From NCBI RefSeq assembly GCF_002105155.1, contig NW_019029011.1, positions 62,001-126,000 on the forward strand: a DNA stretch of 64,000 nt. Direction: 5' to 3'. This stretch comes from Lobosporangium transversale. Taxonomy: Eukaryota. The translations under genes were made by a program, and so were the position numbers. This document shows positions 1 to 64,000 of this stretch, piece after piece (position 1 is the first letter of the stretch; each line of letters opens with the position of its first letter). Below the pieces are notes generated by a model. It made no database searches, was not told the origin of the DNA, and worked only from the letters and a program-made list of their open reading frames with translations.

Positions 1-394
1 GGAACTACATATCCTTAGGGCTTTTGCTAAGGAGAAGGAGAGGGAGAAGGAGAAGGAGAAGGGGGAGATTGGTAAGGGAGAGGTAAGAGAAGAGGACGGC
101 ACAAAGGCAAATGAAAAAGAGATAAATGACGATGAAAGAGAGGTAATTGGCGGTGTGGACATGACTCACCTAGGCAAGTTACAGGATATAGTTAACTATT
201 TTCAGGATCGACGCTCAAGCAGAGATGAGTGTTTATGGCCTGACTTAGAGACCATCACTTTCTACCTTGATAGATTCGCGGATCAAAACACCAAATCTGC
301 CTTATATGAGCATATCAAGAAATTCAGACCCGAAATCAAGATCATATTTCTTTCAGATAGAATGCTTCATCAAACGTATTTAACTGTAGAATGA
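1..394 (+). CDS. 3' end of an F-box/LRR (RNI-like) family gene, 5'-truncated by the window edge; paralogue of 1557..3680
   Basis: The C-terminus GVDMTHLGKLQDIVNYFQDRRSSRDECLWPDLETITF...IKKFRPEIKII aligns with GVDVTHLGQLQDVLNYFQYRRCNRDESLWPKLETITI...IKKFRPEINVI of the next gene. A (GAGAAG)n Glu/Lys repeat lies near 30-60. Confidence 0.8.
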   Translation, partial: ELHILRAFAKEKEREKEKEKGEIGKGEVREEDGTKANEKEINDDEREVIGGVDMTHLGKLQDIVNYFQDRRSSRDECLWPDLETITFYLDRFADQNTKSALYEHIKKFRPEIKIIFLSDRMLHQTYLTVE

Positions 395-699
395 AAGCAA
401 AATGTGAAAGCAATATAATATTTTTTACTTTTGCTTCATGGAAATCAATAGGAAAGCCTTTTTAGTCATGTCGAGTCGCTGACGCATGACCTGAACTACT
501 ATCATAGATGTGTAAGCGATCTTTACAGCATAGGGGAATCGTAAATAGCTCTTCCAATGAAGAAAGACCACACACTACATGCTACTGCGGACAATGTGAT
601 AGAGGACCAGAGGATGAAACTAAGTAACATAAGCCCGCCTCACCTACATGATGAATTATGTCATCGTCCAGTCCCTCAGGAAGTATAGAGACTATCATG

Positions 700-1330
700 C
701 ATTCAAGGCTTTATACATGGCACCCACAACCAAGGATGATGGTGATATGATATTTAAGAAAATGATGATCGTGGCTCTTGGATATATTAGTTATGCTTGT
801 CCCGGGCTGGAGGCATTTACTTGAATCAGCGTCGCTAAAATTGAAATGCTTTAAGTAGAGATGTCAAAACAAGTTGATATAAGGCTAGGGGCAAGAACAG
901 GGGTTTAGCTTTCATTTACGTCCTGAAGAACTAGTAATCTATCCGGCTGTTTTGGCGAGATATGTGGTTGCCCATCCATCATGTAATGGTAACCACAATA
1001 TCAGTATATCAGTATATCTGCGTAGATTTTCTTCCGAGGCTCTGAATGAGAGGAGAAGACCAAGGAGAAGAAACAACTAAAAAGAGACCATTGACTGTAC
1101 AGCCCATCTTGGTAAGTTGCCAACTGCTTTCAGGAATGACGTTTAAACAGAAGCGTTTGTGGCTGTGATTAGAGGTTATCAACTTCCACCCCATGAATTA
1201 TGAGCAGAGCTGCAGCAATAGTCAATATACAAGCAGTCCATTTGGCGTTATCAAAAAGTCTAGACTAAAGATTAAGGCCGCGTTCGTCTCAAATAAAGTG
1301 CTGAAAGAAGTTTATCTACTGGAGAGACAG
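700..1330 (+). pseudogene. Decayed relic of the same F-box/LRR family
   Basis: Collinear fragments in shifting frames: GYISYACPGLEAF* (~780-824; cf. GYISRVCPNLEDL), AHLGKL (1102-1119), LWL*LEVINF (~1157-1186; cf. LWPDLETITF), IKKSRLKIKAAFVSNKVLKEVYLLE (1250-1324; cf. IKKFRPEIKIIFLSDRMLHQTYLTVE). Confidence 0.75.
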
Positions 1331-1556
1331 CAGAGCTTTATGACAATAGTAATGATGAAAATAAAATGATCTAATTGTAAGCAAAGCATGACAAAGCACC
1401 GCCACAATCCATAAAAGAAGCCCCTTGCCAAATATAATGCCATTGTTTTTTCTTTCTTTTATCCTTCCTTTCAGTTCTTACCGTTGAAATTGCCTTTAGC
1501 ATTGAAAGTTTATTAATAAACCTTCTCTCTTTTTACCCAACGATAACTCAGTAATA

Positions 1557-3680
1557 ATGTTCATGAGGGGAATAGCCAAGAGCAAACAGAGTGTCATAGG
1601 CAGAGACACAATTTCCGTACTTCCTCCAGAAATTATTGAGCGAATCCTAATGCATGTCGGAGTGGCTACGCTCCGTATGGCCATCCCTTTAGTGTGCCGT
1701 CGATGGCATGACATTGTACAACCGCTCCTCAAGAGGTTAGTTCGCGTCAGGGCCATCCCGCTAAGCGATGCGATAGCAAGGTCAGAAAGAAAAAAAGTAA
1801 AGTTCATTAGCAGTGGGTACTTGGCAGCAAAGGAGTTGGAGCTGACACACCAACTACGGCTGGCCCATACTCTTGTATACGAAGCAGGAGCCTCCCCGAA
1901 TTCCAGCTTGCTGAGCGCGCCTGGCACTGAGGGACATAGAGCCTGGTCTATCCTTAAGAAGACCTTAATCTCAATATCAACATATCGTCCCCAAGACCTT
2001 AAGATTCGTCAGCTTATCCTTAATGCTGAGCTCAAGCCCAGTGTCTGGGACCAATTGCTACCACTCCTGGAGCTTGTCGGTCATGAGCTTGTCCATTTAC
2101 GTCTAGAGAATTTCCCAGCCAAAACGGTTGTTCCTGTCGCTTCAATCATGAAATATTGTTCGAATCTCAGGTTCCTCCATTTATCGACACGTGCGTATGA
2201 ACCTGGATGTGGCGCTGCTAAGTTGGGAAAGATAGAGGTTTTGACGGACAAAAGTGCCATTAAATCTAACTGGTTCCTGCGGTCGATCACCTTCGATGGC
2301 CTCACTTTGACGCAGGCTGCACTGGAGGCCCTGTTACAAAGGTGTCCCAACTTGGTAGAATTAAAGATTATCCGCTTCCGGCCTTACTTACCTGGAGTCA
2401 TCTCTGCTGACAAGCCGGAAAACTTTCTTTTCTATCAAGAAGAAAGAGAAAAATTCTTTAGCAACCTAGCACAGTACTGTCCAAAGCTTACGAGCCTACA
2501 TGTATCAGAATCTCCAGACACAAGGTATGGCAGGTTTGGGGAAGTGGCCCCAATCCCTCAGTTCCCTTCGGTCGAGCAGTGGGGGTTTTCGACATTGAGT
2601 ATGGCCAGAGCACCATCCCTATCTGCTTGCATGCTTCTAGATCATCACAGAGTAGAGAATCGATTGTCCAGTGTAGAGATCCATTTAGCTAGGTGCGGTC
2701 ATATTATTCTGACCGACCGTGATATGGATAAATGGATTCATCGACTCCTGTGTGAAAGCCCTCTTCTGGAACATTTCAAGGCGCCTGACATCGGTCTCAC
2801 TTTGCACACGCTTTATGTAACCAAGAAGCTGCGTAATAAACCACATCGTAGCTCCGAGTTTGGTCAAGACCAATTTGCCTGGCCTGTTCCTCAACAGATA
2901 TGGGCATGTCGAAGGCTCAAGACACTTCATGTCAAATTCAACGAGTCATATAACACAGGTATGCAAGACGCGCAAGAACAAGAACGCGTGCTTTATGGGT
3001 ATATCAGCCGTGTCTGCCCAAATCTAGAAGATTTGCTCATTAAAACGGATGCAGTCCTGTACCGCGCTCGATCCCCTGTCAACATGTGCTTATTATCTCG
3101 GTTAACACAACTAAGGAGGTTAACACTTGTTGAAGTCCCGTATATGTGTGAAAAAGATCTGGATTGGATGAAGGAGCGTTACTATTATGATACACAGAAG
3201 CAGCTGAGGTTGAAGCTAGAATGGGTGTTGAGGAACGACCAGCGGCATCGCACTATCAAGTCCCTGGAGAAATGGTGGAGAGCTTTACGTATCAAGAAGT
3301 CGCCCTTTTGCATCGAAGAGAGCACCAGCATGGCAGAGCAAGCTCTTGAGGCTCCAGTAAATACTAACGTTTTTGTTGCAGGGATGAAGAGTGAACCAAA
3401 GGAGCAGAGAGAGGGAATTAGTGGTGTGGATGTGACGCATCTCGGCCAACTGCAGGACGTGCTTAACTATTTCCAGTATCGACGCTGTAATCGTGACGAA
3501 AGCCTCTGGCCCAAACTAGAGACTATAACTATACGATATATCGCTGATATCTCTTGGCATGATGGTAAATGGAGAAGTTACGGATTCTATGCACATCAAG
3601 CACGAGACACGATCAAGAAGTTTCGGCCTGAGATTAATGTTATTTGCATTGGGATGTCGAGAGACCAACTTATTCTCTAA
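1557..3680 (+). CDS. F-box domain / LRR (RNI-like) protein, 707 aa, single exon
   Basis: N-terminal F-box motif LPPEIIERILMHV...VCRRWHDIV; LRR-like CPNLVEL, CPKLTSL and CPNLEDL repeats; WACRRLKTL motif. Confidence 0.85.
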   Translation: MFMRGIAKSKQSVIGRDTISVLPPEIIERILMHVGVATLRMAIPLVCRRWHDIVQPLLKRLVRVRAIPLSDAIARSERKKVKFISSGYLAAKELELTHQLRLAHTLVYEAGASPNSSLLSAPGTEGHRAWSILKKTLISISTYRPQDLKIRQLILNAELKPSVWDQLLPLLELVGHELVHLRLENFPAKTVVPVASIMKYCSNLRFLHLSTRAYEPGCGAAKLGKIEVLTDKSAIKSNWFLRSITFDGLTLTQAALEALLQRCPNLVELKIIRFRPYLPGVISADKPENFLFYQEEREKFFSNLAQYCPKLTSLHVSESPDTRYGRFGEVAPIPQFPSVEQWGFSTLSMARAPSLSACMLLDHHRVENRLSSVEIHLARCGHIILTDRDMDKWIHRLLCESPLLEHFKAPDIGLTLHTLYVTKKLRNKPHRSSEFGQDQFAWPVPQQIWACRRLKTLHVKFNESYNTGMQDAQEQERVLYGYISRVCPNLEDLLIKTDAVLYRARSPVNMCLLSRLTQLRRLTLVEVPYMCEKDLDWMKERYYYDTQKQLRLKLEWVLRNDQRHRTIKSLEKWWRALRIKKSPFCIEESTSMAEQALEAPVNTNVFVAGMKSEPKEQREGISGVDVTHLGQLQDVLNYFQYRRCNRDESLWPKLETITIRYIADISWHDGKWRSYGFYAHQARDTIKKFRPEINVICIGMSRDQLIL

Positions 3681-4920
3681 GTCTCTGAGGAAATAAACAA
3701 ATAAACAATCTATTAAGCTGTGCATGTTATCATATATGTGGCATGAGGTTTCAACGGTTAGCGCGTCACGTTCTACGAAGGCAGCACATCGGTGAGATGC
3801 AGTATGTGATCAAGGAGCCAAATGGAGATAGAGATGGTTTCAATAAAAGAAAAATGAATGTTTATTCACGACCATTATTAGCTAAGCAGTTGCAAGCGCA
3901 CTTGTATCTTGTTGTCAAAGGAAAGAAGGAGAGAAGAAAGGATAGAAAAAATACATATGTTTTTCGAAAAGAAAGAGAGAAAGATAAAGAAAAGAGATAA
4001 AGAAATAAAGAGAGAAAAGGAGAAAGGTCAATGAGTAATAAGCTTTTATTTAATTTATTATGTGTCAAATAAAACCGCCTTGTCTTTTATTTTCAATATC
4101 CAAACGTTCAGATACCCAAACGTTCAGATTTTCAAGTGCCCAAGATACTGTGCCGGAAAATATCCATCTTGTCGCCCTTTACGACCCGGCCTTTAGCATT
4201 GAAGGAGGGAAAAGAGATTGTTCAGCCGTTACATGGCGATAGTTAGCATGCCCCCGCTTCACTTTTACGTCCGTATCTGACGAAGAGGTTCAGACGATCT
4301 ACCTTCTTCGTTTCATATTAATTTCCATGCCCATTTTCATCATCCCCTATTTCGTCTTTGTGCATCTAAAAGGCCGTTGCCTGTCCTTGCAACTGGTATC
4401 TCTTCTTCCCACATCGTACACGTTCGTGGCGGTCTCGGTGTCCCACAGAGTTGCGAGTAGTGTCTGATCAGCCAACATTTTCCATTCTTTGCATTTTATG
4501 CTATTTCAGAGAGGCAACCTAAAGGAGGTTCCCCCTGCTTTTGCTTTTAAATACGGCTGATTATTGCCTGTATGCAAGAAGATTTTGTCCGCTTTCAACA
4601 AAGATAAGGAGAAATGGTGGCAACGAGGGAGATTGGCCTCTTCTCTCATTTTTAAGCTCTTTCTTTTTTTTTTTTTTTTCTCTTCTTTTCTCCCCCTTTT
4701 CTCTTCACCTCTTCACTTCTCCACTTCTTTACCTCACCACCTCTTGAAAAGTAAGTCTCGACCACAGTCCTTTGCCAAATACACACGCACTTCTTCCGTC
4801 TCTCCCTATGTCTCTTTATGTCATCTCTCACTCTCTCTCAACTACGGTTGTTGTCTTTCCCTACCCTTGCTACATTATACTAAACTACACATTCTTTGTC
4901 TCTGTACTATATCAAAGGCA

Positions 4921-5830
4921 AAATAACCCCCAAGAACGGTAAGCAGCGAGGAAACGAGGTAAGGGAAAGTATGATAGGGAAGGGAGGCGGAAAGTAACCA
5001 ATAAATGAAGGAAAATAAGAAAGAGAAAGGAACACCGAGAAAGAGCGAATGAAAATAAACTAAGGAAGAGAAGCACATAAGAAGGGTAAGTGAAAGCAAG
5101 TAAAAAAAAATAAAATAAAATAAAAAAAAAAAGAGAAAGAACAACGGAAGCATAGCAAAGAAGTAAAGCGCGGAAAAGGAACTAACAAAAAGATATAAGA
5201 GAGAAAGGCACCTATAAATGAAAAATACGATAGAAAAGAAAAGCACAAGGGAAACAAACGTAATATGATACGAAAGAGAAGCATTGAAGAAAAAAAAGAA
5301 AACAGAAGTACACGATGAAAGTATATTAAGAAAGAGAAGCGCAGAAAGGAAACAAATGAAAGCATAGCAAGGAAGGAAGCATTGAAGAAAACAAATGAGA
5401 ATAGAATAAGGAAGCAAAGCAATGAGAAAAGAAAAACGAAAGTAAGAAGGAAGCATAACAGAGCATAGCACAAAAGAGATGCGCCTAAGAAAGCATAGGA
5501 AAGGATAACAAAGTGAAACACCGAAAAAGAAATGAAAGCATAACAAGGAAGTCAAGCATTGAAGAAAGAAATGAAACAGTAGTAAGCAGAAGGATAAAAA
5601 AACGAAAGCATAACAAGAAAGTGAACCATCAAAGAAAAAGGAATGAAAGCATAGTAAAGAAACGAGGCATTGAAGGATAGCAAATCAAAGAATAACAAGG
5701 AAGTAAACCATCGGATAGTAAATGAAAAGATGGCAAGAGAATGAGCCATCAAAGGAAAATGATTGAAAAGATTACAAGCGCCAAAGAAATACAAATAAAA
5801 GCATGGCAAGAAAGTGAAAGCAAATGCCGT
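4921..5830. repeat. Purine-rich degenerate minisatellite / low-complexity tract built on AAGCAT-core units
   Basis: Recurring AAGCATAGCAAG, AAGCATAACAAG and AAGCATTGAAGAAA units in an A/G-dominated background. It is flanked by a CT-rich tract (~4640-4900) and a poly-T run (~5838-5866). Confidence 0.7.
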
Positions 5831-6573
5831 AAAAAATGTTTTTTTTTTTTTTTTTTTTTTTTTTTTCAAAGGTAAAGGAACCGCATAGGGTGGACAGTCT
5901 CAGGTAAGTAGAGTAACTACCAAGAAGTCAATCAAACTAAATAACAAAAAACTTAAAAAAAAGTGCTAACGAAGAAGAGAAGCAGCAGAAAAGGTCAACA
6001 AAAGTGAAGAGCAGGACAAGAAAGACTACATTCACTCATGAAATAAGGCAAGCGTAGGGTATATCTATGGATCTGTTTGATACATGATCTGCATTTCGCT
6101 TCATTAAAGTCACTCACAATCGCACTGACTGGCAATTGGTTACTACGTTTCCAGTCTTAATCACAAGCAATGTCCGCTTATTCTCTTAATAAATGTCCAT
6201 CCAATCTTGCTTTTGACAGCTGGCTTGTCAATGGCTGCATCGAGAGAAATGTCATATGATGAAAATACACAAATAAGGAAAAGCATAACATGTGGGAAGT
6301 CATCTCACCATGCCTACTCTTTCTCCCTTCTACTAATCGCATTTAAAAAGCAAGATGGACTAGCCTAAGGCACCATACACTCATTAAAAGATGACAGACA
6401 CAGGAGACGGTTGCAAGTGTGTTCCCCTAACGCTTTGGGCGTTTGTGCCAGAGTTCCTGATAAACAATCCAATTTTGGCAGACAATGTTTTTTTGTTATT
6501 AATTTGGATCTAAAAATGTACAGTCACTAGCCCTTCTAAACTCATTTTGAGATCCCTTTTCTTTCTTCATCAA

Positions 6574-8232
6574 ATGGCATTCCAACCTCCTTCTGCTCAT
6601 TTGCCCACCCGGGTTGTCGCCACAGGCAGCACCACTACAGCCGTGGTCTCTCAAAATTTCCTCCGAGCCGCTGCTCGCTCAAAGTATAGTCTCACTCAGA
6701 TCGACTCTCTCCGAGCCAGCTATCCACTCAAATTACTCTCGCCTGCATCTGCTAACACCATTTTCTTGAAACCTGAAGGAGCAACCAGTCCTCTTACACC
6801 TTCCTTCAGCGTCAGCAACAGCAGAGACAGCGAAGACAAAAACCAATCCTCAATATCTCCTTTTACTCTTAACTCTAGTTCACCACCGTCATCTAACTCT
6901 TTTGTGCTAGTACCGCCTCCACCTCGGATCGTCTACATGATTACATATGGTGGTGGTCTCCTAGCTGACGACCATCCAAATCTTCAATTTGTCTTACAGC
7001 GGCATGCGAAGCTCCTTGTCCTAGGTCAGGGCAATACCAAGATTTATAAATCTCCCAAACCTGACTATCCACCTGCATCTCAGACGTTACATAGTACAGT
7101 CGCACCAGGGGCTTGTCTCTTGTTCTTGGGACCTGCAGTGGTGGCCTGTGAAGATTCGAGTGTCTTTTTAAGACATGAAATCTTGCTACAAGCTCAACGG
7201 CCCAGGGATTCAACAAAAATAAAACAGGATCCAGAAAAGGAGTGGGATGAAGATGATGAACTTCCTAGTTGTGTGGTTTTGGATTGGATTGCAGGAGGGC
7301 GTGGTGAAAATGAGCGCTGGAAAGCAAGGAGAGCTGAATGGAGATTGATTGTTCGTTGGGCAGAATTAGATCCAGAAGCTACACCAACTCCCCCTCCATC
7401 CTCTACAACAAATATTCAGACTACAGGATCATCATCATCGAAAGGAAGACAAAAGATGGTGGGAAAAGAGGAAAAGGATAACAATAGTGAAGAAGATGAG
7501 TTTGTGGATGAGGAAGATCCTCGAGATATAGCAGATAGGCTTGCAGGCGGACCTGTCATCTTCAGGGACGGATTCCTGATTGAGCATAATCCACCATTGC
7601 CATCCAAAAAAGCCACACCAATTGCAACTCCATCATTAATACCGTCAATGATGGCATCTGGATTGAAACCGAAAATGACCTCCTATGCGCCTTCACTATA
7701 TCCACATTCTACGATTGGTTCATTATTTATTATGGGTCCTAAAACAAGACGACTTCAACGATCGATTTTAAAGCGGTTTGACCAATTGACGGTCTACCCT
7801 GGTCAAAAGCCCGAACAGCGTGCAGATTATCCAATCTTGTGGAGTGTGACAGTCGTTCAAGTGCCGCGACCTCCTTGTCCCAATCAAGGTGGTCCAATCT
7901 CGACAACTATCCCCAAAAGGAAGCATCTCAAGATGAACGCCATGGTGGTCAAAATGGCTTCACAAGGAATTGAACAAATGCAGGATTTCTTGAAGTCATT
8001 ATTTGAAGAGGAAGCTGGTGTGTTGGATAATAGGAAGAAGATGATGGATAGCAGCGACGATGATAATGACGATGGGAATGAAACGAATCATCAAAAAGCA
8101 CAGAGTAGAAGGGCAGCAACGGTCAAGGAATCAATATGTCAAGAAAAATTACAAGATGAATATCAAAGAGATTTATCTGTCATTGATGAGCTTTTTGGTG
8201 GACGAACTGTCTGGGAACGAGTTTTCCGGTAG
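6574..8232 (+). CDS. ureD: Urease accessory protein UreD/UreH with low-complexity insertions
   Basis: UreD motifs SYPLKLLSP, YMITYGGGLL, QGNTKIYKS, VVLDWIAGGR..ERW and IGSLFIMGP. The first ATG is at 6574; the ORF-track start at 6547 is TTG. Confidence 0.85.
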   Translation: MAFQPPSAHLPTRVVATGSTTTAVVSQNFLRAAARSKYSLTQIDSLRASYPLKLLSPASANTIFLKPEGATSPLTPSFSVSNSRDSEDKNQSSISPFTLNSSSPPSSNSFVLVPPPPRIVYMITYGGGLLADDHPNLQFVLQRHAKLLVLGQGNTKIYKSPKPDYPPASQTLHSTVAPGACLLFLGPAVVACEDSSVFLRHEILLQAQRPRDSTKIKQDPEKEWDEDDELPSCVVLDWIAGGRGENERWKARRAEWRLIVRWAELDPEATPTPPPSSTTNIQTTGSSSSKGRQKMVGKEEKDNNSEEDEFVDEEDPRDIADRLAGGPVIFRDGFLIEHNPPLPSKKATPIATPSLIPSMMASGLKPKMTSYAPSLYPHSTIGSLFIMGPKTRRLQRSILKRFDQLTVYPGQKPEQRADYPILWSVTVVQVPRPPCPNQGGPISTTIPKRKHLKMNAMVVKMASQGIEQMQDFLKSLFEEEAGVLDNRKKMMDSSDDDNDDGNETNHQKAQSRRAATVKESICQEKLQDEYQRDLSVIDELFGGRTVWERVFR

Positions 8233-8502
8233 TATTTTCAATAAACCAAGAGAAGCATATGTTGTCACATCATCGCTTCTGGTGTTATTGGCAGACTTAA
8301 GAATAGGGTTTTTATTTTTATTTTTCGAATGCAGCTTCGAGTAATGTGTCCTTAAAAAAAGGGGCCAATTGTGTTGATCTCTGAGCGTATATTTTTATCT
8401 GAACAAATGAAAGAGAATGTAGGAAGTTAGAGTGCTATGGAAGAAAAGAGGAGGGAAGAAGACATTAAACGAAAGATAACGAAGACGCGGACTAATAGTT
8501 AT

Positions 8503-9004
8503 TTAGTGAGCATCCTCGCATTTGGAGATGTAATCAACAGCCTGAGCAGCAGACTTAATCTCATCAGCATCCTTATCGGGAACCTCGATAGCCATGACAA
8601 CCTCGACATTGCCCAAAGAATCCAACTTGAGAGCGGAGTTGAAGTTAGCCTGAGGAGAGATCTGTTGTACCGACCCAAATAGAAATATATCAAAGGAGTA
8701 GAAAAGGAAATAATTCAGTAAATTGGTTAACATTTGTAGAAGGACGTGAGCTGAGCAGCTAAGGTTAATGTTTGTATGGCATTGCTCTGCGTGTGCTTGT
8801 ATATATAAAAGTTTGCGTGTGGATGGTTGGAGCTGTTACTTTTAAGTCGCACCAAAGTTTGCATAGGTCTTTGTCGCGAGATTAGGATTTGCAACGAAAG
8901 AGCGACTAGCCACAAGAGCGCTGTTGCCGCAAAATCCAATAGAGCAGCACTAGTCCATCGATTTGTTTGATCACTTTTTTCAGAGATGACTGACTAACAA
9001 TCCG

Positions 9005-9035
<31 letters not shown>

Positions 9036-9373
9036 GAAGTATGAGGTTTAGAATTTTGGGAGTGCAAATTGCTGTTCCGAATCAAATCGTATCGAAGCGG
9101 TGACTATCCGTATTTCCCATTCTCCAATAATCCTTAATGAAGGATGGAATGCTTTTTTTACCTTGCTGGGATCAATCTTATTGAAAACACCCAAGATTCC
9201 AGGACATGCTTCTCGATATCAGAGCAGGCAAGTCCGGTGGAGGTGCCGTAGGTACGGGCAAAGTTCAAAGCTATGGTATTGCGAGAAACATCCTAAGAAA
9301 CAACGATAACAGAGTTCTTGTACAGAACCGCAGAGCGGTAAAGGGCAGCGGAGGGACGGAGGGCCCTGAACAT
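8503..9373 (-). pseudogene. Mitochondrial acyl carrier protein (ACP1/NDUFAB1-type) pseudogene, two exons (9373-9162, 8661-8503)
   Basis: Exon 1 reads MFRALRPSAALYRSAVLYKNSVIVVS*DVSRNTIALNFARTYG...SDIEKHVLE/ILGVFNKIDPSK, with an in-frame TAG at 9295-9293 and a 1-nt frameshift. A GT-AG intron spans 9161-8662. Exon 2 reads ISPQANFNSALKLDSLGNVEVVMAIE-VPDKDADEIKSAAQAVDYISKCEDAH and lacks the usual EEF(S/G)IE segment. Confidence 0.85.
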
Positions 9374-10379
9374 GTTAAAGGATATGGTATATATATCAAT
9401 GAACAATGGGAGTTGCATTATGAGAACGGAGCCACACCGGTTGTTTCAGCCGCGTGATAAATCCTTTATTGCACAGCCACAAGCACTACCCTTGAACTCA
9501 TTCATGACTGGGTCCTGAGCACCAGGATTATTTTGACAAGGCGCTTCGTAAGTGCCAAAAGAGCTTGACTCTACGGGAAAACCCACTGTAGAACGTAGCT
9601 ATAAACCTGGATTAGTAGATGTGATCCAAAAAAAAGTCAACATTGCCATAAGTATTAGAAGAAGTATTAATAACAGTTCCGGAAGCACAGCGACACTGCA
9701 CATTGACCTTGTTTGGGATGGTCTTATATATCACATAAACAAAAACTACCATTAAGAAACATAAAAAAAAACAACCTGTCTCTTTTACCAGTGTTCAGAG
9801 GCAATGACATGCTAGAGATCAATTCAATGCTAGCAAAGGAGTTTTGGTCATGTTGGTGAAGGCTCTTAGACAAGACTATAAAGGGTACAAGAAGACTGCA
9901 AGGGCTCTGGAGTTGGACCAGGCGGTGGGCCATGTCAACAAGATTCGAAACGAGGGTCTCGAGCCTTGAGCTTATCGCCTACGACCAACAGGGTTACCTG
10001 TTGAGATTAACGATCAAACAGGTGGGTTCCGCCTGCAGCTGCTGGCTTTCAAATTCGGAGAAGTGTGTAAAGTTCAAGCGTCTTCATGGCTCGGCTCTAC
10101 CTTCCAAAATCACATCAACCCTTGGTAGGTCGATTATTAACCTTCATGGTCACCAAGTTACGGAAGCTCTGAGACTGCCCTCAGGAGATATCAATGTTTT
10201 AGTATTGGACCTGGGACAAAAGCCAGGCGCTGGTACGAGCGCTGACAGCTTGAGTTCCGGGAGCAAAGGTCGCCGTTGGGCCTTGCAGAGTCATAAGATG
10301 GATTTTTCGAATGAAACTATAAAAGGAGCCCAAGACACGCGATTATACACTACCTTTTTTTAACCCATTCCATTATTCA

Positions 10380-11936
10380 ATGAAGCTCCATCCATTTGAC
10401 ATTCCTGAGGTGCTTGACAAAATAGTCTTTCATCTTAAAAGAAGAGATATTCTATCATGTATTTATGTCTCCAAGCCTTTCCACAGGGCGTTCATTAAGT
10501 TTCTATGGAGATCTATCAGTGTCACTCCATGGACTGACTGGCATTCTCTTGGCAGCCAGGAACTTGACAAGTACAAGCATTATATCGAGTCGATTTTTTT
10601 CGTTGGCTGCTTTCCAGAAAACATATTATCCTTACGTGGGTGTGGCCGTCTTCGAAGCCTAGCAGCCAAGTCTGGGGATACGCAGCACTTTGAGGATATC
10701 CAGAGCAGCTTTTCCAACCTTATGATTGCTAACAGTTCCACACTTCGAGAATGCAAGATTGAGGCGTATGCTAGTACACTTCGTTTGTGCAGCAGCAAGG
10801 CTGCGCTTCAGTGCTTTTATCTCAAGGAACTTGAGCTTGACGGTTTTGTTGTCCAGACACAGGAAATTGATCTATTCTTTCAAATGTGCAGTCAGCTCAA
10901 AGTCTTGAAGTTGACTAATGTAGATCTTCAATGGCCATTTGGAGGCCTGATGGGCGCTTTCGGCAGCAATACTGAAGTTGCTGGCAGTCAGCCCGGAGTC
11001 GCTCTCTCAATTTCAGCACCCACTATTAGAAATGTTCAAAAATTGACACTGTTTCAGATTAAAGTCCTGGGATGTTCGCCAAGATCTGAGGCTCACGATC
11101 TAGCAGTTCTAGTCCGAAGCTGTCCAGAATTGAGATCGCTCAAATTGATGGACGACCTCGGGCAGGATGAAGCGCTTGATTTTTGCAGGACTTTGACGCA
11201 AGATCCATGGCCATTACCATGTCTGGAATCATTAGACATTTCGGATGTTCCTTTGGAAGACGAGGATTTGGCGACGCTTTTAGCAAAGATGAATCAACTT
11301 CAACAGTTGTATGCATGGGAGAGTGAATTTGGGCCCCTCTGTCTGAGCGAGCTGCTTAAGTCCAGGAGTTCACTGGATGGAGGAGGAAGGCTCTGTGATA
11401 CAGTCGAAATGCTAACGGTCATCTCACTCAATTCTGAATATGGTATAGTCCAAACGATCATGTCAAGCTGTAAACACCTCATCACACTGAGGTCGGGCGA
11501 GATCACAGTGACAGAGATTGTTGAAGGAAAAGAATGGGTTTGCTCAAAATTAAAAAAGCTTGATGTTGATCTCATATTTGACGGTGCTGATGGAGAAAGT
11601 GAGGAGAGAAAGGCTAAGCAGCAGAAAGTATTTGGACATCTAGGTAAATTGACAAAGCTCCAGAACCTTCAATTGACTGGAGTGACGGCTTCAATTGCTG
11701 GGACAAGGACATTGGATTTGAGATTGGAGTCGGGCCTGGACAAGTTGGTTGGTCTGAAGCAGCTGAGATGTTTAGTATTCTGCCGTGAGAGCCATTGGAT
11801 GGGGTTGGAGGAGGCAATTTGGATGGTGGAGAACTGGCCGTGTCTGATGAGAGTTATTGGCCCCGAAGATAGAGATCCAGACATCGATAAATCGATTGCC
11901 GATATATTTAATCGCAATGGTATTAGTTATGGATGA
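10380..11936 (+). CDS. F-box / LRR (RNI-like) protein, 518 aa, single exon
   Basis: F-box-like start PFDIPEVLDKIVFHL...CIYVSKPFH; LRR repeats; C-terminal EWVCSKLKKL, LDLRLESGLDKLVGLKQLRCL and WMVENWPCL motifs. Confidence 0.85.
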   Translation: MKLHPFDIPEVLDKIVFHLKRRDILSCIYVSKPFHRAFIKFLWRSISVTPWTDWHSLGSQELDKYKHYIESIFFVGCFPENILSLRGCGRLRSLAAKSGDTQHFEDIQSSFSNLMIANSSTLRECKIEAYASTLRLCSSKAALQCFYLKELELDGFVVQTQEIDLFFQMCSQLKVLKLTNVDLQWPFGGLMGAFGSNTEVAGSQPGVALSISAPTIRNVQKLTLFQIKVLGCSPRSEAHDLAVLVRSCPELRSLKLMDDLGQDEALDFCRTLTQDPWPLPCLESLDISDVPLEDEDLATLLAKMNQLQQLYAWESEFGPLCLSELLKSRSSLDGGGRLCDTVEMLTVISLNSEYGIVQTIMSSCKHLITLRSGEITVTEIVEGKEWVCSKLKKLDVDLIFDGADGESEERKAKQQKVFGHLGKLTKLQNLQLTGVTASIAGTRTLDLRLESGLDKLVGLKQLRCLVFCRESHWMGLEEAIWMVENWPCLMRVIGPEDRDPDIDKSIADIFNRNGISYG

Positions 11937-12690
11937 GTCCACCAGAAAAGCAAAGATCGGCAAAAGAGATATACTAGTTTTCTAAAGAGTTTAAGCTGCC
12001 GAGGATAGGGCTTCAGAACATTCGATTTTTTTACTTTTTCACGCGTAAAATTACCGAGATAAATAAATACTAATTAGTGCATGGAACGGTGGATCCAAAT
12101 GGTCCCTTGTATTAAGGGATTTGTTGGCAAGCTGCTTCCCTTTAATGCATACTTAAGGGAATCCTGGGGATAAATAAATTCACCATTGGAAAGTTTTTTA
12201 TTCATCCTTCCATTCATCTTACCAAAACTTTTTGCTTTTCTTATTTGCTTATTCTGCTGCTATTTTCTTAATTGACTTGTATATTCTGTTCTCCATCTTG
12301 ATTAATAAAGCCATTGAATCATCTTCTGCATTAAAAGCAAACCAAAACTACATTTCCATCTGATCGCCTCTTATTCTTATTCCTCGCTGACAGAGAAAAG
12401 ATAAACATGCTTTTATAACTCATGAACAAACTTTTTTACTTGATTCCTGTTCTTTATTTTTTTTGTTCATTCATTCTCCTCCTTCTTTTTGTTTGCATAA
12501 CAAGCACTTTGCCTGTTCCTGAACCCTTCCACGCTGAGCGTTATTCTCTGTTTTGCTCTCTGGTCTATTTTTCTTGTTGGCCGGCCTTCTTTTTTTTTTG
12601 CGACCTTAGTTCCTGTCCTTATTGTAAATACTTCACATAAAAACGAGCTCGGGTACAGCAGCTGAATTTAATTTCTAAAGTAAAGAAGCC

Positions 12691-14030
12691 ATGGGACTAC
12701 CAGTGGGTCGCAATCTCGAGGATGAATTGATGACAAAAATCAAGCGACTGTTTGACAGGATTCTCGACACTGTCAATAAAGAAAATGTATGGTTTTATTA
12801 TTAATATTATTGTTGTTGCCGTTAAACTCTCTGGGTGTGAAGGGAAAAAAAGATGTGACGCTATAACAATATGAACTGTGTTGTGAACTGTGTTGACCTG
12901 TGATTTTTTCTCTTCTGCTTCGCAACATTTTGCCTGCCTTATCAAATATAGCCATCTTATACCTTTGATTTTGAGCAATTGGTGGATTGTTTTGATGAAA
13001 ATGACCCTTTCACTCGACGTGTATTCGACTTTCTGGTTAAGGAGACTGCACTTCGTTACAGAGGGTCTCATCCGAATGCTCGCTCACAGCCTCGTCCACA
13101 CACCATCCACCACTATGCCATGCCAGATAACCGAGCCCTTAACAGCATCGGAAACAACGACAACAGCACAGACATTAGCAGTAATAGCAACAACAGCCTC
13201 GGTCCAGTTAGCATTGCCACGCATCGACACCATTATCACGCTCAGCGCTCATCAGGCAGCACATCCTCAAGTGAGAGGGATTTAACATTGAGATCAACCA
13301 CAAGTGCTGCTGGCTCTCCTATTACCTCAGAAAATGCGCCAACATCTAGCTCCTCAGGAGCCGCACTGAGATATCTCCTTGCAAACCAAGGCTTCGGAAG
13401 TAGTTCATCCAGACGCGCTAGAATGGCTCAAAGATCCTTGTCACAAAGTTTGTACACTTACCAGCAAGGTCAATCCTCACTCCTGGGGGCCATGAGCGCA
13501 CTATCAAACTCTTCATTCACTGAAAACGGAGGATCAGCGCAAAATCGGACCCAACAGGATAATGAGGGGACGAGCGGATCGTCAGGCTCTACGAGTGTTA
13601 CTGATGTGACTGCATCCGCAATAGGATCATTAAGGAGGCCATCTAGACGCGGAGAAACTCTTGAAAGACAGCGCGCTTTTATCTTCCGACCACCATCCAG
13701 AGCAGGTGACCTTTCAACGTCCATGGAAAGTGCACCGGATAGTTTTCGGATTGAAGGATGGAATCCATCAACATCAAGTATATCCTTCACATCTGAGGTC
13801 TACGAGCCAGCTTCTGGCGAGATGCATGGAGTCCGCTCGATGCGTAATATGCAGGAGCATTTCGCCCAGGAGTTACGTCAGGAGCACATTCGACAGTTTT
13901 ATATTCAGACTTTGCAAGCTAGAGGGCGACAAAGGCAGCAGCAAGCGTCTCAACAATCACCATTACAGGAGGCATATCGCAGGTTGCATGGTGAACATGT
14001 GTTGCCCTCTGAAGATTCTTCCCAACAATC

Positions 14031-14061
<31 letters not shown>

Positions 14062-15174
14062 TCATATCAAGCCTTTCAACGGTCACAGACTCCGCATCAA
14101 CCACGATACCAACTCCGTGAAAATGGTTTGATGCTTGTTCAGTACCCACCAAGTTCGCCGTCCTCAACTACCACATCCGAAAGCACTATCAACCGAGATG
14201 CATCTCAATCTGCTCTCTCTACATCGAGCTCTAGTCTAGGCTCTGGTTTACAAGCCCCCTTAGAAGAACGCTACCTCGAGTTTAGTGACAGTACAGAACG
14301 AGGCCGAGCTGCTATGCGAAATGCGCTTGCTACGGGATTGAATATTGAAGAAGACCATCAAATTTTGTTGACGGGCGAGATGAGCCGACGTAGAAGGAGA
14401 CGTGTTATCGGACGTTTTTCCAATATGAACGGGTCGCCTGACATTGCTTCAGATAATTCAAGCGCCATCATCAGCCAGTCGCAGCAAGAACAGGATCTAG
14501 GACAGGAAGGGCCACAGGGCCAAGATCAATCATCCTCAACCGGATCTACAGAACTCACAAATGAAAGTTCACTAGAGCCTTCTAGCTCGCACAGCGAGTT
14601 GCATCGTAGTAGACAGCAATCAACTGAAGATACTGTTACTTTTGAAGACCACAATTGCCCAGCGATTACCATATCATCTCCAAATAATCAGCCAATAACG
14701 TCACAACCTACTACATCAATACCAACTTTAATGCTGAACCACATTGATAGTAATGCGGCCCCAGCTATCACTTCAAACAGCACTAGTAGTGCAAACACAG
14801 AGAATATATTGCGGAGCCATGAGGGTTTAGAACTAGACCCTACGCAGGAAGAGGATGGACATCGACATCGCAGCGTACCTCCAACGCCTCCATCCCCAAA
14901 TCCGAATCGCAATCCGATGCCAACATTCCAAGATCGAAGGCGTTCCTCAATTAACCCTGCAGATATTGAAGCCGTGGTTCGTGAGATGGAAGCCAATGCT
15001 CAATCGAGGGCTCGCCTTGCAGTACAGACCATGGCTCCAATTGCGGAGCCGGTGAGTACAACTGCAACTACGTCTGTTGACACTTCTGCGCGCCCTTTAC
15101 CGTTACCATCGCCACCACAGACGGAGCTAGATAGCGAAGGGACGGTTTCTCGAGCAACACCTCCTCTTCAATAG
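12691..15174 (+). CDS. Hypothetical Ser/Gln-rich, largely disordered protein; exons 12691-12786 and 12952-15174
   Basis: Exon 1 (MGLPVGRNLEDELMTKIKRLFDRILDTVNKEN) ends at a GTATGG donor. The acceptor at 12950-12951 joins it in frame to the 731-aa ORF. A poly-Q (CAACAG)n run lies near 14032-14060. Confidence 0.75.
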
Positions 15175-15179
15175 CACAT

Positions 15180-15288
<109 letters not shown>

Positions 15289-15510
15289 TCCGCCTTCATC
15301 TTTTAATACACGGTCTGAGCATTTACCACACGTTCTTATTTGTAATCCAGCAAACACAATGTCAATCCCTTATTGTAAAGTAGTTTATTTTTATTTTATT
15401 TTATTTTATTTTATTTTTTCTTCTTCCTTCATAATAAACTTCGGTGGGCACAGAATATCCTTACAATGCAGAATGAAGAGTAGAAGATAGAAAGAGAGTG
15501 CGGGGTGATG

Positions 15511-15546
<36 letters not shown>

Positions 15547-15878
15547 CACTGGTTAAGGACTACTATCAACAGCTGCTAATGGAAAGTTTACTGATGGATT
15601 TGACCATGGCGTATGATATGGCCCAATAGGTAGTAAAGCGAAATAATCACCTCAAAGAGGTGCAAAGCGATGTGCAAATGCATGTGCATATTCTGCCAGT
15701 AACGGCCAGAGATAAAAATACCATCTCGATGGCACTTCCTTGCGCGCCCAAAGAAAAAAAAAAAAAAAACTATTTTTGTTTTAAGATTGCTCTACTACAG
15801 TGTAAAAATATTCTGCTAACAATGTATCGTTTGAATGGGATAATCTATTTTAAAATGAATATTCTGAGCTTGAGGAAC

Positions 15879-18570
15879 TCAGCCTTCTACAAGGAGCTTT
15901 TCAACATCATCTGCAGTGTGTACTAGGATCGTAGCTGGGGAGTCATACCCGTTCCTAGGGTCCTCAATTACTTCGCACATACGGCGGTATGCATCTACAA
16001 ATAGTTTTAGATTCTGTGTGCTGATGGTCTTGGCCAGTCTAGATGATACAATCTTGGATAGCCTTGATGTCAGATCCACATTGGCAGAGCCTAAAAAGTA
16101 GCCTAACCTTGAAAGTACTGCAGATATGGATGCCGCATCCATATTAGGTACTGATGAGAGGGGTACCTATTTGGCACAAAAAAATACAGCATTGGCATGG
16201 TGATATTTTCAAAAAGGAAAAATAGCCTACCAAATCTTATAAAAAGATTACCTTTTCATCCTTCGTTTCCATAGCCTGAATAAGTGGCGCAAGACCAGAT
16301 TGCTTGAGCAATACGATATGCTAAAGGCACGAAAAAATACCATAGAAAAGCGTGTCTATGATCAGACTTGGGTTCTGAGGAACAAATGCCTTATACACTG
16401 CAGATAATTATTACATACCTGCTCAACAACAACAATATCAACATATTCTTGAATTTGTTTTTCAAGCTCTTCGACTTTATGTTTCGTGAACGGATATATA
16501 AGAGCCGTCTGGACATAGTGCAGGCAATTCATCATGAAAATAGCTCGATTGAAGGTATTTTGGTTTGCTGCACCGATCTCACAGGCTTGGAAGAGCGGAT
16601 CAACAATAGCGCCCAAGATCGGAGCAAAGTCCTGGTTTCCTTCATCTGCTTGTACGAATGATGTATCAAACGACTTCATTATTTCTTTCAATTGCAACAC
16701 AATCTCCTTAACAGCCGAAGTGGGCCCTAAATCGGCTCCCGGCGTTTCTGGCCGTCTCAAAAGATCTGCTGACTGTTTACCAATAGCCTCATAAAATACC
16801 TGCATGGATGATTGCGAGATATCATGGAGTGTCTTGGACAACGTTGCTTCTGAGCCAATGGCTTTGTCAATCGTCGACGAATAGAACTTGATAAGGTTTG
16901 AGATTCTGAAGGCTTGAATGGCGTTGGCCTGCGATATAAGAACCTGTTCTACTCGAGACTATATATTTTATTCCGATATTTTCGTGTTAAGACCGATGAA
17001 CTGTCATTAATACTTGCAATGCCCCGAACGTATTATCGAAATATAACCAAGTCATACCTTCAACGGCCTAGCAGTTCCTTCTAAATTTTTATCGAGTAGA
17101 GAATCTATAATCTCAGTATCAGACATATCGCTCTCAGCAAGTCGAAGTGGGCTGGGCTTGGGTAATTTGATCTCTATTTGTCCTCGATCCTTGTTTCGTT
17201 TCTCGCTACTCAGCAAGCTCTCCAAGAATTCGCGTTCACTTGCCACTGTTTGATGAATCCATGCCAACATATCTCCAATGTAACGCAGCGGGTCATGAGC
17301 ATGCAGCTCGATGGGTCGGGGTGTGCCTCCTGGCCCTCCCCTTGTTAAAGCGTCAATAAAAGCTCTGAGGATGGCATTGCGACGGACATGGACCAGCTCC
17401 TCCATTATCAGTCTATTTTTAAGAGCATAAGTTCCGTTCGAAGTATGAGTTAACATCCTTGACCATTGTTTTTGGGTCTATCCCTTGTATTGCGCGGAAT
17501 AAAAAGGAAATAAGGCAAGCTTACTTAAAAAAGTGGTCATTTTGCTTCAGTGCCTGGGTGGCCCTCTTAGTCACTTCCCGTACTTCCATCATCCCGTCAG
17601 GTCGAGTCATGTTTTTGCATTCATTTTGCATCCAGCGATATAATTTTTCATAAGAGATGCTACGGTATGTGCGCATGGATTCCATGATTTCTAGACTAGA
17701 TATTAAGTTCCATAAACTGAATGTTAGGTACGAAATCTCATCAATCGCTGCTTAAATCTCGATCCTTATAGCGGAATTCAACTAACCCTGCTCTCTGGTG
17801 CTCTGTGATTAAGAGTGCATTGCAGTCTTCATGGATATTTTCTAAGTGCTCGAGTGCATTAAAGAATGAAGGAGTCACATCCATAGCTGTTGAACAAAGA
17901 ATTGTAATTTCTGACTCTGATAACGTGAACCGCTCCAGAAAAGCCTCCATGATTGTCTGTCGCACCTGGCATATTTTACTATTGTCGAATCAATCATTGG
18001 AAATTGGGATGGATAATGTATTAGAAACGAGAGTATAGAATCTATGTATGATCTTATATAGCCTAATCACCTTTTTTTATAACCTTTGTTCTCTCAAGGC
18101 ATCTGTTTGCTCTAAAAGTGCCTCAGTCTTGTCATTTGCCAAGTTGAGTCTATCCTGCATTTCTTGACAAAGCGAGTTCATTGCGTTCATCTCTGCCTCT
18201 AACTCCAAGAATTGCTAGTATTTTTTTTTTTTTTTTTTTCAGGAACACACAGATTGCTCGGCCATGTTAATCAGGAGAGCAAAAAAAAAAGGCGACTAAG
18301 GATATAGCTGAGATGATGCACTAGCACCGTTTTCATTCCAGTTTTCACTCTTCGTTTCATTACCATATTGACCTTCTCCAATTCATACATGAACTCATAG
18401 TTGACTTCAGTGCCTCTTCGTTCGATGTCACCTCTGAGGTTGTGTCGCGCGTTTACCGCGTTGACCGAGTAGAAATCAGACAAAGCCACGAGCGATGTCC
18501 TGAGTTTTGGGTCATCAAGCGAGGACGAGAGCAGCTTTGCCAGCTTGGCGCCCAATGGATTTGCATTCAT
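15879..18570 (-). CDS. COG6: Conserved oligomeric Golgi complex subunit 6, multi-exon
   Basis: Signature [38 protein letters not shown]-terminal [11 protein letters not shown]...[10 protein letters not shown]; exons linked by GT-AG introns. The exact start is uncertain. Confidence 0.93.
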
Positions 18571-19057
18571 AATAGTTCTTTTCTCCTTGACAGGTGTGAA
18601 AGACGAATGGTTACTTTTTAAAAAAAAAAGTCACTTTATTTAGATGCATACTAAATTTTCTTTTTGACAGAACCTTCGTTCAAACTCATCACAAACGATA
18701 TCGGGTGCAAGCCTAATAATCAAGCAGCAGAACAGATGATACATGTGAGAATGCATTAGCATAAGCTTAAATAAAATAGATTTTTGTCATACGGATCTAT
18801 CTTATCACATAATATTGATAGTAGAATGTGAAAGCGTGAATTTGTCTTGAAAATCAATAACGAAGATCTGAAATATGAAGAAGTGATGGGGATGTGGAGA
18901 AAGATGGAAGCTTTTACAGATTTGCATCACTCTAATGTACAATGCTCCTCACCGTCAAAGGTCAAGCATGATTGCAGACTGATCTTTAACCGCAGCGTGG
19001 ATTTATCTTATTGGAGTATAGCACAAGTCTCTCAAAATACGTTAGAGGCGTAGCTTT

Positions 19058-20926
19058 CTATCTCGAATAGTGTATGACGTTTAGTGTGAACTGAATGATT
19101 GTCATCGTCCAAGGATAATTTCCATCCTTGTGTTGGCTGAATATATAGAAGTTGCTGTAAGTAGAGCAGATAGCCACGGACGATGTTAGCTATGTTGTGG
19201 CTATCACATCTCTGTACATAAATGCGCTGCACTTGGAGCAATAAAGCTAGTGGATAGTAATCTGTCCCACTTGGAGGAATATTATTCATTCAGGCTGACA
19301 ACTATGTAACCAAGCCGATTTGACCCGAAAGAAAAAATAAAAGTGGAGCGCATATATATACTGTTCAGATGAAGTATCTGACACCGGTAGCTGAAAACTG
19401 TTCAATGTACTGGCCAATAGCACTCTGGCAAGTGCGCTTGTTCTTCAAAGTATGGCAAATGACTTCTTGAAGGCAGATCTTAATTTTGGACCTCAATTGG
19501 GGCTTATCAATCAGTATTCTGTTTAGATTGCCATTAGCAGTTCCGATATCAAGAACTTAGTTCGGTGTTCATACTGCATAGCCCTGGTCAAGCCATTTTT
19601 ATCCATTTCGTCCACCGTTTTTCGTGGCTTTGTCGCCTTTTCCTTCTGCTTCTTTTGCTCGCTAGCAAGAGCATCTGCGTTAGAGTTGTTTTTTGCTCTT
19701 TCTACTGTATTGCTTTTTGACCTCTGGAGGAGCATGCTCGAGTTTTCGGGAGTCTTGAATGAATACCGCTCTCGACACTTATACTTCGTTCCTGCGGCAG
19801 AAGGAGGCTATTAGAAAGGAACTCGACCGATAGAGCGAAAGGTATTGAACGTATCTGAGCACTTGTTCTTCTGGAATGCAATGTCCATGTAAAGGTTGCA
19901 AAAGTGGGCTAGAACAACGGAAATGCAGGGGAAAAGGGATAAAGAGCTAGTACATTACCACGCCACCTTCTATTCAAACCAAGTACAGGAGTCTGAAGTG
20001 AAGCTGACAGGCATTTGCTTTGCTGTTGATCCACGGAAATCCGTATAGTGTCTTCAAAGTGCCTGTCAGCTACTCTGTTTCTCTTCACTTCATTGTCTCA
20101 CAAGGGTCTTATACAATGCTCTTGGGGTATTTTTTTTCTTTTTTTAAAAAAGAGGGACTTTAATATGATATCCAAACTTTTAGACTTTTTTTTATAGTAT
20201 GCCATTAATTTATCCATCCTTCTTCCTGGCAATTTCGTAGTTAGGGATGTTTCCAAGTCGGGCTGCCAGTTGCTCACTATGCACAGTACTGTTAGCTGAA
20301 CCCGTGTAATGCTCAGGGTGGCAAGTACATTTGTAAGCTTATACACCAGAATCACTGTCTCGAGGCACAATAACTTCGAGCTGGCAACCAGTCACAATAG
20401 CGACGTTTACTTGGAATTAACATTCTTGAGTAAGTCAGTTCTTGCTCCACAGGTGCTTCGCGAACAAATCTCATGCTTCCTTCGATCAGTGAAAGGCTTT
20501 ACCTATAATGCCTTTGTAATGGTCAAGAATTGTTTCTTTCAGATCCGACGCTTGCTTCCCACGCGTCAATCTGGCTCGTCGAGCCCTTCTTAAGCGTCTA
20601 TCAATGCCTTGGCTCGCACCTTCTCTCAGTGTATATGAGTAAGCCTTTTTCCCTCACAGAGGTCGCCACCGAGATAGTGGGCAAGGTTCCCAGGCGTTCT
20701 ATACCTCCCAGCCCTCTTTCCAGGATCTTGTAGGCTGTATCTAGGGAATGATTGGAGTATGCCCTTCGAATTATGGGAACTAAGGTTCCCGGGATATCGA
20801 GTCTGGTATAGGTGCTGTGGCTCAAGGAGTTGGAAGGGTTAAAGGTCGAGCAGGCTGATGCGTGGTAGTGAAGAGTCGTCTCGTAGCCTTCTTTAGAAGA
20901 AGAGTCCGAGGGCCCTCGATTCCCAT
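19058..20926 (-). mobile_element. Decayed, internally deleted gene with N-terminal FEN1/XPG (PIN-like) nuclease motifs and C-terminal TnpB/Fanzor RuvC-ZnF motifs
   Basis: Motifs occur in order on the minus strand. N-terminal part: MGIEG (ATG 20926), RLDIPGT, YLGG..EGKRLT...*EKVRAKAL (~20676-20610), QVNVAI...PRDSD (~20413-20351), QLTVLCIVSN and LGNIPNYEI. C-terminal part: LGYIVVSLNE*YSSK (19314-19270), VGQITIH*LYCSKCSAFMYRDVIA (19270-19199), HNIANIVRG and DGNYPW (~19126-19109). Many stops and frameshifts. Confidence 0.7.
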
Positions 20927-21011
20927 TACTAAAAGGTAGTATAGGTAAGGACGTAATGTGAAAAATATCAATGGGACTATTAAGGGAAGGAAAAGTGAAT
21001 AAAAGAAATTG

Positions 21012-21053
21012 GCGTAGGGTTAAACAGAAAAAAGAAATAAGAACCCTATACGC
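21012..21053. promoter_or_regulatory. Inverted repeat with two opposed TAGGGTT/AACCCTA (telomere-like / telo-box-like) motifs
   Basis: GCGTAGGGTT (21012-21021) and AACCCTATACGC (21042-21053), about 90 bp upstream of the relic ATG at 20926. Function is inferred only. Confidence 0.35.
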
Positions 21054-21595
21054 AGCGGTTTTCACGTTCTTTTTTTCCCCACTGATGTGAACCGATCGGA
21101 TCGATGGCGCCAGTGGTACACTAGAGGCCGCAAAATATACTGGTAGATCATTGTTCGTCCTTCTTTCTCTTCTGCTCTGCTCACAAGTGTTCAACATGCG
21201 CCCCTTGACGATTGAAAGTTTCTATCAGACAATTAGATGGATGAAGCAGTAAGAATAAGATGTAGGCCCACAAAGAACTATTTATTCAAAAGATGGGATG
21301 TATGAGATCCATGTTTGTTGGACGTTTGCATAAAGGGGCCATTACGATAAGGTGTTTAGCGGGCCCGGTGATCAAAAGCTTTTCATTAGAGGTATTCTCC
21401 TCAAATGGATTCAAACTCTGCCAGGACGTTCATCACAAGCTCGATGCGGCCCTTTGCCGCCACTGCTGCATTTTATATTGAGTACTATGAATCTCATGAG
21501 AGCGACCTCATCTCCATCCTATTGTTTATTTTTTATGCTCTAAACGATTGCTTGAGAAGCACCTGCATTCAAGGCAAATCTGTATATATGGAGTT

Positions 21596-23950
21596 CTATG
21601 CAATGTCCGCCTCCACAAGTCTATCCATATCATATGCTGCAATGCACTCAAGCAAAATTTTGCGTTGAACAACCTCTACGCGCTTGCCTAGAGATTGTCC
21701 CAGTTCACGCATCGCCTTCACCTCCGTTTTAAGCTTTCTACTGCTAATAACTCCTTCTCCTGCTTGATCAAAGACGATAAGATGTCGCACAGTATTATTG
21801 TCGTTTCCATTTTCTGATGGTGGCGGCAATGTAGTGGCAGCTATCGACTTTGCAAACCGCATATCACGAAGAAAGAGTTGAGGCACAACTCTTCCTCCAC
21901 CTGCACGAATCATGAGCTCAATTTCATCTCTAGTGGGGTTACCGAATTGTCCAGAGAGCTGCATTTCGCAGCCGGCGAACAATGGAGGATCCTATTCAAA
22001 CGCAATAAAATAAAATAGAAATAACGGCAATTGATAAACTCGGTTGAACAAAAAAGCTGCATAAAGGGCTATCAGAACATAAACTTACCCCCTTGAGTTT
22101 ACTTGCCCGTGATTTCTGCGGTGCATTCGTTCCATACTCATTATTGTGGATCTGGTATCCGGTTTCGTCGACCCAATATCCAGCATTCATGGATGCAATA
22201 ATCCCTACAGGAAAGTAAAAAAGAGTATATGTAAGGGAGACTGGTAATGTCTCATTACGTCCTCAAACAAATTTAAAAAAATCCTACATTCAAATCGGAG
22301 AACCCAGGATGCCCGCAAAACACCCAGAAAGAATTTGACAGTCCTGCCACTACCACTTTCGCTTTGTGCTTGAGCTAGGGTGATGGTAGCGCAATTACCC
22401 AGGAAATAAGGTGTAAAGTCAGCAGTTGTAATAAATGGTAAAGCTTTGTCTTTGTCTTTTTCCATTTCCTCAATATTGCATACTCCAGCACAGACATACA
22501 TGTATCCATTACAACGTGTGTTGCTGGAGTTAAAAGACCATCAATAACTTTGGTCTTTAAGGCTTTGGCTGTATTCTCCATTTGTTGCTGGCCGAAATCA
22601 AATTGTTAGTGACCTAGCATTCTGCCTACATGGAGCCAGAACAAAGGCATGTCTTACTATTCTAAGAGGTACCTTTTTTTGAGCCGACATAAAGGTCGCA
22701 CATAGCTCAAAGTTTGTCTCTCTAGAAGGCACTTCTTGCGTTGGCATGCAGTCCAAGGCCGTCTCTTCTAGCACAGGTCGTTTCGGCTCTGGTTTTATCA
22801 TGGAATTGCTTTGTCTTGATCCGAATGAAAATGAATGCGAGTTATCGTCATCTACCTCCTGCTTCACTTTTGATAACGGCTCTTGATTTTGAGGGTGATG
22901 TTGCTGATAGTGGTGAAGCGGTTGTGGCCCTTTTTGAATTAGTGAGCTCGACACGGATGCTATAGTCGCTTGCACTGATGGCGAGGGAGTATCCATCTGT
23001 TCTAACACTTCCTTGTTAAGAGGAGTCAGTAAAACTAAAGACAGCATCCTCTCAGCCAACTGGGCTGCTTGCTCCGGGGAAATTGAATCGAGATCAACAT
23101 CGAAGGAATCAAGTTTCATATCCACGGTACTTTCTGAGCGGTGTGGTATTATTTCTGCCATCGGTTCGATTGTAGGCTCGACGGTGTTTGCGCCTTCTAT
23201 ATTTTCCGTATTAGCATTATGCGTTTCTGATTGTTTTTGTGGTTGCGGCACAGCGTTATCAGACCTCTCACTTTTTTCTGGATATGGAAACAGTTGTGAC
23301 AGATTATCCAGAGGAGCGGCGTCATATTTTCTTGGAGCCTGTGAAAGAGCTAGTAAGGTGATCATGTGGTCAACATTAAGAGTACAAATCATACATTAAT
23401 TTTTGGTGGCAAATCCGTTCAACGAAAAAAGTATGTCAAAATTACAGAATCCATCCTCATGTTCAAAGGCGGCCTTGAGCTGCATGAAACTCTCAATCAG
23501 ACGCTCCAGGTGCTCAACTTTATTGAGACTCCTTTTAGTAATATGGGTATTACAGAGCGGACATCCATCCTTACGATCCAGCGCACGCAGGATGCATTCA
23601 CGACAAAACGTGTGGTTGCAACCGGTCGACATAGGTTGCTCTATTGTTCCTAGACTACCAATAGCAGCAAATGAAGATACAATACATAAAAGATTAGTAC
23701 TATCCAGGCAGGGAATTGTATTCTTAGAAAGTAGGTGGTTGAGAGTATGAAATGCATCACACCAGATGGGACATTTGAATTCTTCTTGCATTCGACGAAG
23801 GATTTCATAAATGTTGTCTGGTAAAATCTCTTTCTCCTTATTCTCTTTTTGGTGCTGTTTGTGCTCTTCATCATAATTAATGTTGTTGTTGCCTTGAAAC
23901 GTGATCCGGCTGAGGCGTTTTTCGTCTGCTGCATCCATTGTGGGTCTCAT
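21596..23950 (-). CDS. BRCA1/BARD1-like protein: N-terminal C3HC4 RING and C-terminal tandem BRCT, about 7 exons
   Basis: Spliced RING MQEEFKCPICLGTIEQPMSTGCNHTFCRECILRALDRKDGCPLCNTHITKRSL; BRCT1 THVVMDT...RTVKFFLGVLRASWVLRFEW; BRCT2 PPLFAGCEMQLSGQF...ELMIRAGGGRVV. Confidence 0.88.
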
Positions 23951-24105
23951 GAATGCATGGCTGCGATGAAAAGACAGGAGGAAAAATGTGCTACCAGGGG
24001 ATATGTGACAGTGATGATGTGTTGCCACCATTTTTTTCTTTTTTTTTCTTTTTTTTTTTTTTTTGTTATCAACAACATTCCTCTTGCTCCAAAACTAATG
24101 TTACC

Positions 24106-26665
24106 ATGAACTACCATGGCGCATCACATCCAAGCATTAATCACTCATCAATGCCTACAAAACAACCTTCAACATTCGAAGACAACGTGATTAACAATAG
24201 TGTCAAATCAGCCTTAAAAGAAGAAGCAGAGACAAATGCCGATACAGCCAGTGATCTACTGGCAGCGATCCTAGTCCTCTACAAAGATACTATGATCAAC
24301 TCGCCCTCAGTGCTGCATCCTCCATTGCCTTTGAGAATCTTTAGGGATTACTTGGATACACATCCTTCGTATGCAGAGCAACAGGTCTCCCAAGGCGTCA
24401 CAGACTTGGAGAAGAAATCAGCGAAGGTTGCCAAGTCATGGATTAGTTCACAAGAAGCATTTTTGCCCGTCAACTTGCTATTTTATGCCATCATTAATCT
24501 GACACGACCTGGGTCTTCTTTTACAGAATCGATTGAGGTATTGTTGCGCTCACTGGCATTTCATTAAAGGATCAAACAAACTATAGACTGCTGATATATT
24601 TGCACTTCCTAAAATATACTCCGAATCATTATCAGTTTAATGCCAAAGCAGTATTCAATGTCGTTATTGCATCCATAGCACAGGGATCTCAGGCCCGGGA
24701 CTGTGTGCAGCTCCTTGTGCTTTGTATGCACCTTAAAGATACAAAGGATTGCTGTAAGCTTTAGTCATTTCATTATAATATAATGCAATAGCTGTTGCAG
24801 ATCGAGATCCAGTTATGACTAATTTTCATATTTCCTTTTATAAAGACCCTCTGCGTACCTTGGCTAGTATGGTTTGTCTTGATATCATATGCGCAATGTC
24901 GCTGCCTATCCATGCACGAACCTCAGCCTTACGTCTTGTCCTTGGTCCTGCAGACTTTGTTTTGTATCATCTGGAAACACGGATTCGTCTTTCGGAAATA
25001 ATTTCACATCTTGTAATGGATGTATAAAAGAAATTGCTCGCCTTGATTTTTATATTTTTACTTTTTTGGTGTGCTGACATCATATTCTCTATAGTTTGAG
25101 GAAGACTGTTATGAGGATATAGAGTTCAGGACAATTGTAGTCAGACTGGCTCGAAAATTTAGATTGACGTCTCCATCCTCAGCCCTTGAGCAGGTCAAGA
25201 TTAGACTCTATCATTACCTAGAACTCGTTGTAGCTGATCCTATACAATACTGCCAAGAGCAAAGGATGTTTGCGGTACGACTTCCTTCCTACTCTATGAT
25301 TTAACATACTAGCATTGTTTTCTTAGAAAGCTGTCAAAATGAAGTCTGATTTTATTTTTTTTATCTGTTCAATGTGTGCGGATCAAACAATAGTATTTGC
25401 CAAAAGCTCAATGGAACGACGCTCTAAACCAAGACTTGATTTTTTATCTCTTCATTACCGAATACAGGCCTCAAATGCTTTTATTTTTAGAAGCTCTCCG
25501 AGCCGCAGGAATTGTTACTGTAATGTTTGAGCCAACACCTATTCAGAGTGCTATTCTTGGTGAACAAAGGTTCGACAGTTACTCCATGACCCTGTTACAC
25601 TCTCTTTATCTTCAGTTATCGAAGGTTTTTAATGATGCCCGTCAAACGAGCCTACCAAATATGTCTGATACGACGAATGATCAAATACATAACCTGGCAG
25701 TAATTGTCACATTAAAGCAACTCGAACCAACATCCAGCATCAAATTGGGTCTATCCAAATCTTCTAGTATTGTCAGTAGGGCGATAGAACATACAGAGAA
25801 GCATGTTCTTTCGGACAACATTTCCCAACTTCTTAATTTTGTCAAACGACTGTTGCAGGTCAGTAGCGTCGCTCCAATCCAATTTATGTCTAGGATACTT
25901 TGGATGACAGCAGTCAGCATGGGAGCACTTAGTCTTCTTCGTGAGCACTGTCAGTCAATTGGCCCCAAGGTACTTTACTCAGCGATATAAAGAAGAAAGA
26001 AAGTCGACATGGTTTACTTGAGCTTTTATTTTTATTTTTTTTTTTTTATAATAAACCAGTCACAAGTTTATGAGGCAACGGCACTCTGTCTGGACATTTT
26101 CCTATGCACTCTCCTGCACAGGGATGGACCACGGTGCTCTTCAATTCTGCCACCCGATATAGAGGATTCAAATTTCGAGAATTTCAAGCAAGATGTCAAC
26201 CTTGCTTTATTCTTATTTGCAACGCTTTTGCCAGCGGACGACCCATCAACATGGCGTTGCTGTCTGGTTTTCAATGATGATGGCTCTGCGGAGTTCGGTT
26301 CGAAAAATGGTCATCCCGAGCCCAATCTTCTGGCGGACTTTTTACTTCAACTGTTTGAGTATTTGATCTCAATTCTGGAAAAATTAGTCCATCAACAGCA
26401 TCAACATCAGCAACAGTCAGAATTTTCATTTACAGCAATATTGGCCGGGGTATTATTTGAGATCTTATCACTTCAAATACCTACAACTATCTTGATGCAA
26501 GAACCAATTCGAATTATCAAAGTGCTTGATGATATTTTAGACTTGCAGAATAACTCTACTTTGGTCACATTACCAGCCTGGCACAAACTATTTAGTTCGA
26601 ACGATTGCCCACACTTTTTATCAACATTGCTTGCTAGGATCAATACACTACAACGCTTTTTTTAG
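24106..26665 (+). CDS. Hypothetical Leu-rich, probably alpha-helical protein, about 6 exons
   Basis: ORF segments 24106-24537, ~24636-24753, ~24846-25021, ~25095-25274, ~25394-25969 and ~26060-26665 join through GT-AG junctions. No family recognised. Confidence 0.65.
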
Positions 26666-26778
26666 AACTGTACAATGTGTGTTGTTGTTTTTGTTCTTTT
26701 TGTTTTTGTTTATGATGAAAATTTAACTCAACAGCAGAAAGGAAAGCATGAACAGAAAAAAGTATAATGAAGGCCTAT

Positions 26779-29032
26779 TTATCGTGTTTGAACCAAATCA
26801 TCAATCTTGAGCAACATCTTGACAGTCTCGGCAGCTAACTCGATAGCGCTTGTGGAAACGAGCAAAGGCTGAATGACATTTTCATCCAAGATATTTGTGA
26901 TAGCTCCCTTTCGGACGTTGATTCCTGCAGTGGTCTCTCCCTGAGCGTGGCGGTTGCGCAATTCTGTGACGATGGCAATGGGATTCAGACCAGCATTCTC
27001 TGCCAAGGTAATGGGGATGACCTCCAAAGCTTCAGCAAACGCCTGGAAGCAGTGTGCTTCCATACCACGCAGCGTCTTTGCATACTCTTGGAGCCTCAAC
27101 GATACCTCTATCTCGGGTGCACCTCCTCCTGCAATTAAGTACTTCTTCTTGACCAAGCATCGAATGACGCATAGAGCGTCATGCAACGAGCGCTCTGCCT
27201 CTTCCAAAACAAGCGAATTGGCTCCGTGGCAAAGAATCGAGACTGTCTTGCCTGCATTCTTGACGCCGGTGATCTTGACCACACGTGATCCAGAATCCTG
27301 GACCTCGTCAATTAAATCAGCATAACCAAGCTTATCTTCTGTGAATGAATCAATGTCCGCAATGGGCTTACATCCTGTACTCTTGCAAATGAACTCGATC
27401 TCGTCTCGTTCTATGTCCTTGACGACCATGATCTTTAGTTTGGCCAAAAAGTGAAGCGAGAGATCGTTGACCGCATCACGGAGGATAGACTTTTGAATAA
27501 GAAGGACATTGCATCCAGCTTTCTTAATCTTCTTGACCATATTGAGTAAGTATTGACGCTCTTCCTTTAAAATCTTGTCCATTTGACGGTAATCATTAAC
27601 AATGATTTGGTTCTCCATCTAGTTGACATTTAAAGAAGAAGACAAAGAGATTAAGTCAGAAACTAAGATCAGTTGATAAAACACAGGGATCAAATAGTGG
27701 ATATTAGAGACTTACATCGGGCTTCGGAGGGGAAAGCTGGAACTGAATCAAACCAATCTTGGCCTTTTCAATTCTAGTAGGACCTCCAGCAGACTTGACA
27801 ACATTCTGAGCCAAAACCAAGCCATCAACCAGCTCAGTGTCATCGATGGTTCCTCCCACCTTCTTTACAATACGGATATCTTTCAAATCTACATTGGTGG
27901 CAGTGGAAGGTTCAATGACCCTCAGGACAGCGTCGACAGCAATAGGTGCAAACAATCCTGAATATTGAGAGACGATCTTGGAGTTAAGCGAAGTGCTGGC
28001 GCTCTTGAGAAGAGACTCACGATCAGAAAGATCAAGTTTTGTAGCCACCCCAGTCAAAAATTCATTTGCCTTGTGCGAAGCTTTCTGAAATGACTCTGCG
28101 ATGGTGGTAGGGTGGATGCCCTTGTTGAGCATCTTTTGGGCAGCCCCAAGCAGTGATCCTGCTAAAACAACGACTGATGTAGTGCCATCTCCAGCTTCAA
28201 CATCCTGAGCAGCAGATAAGTCAACCAACTATTAAGGTGCAAGCAGCGGCAAGGAGGTATGACAGAAGATAAATAAATGAATGTTTTCTTAAAAAAAAAA
28301 AAAAAAGAAAAAGAAACGCCCTGCTATTACTACTTGCTACTTAATAAGCCACATTACCATCTTAGCAGCTGGGTGGAGAACAGCCATATGTTTCAAGATG
28401 GTAGCCCCATCATTGGTGATGATAACCTCACCATTGCTAGTCTTGATCTACATGTTAGTACGCGGAGAGTGCAAAGCAATGTCAATAAACTAATTCACAT
28501 CATTAAGCTTTAATGATAAGGTGATTGTCTCTAACCATTCGTTACCATCTTATCCATGCCTTTGGGCCCCAAGGAGGTACGGACAGCATCGCTGACAGCT
28601 AGATTAGTAGATCGTAAAATCAATCCAGTAAAAAGATTTTAGTCCATAACAATAAAATTTCTTATACGTTGGTTTGTTGAAGAATGAATAGGATATATCG
28701 GATAAAAAGGCAGCATATTGCAATCCGTTTGTCGTTTTTCATTTTTTTTTATTTGTGTGCTCATCCTTGCATTATGTCGAACATAAGAATCTGCACATTC
28801 AGCTGATTATGACGACGTAATGTTTACTCTGAAGTCATATTGCTGCTACAATAATCTGTAGCTATTCTTAGGAGACAAAACGTATTTGTAGATGTAGTGG
28901 ACGCGACAGAAGACAAAGGAAATAAAGCGTACCCTTGGCAGCAATAATGTTGCTAAGCCGAACCTCAACTGGCTTGTCTTTATCTTTGAACGATCCACCT
29001 CCGGCCTTGGGTGCTTGTGCAACGTCAACCAT
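26779..29032 (-). CDS. CCT4: T-complex protein 1 subunit delta (CCT chaperonin), multi-exon
   Basis: Exon 1 [55 protein letters not shown] and [15 protein letters not shown]; delta-type [32 protein letters not shown] and [15 protein letters not shown]. Confidence 0.96.
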
Positions 29033-31915
29033 GGCGATTAATGTGAGTATATAAAAACAATAAAATAAAACAAGAAAAGGGATGAAGGATGGTCGATGAG
29101 AAGAGATGGGTTTAGAACGCTAAAGAACGAGATCAAAATCATTGCGAGCATATAGCATAATAGTAGCCTTATCTACGACATCGGATCGCGTGGAAATAGT
29201 GATTGGTCAATTCATCTTCAGGAATTAAACTTCTCAGAACATGTCAAAGAGACTGGACAGACTAAGTCATCATTAATTCAAGCAATGTTGCGGGCAATGC
29301 AAGAATCACGATAGATGGCGATGCCATAACTGGCATTCCCACCACCCTTGTGTTCAACTTATATTGCTTTTTGTATTTTTCTTAATACAGAGCGGTTAAA
29401 TGTCATTATTATTTTTATTTTGTGCATCCCACCAAGATGTAGTCTTTGGACACGTTTCCGTCAACACCCTCATCCTGCTTTCGAGTAGGTAGAGGCCATT
29501 GGCTTGAATGTGGCCTTTGAGGCCCTGCTCTCAATATTTCTGGGATCATGTCATGAGTCATGTGGGAGAGCCGCAGTGGTATAGGTAAAAGGTTATGGCT
29601 GCGACTACTCTTGAGCCAGAGCCCTGATAGCCACTAGGTTATCGTGTCTAAAAAGCCCTTGAATGGTTGAGGACTGAAAGGTTGACGGAAGTCGCCGAGC
29701 ACTTTACGCTCAGTACTTCTCCATCTTGGACGTCTGTATGACGATGGAAGAGGTTAATCAGGAACCTTAATGACAATGATGGCTCAACATTAATATGTTT
29801 TTAGACGCTTTATATGTCGAAAAAAAAAAAAAAAAAAAAAAAAAAAAACGTTCAAGAAAGAAGATAAGCATGGGTAGTCGTTTTTCGTGAAGATGGAGCA
29901 TTCGAATGTGGCCTAATTATTTAGTAGTATGAGTAAAAGCGATATGAGGAAAGTGTGGCATAATTTGCAAGAGAGAAGTAGAACATTGCTTGATGGCTAT
30001 TAAAGTCGCGCATATTGTCATTGAGCTCTTCATTAGCGCAGTTACTGAAGCCATTAGCTTTATTGATTAATAATATGGAGTTTTCGACTTTGAGCGAGCA
30101 ACACCAATTCTTCTCTCGTTTTACGGGTATAGGCATTTATTTGCCTGAGCTGCAAATGAAACAAGGCTGCTTGGAACGACATCCAGGCCATTCGACGGTA
30201 GTAAAGCCCTGGGCAGAAACAGTTCAATTCGATTCATTGATTCCAACTGCTTCCGTCTAACGAGAGATACACAAGGCTGTCCAACTATGTACCCGGTGGC
30301 TAGTCTTTTCTCCATGATGTCCTAATGCGATTTGACAGATAATAGCGTTCCAGAACCACGTCAAAGCATCCATCAGTGGAATCAAAATACGATCTAGAGA
30401 ACAATGGTTGATGCAATTTCACGTTAGCCCTGGGTTATCGATGGAATGATGTAACAGCGAACTTCAATTCTTTCGAATTGTCAAGAGCCTCTCTACTTTT
30501 CCAGGTCAATATTGCCAAAAATAGCGAACTAGCCTCGAGTGATCAAGGCTTGAATCAGTTTTCCAATGCGAGTTCCTGAACTTCGGTAATAAAAAAAAAA
30601 GGTGATCCTTTCATTTATACCTGCCTATGTAGTTGCTTATGTCTACAACATGCTCTGTCAAGTCAGTGTAGGCCTTCATAACAACAGGGCAGATACGCTC
30701 AAAAATACCATGGCTCAGATCTCATTTTCTGGTGATCCATTGATGTTTACGCACCATCTTGCTAAAAAGCTAGTATACTTAGCGTATAGATTAATTTAAT
30801 CAGCCAGTAGCAGTTACAGGATTGCATGTACTTGGGATTGTATATTAATATTCTACTTAGCTAAGGGATATAGGCGACTACGAGGGTATGACAACAAATA
30901 GCAATAGAGGTAAATGACTACAGTGAGTGCTCTTTATTGTCCTTCGCGAACTAATGGGTCCGATGTTCCAGGCAAAGACGACGATTACGACCAGCAATAT
31001 CATTTATATGACGAAAACATGTCGAATAAAATAGACGATGATGAAGAAGGGAGCTTTCAAAGTATGGATCCTTTGTTCCCTCTTCGTATATACCAAAGCG
31101 ATGAGTACTGACTGGTTGCTTTAGGCTTTTTGTGTATGTTTATTCCTATTTTTCTTCTTGAAGAATCTCAATTATCGTAATAGTTGGAAATACCTGGCTT
31201 CAAGCACCAAAACCAATTCCAACAGCGCTAAACTACTCGTGTAATTGATACAACAACGTAATGGTTAAGCGCATAGCCATTTTACTTTGAATAGTATGAC
31301 TAGGAGTGGTTCTAGCAGCATCATAGTGGTCGGCAACGACGGAAGAGAGGAACGAGATCAACTATAGAAAGGATACTTTGATGATAGCGCAGAGAAACTA
31401 CACCCAGCACTACACCATAGACAACATCCCGATCCCAAGGGATACCACTCTCAGTATATGAACATGTATCAGAATGGCAACATTTTCTATAATGCTGCCA
31501 ACAACATAGAGAAGTATACTTATATGAACCCACATCAGCATGATAGCTGCATGGAGGGCGGCGTACTGCTTACCACAGCCCATGTCAGATCGGTAGCGTA
31601 AGTCCAGTCCCAATCCATCTATTCAGTGATAAGCCACGTGGTTCCAGATACAACGCTCTTGTGGATCAAAACCAGAGAACTGTGCTGTACGCTCTTTTTG
31701 GCTATTTGATTAGGTTTATTTAATGAAATTCTTGTGATTGAAAGGACCAACCAAAAAAGAGCGAATAGCACAGATTTCTAATCAAAACAAACACATCAGT
31801 GATATTGGTTCCTTAGTTTCTTCCTCTGGTATCCCTTTAATTTTCGTTATCCGTTGCGCCTCAACTTTCTTCCTAAATTGCAACAATAACAACACAAATC
31901 TAGACTGGCTACCTC

Positions 31916-34303
31916 ATGACTTCTCTCGTTCCCTCTCATCCTCATTTTCCTTCTTACATCAACATCTCATTACCTACGACAATACATTCTGAAACACTGC
32001 CATCGGAACAAGTGCAAGCACAAGGACACGCACAGACACAGACACAGCAACGGATAGACCCTTGTTTTGCCATTACTAAATATCCACTCACAAACATTGA
32101 TGCGCCTTGTATCTCTGCTACTTTCGCATCACTCTACAGAGCCATTCGTATCTTTGCTGTCTTCTATAGCACTCCCGCGACTTCCGCCTGTAGTGGCAGT
32201 GCACAAACAGTCTCGCCAACACTTGCCTTTTTCCTTTTCCTGAGCATCAATTGTCTCTTGTCTTCTTTATCTTCTCCTTCCCCCCTTTTCCCATCCTCCA
32301 AACAATCTCTGCTTCCATCCTTGGCTTTATATCATCCATTGATGCTATTCCAGCCATGCGAAGCAGTTTCATACAATGTTAATTCAAACCAACGCAGCGA
32401 TGTTCCTTCCGACGATCTTCCACCACTCATTGGACCTGATTTTGCATATACACAGCATACACCGCTCGGTAATCTTGAGCATGCACGTGAATATGCAGAT
32501 GGTGCGTTGATGACACAAAAGCTCATTGCTGCGCCTATTGTCCCAATCGATCGCCAGATGTGGGTCGGGGTCGATACGAGGACAGCCTACTTTGGCAACA
32601 ACTTTGGTGGAGAAAAGATCAGTAAGGTTCCCGAGTTGTTGCAGGCGGGGATGCGCCGATTGGTGATTGATTTATGGTGGGATGGAGCGGGGCATGGGTG
32701 GCAGCTCTGTCCGAGGATCAAGAGAGATGCAAACCAGCTGTCGGGACTTCAGCTCGCCATGGAGCAGGGGCAAAATAATTTAGAGGCGTCACTGCAGTTA
32801 CAGAGAATAAGTAATAAGCAGGTTGCTGCAGACGAGGAGGACCATCCATCGACTATGCCGATAGGAGCCCACACGATGATACCAGTAATTTCTAATCAAA
32901 ATGAACACATTCCCGGATGCAAACAGTATTTGAAGTTCAAAAAAAAAGATCACAATATTAACGACAAAGTAAACAAGCTCCTGGAAAAGAGAGCTGCGGT
33001 CAATAGCAGCAACAATGATAATAGCAACGCTGAGAAAAGACAAAAAGCAAAAAAGACGGAATCTGGGGAGCATCAGTCTTCACAATCAGCACAACGTCCC
33101 GTGCTACCAACTTTAAAAGATAAAACTAAAACCAAGATCATGGTGGACGATGAAAAGCATTCAAAGACTGCAGCTTCAGAGCGGGAGCATGCTCTTGACT
33201 ATAAAGCTAGAAACCAAACTGCACTCCCTGGATTGCTCCGAAAAAACCTCCATCAACTCGCATCGAGCAAAGGCATTGTCTCATCTTATGATAAATCCTT
33301 GGCTATAGACCAGGCAATAGACGGCATCACTTGCTCGACAGGCGAGGATTTGCTGATGCTCCTTCAGGGTTTGCAGAATTGGATCGAGAAAACATCTGAG
33401 AATGAATATGAGGATGTGGTCTTGATTATTCTCAACTTGAATGAACTTGCCAGCAATACTCTAGGATCTCAATTACCCTTACGTTCACCTACACCTTCAT
33501 CACTCCTACAACCCATGCCATTGCCAACTTCAACCGATAATTCTAATACCAGAAAGTCAACACCGGTAGGCAACGGTACGACCGTAGGCCTTAAAAATGG
33601 AACTTTTTTCGAGTCAGTCGCTTCGCTGAACACCAATCGTATGATCAAGGCGCTACTACCTGACAGGCATTCCCTTCATGATCTCTTTACTGACGCATTT
33701 CCTTCATTGATCTACAGTCCTATATTGCTACAAAAGGACCGCGAGGATTTGATGTCAAGCTGGTGGAAATCGGGCGTTGTAGGACTGGATTATTATAACA
33801 CAACGACGGATCCTCTTTCGGGCCGTATCATGACTCCGACGGGTTGGCCGACTAGTGCTTATTTAACTGAAGTGATCAAGCGGCGGATTGTGGTCGGGAT
33901 TGGTTCAAATAACTTATCAGACAACTCTACTTACAATATCATGGATGACTTTACAACCCTGTATGCACCTGGGATGCTAGGCCCTTCCATGATGAATAGC
34001 AGTCTGCTTCAGGTGTCAACCTCATTGAACCTGAGTACCTGTGACTCCCCAGTGCCAGGAGTTGCTATGGTCCCAACAGGTGCTGAAACGAATTCCTCCG
34101 TTATTAAGGAGCCGAAAGAGGATGGTATTAAGAATGGCGACAACCTGAAGACTATGAATGTGACATGGTCGTTTTCGAGTATGTCAGATAGCGATCTTTT
34201 GCCGTGGTCAAATACCTCTATTCAACTTGCTGTAAGTCGATCACTGTTGAAAATGATGCCTACTGGCCCATACACCCATTTGGTTTAGCAATCTAAGTGC
34301 TGG

Positions 34304-34339
<36 letters not shown>

Positions 34340-35338
34340 CCACTCTGTCATTACTCCATATTAGACTACCTGTGGATTTTCTACCTTGGTAAAGGGTCGA
34401 TCACCGATACTAACATTCTCGGAGCAAACAGCGATGACCATCTGGTCATGGGATATAAACCAACCACCACCAAGTCAAATACGAAGTCGGGACCGTCGTT
34501 GTGGGGCTATGCAAATTAATGGGCGCTGGGCTGCACAAGATTGTAATATGAAGCTACCAGTAGCCTGTCGTCGGGTCAATACGTCTAGTGTGGTAGGGAT
34601 AGACAGCAATAATGAGTAGGAGAATATCTTTGTCTCCACATAATAGCGACTAAGCAATGTTTCTTTCCTCTTTATCTTTTGACGCATTTTTCTTCCATAG
34701 TGGATCATTTATGACCAAGGCGCTGCGAACTACAGGGATGTCACATGTCCCGAAGGCTACGCATTTGATGTACCTCGGACTGCCCGTGAGAACCATCAGC
34801 TATATTTGACATTATTGAGCTACTGGAATGCAGCAGCACCTGCATTCTCAATCAATCGCTCGCAACGTAGAGAGCACTTGAAAAAGGCGGAAGGCAAATA
34901 TCTGACTGAGAAACTTTTGAACAACGGAAATATGCCTTTTAACAATAAGAGACACGATCAACAATATCAGGACCAGGACAACTATGCAGATGATGAAGAA
35001 GAAGGCACTGATGGGTCCTATCCTTTGCCGTCTACTGTATCATACGCGCGAAATGGCCATGGAACTTCATTTCTCAACCGTGAGATACTGAATTTAACAA
35101 CCTCAAATGCGCTATCTAGATCAGGGTCCACTCTTCCGTTGAGTGGAGGCATCCCCGGTGCTGGGATGGTATGGATCGATATCTCAAGCTGGCAGACAGC
35201 GGGATGCTGGGTCCCCGGAGGTATCCATGGGACCTGTCCATACCGTCCACCTGATAATACAGTGGCACTTCAAGAGATTATCAAGGTGTCAACCATCGGT
35301 AAAGTTGTGTAAAATACGTTTTTGCTATTTATTATTAT

Positions 35339-35374
<36 letters not shown>

Positions 35375-35578
35375 TCTGACCTGTATTTTATTGCCCTTGC
35401 TTTCTCTCTGTGTATGGCTCACTGTGTGGGCACAGGAGGTGTGATTGTACTGGTCTTGATGGGCATGTTTCTTTACCTAAAATGTCGACGCAACGTGCGT
35501 TTGCGCAAGGCCAACAAGCGCCGCGCAAATGTACGCAATATGATCATACGGACCGAGGTCGAGACGGTACCTGCATAA
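31916..35578 (+). CDS. MTC6-like (maintenance of telomere capping 6 family) type I membrane protein with a C-type-lectin-like Cys/Trp domain, multi-exon
   Basis: AYFGNN...LLQAGMRRLVIDLWWD...WQLCP; WSWDINQP..RCGAM..GRWAAQDC...ACR; FDVPRTAREN; VWIDISS...CWVPGG..GTCPY; C-terminal TM GGVIVLVLMGMFLYL followed by a basic tail. The start codon is uncertain. Confidence 0.75.
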
Positions 35579-36003
35579 ATGGCAATTAGATTATTAGTGA
35601 GCATACCTCATCCAGTACCAGTCGCTTCTCATTCTCAAATCCAGGTATGCTCTTTTACTCTGATCAGCTCACATGTTGTAGTAAACAATCAACTGAAGGC
35701 AACAGGTTAACAAACTGAAGCGTTAGACCCATATGGTAATAAAATTCAAATCAGAATATGGATTATACATGATTCAGCCAATCATTGTTATTCTATAGTT
35801 AGATATTTGGATGTCTGTTCCTTTACTGAATAAGAACCACTTGGATAAGATCCACATGTTTTTCTTACTTACTTTGCTACCTTCTTCGTTATTAAGAAAA
35901 ATTTCATGGTATTTGAGCAAACATTCCTCATAATTAAGCAGATTACTTATGAATAGAAATAAATATTATACATTTTAATTATTTAAAACATTTAGTCGCG
36001 ACT

Positions 36004-38094
36004 TCATGTACGGAAGATGCTGGTGGGTTGGCCATTTGGAACAGATGGCTTCCTATAGTGTGGGTGATTGGGATTGCTGGATCGCGTCATGGAGGAGGTA
36101 GGCGCCAGTGTTGCATTGGAAAACAGGGGTGAAGGAGGATGAGGAGATGCAGGGCCATTTAGTGATGTAGGTGTCAACATGGATGCAGGTGTTAACAGTG
36201 GTGAGCCTCGGATTGTGGATCCACCTGCAGAACTTCCGGTATGATGATACTGGGGGTGTTGTTGACCATCGTGGGTCACATAAGATGGTTGAAAAGTAGA
36301 GCAGTTGTGGTGCTCATGTAATGGTATATTTGCGTGCTGAGGCAGTTGATGTTGATGTGGGTGATGTGAGTGTGGATATGAAGGGTTCAGGAAATGTGGT
36401 GGTGGCGTTCGAATACCGAGATTGTATCGGAAAACCTGAATGATCTCCTCCAGATCCTGTTGACGGTTATTCGGGTCCTCATCCCATGCCTTTGTATATA
36501 CATCGTGGTACCAATCAGGTGTGCCTTCTACCCTGTTTTCCCTTGCTCCAGGCGTAAACAATGAGGGGTCTTTAAAAGGATAGCGTCCAGCCATAATGAA
36601 CCAGTAGAGGACACCTAAGGCGAAGATGTCGCAGCGAACATCATACCTCGGTCTGTTCTTGCACATGCGCTCCGGAGCTATAAACTGCCAGACACCTCCA
36701 AACTGTTGACTTGAGAATGCCTTCTTGCTGTCACGTAAACGTCGCAAGCCAAAGTCAGTCAATTTTGCAAGATATCGCCCCTGTTGGGGCGTAGGATCTC
36801 TTCTTTTATCGATCAAGATGTTCTTGGGATGAAGATCCCCGTGATGGAAGCCGCATTTGAATAAATGATCGAGTCCCATAGCAATGTCGAGGGCCAGATA
36901 TATTTTATCGTTGAGTGTTGGTGCTTCAAATGAATTATTGGGCATTTCCATCAGTTTGACGAGATCTCCAAGTTGGTAGAACTGCATGATCATGAAGCGC
37001 TCTCCGTTTCTCTCATCATCGGAATTTCTTATAGCTACCCCGTAGAATTGGACAATGTTTTCATGGTTCCTACATTGGTTCATGACTTCAACCTGCACGT
37101 TTGTTAAAAATACTTGCCATGAGCTACTTTTTTGTGTCCACCAGCCATACATAGAAAAAAATTGTAAAAGACGAACCTCTTTGTCGAACAGTTTCGCAAG
37201 TTTTTCAGTTGTTTGCTTTGTATCTATGAGACGCTTGAGAATAACAATAGTTTGTTGTAGGGGCCAAAATGCTCTTCGGATCTCACCATTGCCTCCCTTT
37301 GTGACCCACTGACGCTGCGTGAACTCTGAGTGGTAATCGTACACAGGCACAGGCTGAAGAGCAACAGGCCTGATTACATTGAGCACAGACGCTAAAAAAT
37401 AATCACTGTCCGTGGACTCTACACTATCTATGTCTGTTACAGCTACTATATCCTTTGGCGCCATGGAAGGCGAAGGCAACGGTTGTGCAAATACCAGGTG
37501 GCTAGCGTGAGCATTGTCATTCATGGCTCGAGAGGTGGTCGAGTTGCCAACATCTGAGAACTCTAGGCTAGGCATCTGAGTCTCTGCCGTCTGGCTCTGT
37601 CCCTGACCAGTCGCAGGCGTGATCGAGTGAGTTTCAGTTGCCTGCCATGTTTGCTGGATAGGATGATGCATAGGATGGAGCTGGTTATAGACTTGACCAT
37701 GTGGGGGCTGGTGCTGGTAATGAATGACGGGATGACGCAGGTCTTGGGGACATGTTTGCTGTTGGCCCTGATATTGCTGGTGTAACTGCTGCTGAAGTTG
37801 TTGCAGCTGCCCAGGTGATGCAGCTTGAGAAAAACTTGGACGACGTGGATAAGATGGTAAATGTGGTTGTGGTTGTGGTTGTAGGAAGTTTTGTTGATGC
37901 GTTTGCTGAATCTGTTGCTGGTAGACATGTTGCTGTACAAGACGATCGTCTTCTGGACGGGCATAGCGATGGGTTTCAAATGTTTGTGAGTCAAGGTCCA
38001 TCACATCACTGCGAGTGGTCATTGCAGAATGAGTGAGACCAGGCGCCATGTCAGCAGTCTGTGTGGTTGAGTAGTTTTGGCCCGAGGGATACAT
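36004..38094 (-). CDS. Protein kinase (TKL/tyrosine-kinase-like appearance) with Q/H/P-rich flanks; one intron (37176-37093)
   Basis: KGGNGEI, VILK, HENIVQFYGVA, HHGDLHPKNIL, LTDFGL, FIAPE and DIFALGVL; likely ATG at 38094. Confidence 0.9.
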   Translation of the reverse strand: MYPSGQNYSTTQTADMAPGLTHSAMTTRSDVMDLDSQTFETHRYARPEDDRLVQQHVYQQQIQQTHQQNFLQPQPQPHLPSYPRRPSFSQAASPGQLQQLQQQLHQQYQGQQQTCPQDLRHPVIHYQHQPPHGQVYNQLHPMHHPIQQTWQATETHSITPATGQGQSQTAETQMPSLEFSDVGNSTTSRAMNDNAHASHLVFAQPLPSPSMAPKDIVAVTDIDSVESTDSDYFLASVLNVIRPVALQPVPVYDYHSEFTQRQWVTKGGNGEIRRAFWPLQQTIVILKRLIDTKQTTEKLAKLFDKEVRLLQFFSMYGWWTQKSSSWQVFLTNVQVEVMNQCRNHENIVQFYGVAIRNSDDERNGERFMIMQFYQLGDLVKLMEMPNNSFEAPTLNDKIYLALDIAMGLDHLFKCGFHHGDLHPKNILIDKRRDPTPQQGRYLAKLTDFGLRRLRDSKKAFSSQQFGGVWQFIAPERMCKNRPRYDVRCDIFALGVLYWFIMAGRYPFKDPSLFTPGARENRVEGTPDWYHDVYTKAWDEDPNNRQQDLEEIIQVFRYNLGIRTPPPHFLNPSYPHSHHPHQHQLPQHANIPLHEHHNCSTFQPSYVTHDGQQHPQYHHTGSSAGGSTIRGSPLLTPASMLTPTSLNGPASPHPPSPLFSNATLAPTSSMTRSSNPNHPHYRKPSVPNGQPTSIFRT

Positions 38095-39249
38095 GACCCT
38101 GGGATGGGACGAAGGGATCAAAAAAAGAACGAGGTTAAGTAAAGAGAAAGTTTGTAATGGAATGAATGGAATGTAGAAGGTGAGAATTGTTTCTGGATGG
38201 ATGCAGTTATTGGAAGATTAGATGTAGAAAGCAAAATAATCCAAAAAAGAGCTCAATGGAGACTCGCACAAATATCGCATCCATACAAACTTTCCTCCTC
38301 TCTTCTTTCTTGAATAGCGTGACAGCAATTATATACTGGGTCGAAATGGAAATGAAACAAGCAGCATTAGGTGAAAAGGAGTGTTTGCATTTGGCTGCAG
38401 TTTGAAAAATAAAACTGCATTCACTAAGGGCAGAGCCATAAAGAAAGTGCAATTCACGATGGATTTCGACCTGCACTAGTAGAACAAGTCGAACCTAATG
38501 ATATTTAATTCCTCTTCTTAAATGCTGCTATTACTTTCAGAGAAGCTCTTCGCATGTATTGCCGCTTAAAGAGAGCATGATGGGAACATTGATATTAGAC
38601 AACATCCATGAGCATGTAAACATGTAAATTGCATTTTTTTATGAATACAGATGACTATCAACTAATGGTACCGTTAACCTAGTCGAGCCTTGTCACAAAG
38701 GCCTTAAGCAGCTTTTAGGCAAGCAGCGCAACCTTCATGCCAACGGGTTGATGCGTAAAAAGTGTCGACAGAGATATCAGGCCAATTGAACTTTCAGAGA
38801 ATGCGTTCGAAAGTGCAATGGTAGGCTTGTAGGCATTTAAATCTTGCCCTTGGCTTTCTGTCCATATCAAAAAAACACCGCGCTACCTCTTGGGCAATAT
38901 ATTTCGCGGCATCTATGTCTCTAGCTGCAGGCATCTGGGGGCATACATCAAGAAGAAATAAGAGGGGAAAAAAGAATCGGGATGGTTCCTTTATGGTAAC
39001 GAAAAAAGACTGGCCATCCTTTAGATAAAATTAGGAAGCATTTTGGAAATTTGGAGGGGTCACCCTAACTAAAGAATGCTGTTCGTGAGATGACATAAGC
39101 GCATGTTGCTAAAGCAGTATGAAACCAACGACCTGATGTTACTTTAATCTCTTTTATCTCAAACAGTTTTATTCCTTTATCCAAAGCGGCAACGAAACCT
39201 CAAATAGACTAGCGATGCGTTGTAACTGAGTACATTTACTATTTTTCCA

Positions 39250-42200
39250 CTATTTGTTACTAATGTTGCTATCGCTGCCTTCTAAACTCTTTGTCACATC
39301 CAAGATCTTGGTCTCTCCTAAATGTATCCGTTCCTCAGGCTTCGATAAGTTATGTTGTCGACATTCTTGCAAGACAACATCATTCTCACGTAGTATATTG
39401 ACAATCTCATCTGCAAGCAAGCCATTCTTTACATCCTCTTCACCTTCCTCCTCTTCAGTAATTACATCTTCGTCATCTAAAAGTAGACTTTTATCAATGT
39501 CTATAGTCCTATTCGCTTCCATGGCCAGATTTGTACTTTCATTTGCCATCTGACTTTCTTTCTCCGCTACTGCTTGGTAAATTAGATCTTGGAATCGCTG
39601 ATTGAGTGAGCAATCCTTGACTACCCTACTCACTTCCTCAAGCGTCTCTTCCGTGGTTTTGTCGCCTTCATTGAACGCTGTCACCACTAATAATACCAAT
39701 GAAAATAGAATGCAAGAAGCACAAAAAAATGTATTATTTAGTGTAAACCCTTGTTCCTTCGTTGCCATATTTCTCTGGCTAGACCAGTTCCGCCTACCTC
39801 TGGCAAACATTCCAAACGAAGTGCTATCCATTGAATCGCGAATCTCTTTGTATAGTGTCGTGAAGGCATTGGCATCGATGCCATCAGTCCTTCGGGAGTT
39901 ATCTTCATGAATAGTAGTAGTCGCATGAAAATTCGATTTCTGGAGTTTGGAGCTGGATTCATGCCCAGTAATCTGTCCTGACCCGGAATATCTACGCTGG
40001 TAATGAAGATGGTCGCTTCGATCGCTTGTGGAGCGCGAAGCCGACCTACGGTAACCCTCGTCGTCTGTTTGGCGTGAATCATATCGTATATGTACATGTA
40101 CTGCTTTTTTGGAGGCATAGTCCGCTTCTATCTCCAACTTTTGCTGTTCTTCTTGTTGACGGAATAGCTCTATGGCAGCTGGCGAAAGATCTCTCATGAA
40201 CATTTTTTCTGGATCAGATGTGATTGACCGCTGTTTGGTATCGACTTGCGAAGGATCAGTAGTGTCCAATTTTGACTGCAATACTAGAGAACCTTCTGAA
40301 ATACCTTGGTGTCTTTCGCTCTGAACTGTAGACAGAAGTGGTGTGTCTCCTAAGGGATTTGTCACTTGTGCCACAGAGGTCCTAATATCTAAACTGTGCT
40401 CTCTTCGCTGGGGTTTTTGTCGCGCTGTCCGGACATTGATAGAGCCACCTATCGAAGAAGCAGCCGTGCTGCTCGAAGTCTGGGGAGGGGACGATGCAGA
40501 TGAAGAAATGGAAGATAAAGATGCCAGCGCTGTTGTTGTGACTCTTGATGAAGAGAGAGCAGTCTTTGTAAGAAGCGAAGGAGGTGAAGCACCGGAATGT
40601 CTCCTGGAAGTGTTGGCTGAAAAAGAGGCGATTCCAGGGTGTTGGCGTCTCGAAGTCGTTGAAATGGTATTTCTTTTACTTCTTAGGCCATCTACCAAAT
40701 TCTGTTTGGTTATGTATTTGTGGTCGCTCGAGGAATTATCCGGATGAGTTGTTGCGCCACTGTGATATGCTGTTGTGTCTCTATTCTGACGTAAGGGAGA
40801 GCTTGTTGAATACTTCTAGTGGCCATAAAATTGTGAGTATCAGCCGAATCCAATGTCAACTCCAAGATGACTTGTGCAAGTAGGAGAAAAATTATCAAGC
40901 AAAAAAAAAAAAAGAAAAAAAACTCACTGTTGTTCTAGAATGAAGCATAGTACTAGGTCTCTTTACCTGTAACGTGAAGACAAGAAGGGGTATTAACAAT
41001 CGGCCGATGTGGTTTAAGCAAACAGTGGTTTAAGCAAACAGTGCCGCCACTAGATAACTTACAACGGATTCGGTTGATGCACGAGGACGCGATGCTGCCA
41101 TCAGAGACGAGCTCTTGAACGTGCTCGATATAGCTGATGGGACATTGCTTGCTTTTTGTCCCATGATAAACTGATCCTCCTTTGTTAACCGTGGCAGATG
41201 CTCTGTGTTGTCATCCAGTATGAACGAGCTTGTGTCACCATTGGCTACGGCATTATATCCTAAATCTCCATTCTCTGCATCGGCCTCAATAGTCTCTAGG
41301 ATAGATCGTTCCAGCTGTGTTAAAGTGGCCCCTGAGTGTTGATCTACCATCGACACTATGGCCTGTATGTAAAATAACCAGAAAATGGAAAATAGTCAAA
41401 TGTGATGTTCCTTCTAAGGATTTTACAAGAGGCATCGTGTGTTCGTAGGCTGCGAACAGATTATGTACTTGCCTTCCGAAATGTTTCAAGCTGAGCCATC
41501 TATGGTGTCCGTGATTTGTAGTAAAAAAAAGGGGGTAAGTGTCCTGCGCTTTGGTCGCTGGGTTGTAGGTACCTTTGTGTGAGTAAATACATATACCTCT
41601 TTTTGAAGGGTGACGTATTTTTTTTCTACTTGGGCTAGTTCTGTAGCCATAACCGTCATCTTTGTTGATGAGTAATTGAAGCGTTACACAGAAGAGCTGG
41701 GTCAATTGGCGGGGAAAGCACATTTTGAGTAAACTGATAGTCGTACTAGCTAAGACAGAACACCAACCTGAACACTTTGTTCCTCAGAGATCCACTTCCA
41801 TGTGCTAACTTCATCTAAGAGAGCTTGATATTTGTCCTCGTATGCCTGTTGAATCAGTTTTATACCAGTCTTAAACTGCATTCCACAAAAAAACAAAAGT
41901 ATAATACTGTTTAATAATAAAGACACAAAAAGGCGAGAGCCACTGATCTGCAAATCAGTTTAGAAGAAAGGATCAGGAATACAACATGGTAGTGGCGATG
42001 ACCCATCTTGAAGAATCTTTTTTTCTAAAAAAAATGAGCCTTGCTTCATTTGTCAACAAGATAGTACATTCAAAATCGTAGTAGAGTATGCAAACTTTTA
42101 GCATCCACTTCCTCTTTTTTTGTCATAATGCGTATTCGGTAGTGAAATATGGTTGATTATCGAGAAGGAAGTATGTAGTTGGATATCTCTGTAATCTTCG

Positions 42201-42802
42201 ATAGACTGCGACTAAAGGTCTGTTCATATGACGGAGGATTGATCGAAACTTACGTTTGTATCTGCATCTGTAGAGGAGCGGCTGGTATTGCTTTCATCCT
42301 CAGAGCGTTTTTGGACAGCGATCCGTTCAGCAACAATCGCGTCATATCTGGTGAGAGAGCTGCTTTGAGCACTACCATTGTGGTGTGAATATCGCAGTTC
42401 CTCTTTACGATGCCCAATGATATCGCCATCTTCGTGATATAGTTCTTTTCCAATTCTGGCGGTCGCCTTACAGGCATGTTTGTTATTGCTGCTGATGCCG
42501 CTGCCGTACTTCCTATTGTGCGTACCATGTTCAGTCAAAGCCCCTGCAGAGACAGAACTGGCTCGAGTGCTAGAGGTGGAATTAAGAGTGTTTTTACTGT
42601 GACTAATGTTGTTGCTAGTAGAAGGGGTATTAATAGTAGAATTAACGTTCTTAGAGGAAGAACGTAAAGAATTAGCCAGTGAAACGGATGAGGGCTGATG
42701 TGAGGATGAATGGGAAATGGAGACAGGAGTAGATGCAGAAGCGCTAGAACCAGATATCCGTGACCTCCCAGTAGGTCCACGGACGCGGTCCAAGATGGTC
42801 AT
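39250..42802 (-). CDS. Multi-exon coiled-coil protein with a C-terminal helical domain resembling the At4g15545/NAIP-like family
   Basis: Spliced LQKEMAQLETFRKAIVSMV coiled coil and C-terminal LYKEIRDSMDSTSFGMFARVVTAFNEGDKTTEETLEEV...RFQDLI. Includes a 27-nt exon and a GC-AG intron. Confidence 0.6.
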
Positions 42803-43060
42803 GAAGTAATATGAATTAAAGCTAAATGTGAAGAATGAGTTGAAATGTGAAAACCAAGAAAGTAAAGTTACAAAAAAAGTGCAGGAGAAATTTAAGCGTT
42901 GAAACTGCCACTTTTGACATGACAGGAATGTGGTCACGAAGAACAGAGCACAGAGAGCACAGCATTTAAAAAAAACTCTTTAATAAAAATGAGCTCTGTC
43001 CAACACCCATCTTCAATTATGATAGATATTATAGTGAATGTGTGTGCTGATCAGTTTGAA

Positions 43061-43524
43061 TCACTTGGCGGTTGATGGCGGCTCGGCGCTAGCAGTGGCT
43101 AATGCAGAGATCAGCTCGGAGTCAGCGTCTGACATCCCGGGAATACCACCACCTTGTTTCATTTCGTTAACCATGTAATGCAACTTCGCTTTGATTGCTT
43201 TCTTTTCATCGTCTGTCAACGCTGTTGCATAATAATTAATATATATTTGAGAAAGAACACGATGATCAGTCCTATTCATTTGCTCTTTACAAAATGATTC
43301 AAGTAATGAAGCGTTATGGAGAGAAATATCGTACGCAATATGGCATAGGTGCGCTCCATTAGTTGATTAGGAGAAGACTCTGGATCAATAGGGATGCACA
43401 CAGGATAGGGAGCATCTGTCCTAAAGGACATGGGAGGATCGAGTGAGAGCACAAAGTCAAAGGCTTCTTGGACATTCGGAAACTCGATCACCTCTCTTGA
43501 GATGTTTATTAGACGGACAGGCAT
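43061..43524 (-). CDS. Small hypothetical protein (about 118 aa), two exons
   Basis: MPVRLINISREVIEF...ERTYAIL splices (GTACGA...CAACAG) in frame to PLTDDEKKAIKAKLHYMVNEMKQGGG...AK*. Confidence 0.65.
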
Positions 43525-43907
43525 GCTTCTGTGATTGATGGTTGGTTAATTGTTTGGAAATGAATAATCTGATGTGGAGGTTGACGTGTGTTGCACATGG
43601 CATTGTGGCTGCATCAAGATTTTGCGTGCTACCACTTTTTTTTTTTAGATTCCTTGGATTTGGATTTGACATCATTCTTCTGCCCCGTTCCATTCCATCT
43701 GTGTGTCTCCCCTTCTTTCTTATTTATAAAATACTTCAACTAACAAGCAGGTACCTTTTTGATACCCTTTGTTGACACCCCATTAAGACCTGAAGCTTGA
43801 AAGCGGGTATGGTTGCCAAGCACCTGAACTTCGCTAACATCAGCCCCATTTCGGTGTAGATGAAATCTCCTTGACGTCCTATCACTGGAGCTTCCGTTAC
43901 TTTCAAT

Positions 43908-45709
43908 ATGGTTGATCATTCCACCAGTGGCTCTTTACAAAGGCAGTCTGGACAACAGCACCATCACCCATCTTATCAATACCGTCAGCATTATCACCAG
44001 GACATTCACGGCCCGCTCTCAGCGAGCATTGTTGAAGGTGGTCATCGTCCTTTTGCTGGGTTTCATGGGGGCCCACTCCACCGCCCTTTGCATCCCGCTT
44101 CCTCTAACTCAATCTCCTCAACGCTGGCTGTTACACCATTATCCTCCACATCTACTTCTAATGACCCTTCACGGCCCAACATATCTGTTTCTGACATTCT
44201 AGAGCGCTACCATGATGCCAGCAAAGAGTTTTTAATTTCAGTGTTGAATGCCAAGGCAAAAGAGGACGAGGTCTGTTTAGTTTGGATGAGTTTGAAAGTT
44301 GGAAGATTTTGACCGCTTTCATTTGATAAATTGATCCGTCTCATTATGTTAATCAATTATAACATTATCACTGCCTCTTCCAATAGCGTAAGGCAGAAGA
44401 GGAGCGATACAAGACAGAAAGAATTATCCTTCAGACGAAACAGATCGAATTGGATCTGGCTGTTGAGAAGCGTTGTGGATCCCCTCCAGCAGGCAAGTCG
44501 ATTCATATCACAGATACAATTACATCCTCCTAAATACAATGCTTTCTCTTTTGGAAGCTAGTCATCAACGGCATACCTTTAATCACGCTACGACCAATTC
44601 CAACTAAAAGATATAAAAACTCTTGTTTTTAACCAGCTCGTCCTTACCATGCATCAGCATCAGCGTCCTCAGGACATTATCCGTCGACGACTTCATATTA
44701 TGGTAGTAATAACAATTCGCTATATGGTTCAGTAGGAAACAATCGCCCACATTCGACAGGAAATAGTGTTACCAAGCACTCGCATCAGGACCATGTCACC
44801 GCTCATCCAGCTCAGGAACCTCTAGATCATATTTCACAACCAACGCATCAGAGCGCTGCTCAGTATTCGCGCCACGACCTCCGCGCAATGCAACCTAGTC
44901 CTCAGAGCCGCCCACCATCCCTCAAGATCAATACCTCAGTACAGCAGTATCATTCACCATCTCAACACCCTTCCCAGCCTCAGTCGCAGTTACAGTCATC
45001 TTCTCAGCGTCAACCCTCTTCTCCACGTTCAACTTTGCCTCCGATCCACACTGGAAACCCGTCTTCCAAGGCATCATCTTCAGGACGCCATTATGGTCTT
45101 CCATCCATTAATTCGTCCGCTCAGTCATCTCCAGTTGCTATAATGGATCATCAATCTCATGTTCTACCGCCTCTAACTCCTAAGGATGAGCATGAATCTC
45201 CTACTTCGACACTTTCGCCTACATCGCACCTAAAGAGGAAATCGGTCAATCACGATGCAGTCATGGACGCTGTCCGAGCAAAAGTATTCAGAAATGCCTC
45301 AGGCCAAAATCAACAGCAGCAACAAAAAAAAGTAGTTGCGGCTGAATCAGAGCGTGAGAATGCTATCCGTCGGAAAACGACCTATGTAGAAAAAGCAACT
45401 GAAACACAGAAAGCTTCAGGTAATGCTGAACAGAGGTTGGATGAAAGATTTACTGAGATCAAAGTAGAGGGGCCATCACATTCAACTCTTCCTTTGGTAG
45501 CTTCTTCACCCAATTCGCCATCCTTTGGGAACAGCCTAACCCTGGGAACGGCGGCATCTATAGCGACAGTATTAGAAAGCTATGGCTCAGATAGTCGTTC
45601 TGGATCTCCGCCAGCTCCTAAGCTGCATCACAGCGTTAGTAAGCTTCAATCGCTACAGCTCTCGCAAGTAGCGACCACTACATCCGACATGACTGAAGGA
45701 ACAGAATAG
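43908..45709 (+). CDS. Hypothetical Ser/Pro/Gln-rich protein with a short conserved-looking coiled coil, three exons
   Basis: ISVSDILERY...LISVLNAKAKEDE|RKAEEERYKTE. The second intron (44493-44636) is GC-AG and joins in frame to the 44888 ORF; HDAVMDAVRAKV motif. Confidence 0.7.
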
Positions 45710-45897
45710 CTTCCGTGAATGTATTCTTTTTATAATGAAATCTACTCTTTTTTATGTCGGTGAGGTCACCAAAGCCCTTAAATTTTGGATCACACCGAAG
45801 GGTATGTATTTGCAATACACTAAAATAAATAATAGTAATAATAATAATAACAATATCACCAATTTATTATTACTCTATATTCTGGCGAATGCAGGAG

Positions 45898-48563
45898 TTA
45901 TGTTGAGACATCTTTACTTTTCCTTGACCGATCATAGCTTGCTCTGGTTGAATATAACTGGAACCATCGCTCAAAATCATTAAGGTCAATTTGCGTCGGA
46001 TCATCCTTTTTCGTACTCCATGAAGATCCTGCAATTGGGCTTGTGCTGAACAACTCCAAAAGATCGCCACCCATCTCCATTTTAGCTGCTTCAATCTGGT
46101 TTGCAATCTGTCCTTGATTCTGTGGTGGAAATCCTATTCTACTATTTGCTCGAGGTCCTGTAACGGTCGTGGTCGTATTATCTTCTGGTGATAGAGAGAT
46201 AGGCGCTAAATTATCCATATTCTTCTCAGTCTTAAAGTCCTGTCCATAATTCTGGTCATATGCAAGCTTCTCAAGAATCTGAATAAGACCACGTGTCCGA
46301 CTCATCATATTGACTAGTTTGGACAGTTCGCCTTTGCTAATGGGGGTGTTTTCGTTGTTATCATTTCGTCTATTATGCTCCTCAAGCACCCATGAGACAA
46401 CGATGGCATTCATCTTGGGCGTCGGTTTGAGTGAATAGTGATCTATCAACGCTTGAAGTGCTACTGTTGCGCCTGCATAATCATGCCAGGCAAAAAAGGC
46501 TCGTAAAATGTTGGAGTAGAGCGAGCGACTAGGTCGGATCCCGACAATAATCATATCTCGGAAAAGAGTCCTTGGGTTTAAAAATTCCGTTGTTGAGGGA
46601 ATTTTGTCAAATTGATAATGCTTCTTCACAATGCAAGGGTTAGACGAGGGCCGACTAGGTGCTGCAGACGTACTGATAGTTCGACTTCCATCATTCTCCA
46701 ATGTAGGCCTAAAAGATTGGCCAATAGGTTCTGAGATTTTATTCAAGAACCTAAGGTCATTCAGCACTGTGCCTTCGCCTTGAAGACCTTCGCCTCCTTC
46801 TAGTCGCGCCTTATCACTGTGAAAGATGGCATTAAACATGCAAGTAAACGAGATTTGATCCACACCAATGGATCGGTCATTGAGCATGGATTTATATAGC
46901 TGTAAACACCGCCTTTCCATCCTCCCTTGTTCATAAGCCATTAAAAGATAATTACAGACAGCAAGGTCAGGCTGAATTCCATCGCGTAGCAACTGTCGAA
47001 AGAGAGCCTCAGCATGCCGGGGCATTCTTTGTTGTGCAAAAGATTGCATTAAAAGCACATATGTTGACCTATCTGGTCTAACTCCTGAGCGCCTCATCTC
47101 CTGAAGCCAGTCAATAGCTTTATCCATCTCCCGAAGGCGAATATAGCAATGCAAAATGCTGTTGTATTCATTAACCCGAGGCACACATCCATAGTTGCCT
47201 ATCAGTCCCTTCGCCAGGATTGCACCATCTGCATCACCCTTCTTAGCAAAACTGGTCAAAATCGACTTGAGAATCCGCTGATCAAAAACAGGTTTCTCAC
47301 TCGAAATCATTTTTTCATGAACTGCCTGCAGGAACAGACTCCTGTCACTTGGATATTGGATTTCTGCTACCGCGAGGCTCAACATCAGGTCCAATGACTC
47401 GATATTGGAATCGATACCAAGACGTGGCAGAGTATCGTACACCTCTTGAGCATACAAACTCTCCCGACTTGCAACACATGCCCTCAAAATACCGTTCACA
47501 GTCTCAATGCTCTCAAGACTTTCGTCAGCCAACATTTCTTTCCAGAAACCGAGCGCCTCTTTTTTGTATCCTGCAATGAGGCATTTTTGAATCAGATACC
47601 CAAGTGTAAATTCGCTTGGCTTAATATTGAACCGCTTTCGCGCCTCGTGAATGACTTTCGCTGCAATATCAAGTCGATTAAGGCCCCCCCACGCCCGCAC
47701 GGCATGATTAAGTAAAATAGGATCTACCTTCACATTTCCTGCAATAAGCTTCTTGAACTCATCCAATGCCTCTTCAAAACGCCCCACTCCATTTAATGCG
47801 GACATCAGGTCGCTAAAATCCCATCGCGTCAATGACTGTGCCAGTGAGCGCTTGTCATTGATGACAGTGACAATTCTAGCATGCCAAATTTCCTTCGCAG
47901 AATTGACTCCTTTGTAGGCTATCTCGTCGTTAACACTGATGTGATCACAACGTGCCTCGTTTGGATTGCATTTTTTGGCAGCATCTTTAAAATAAATAAT
48001 GAGAAGCCTAATAACATCGTTTGATAATAAACGAAGATCCTTGTGCGACCTGCGAATCACATAGTAGGCATCCCATATTGCATGAGCATTGTTTGGATCC
48101 TGAAGTGCAGTATGTAGCCGCGAAAAATTAGTGAGCTGCGTCCGATCCAAAACGTCCCCTACTCTATGGTAATAGTCTCCTGGAGAGAGATTCGTGATAC
48201 GGCTGAGTAAAACATCAATACTGCTGGCTGTCGCAGAGATAAATTCTTGTGATGATTGAGGTCTTTTAAACCTCCTCCGATGGGAGCCAATGTCTTTCCT
48301 GGATACTGATGGAGGACGAACATTACTATCGTCTGTGGTAGTGATAGCAGTGGTGGTAGTACTGTATGAATTAAGAGAGAGACCGATTGTTGGTTGGGTA
48401 TCGTGAACGAAGATGTAATTTTGGTATGGATGAAAGGCTGCAACGTGATAGAAGATGTTGGGCAACATCTTAGTGATACAAGAAGCTGTCGTGAAGATAC
48501 TCCAAGTGTTGCTTGTCTAGCTGATGTTTTTACGATTGATAAAGGTAGTCTTCTGTGCTGCAT
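45898..48563 (-). CDS. Pentatricopeptide repeat (PPR) protein, probably mitochondrial; apparent frame break near the 5' end
   Basis: PPR repeats such as YNSILHCYIRLREMDKAIDWLQEMRRSGVRPD and TYVLLMQSFAQQRMPRHAEALFRQLLRDGIQPD in ORF 48468-45898. A presequence-like N-terminus starts at ATG 48563 in another frame. Confidence 0.88.
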
Positions 48564-48793
48564 GTTTGTGAGTGATAAAACAGACGTTGCAGAGAAGAAA
48601 GAGGTGAATTGTAACAGCTTTTTTTGCCAAGTTTAGAAGTCAACGGAGTAGGACTGTTAATTCGTTTTGTCAAAACATTCTGTCCTGACATCAGTCTCTG
48701 TCACGACAGCAACCCATTTGTAGTATTGTTAGAAATCTAGACATCAACAAAAATACGTTGAAGGCTGCAATGTTAATGTTAAATTATTATAAC

Positions 48794-50751
48794 ATGCTGA
48801 GAGGTATTCGACTGCACCTCACCTGCACTACACATTGGAATCAAAATACAAGGCTTCCTGCACAGGTGATATTGTCTAGAACAACATCCAGCACGAACCA
48901 ACTAATCTCGCTCGCTCTACATGGGAACCGTCTAATATCGTCTTCATCTCTATCTTTACCACCTAACCGTTGTGTAATCCCCAGGGCTCTGAATTCTCGA
49001 GGGATCATCACCGGGACATACCCCTCCATACCTCTCAGCCCATATAATATCAGGCTACTTAAGCTTGAAAAGGATCCGCATGCATGTCTGCCCATTTTCG
49101 ATAAATGCAGAGAAATTCTCGAATCCAACCTGAAGCCTGATCTGACCACATATCGAGTTCTTCTCGAAGCACATGCACGCAACAAGGATCTGCAGAGCAT
49201 TTTGACCACTTTGGAAGAGATGGAGCTTGCTGGTTGCTCTCCTAATATTTCCTGCTTTAACATTGGTCTCAAGGTAAGGAATCAAACTCGAGATGATACT
49301 TAAGCAATATGAATGAACCTTGGGAGCCTTGTCTTATCATTTCTATGTAAATTTGTTGTCATAGGCCGCTGCGACACAGGGGGATACCGTAATTCTGGAA
49401 AAAATACGGGAAATGGTCGCGAAAGCAGGACTCAAACTGAACCTTAAATCGTTTGAGATAATTGTGCAGGGACTCTGTACTAATCAGGAGCTGGAGCATG
49501 CTCTAGACCTTTTGGGCGATATGACAGTGTCTGTTAATGAAGGCGGAGAGCCAGACGAGAATGGCAAGCCTGTGATTGATATCCGGCCATCATTACAATG
49601 CTACATATCAGTCATCCAGCTGGCACAGTCTCTTCACGAGTCTGAAACTGCTTATCTTGTGTTGAAAATGGCCGAAGTACAGGCTGGTCTTTCTAGAATT
49701 CCTGCAGTTGTCTACACAGATCTTTTGGCTAGGGCTGCTGAAGACTATGTGGTAAGCAGCATTTGCTTAGAATAATGTTGGAGCTGCTTATTTAGGTCAC
49801 AATACTATAGTATTGAAACTTTTTTTTACACAAATTTTATAGCTTCCTGCAGTAGAGCATTGCTGGAAGAAGGGTGTCAAGGAGATGGGAGCTACGCTTG
49901 ACGAAGGAACATGTATGTTGGTTCTCCATTGTGCAGGACATGAAAGAGCCCCACAATTGTCTGCAGAAGTTATTCAGCATATGGGAGAAGCCGGAATGGA
50001 ATTCAGGGAGTATCACTTTGCTCCTTTGCTTCAGTCTTTTTCACTTGCTAAGAAATTCAAGTCGGCATTCAACGTCTTGTCGATCATGAGAACATCGGGT
50101 ATGAAGCCGACTGTTTTGACTGCGACGAGCTTACTCAAAATCCTTGATGAGCCTGGAAACATTGACGAAGCATTCATCTGTATGCAGGAAATGCATCGAG
50201 AGGGCAAAGCTGTAGATGTCGTAGCCTTTAACGTATTGATTGAGGCCTGTGGTCGCATCAATGATTTGACTCGGGCCATGCAGATCTTTGAGGCAGCATC
50301 GGACTTGAAAGTTAACCCGGATACGGACACCTACAATGCATTACTAACTGGTTGTATAACTGATAGAAACATGAATGAGGGCAAGAATGTGGTTAAGATG
50401 ATGCAGAAAGCAGGCGTAGACCCCAATGTTGATACGTACCAGTCATTGATCACGTTATGCCTGACGCAGATCAACTACGAAGATGCATTCATGTATCTTG
50501 AGGAAATGAAGAGTCACAATGTGATCCCATCTGAAGCGATCTACACAAGTCTGGTGCGAAAGCTTGCGCGCGAGAACGATCCTCGCATTAAGTATGCGAT
50601 CGAAGAAATGGAGTCATTTGGATATGTAATTGGCCCCAATATGCGTGAATATATCGAAACAGGGGGACTAAGTAACTTGGAAGAGTCATTTCGCCGAAAA
50701 CAGATTCGATTAGCACAACGTCGACGTAGTGGCCACCGCCCACGTCCCTAA
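48794..50751 (+). CDS. Pentatricopeptide repeat (PPR) protein, probably mitochondrial; exons ~48794-49273, 49365-49751, 49843-50751
   Basis: PPR repeats KPDLTTYRVLLEAHA, VDVVAFNVLIEACG, NPDTDTYNALLTGC and DPNVDTYQSLITLC; Arg/Ser/Leu-rich N-terminus; alternative ATGs at 48770 and 48776. Confidence 0.9.
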
Positions 50752-51059
50752 CAGAATAAAGAAATAGCGAAATGAAAATGTCACAGTGGGGGGTGTGGTG
50801 TCACCATGGGCTCATGATCCAGCCATTGATGACTGTCATTTCCACACTACCTTAGTGGAGACGCACACCGCAGGAAGGCAAAGTTGCATGTCTGGACTGC
50901 AACTATTCAATGTGTCATCTCTCTTCTCATTCATTCCTTTCTCAATCTTTGCCTTCTCTTCTTGACTTGCTCACTTTCATTTTCGCATTTCTGTGCACTC
51001 TTCTTTCTTCCCTGTTTCGTGCACTCTTTTCTACCCACACTCTAGCCCTGCACTCGACA

Positions 51060-51243
51060 ACTCACTTTTTACTCTCTCTTTTCTCTCTCTTTTCTCTCTC
51101 TTTTCTCTCTCTTTTCTCTCTCTTTTCTTTTCTCTCTCTTTTCTCTCTCTTTTTACTCTCTTTTTACTCTCTTCCTCTCCCTCTCTTTCCCTTCCTCCCG
51201 CTCTCTCCCTCTCTCTATTTTCTTTTCCCCTCCTCTTCTCTCA
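51060..51243. repeat. Polypyrimidine (CT-rich) degenerate microsatellite upstream of ATG2
   Basis: Repeated TTTTCTCTCTC-type units are directly visible. Confidence 0.85.
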
Positions 51244-51316
51244 GTTAACTACTAATTTCTTGTAAAGAAAAAAACTGTTTTATTCTTAGGAGCAGGGCAG
51301 CAACACTATCATCACC

Positions 51317-54300
51317 ATGAAGGCCTGGGGCCTCGGCAGCTTCTTTTCGTCGTTGGCCATACCTGTAGGGCTTCAAAAGAAACTACTGAGCTTTTTGCTT
51401 CAACGAGCCATTGGTCACTTTTTGGAAGATGACCTGGATTTGGAAAAGCTTGATATTGAGCTCTCAAACGGCATTGTACACCTGACTGACTTAAAGCTCA
51501 GCACTAGGGTAAGATGAATTAACAAACATCCTACCGTGCAATGAAGGGAGATATCTATAGTCAGTAGCTGTAGCTCCAGTAAATAAGCGACGGACAATAC
51601 ATTCCTGCTACTTGTGAAGAGCGAGGATTCAATAACGCTGAACGAAAAACGCACCATATGGTTATCTTTACATTGCTATTCGAAATTTTTTTTACTCATT
51701 GCTGTAACGAAATGATAAAAAAAAGTGGGCGCAGTGCTCCTTTGTGCGATACCATTGTACAAATCTGGTGGCAACAAAAACACATGGACTGTGTGTGCAA
51801 TCATTCAATAAAAAAACTGTAGCAGGACAGTGCATTCGCATCTTACTGAAAGATAAGAGTCAAATAACTCGCTCTCAGGACAATAATCTCTGCTTGCATG
51901 GCACTGGAGGCGATCCACAGTCTTGGATGTGAACTTGACTTGGTTTTCTTGTAGCCTACTCGTGTTTATGGAGACCGCCAAATTCCTGTCTTTTCTTTTA
52001 CAATTTTTTTTTTTCTACCACCACTTCATTCTTCTTGGCGCTAATGCATCATCTTTTTTTTTGTCTTTGCCTTACGAACATGCATACGGTGTTGTGATGG
52101 ACTCGTGATCTTCGGATTGCGACTTTTGCTTTTACAAATACTAATAGGCACTGAATGGTTTTACTGCTGGGACTCCACTCGCAGTTACGCAGGGCCATAT
52201 TAGTTCCATCACCGCAACAATTCCTTGGCGTAACCTTTGGAATGGACAGTGTGTGCTTGAGATCGACGGGATCGATGTTACCCTCGTACCCGTGCAATGT
52301 GATCGTACAACCAGCACAGATAGTCAAGATGACCACATTTTGTCCTCTTCTATTGGACTAGCCAACGATTTCTTACAAGCAGTAGACAAAGAAGAGGTTG
52401 CAATTCAGGAAACGCTGTTACAGACATTTCAGAGTCATGTTACACAATCTACTCATTCGGGTATGCCAGGGGATTTTAATTCTAGGCCAACTACAAGACC
52501 TCCAACTTCCAATCAAGAATTCCCTAGTACATCAACCTCAATACCATCGTCTGCACTAGGCAGCGAAGATTCTGTCTCAGAGGGTGAGGGTATTCAATTC
52601 GTGGCGAAGCTTATCGAGAAACTGATGGCTAGGATCCAAATTATTTGCAAACGAACAACCATCCGTCTACGCCATAGCTCCAGTCTTCCTCTCACAAAGT
52701 CACATGCCCGCCGACCTCATGAGGAGAAGTTGCAGTATGAGCTGGAGATCCGACTACCCTATATTGGGTACCGTGATGAAACTCCAGGATGGGATCAATT
52801 AGCAACCAGTATGGATGCATCAAGCATTCGTTCCGAGTCCGTTTCAGGTTCTACTGTGCTTGAAGAATCCGTTATGCCTAGTGTCATTTGGCAGGAATCA
52901 CCAGAATCTTCGATCAAAACCATTGTTTTCAAGGGTTTCTCTGTTTGGATCAAGCAAAAAGGTGACAGCGGGAAACCGGTGGCACAATCGAGTCTTACTT
53001 CAGCGTCTGTATTAGATGATACCATATGTGAAGCTTTAGGTAGCCAGGATAACCAATCAGACTCGGACACAGATATCTTTTCAGATGCGCATGAGAATTT
53101 CTCACAATCCATGGTTGCATCACAGATCGCCCCGCGGCAGCCTATTTTCCGGTCAACATCATCAGCAACAAGCAACCAGCAAACTTCACAAGAGTGCTAT
53201 GCGGCGGAAATCCTCTCAACATTGCAACATAAAAATCGTATCAAAGTCAATATTAGGAAAAATGCTACAATGACCACAGGTTCCAGTCAGGCACAGGCTC
53301 AAACCACTACGAAGTCGCTCTTGGACATTGACTTTCACTTGCGTACCATGCTCATTGCACTTGCGCCAAATCAAATTGCCTTCATTCTGGAGATTCTAAC
53401 GCTAATTGATAATGCGTCAGGGGTAGAAGCTATTCAGTGTCAAAAGAAACCCCCAAACATAGGACGTACTGTTGATACCAATATCAATAACAGAAGCAGG
53501 CAAGACATAAGTACACACAGGACTAACTATAGTGGTGTGACAGCGGCTGAAGGGGAACGAAGTCTTCAGGAACCTCGGTCAGACTCAATCGCGGAGCACA
53601 GTTCACCCATATATTCTCATTCATCGCTCTCTCCCAATCGACAGCACCCTACGGACCCCATCAGAACATCTCAACTGAAAACGGAAGCTCGGCACTATGA
53701 TTTTGATAAGTCTCTAGAAACAATGGACTCGAAAACTGTTACGCCACTGTCTGTTGCTTCATTAGAATCGCCCAGGTTTTTAAGCGGGCCTTCATACACA
53801 GACGCCCGACCTACAGCCTCAACTTCTTCCAGCGCAGTGCCTAGTATCGAATCCTCTCAAACTATCAAGTTGAAGGCCCGCATTAGCATACTTCAATTAT
53901 TTGTTCTTTACGATGATCCGGAATCGCAGCACCATATCCCTACGGAGATGAGTTTTTATAAGAATCCTACACCAGAGGCATTAAGGGCAGACCATTCCAA
54001 ATTTGAAGTGGACAGCATGGTCCTTCGATACCAGCAATGGGTATCTCCAGATGCATGCTCTGGGCAAAAACCTACAAAATCAACTAAGGGTCAGATTGAC
54101 TTCACACTCAATAATTTCACAGTCGCTGAGTGGATTCAAGCTGCACCAAGACCATATGACTTATCGGCCTGGAGCCCAACATCAGATGATTACCGGATTC
54201 CGCCTCGGCGGCAATATATACCCATCATTGAGTTTGATACTGATCAGGATACGCTTCTTCAAGCATCACCAACATCAAAATTCCCAACACTTCATATCCC

Positions 54301-57300
54301 TGATCGCTACCTGAATGAACGCACGCTTCTATTGCGAGCCAAGAAAAACAAGCGACAACCTGAACTGGCGAGGTCAACCTTGATTCCTGATGTAGAGCCC
54401 AATGTTTCGGAAAAAGAGACATCTGGAGGCACTACAAAGGAAGTGGTCCGTATGCGCGTGCTATTGAATCCTAAAAAAGATAGCTCTAAATCAAGCATGC
54501 CTTCTCCAGACGCAGCAACAGCGATGTCCCCTGGTGGCTTTACTCGAGAGGTCACTATCGAAGTCAAGCCAGTACAAGTACATATTGATTTGTTCACTCT
54601 TCAGCGACTTGAGAAATGCTTGCTTGCTATCATAGGCCCAGGCCAGACTGCTCAAGCTGGTTTAGAGAACCAAGTTAATGGATCAAGCCTTAAGCCACAA
54701 CGAGCGATGGAGCAACAAATCATAGATGATCTTGATGCCAATCAAAAAAATACCAAGGTAATGCTATTGACAACAATCGGTCATCGTCAAATATACGCAT
54801 ACCAATGATGTTTAGTACATGAAGCCAGCTATATGTTAACATTCAGACCATTACCATAGACTAAAACCAGGCTTCGTCTGCGCCTGAATTCGGTTCAATT
54901 GTGGGTCTCTGTGCCAGATATTGGTGAAGTGCTAGAAGGGAAGGAGGAGACAGGCCCTGAGTATCGATCTCATTACGATATGCTATCTATCAACGTTATG
55001 AAGCTAGTCCTCACGCAAGCATCCGATGGAACGAGGGGGTCGGAAGCGATCGAATTCGGGCCTGGAAGTTCTCCGGAATCATATGCGCCCAAGACTAAAA
55101 TTGACTTTGTTAACTCATCGGTGTTTATCATCCCTAAATTTCGTAAGGAGCATAGTCTATGCGTTTTCTTTAGGTTATTAGCAGCTATTTAAAAGCTGCT
55201 ATTTCAAGCGGACACTGATTCTCTCTCTTTTTTTTTTTTTTTTTTTTTTCATTTCTCTTAGAAACAACTTCAAGAGCGGTAGTGTATATTGGCTCTTTAA
55301 CTAGTCATCCTACCTCCTATTCAGGGCTCAACAATTCCCCACTGCCAAATATAGAAATTACAACTCGATCACCTGGGGCCTTACCATTACATTATGAACG
55401 ACCAATTTTGTCTGGTTATCCTCAGAACCTAAATCTACGAGCGTTTACAGTACTGGAAGATGAGGAAAATATTCACAACACTACAGATGAGGAAGTGGAG
55501 CTTCTTCAGCTCAAGCAGCGCACGATTGAGACGTCTGTATGTTTGAGTCATCAAAATGAAATAGAGTCTAAAGCAGATTGGACTGTTGCGAACAATAACT
55601 AATTTTCTCGGTTATATTGATACTTGATAGCTCCTGGTAATAAACACTCAACTTCCACTGGTCGCCGTCCACTTGCACAAAGCAGATTTGGATAACCTCC
55701 AGATGCGTTTAAATGATCTGAGCACCTGGTTGACAATATTTTCAGAAAGACTTGTAGCAAAAATGCCATCGCTGTCAACACCACCCTCCAGACTGGACCA
55801 AACAAATGCCCAAGATGGGTTTGTGCGGCCACAGCATGAGTCATTGGACATTGGAAATGATGGGCATAACAACTTTCATGAAACCTACAATAACGATTGG
55901 AGGAGCAGCCACGAGGACCCTTTTCGGGACGACCAAAGTGAACATGGGACAGATAGGTCCACTGCCTATGGCGAGGAACTTCGAAACCAAGCAAGGGATA
56001 ATCCATTCACCTCTTCAACAGACCGTAACTCCCATTATTACCAATATCAACCAAGTCTTGTTAAACCGACTATGGCATCAGCTCTGATATATGTTCAAAC
56101 AGGTACGATGAAGCTCACCTTTCAACGTATCGTGCAGTAGAATACTACTACTCAGTTATATTTTGAACTCATTTCCTTATTTAATCTTCTTTGATAGTTG
56201 AGGTTATTTTGGACTACCCTACAAAGGCAACGATCTTTGGAGATGATGGCATCAAGTCATACCAGATCAATATCGGTGACACAAAAGTCTTCGCCGCAGC
56301 GAAATATCAAGGCGGCAATGAGAATTATCTTTACGTTGATGCTGAAGAACTGGAGGTTTATGAAGTCACTGCTCAAAAACCCAAAGTACTTTTATTGGCA
56401 AGAACCATTCCGAAAAATATTAAGGTAATTCTCCTTTTTAATTTGGTTTCTCTTTGAACTACATACATTATAGCATACACATTCCATCGGAGAACATTCA
56501 TTAATTGTATTAAGTCCTTTATTACCTTTTTACAGCTAAAGTTGCCGAAACCAATGCTCCATTTGACAAGCATATTGTCATTTGACCCAGAGATAAAATT
56601 CAAGGCAAACGATATCAATCTTGCATTTACTGGCATTTCATGGAAATTTTCGATTGAACAGACAGCTGTTGACGATATACAAGATTTCTTTGCTGAGCCG
56701 GAGAATATTATATATTATAACCCACCCCAGCAGCGCACTCGAATTGCGGTTAGTTTATCTGAGTGCTGCATGGATTATAAGCCCCTTCATATACCCTCGC
56801 GCTTCGTTCTTTCGTTTGAAAAGATGAAGGTATGATTCAATCAAGCATTTAACCTGAATATTATAAACGTAAACGCATTAAATGCATACAGTAACATCGA
56901 CAAAAAAATGGTTTAGGTCTTTTCCACATTGGTTCCAGAATCACCAACTCTCAAGTCCAAGGTTCAAATCTATAACATGGCTTTGTTACTGATTGACCAT
57001 ATTCAAAGCATTCGGACCCCACATTTCCCTGTTATAGGCTCCTCAAGTCCTGGAATTGATTCTAAACATTATTGGCGTCTACTCGGCTTTGCATTGGTTG
57101 GACAGTGTCCATTCTTTGAACTGAAGTCAATCAAGAGCAAGAACGGTCAGCTCCCATTGTACGACCTTGTGATCACAAATAATATCTTTTACCTGGAGAC
57201 TTGTTCAGATTCATTTGATACGCTAATGAAGCTGGCAGCTTATATGGGTGATAACGGTGATATGCCGATTGAGAAAAAGAAAATTCTGGAGCGACTCGCG

Positions 57301-60255
57301 GAGGCAGAACGAGCCGCCAATCGTGCGAAATCCAATGTAGTCTACCAAGATGTTTTAGGTACAGTTGATACAATCTACGTATAGCTTTAGATATATGTTG
57401 CTCCATGAAAACTTTGCACTAAGGCTATTTCTGCCTTAACATGAATAGCAAGTCTGGATGAGGACGCATTTCGAAAACCTGGTACCGATCCAGAAGTGGG
57501 AAATGCTGGAACGTTGGACTTCACTGAGGGTTTCTTCTCTGTGGAACAAGATGATTCCGATAGCGATCTTTTCAAAGCTCAGATGCGTGATACTCCTAAT
57601 GTGGACGGATTTCATGAAGTGTATGCCGATTTACTTGGAGACATGTCTATAGATAATGGAATATGCGAAGAAGCAAGTACTAGATCTCTTGGTAAACAGG
57701 CTGAGAAGGGGAACAGTTCGAAATCCAAGCACAGATCCCTTTCATCCGCAGTCCATGAAGCTGACTTACAGACAGGAAACCAAACACAAGACTTCGGGAT
57801 ATCAACACAGACTAATAAAAGGATCAGCCAGGAAAAAGTCAGACGAAGCGAGTCTACTCGGCCAAGCGGTCATATGCGCATGGAAAGCGAGGCTGATGGC
57901 AAAGTTATTATACTTGATTCTGAATATGAACTTACGCTTGTTGAAGATCACTTCTTCATCCCTATTCTGACAGAAGAGGAGAAAGCCAGAGAAGAAAAGT
58001 ATTGGAAGAATAAGTGATATAAAAAAAAAAAAAAAAAAAAAGGATCGGCTACAATGGTTTGCAACAGAATACTGGTAGTTGCTTACAATTTTTTTTTTTT
58101 TTTTTTTTTTTACATTGCATTAGATCCCAAGCCAAACTGCGTTTGCGCATACGAGATTTTAATTTCTCGTGGCGTTTGTACGATGGTCTGGATTGGGAAA
58201 TTTCCAGATTGGACGAAGCAGAACGAAAGAAACAAGCTAGACAGTTTACTAATAGATTCTATGACACTAACGACCCCGCTCATACTGCTGTTGATACCCC
58301 GCAGTCTAACCTGGATGCCAGTATCTTTGAACGCATCTCAGGCGTGCAAGCCAGCTCATCAGACCGCTTCGGTGGACAATATCGAAAGGAGATGTCACAA
58401 TCTTCCTCTGAAGCTGATTCAAATAGTGATTACCAGAATGATTTAATGAGCCAAGTCAGTGGCATGGGAACTCGCTCTTCTTCTAAGTCCTCTATTTCTG
58501 GCAACAGAAGATCTACATCTCAACATCATCATTACCAACACTCAAATGGAAGCAGCACTGCGCATCACGAGAGTGGTAAGCGTAAGAAGAGCCAGCAATT
58601 GGAGAGATCCAAAACTGCCATGATTGAATTTAATGCAGATAAGGTGCGACTTGACTTCGAGGATTATATACAAGGTATTCCTACAGCCTCACATCTCTCT
58701 CTAAGAGTTAAACAATTTGAAATCATTGATAATCTCAAGACTTCTCTCTGGCACAAGTTTCTGTCGCTTCAGCGCCCTGATTCTCATACAGCTACACCAC
58801 GTTTGACACAATCGAGCATGATCCGGATCGATTTGGATGGCGTTCGGCCTGTGGTGAACGCATCCACGGTAGAACAGAGGCTCAATGTAAGGATTTTGCC
58901 TCTTAGACTTTATGTTGACCAGGATGCTCTCATATTCTTGATCAAATTCTTTGTCCAAAGCAGCAGCTTTGGAGGAAATGGCCCCATTTATTCGAATGAC
59001 CCATCGCTCGAAGGCATAGCTACTACTCCTGAGACTTTGGAGAAAAAGAAGCCAAATGAGATGTATTTCCGTAAGCAATACTTTTTTTTTTTTTTTTTTT
59101 TTTTTATTCCACCTGATAGTCCTTTTCTTCTAACGTAAGCTTTGTAATGCTGTACTTCTGGTAGAATCGGTCAAAGTTGGAGAAATTTCCGTTAAGGTCG
59201 ACTACAAACCAAAACATGTTGACTACACTGGCTTAACAGGAGGTAACTTTGTAGAGCTCATGAATTTCTTCCACCTTGACGCCGCCGAGATGACACTACA
59301 GGCAGTTAGACTTCATGGGGTCAATGGGATCGTTAAATTGGGTCAAGATCTTATTGCGGCATGGTTGCCTCATATCCGATCCACACAAGTGCCACACATG
59401 GTGTCTGGCCTCACGCCTATCCGGTCTCTTGTCAATTTGGGTTCAGGTATTGCAGATCTAGTGTTGCTGCCCATTGAACAGTATAAACGTGATGGACATA
59501 TCATCCGTGGTTTGCAGCGAGGAGGTCAAGCATTTACTAGAGCAACAACACTGGAAGCGCTCAAGATTGGTACCAAATTAGCGGTCGGGACACAAGTACT
59601 TCTGGAGCATGCAGATGAAATTTTTGGGTCTGTGAATGCTACTGGCCCTACCAACTCCAGTGCCATGGCAGTAGCAGCAGCGAGTTCAGACAGAGACCGA
59701 CATTATCATCACCAACATTATTCTCGCAATGAAAACAACATTGACTCAGATATCTTTGGTGGAAAACGAGTCGTGGCTACGATGGTATCTGACTCTGAGG
59801 CATACATGGAAGAGTCCATTGATAATGAAGATATGCTGCTGCAACATCTTCGTTACCAACAACAGCAACAGCTACTTCAGCAGCAGGATGCTGGCCAAGG
59901 CACTTCCTCCTCATCTTCATCTACATCAACGATTGGTGCTCAGAGCAAATCTAACAAGGTTAGCAAATATGCTAATCAACCTGCGGACATCAACGAAGGC
60001 ATGGAGCTGGCGTATAAAGCCTTGAGCAAGAACATTGGCACGGCAGCACATACGATCTTTGCAGTTCCCATGGAGGTCTATGAGAAGACGGGGGCGCAAG
60101 GATCTGTTCGGGCTGTTATCCGTGCGGTGCCTGTTGCAGTTCTCAAACCGATGATTGGAGCGACTGAAGCATTTTCAAAGGTCTTGATTGGATTGAGGAA
60201 CAGTATCGATCCTGCACAGCGGGTACAGATGGAGGACAAGTACAAGAAGCAGTAG
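51317..60255 (+). CDS. ATG2: Autophagy-related protein 2 (lipid-transfer protein), multi-exon
   Basis: Chorein_N-type start LQKKLLSFLLQRAIGHFL...IPWRNLW; LETCSDSF (CAD-like motif); WRLYDGLDW; LPLRLYVDQDALIFL; VDYKPKHVD; C-terminal SKYANQPADI...AVIRAVPVAVLKPMIGATEA...GLRNSIDP...EDKYK. Confidence 0.96.
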
Positions 60256-60757
60256 TTTAAACAAAGTTTTAAGAAAGCAAGATATTTCTCCATGGAAGCA
60301 CATTCTCATTATATACTATCGGATACATCTACATGCATGTCGTATATATTTACTTGTACTTTTAATCTAAGATGGTGTCTGTACGACTAGGTGTTCAGCA
60401 TGCCATGAAAAGTGGCAATGCCAAATGTTTTAATTGCATACATTGTCACTCTTAGGAAGTGTCTGGGCACTGGACCATGCCTCAAGAACTGGTTTTTCAG
60501 GCCAGACTGAGGTGACGATCACCATGCAATTTGAAATCCTTTAAAACGTTTGTGAGACGTAAGGAAAAATTTTCAGAACCGAGAGTGTGTGAATTATTTA
60601 TACCTTTGAATTTGGGACTGGTCACTTCTATTCTGGATACAATTTGGTACAATTTTATGATGTAAATTTTAAACAAAATTTGGAACAATTGAGCAGTCCC
60701 TTAACTATTTTACATATTATGTATGGTTGTTTAAAGATCTTTAGCCTCTTGCGTTCC

Positions 60758-63700
60758 TCACGTCCCCCCTTCCCCCTCTTCTTTACTACTTGTTGCAGTT
60801 GTGGCTTTGTCTACAGCTACATTAGACTGAAGATCCATAATAGTCCTTCGTCGAAGTCCACTGGGTGAACGCATCAGGGTCTTGAGTCTTTGTGATGCTG
60901 ACTGTGTAAAGTTATGTAGGATCGAGACTGATTTTCGGCGGTCCTGTACATTATTATTGGAAGGAGATAATGATGGTTGAGTCTGGTATTGGTTTTGGTT
61001 ATGGTATCGTAATGATTGTGGGTCATGGTAGTTACGGCCTTCAGCCACTTTAGGATCCATAATAACTCTTTCTTTGGTAGGCGAATTCTTATCAACACAG
61101 CCATTTGAACAGTAGAAATCATTTTCATTGCTAAGACCCACCAGCGTCGATGTTTGTAAGGAATCCTCTGGTGAAAGACAATTAGCCGTCGAGAAGGAGG
61201 GTGCCAAGATTGGCTGTGGAGATATTGGTCGGTCGAATACCTTAGCGTCATCACTACTCCGATTATAGGAGCTATAATGATTCATTTCCGAATCAGCGAA
61301 GCAGTGGCAGCCACTGCTGCTTGAATCTATTCGACAGTATTGGTTTTGTTGATCAACAATAGCAGTACCGTGAGTAATGGGTGACTGCGGATTAGAAACC
61401 AAGAGTGAGGATGCTGAACAGCAAGTAGAAGCTTCAGTGGATTGTGAGCCATTCGTATATGACCGCCTCAATAAAGCCCTGGTGCCTGTGATCTTCCCTG
61501 AACACTCCTGATGAACAAGATCTGGAGCATTTTGTCTGGTGTGTGCGTAGGACTTCCTCCTTGAAGGATTTAGAGGAGATGCAAAAAGATTGTCATCCCC
61601 CTGATATGAACCGCTGTTGCTCGAGCTGCCACTATGCGCCCTACTTCTTCGCCTTCCACTAGCGTGTGCAAGCTTCGGTATCATACGCCCCATTGCATTC
61701 CAAATCTTGTCAACATTATCTCTTGATGTCTCTAGAGCACTCAGGGTGGGGGTCAATTGAGGAAAAGATGGTTGTGATGTGGACAGACTGTGAGTGCCCG
61801 AATTGAGTGAGCGCTGTGTAGTTTGGAAAGAATCAGAGGATGATGTTGGATTTGAGACAGGCCCCAATCCACATATATTTGAACCGATGGCATCCCCTGT
61901 CACGAATGCTGTTGCTGTTGCATTTCTCGTGCCTCTCTCATAATTCCCGCGGCGTGATCTTGCAGCCTCTGCAGCACTATTTAGCGTGTACATTAGAATA
62001 TCTTTACAGGTATCATAATCCTGAGATGAGCTATCCTCATACACGCGAGAATCCGAACTCTCGATATTTAGTTGATCATGATTATCTATGCCAAACTCGT
62101 ATGGCGGACATGGCCAAACGCCGTTAGGACTAGATGACGTCCTGTCCTCGAATAATTGAGCCCTTTCCTTCATAACCAAGTGCCCATTGCTACCTTGCTT
62201 TGTGGCCGTTTCATGGGCAGACAAGCAATGTTGCTGTTTTTGTTGTTGAGAAAGCTGTGAATCAGAGTTTTTGCGAAAGGTTAATGATAGGGCCCCTACA
62301 ATTGCTGTAGTGGCAGAACTGCGGCGCTGATTCCATTCTAAAGTTTCCATTGAAACATTTCCTAGTTATTAATTCGTAAATCCTCTCGCTCGCCTTGAAT
62401 GATAAAAAACAAAAATGGAAATAAAACTAACCAGCCTTTTCCTGATGACCACTTATAACACTGGTTAATGGCCGCCTGCTGGTTCCAGAGCCATGCCTAC
62501 GTAAGATCCGATTTGTCAAGGAAGGATATGGAAGAGATCCGGCAGAGCCTGTGTCTTTTTCACTTTGGTCCTGGATCACTGTACTGTGGTGACAATTATT
62601 AACTCTGTTACTATTGTTTGGAGAAGGAGAGACATCGAAAGGCTGTCCAAGCGACGATGAACTCGAGTCATCGCTATAGCTGCAGCATGAGAACGATGTG
62701 GATGTCGTTGGTTGCAACGAAAACTGCATTGCAGTATCAGCAGCGGAGACGACAGCATTAGTGGTGGCAATAGTAGTAGCAGAAGGATGGGGAGGAGTAG
62801 ATAACGTAGTAGGTGTCGTCCAAATATTCTTTGTCGAGACGTCTTTAAACATATTTTGGATCAGTGTGCGCTGATTGGTTTTGATGCCGTTGCTACTGGA
62901 TGATGCAAATACGCGAACGGCATCAAACGAATGGACTCTTTGGCGGCTCTCTGGTATGAGCCAAGGAATAGGCGTTGACGGGTAGAGTAGATGCGGTGGC
63001 GTTACAGTCCTTGAAAGATCCTGTGCTTGTCGTGACTTATAGACAGGACCGAGTTGAACATCATGGCCCTGCTCATTAATATCACTTTCCCAGCCAGCAG
63101 TAATATCGCCAATCCGCGCGCCATCGTGGCATTCAGATTGATATTGCTTCATGTTATTCAAATGTTCCATCGGAATAGAACCGCAATGTTGCTCGCTTGT
63201 GGGTTTTGGCTGCAGGTATTGATTATCATGGTAAATGATCCCATCCAGTGTGTGAATGGACTGCCGTGTATTCAATGTTTCAGACTCGGCGGCTATCGCC
63301 GAAGACATGACCATTACCATAGCATTGGAGGATGCAGAAGGCGGCGGAGGCATAAGTGGTGATGGGATAGCTGTCGAGCCCGAAGACCATGGCGATGGTG
63401 ATGGTGAAGGAGAACGTTGGCGTGCTAAAACATGGCGCGCAGAGCTACAGCCTAGAGTTTGAGCGTTGCTCAGTTTCCAGGGAAGCGAGGAGACGACCGT
63501 CTCAAACGCTGCGATCTCCCTTGGTAGCTTTGCGTAGGCATCCTTAGAAGCTTGAATACGTTCCCGGAGAGTATTCACCCAGGTATCCCGCTCTCTCGCA
63601 TTGCTAGCTCCGAAGTCAATCCGATAATGATCAAACACGATTTTCCACCCAAAGCGTGTGTATCCTAACAATCATCAAGGTGGCGCGACGGTTATTTTTT

Positions 63701-64000
63701 TTATTTTTTTTACGTCAACATGCACACTCTAACAAAGCTTATTCAGAATGTGATCAAGAATCTTCCAGGTCATTCACATACCGTCAAGTTGTGTTGTCTC
63801 ATGCAATTCGCAGAGTCGGAGAGGAAGCCACTGCCGTGGCTCATACAGGCTTGTTTTCTTAGCCTTGACAATAACTAGCATAGTGTTAAACAGGAAGCAT
63901 CCATAATACTTGAGTCGGATCGGTATATCAGGCGTAATAACATATTCGAGCGCCCCAGCAAGCACAATGGAGCCTAGAGTTGCAGCAAAGGCTTTTGTCA
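60758..64000 (-). CDS. 3' part of a PH-domain protein (likely DH-PH RhoGEF) with a long disordered tail; 5' end outside the window
   Basis: LGSIVLAGALEY...KYYGCFLFNTMLVIVKAKK..YEPRQWLPL...DFGASNARERDTWVNTL is PH-like; introns near 63666-63778 and 62368-62431. No DH domain is visible in the window, so RhoGEF is inferred. Confidence 0.7.

What the first reader, a model, noticed from the sequence alone, without database searches (positions are those of the whole stretch)
19058..20926. Relic of a fused FEN1/XPG-type 5'-nuclease and TnpB/Fanzor-type RNA-guided nuclease between COG6 and the BRCA1-like gene
Seen: one collinear minus-strand coding relic that the ORF track splits into unrelated short ORFs. 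The 5' part carries FEN1/XPG/Exo1 hallmarks in the right order: MGIEG start; a D-containing strand (RLDIPGT); YLGG..EGKR.T...*EKVRAKAL matching VFDG..P..K.....R...R; QVNVAI matching EADxxxA; RDSD matching the acidic (E)DSD motif; and LCIVSN...LGNIPNYEI at the H3TH/H2TH position. The 3' part reads LGYIVVSLNE*YSSK, VGQITIH*LYCSKCSAFMYRDVIA/HNIANIVRG...DGNYPW. Established: V-x-E-x-x-(T/S)-S-x-x-CxxC...CxxC...h-R-D-x-x-A-x-x-N-I is the C-terminal signature of TnpB/Fanzor, and Fanzors use the Glu just before the zinc finger as the repositioned catalytic RuvC-II residue. Inference: this is a dead copy of an element encoding an RNA-guided RuvC nuclease fused to a flap/5'-exonuclease, an architecture that could couple guided cutting with end resection or flap processing. 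I recall unannotated Mortierellaceae hypothetical proteins with this layout but cannot verify that, and I know of no characterisation of such a fusion.
Basis: partly seen in the sequence, partly recalled or inferred. Interest (0 to 1): 0.88.

Follow-up and report, generated by a model that had tools for sequence, protein, structure and literature searches.

The report
Dead flap-nuclease–Fanzor fusion from Mutator transposon
This stretch is a wrecked copy of a soil-fungus jumping-gene cargo whose intact relatives join a DNA-end-trimming nuclease fold to a Fanzor-type nuclease in one predicted protein, likely so that it can cut a guide-chosen site and chew the ends back to copy the element in, a natural pairing I found described in no paper I could search.

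The parts
20212..20926 (-). Relic of exon 1: FEN1/EXO1-like 5' nuclease head (residues 1-256 of P0016); D35, K85, D182, D184 equivalents kept, D78 now G, R92 a stop, E163 now Q, D165 now N, D232 not resolved
20135..20211 (-). AT-rich intron-like remnant at the family's first shared intron position (codon about 256); limits approximate
   Evidence: sequence; intron position in intact loci
19967..20134 (-). Relic of exon 2: end of the FEN-like fold (residues about 257-309)
19909..19966 (-). GT...AG intron-like remnant at the family's second shared intron position
19380..19908 (-). Relic of basic linker and start of the Fanzor part (residues about 340-505); best-preserved piece, up to 79% identical over 56 aa to a Lobosporangium protein
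19326..19379 (-). Deletion junction (residues about 506-1050 missing, including RuvC-I) with a pyrimidine-rich remnant of the last intron
19100..19325 (-). Relic of last exon: RuvC-II Glu (codon ends 19285), second CxxC, RuvC-III Asp (codon ends 19208); first CxxC deleted
19014..19099 (-). Decayed right end of the element: omegaRNA-like region and right terminal inverted repeat ending at 19014; weak on its own, no longer folds
   Evidence: 8.1 bits, E 3.8, rank 7 of 13; z +1.44

Best explanation
The stretch is a dead, internally deleted copy of a gene whose intact relatives, carried by Mutator-like DNA transposons of Mortierellaceae fungi, are predicted to encode one protein with a FEN1/EXO1-type 5' nuclease in front of a Fanzor1-type nuclease, and that protein likely works as a cut-and-resect homing device. 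Shown here: collinear homology, the deletion, the two folds with conserved catalytic residues, purifying selection on both halves, TIRs, a MULE-like transposase partner in some copies, and a conserved structured 3' end. Inferred: the 3' end is transcribed as omegaRNA whose guide is the right flank; Fanzor cuts alleles from which the element is absent or has excised; the tethered 5' nuclease resects the cut ends or trims flaps and excision footprints so that repair copies the element back by recombination instead of end joining; the GACG/CGTCAC site that precedes insertion points supplies the TAM-like self/non-self signal that a variable MULE target duplication cannot give.
Against: No expression, RNA or activity data; no read data could be laid. 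The spliced aligner forbids stops and can invent short introns, so broken copies (L046, L053) also get models. The MULE Pfam hits are below the curated cut-off (20.6 and 16.9 bits against 27.6, single exons). MULE remnants were found in only 15 of 80 loci, and three loci with 5-8 kb of upstream DNA show none. No target-site duplication could be seen. In this window no transposase remnant and no left TIR were found, and the right end is not significant alone. The motif lies 9-15 nt from the junction, not next to the would-be guide target as usual TAMs do. The RuvC-I motif is D-[LAG]-G, not the DPG reported for Fanzors. The Fanzor part of the model is only moderately confident (TM to target 0.26-0.45).
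Confidence: 0.68

Rival explanations
1. Same dead gene, but in intact copies the FEN-like head serves transposition itself rather than homing: it would open or trim the hairpinned donor ends left by MULE excision, or remove flaps at insertion gaps, and rides on Fanzor only as a carrier to the empty donor site.
For: MULE excision leaves hairpins on the flanking DNA (PMC5499845, abstract); the head has a full FEN1/EXO1 active site; the gene sits beside a MULE transposase in at least four element families.
Against: The head is fused to Fanzor, not to the transposase; fusion genes without a detectable MULE partner are also conserved.
Confidence: 0.18
2. The fusion protein directs insertion: it binds the GACG site plus about 15 guide-matched bases and recruits the MULE transposase, giving RNA-guided transposition in a eukaryote.
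For: In families A and D the motif ends exactly 15 nt before the left end in 4 of 4 junctions, and the motif is on the left side only (1 of 36 right flanks mirror it).
Against: None of 8 left 15-mers matches any of 36 right flanks (best 8-10 of 15 with free offset); families B and C show the motif reversed at 9-10 nt, which fits a protein-bound site with fixed centre spacing (transposase or host bZIP factor) without any guide.
Confidence: 0.07
3. Head and tail are separate products (adjacent genes or alternative transcripts) that gene predictors joined.
For: Many database entries hold only one half; the linker is low-confidence in the model (residues 332-425); no transcript was seen.
Against: Four intron positions are shared and frame-preserving across loci only 37-68% identical, one locus (L010) needs only those four, and there is no intergenic gap; half-length entries end at these intron positions, as annotation errors would.
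Confidence: 0.05

Closest known systems
Fanzor1 (SpuFz1, GtFz1, PpFz1; Bao and Jurka 2013 PMC3627910; Saito et al. 2023 PMC10432273; PDB 8gkh, 9cer, 9cf1)
   Same: RuvC D/E/D with the Glu just before a C4 zinc finger, Fanzor1-like fold, carriage in a TIR transposon, conserved structured 3' end running into the right TIR; family members are in Saito's FZ1 branch.
   Different: An extra 300-residue FEN1/EXO1 nuclease at the N-terminus (about 1,150-1,300 aa in all), four shared introns, D-[LAG]-G at RuvC-I, and a target motif offset 9-15 nt from the element end.
Fanzor-bearing MuDR-like elements of Mucorales (ROr-4, PBl-3, MCi-4; PMC3627910 section 12)
   Same: Fanzor1 inside MuDR-type TIRs in early-diverging fungi.
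   Different: Those were reported to lack a MuDR transposase; here several copies carry one, and Fanzor has a nuclease head. Their 9-bp duplications could not be tested here.
EXO1 / FEN1 / XPG(Rad2) / GEN1 structure-specific 5' nucleases
   Different: 15-17% identity, multi-copy and transposon-borne, fused to a RuvC nuclease instead of PCNA- or repair-factor-binding tails.
Engineered exonuclease-Cas9/Cas12 fusions (PMC13545839, PMC11869199; search listing only)
   Same: A 5' or 3' exonuclease tethered to an RNA-guided cutter to change repair outcome.
   Different: This one is natural and under purifying selection.

Membership tests
Fanzor1 | RuvC-I Asp in a D-x-G motif | tested here: met
   D877 in 13 of 13 covering relatives; motif is D-[LAG]-G, not DPG. 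Deleted in this relic.
Fanzor1 | Repositioned RuvC-II Glu just before a C4 zinc finger, then RD (RuvC-III) | tested here: met
   E1063 in 7 of 8, C1070/C1073/C1087/C1090 in 8 of 8, 7 of 8, 9 of 9, 8 of 8, D1097 in 7 of 8; Glu, second CxxC and Asp survive in the relic.
Fanzor1 | Fanzor1-like fold and placement in the Fz1 clade | tested here: met
   Foldseek; P0031 labelled FZ1 in Saito 2023 supplement. I built no tree of my own.
Fanzor1 | omegaRNA encoded at the element's 3' end | tested here: inconclusive
   Conserved, covarying, well-folding 3' region in intact copies; no Rfam match in 3 loci; expression not seen.
Fanzor1 | RNA-guided, TAM-dependent DNA cleavage | not testable with these tools
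   Needs RNP assay.
FEN1/EXO1/XPG 5' nucleases | Fold with seven acidic residues, gateway Lys/Arg and H2TH | tested here: met
FEN1/EXO1/XPG 5' nucleases | Flap endonuclease or 5' exonuclease activity; origin from a particular host paralogue | not tested
   EXO1 and FEN1 tie; no tree built, no assay.
MULE/MuDR transposon | Terminal inverted repeats | tested here: met
   25-29 bp, 92-96% in 6 of 18 long loci examined. In this window only a decayed right end.
MULE/MuDR transposon | MULE DDE transposase with SWIM finger | tested here: inconclusive
   SWIM above cut-off; MULE E 6e-4 and 9e-3 but below cut-off on single exons; DDE-like motifs seen by eye. None in this window.
MULE/MuDR transposon | 9-bp target-site duplication | tested here: inconclusive
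   None seen, but contig flanks are not paired: L003 and L005 share a right flank and differ on the left.

The most novel reading that the evidence does not exclude
Mortierellaceae carry a eukaryotic RNA-guided transposon: the FEN-Fanzor fusion reads a GACG motif plus about 15 guide-paired bases, processes the target with its flap nuclease, and delivers the MULE transposase, which inserts the element at a fixed distance and orientation.
Probability: 0.07. Interest if true: 0.95.

Novelty: new variant of a known kind. Interest (0 to 1): 0.68.

Why it matters
The relic itself is dead DNA, but it points to a large, live family of natural two-nuclease Fanzors. If the head resects Fanzor cuts, this is a natural version of the exonuclease-editor fusions that engineers build, and a direct test of how an RNA-guided nuclease helps a cut-and-paste transposon whose excision is not scarless. 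The motif upstream of insertion sites offers a testable answer to how a Fanzor can have a TAM in a transposon family with variable target duplications, and gives a ready candidate TAM and omegaRNA for biochemistry.

Full report
Observation. The stretch lies between a RING+BRCT gene (BRCT at 21596-21991) and COG6. Pfam sees nothing in the three frames and a word-seeded search found nothing. A full HMMER scan of 1.84 billion representatives with one frame read with X at stops gave 6 hits; 4 of the 6 carry Mortierellaceae names, 2 are unnamed. Searching on from these gave 14 and then 40 proteins; all 25 of the 40 that name an organism are Mortierellaceae genera (family assignment from my own knowledge). 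These searches need shared words, so they do not show absence from other fungi. The closest named proteins to the relic are from Lobosporangium transversale.

The relic. A frameshift-aware alignment to a 50-sequence profile follows P0016 (1,186 aa) in order over residues 33-505 and about 1050-1132, score 342 against 24-32 for 8 codon shuffles, 28 reversed and 27 on the other strand; six-frame hmmsearch gives the same order with domain E-values down to 3e-22. There are 13 stops and 12 frameshift events, two or three of them at intron remnants. Residues about 506-1050 are missing, which removes RuvC-I, and the first CxxC is also gone. In the head D78, R92, E163 and D165 equivalents are lost. Intron-like segments survive at three of the four positions shared by intact copies; the fourth falls in the deletion. 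So this is a genomic, dead, internally deleted copy.

The carrier. Near-identical copies diverge abruptly at both ends. TIRs of 25-29 bp were found in 6 of 18 long loci examined. L001 is a 7.4-kb element with a spliced gene on the opposite strand upstream of the fusion gene; its pieces hit MULE (E 6e-4, below cut-off) and SWIM, and in L056 SWIM passes the cut-off. Such pieces occur in 15 of 80 loci; most loci have little upstream DNA, but three with 5-8 kb have none. No target duplication was seen, but left and right flanks on these contigs are not paired, so this is untested. After the stop codon, 34 distinct right ends share an almost invariant GTGACGT 34 nt from the end. In 21 of them chosen as intact-looking and non-redundant, a 5' hairpin has 4 of 6 pairs with double-sided changes and 96% of cells paired, above all 500 shuffles and all slid controls; 5 of 5 ends folded alone add a long stem ending at the TIR (z -1.8 to -6.7). 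Rfam has no match in 3 loci. This is what a Fanzor1 omegaRNA would look like (Saito 2023 passages), but it is not shown to be expressed. In the window the model finds a weak hit at 19014-19073 on the right strand, 95 nt after the last aligned codon (E 3.8, rank 7 of 13), ending in a TIR-like sequence at 19014; I read it as the relic's decayed right end on position, not on score.

Target-site motif. Of 8 secure left junctions, 7 have ACG ending 13-15 nt before the TIR; background is 3.6% (binomial p 7e-10, window chosen after seeing the data) and 1 of 36 distinct right flanks mirrors it. A ninth junction, sharing its site with another, fits too; a tentative tenth (L034, weak TIR) does not and was left out of the count. 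Families A and D have GTGACG or CGACG ending 15 nt before the end (4 of 4); families B and C have CGTCAC ending 9-10 nt before it (4 of 5). The simplest reading is a protein-bound site at fixed spacing, read by the transposase or by a host bZIP factor (the sequence resembles a CRE site; recalled, not tested). It would give Fanzor a left-side signal despite a variable duplication; a review section notes that MuDR duplications are divergent and that in known structures the 5' duplication is part of the TAM (PMC13565253 section 20). No left 15-mer matches a right flank, which counts against guided insertion, on a small sample.

Mechanism. Shown: anatomy, folds, selection, mobility. Inferred: omegaRNA-guided cutting of empty alleles, followed by 5' resection or flap trimming by the tethered head to steer repair toward copying the element. 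MULE excision passes through hairpinned flanks (PMC5499845 abstract), so a role of the head in cleaning donor ends is the main rival.

What is known. Bao and Jurka 2013 (passages and section 12) report Fanzor1 in MuDR-like TIR elements of Mucorales without a transposase; the text has no XPG, FEN1 or flap. Saito 2023 (passages; supplement file 3 rows) lists this family in FZ1: 1 of 6 accessions I looked for, and 12 displayed Mortierellaceae rows whose N-termini look FEN-like by eye; the main text has no 'fusion' or 'fused' and the searched supplements no 'XPG'. Passages of Jiang 2023 (supplements 0 hits), the Yoon 2023 preprint, PMC10691335 and PMC5751038 do not mention such a head. Nine library searches (listings only) showed no description. 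This scan noted the fusion before in three other fungal windows; I did not test those, and a search for a MULE link among earlier findings gave none.

Verdict. Real feature, dead copy, new variant of a known kind: Fanzor1 with a FEN1/EXO1 head in MULE-type elements. Interest 0.68, carried by the intact family and the testable RNA and target-motif predictions rather than by this relic.

Noticed in passing
window 9865-10246 (+): A second relic of the same gene family just upstream of an F-box gene, covering residues about 766-888 including the RuvC-I Asp, the part missing from the main relic (score 108). Opposite strand and 9 kb away, so probably a separate insertion.
   Followed up: partly
window 29148-29202 (-): Solo right-end-like sequence of the element family (RNA model E 6e-4) just upstream of a TCP-1 chaperonin gene; no coding relic next to it. 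Possible ghost element end.
   Followed up: partly
window 45765-45820 (-): Remnant with the family's 5' hairpin and GGTGAC (E 0.047), without a TIR; possible omegaRNA ghost.
   Followed up: no
L029 1-215; L001 7630-8904; L007 320-485: Different families of the element sit next to or inside one another; in L029 two elements flank the same GTGACG site, one on each side.
   Followed up: partly
L001 2464-3192 (-); L056 2275-2997 (-): N-terminal exon of the MULE-like transposase has a Cys...HxH pattern that recalls WRKY/GCM1-type DNA-binding domains (recalled; no Pfam hit); a candidate reader of the TGAC motif.
   Followed up: no
Saito 2023 supplement file 3, rows about 1269-1386: More divergent Mortierellaceae FZ1 entries (up to 1,786 aa) also start with FEN-like motifs, suggesting several subfamilies beyond the one sampled here.
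   Followed up: no
L015 2360-2460; L066 940-1011: Right ends with a duplicated GTGACGT segment.
   Followed up: no
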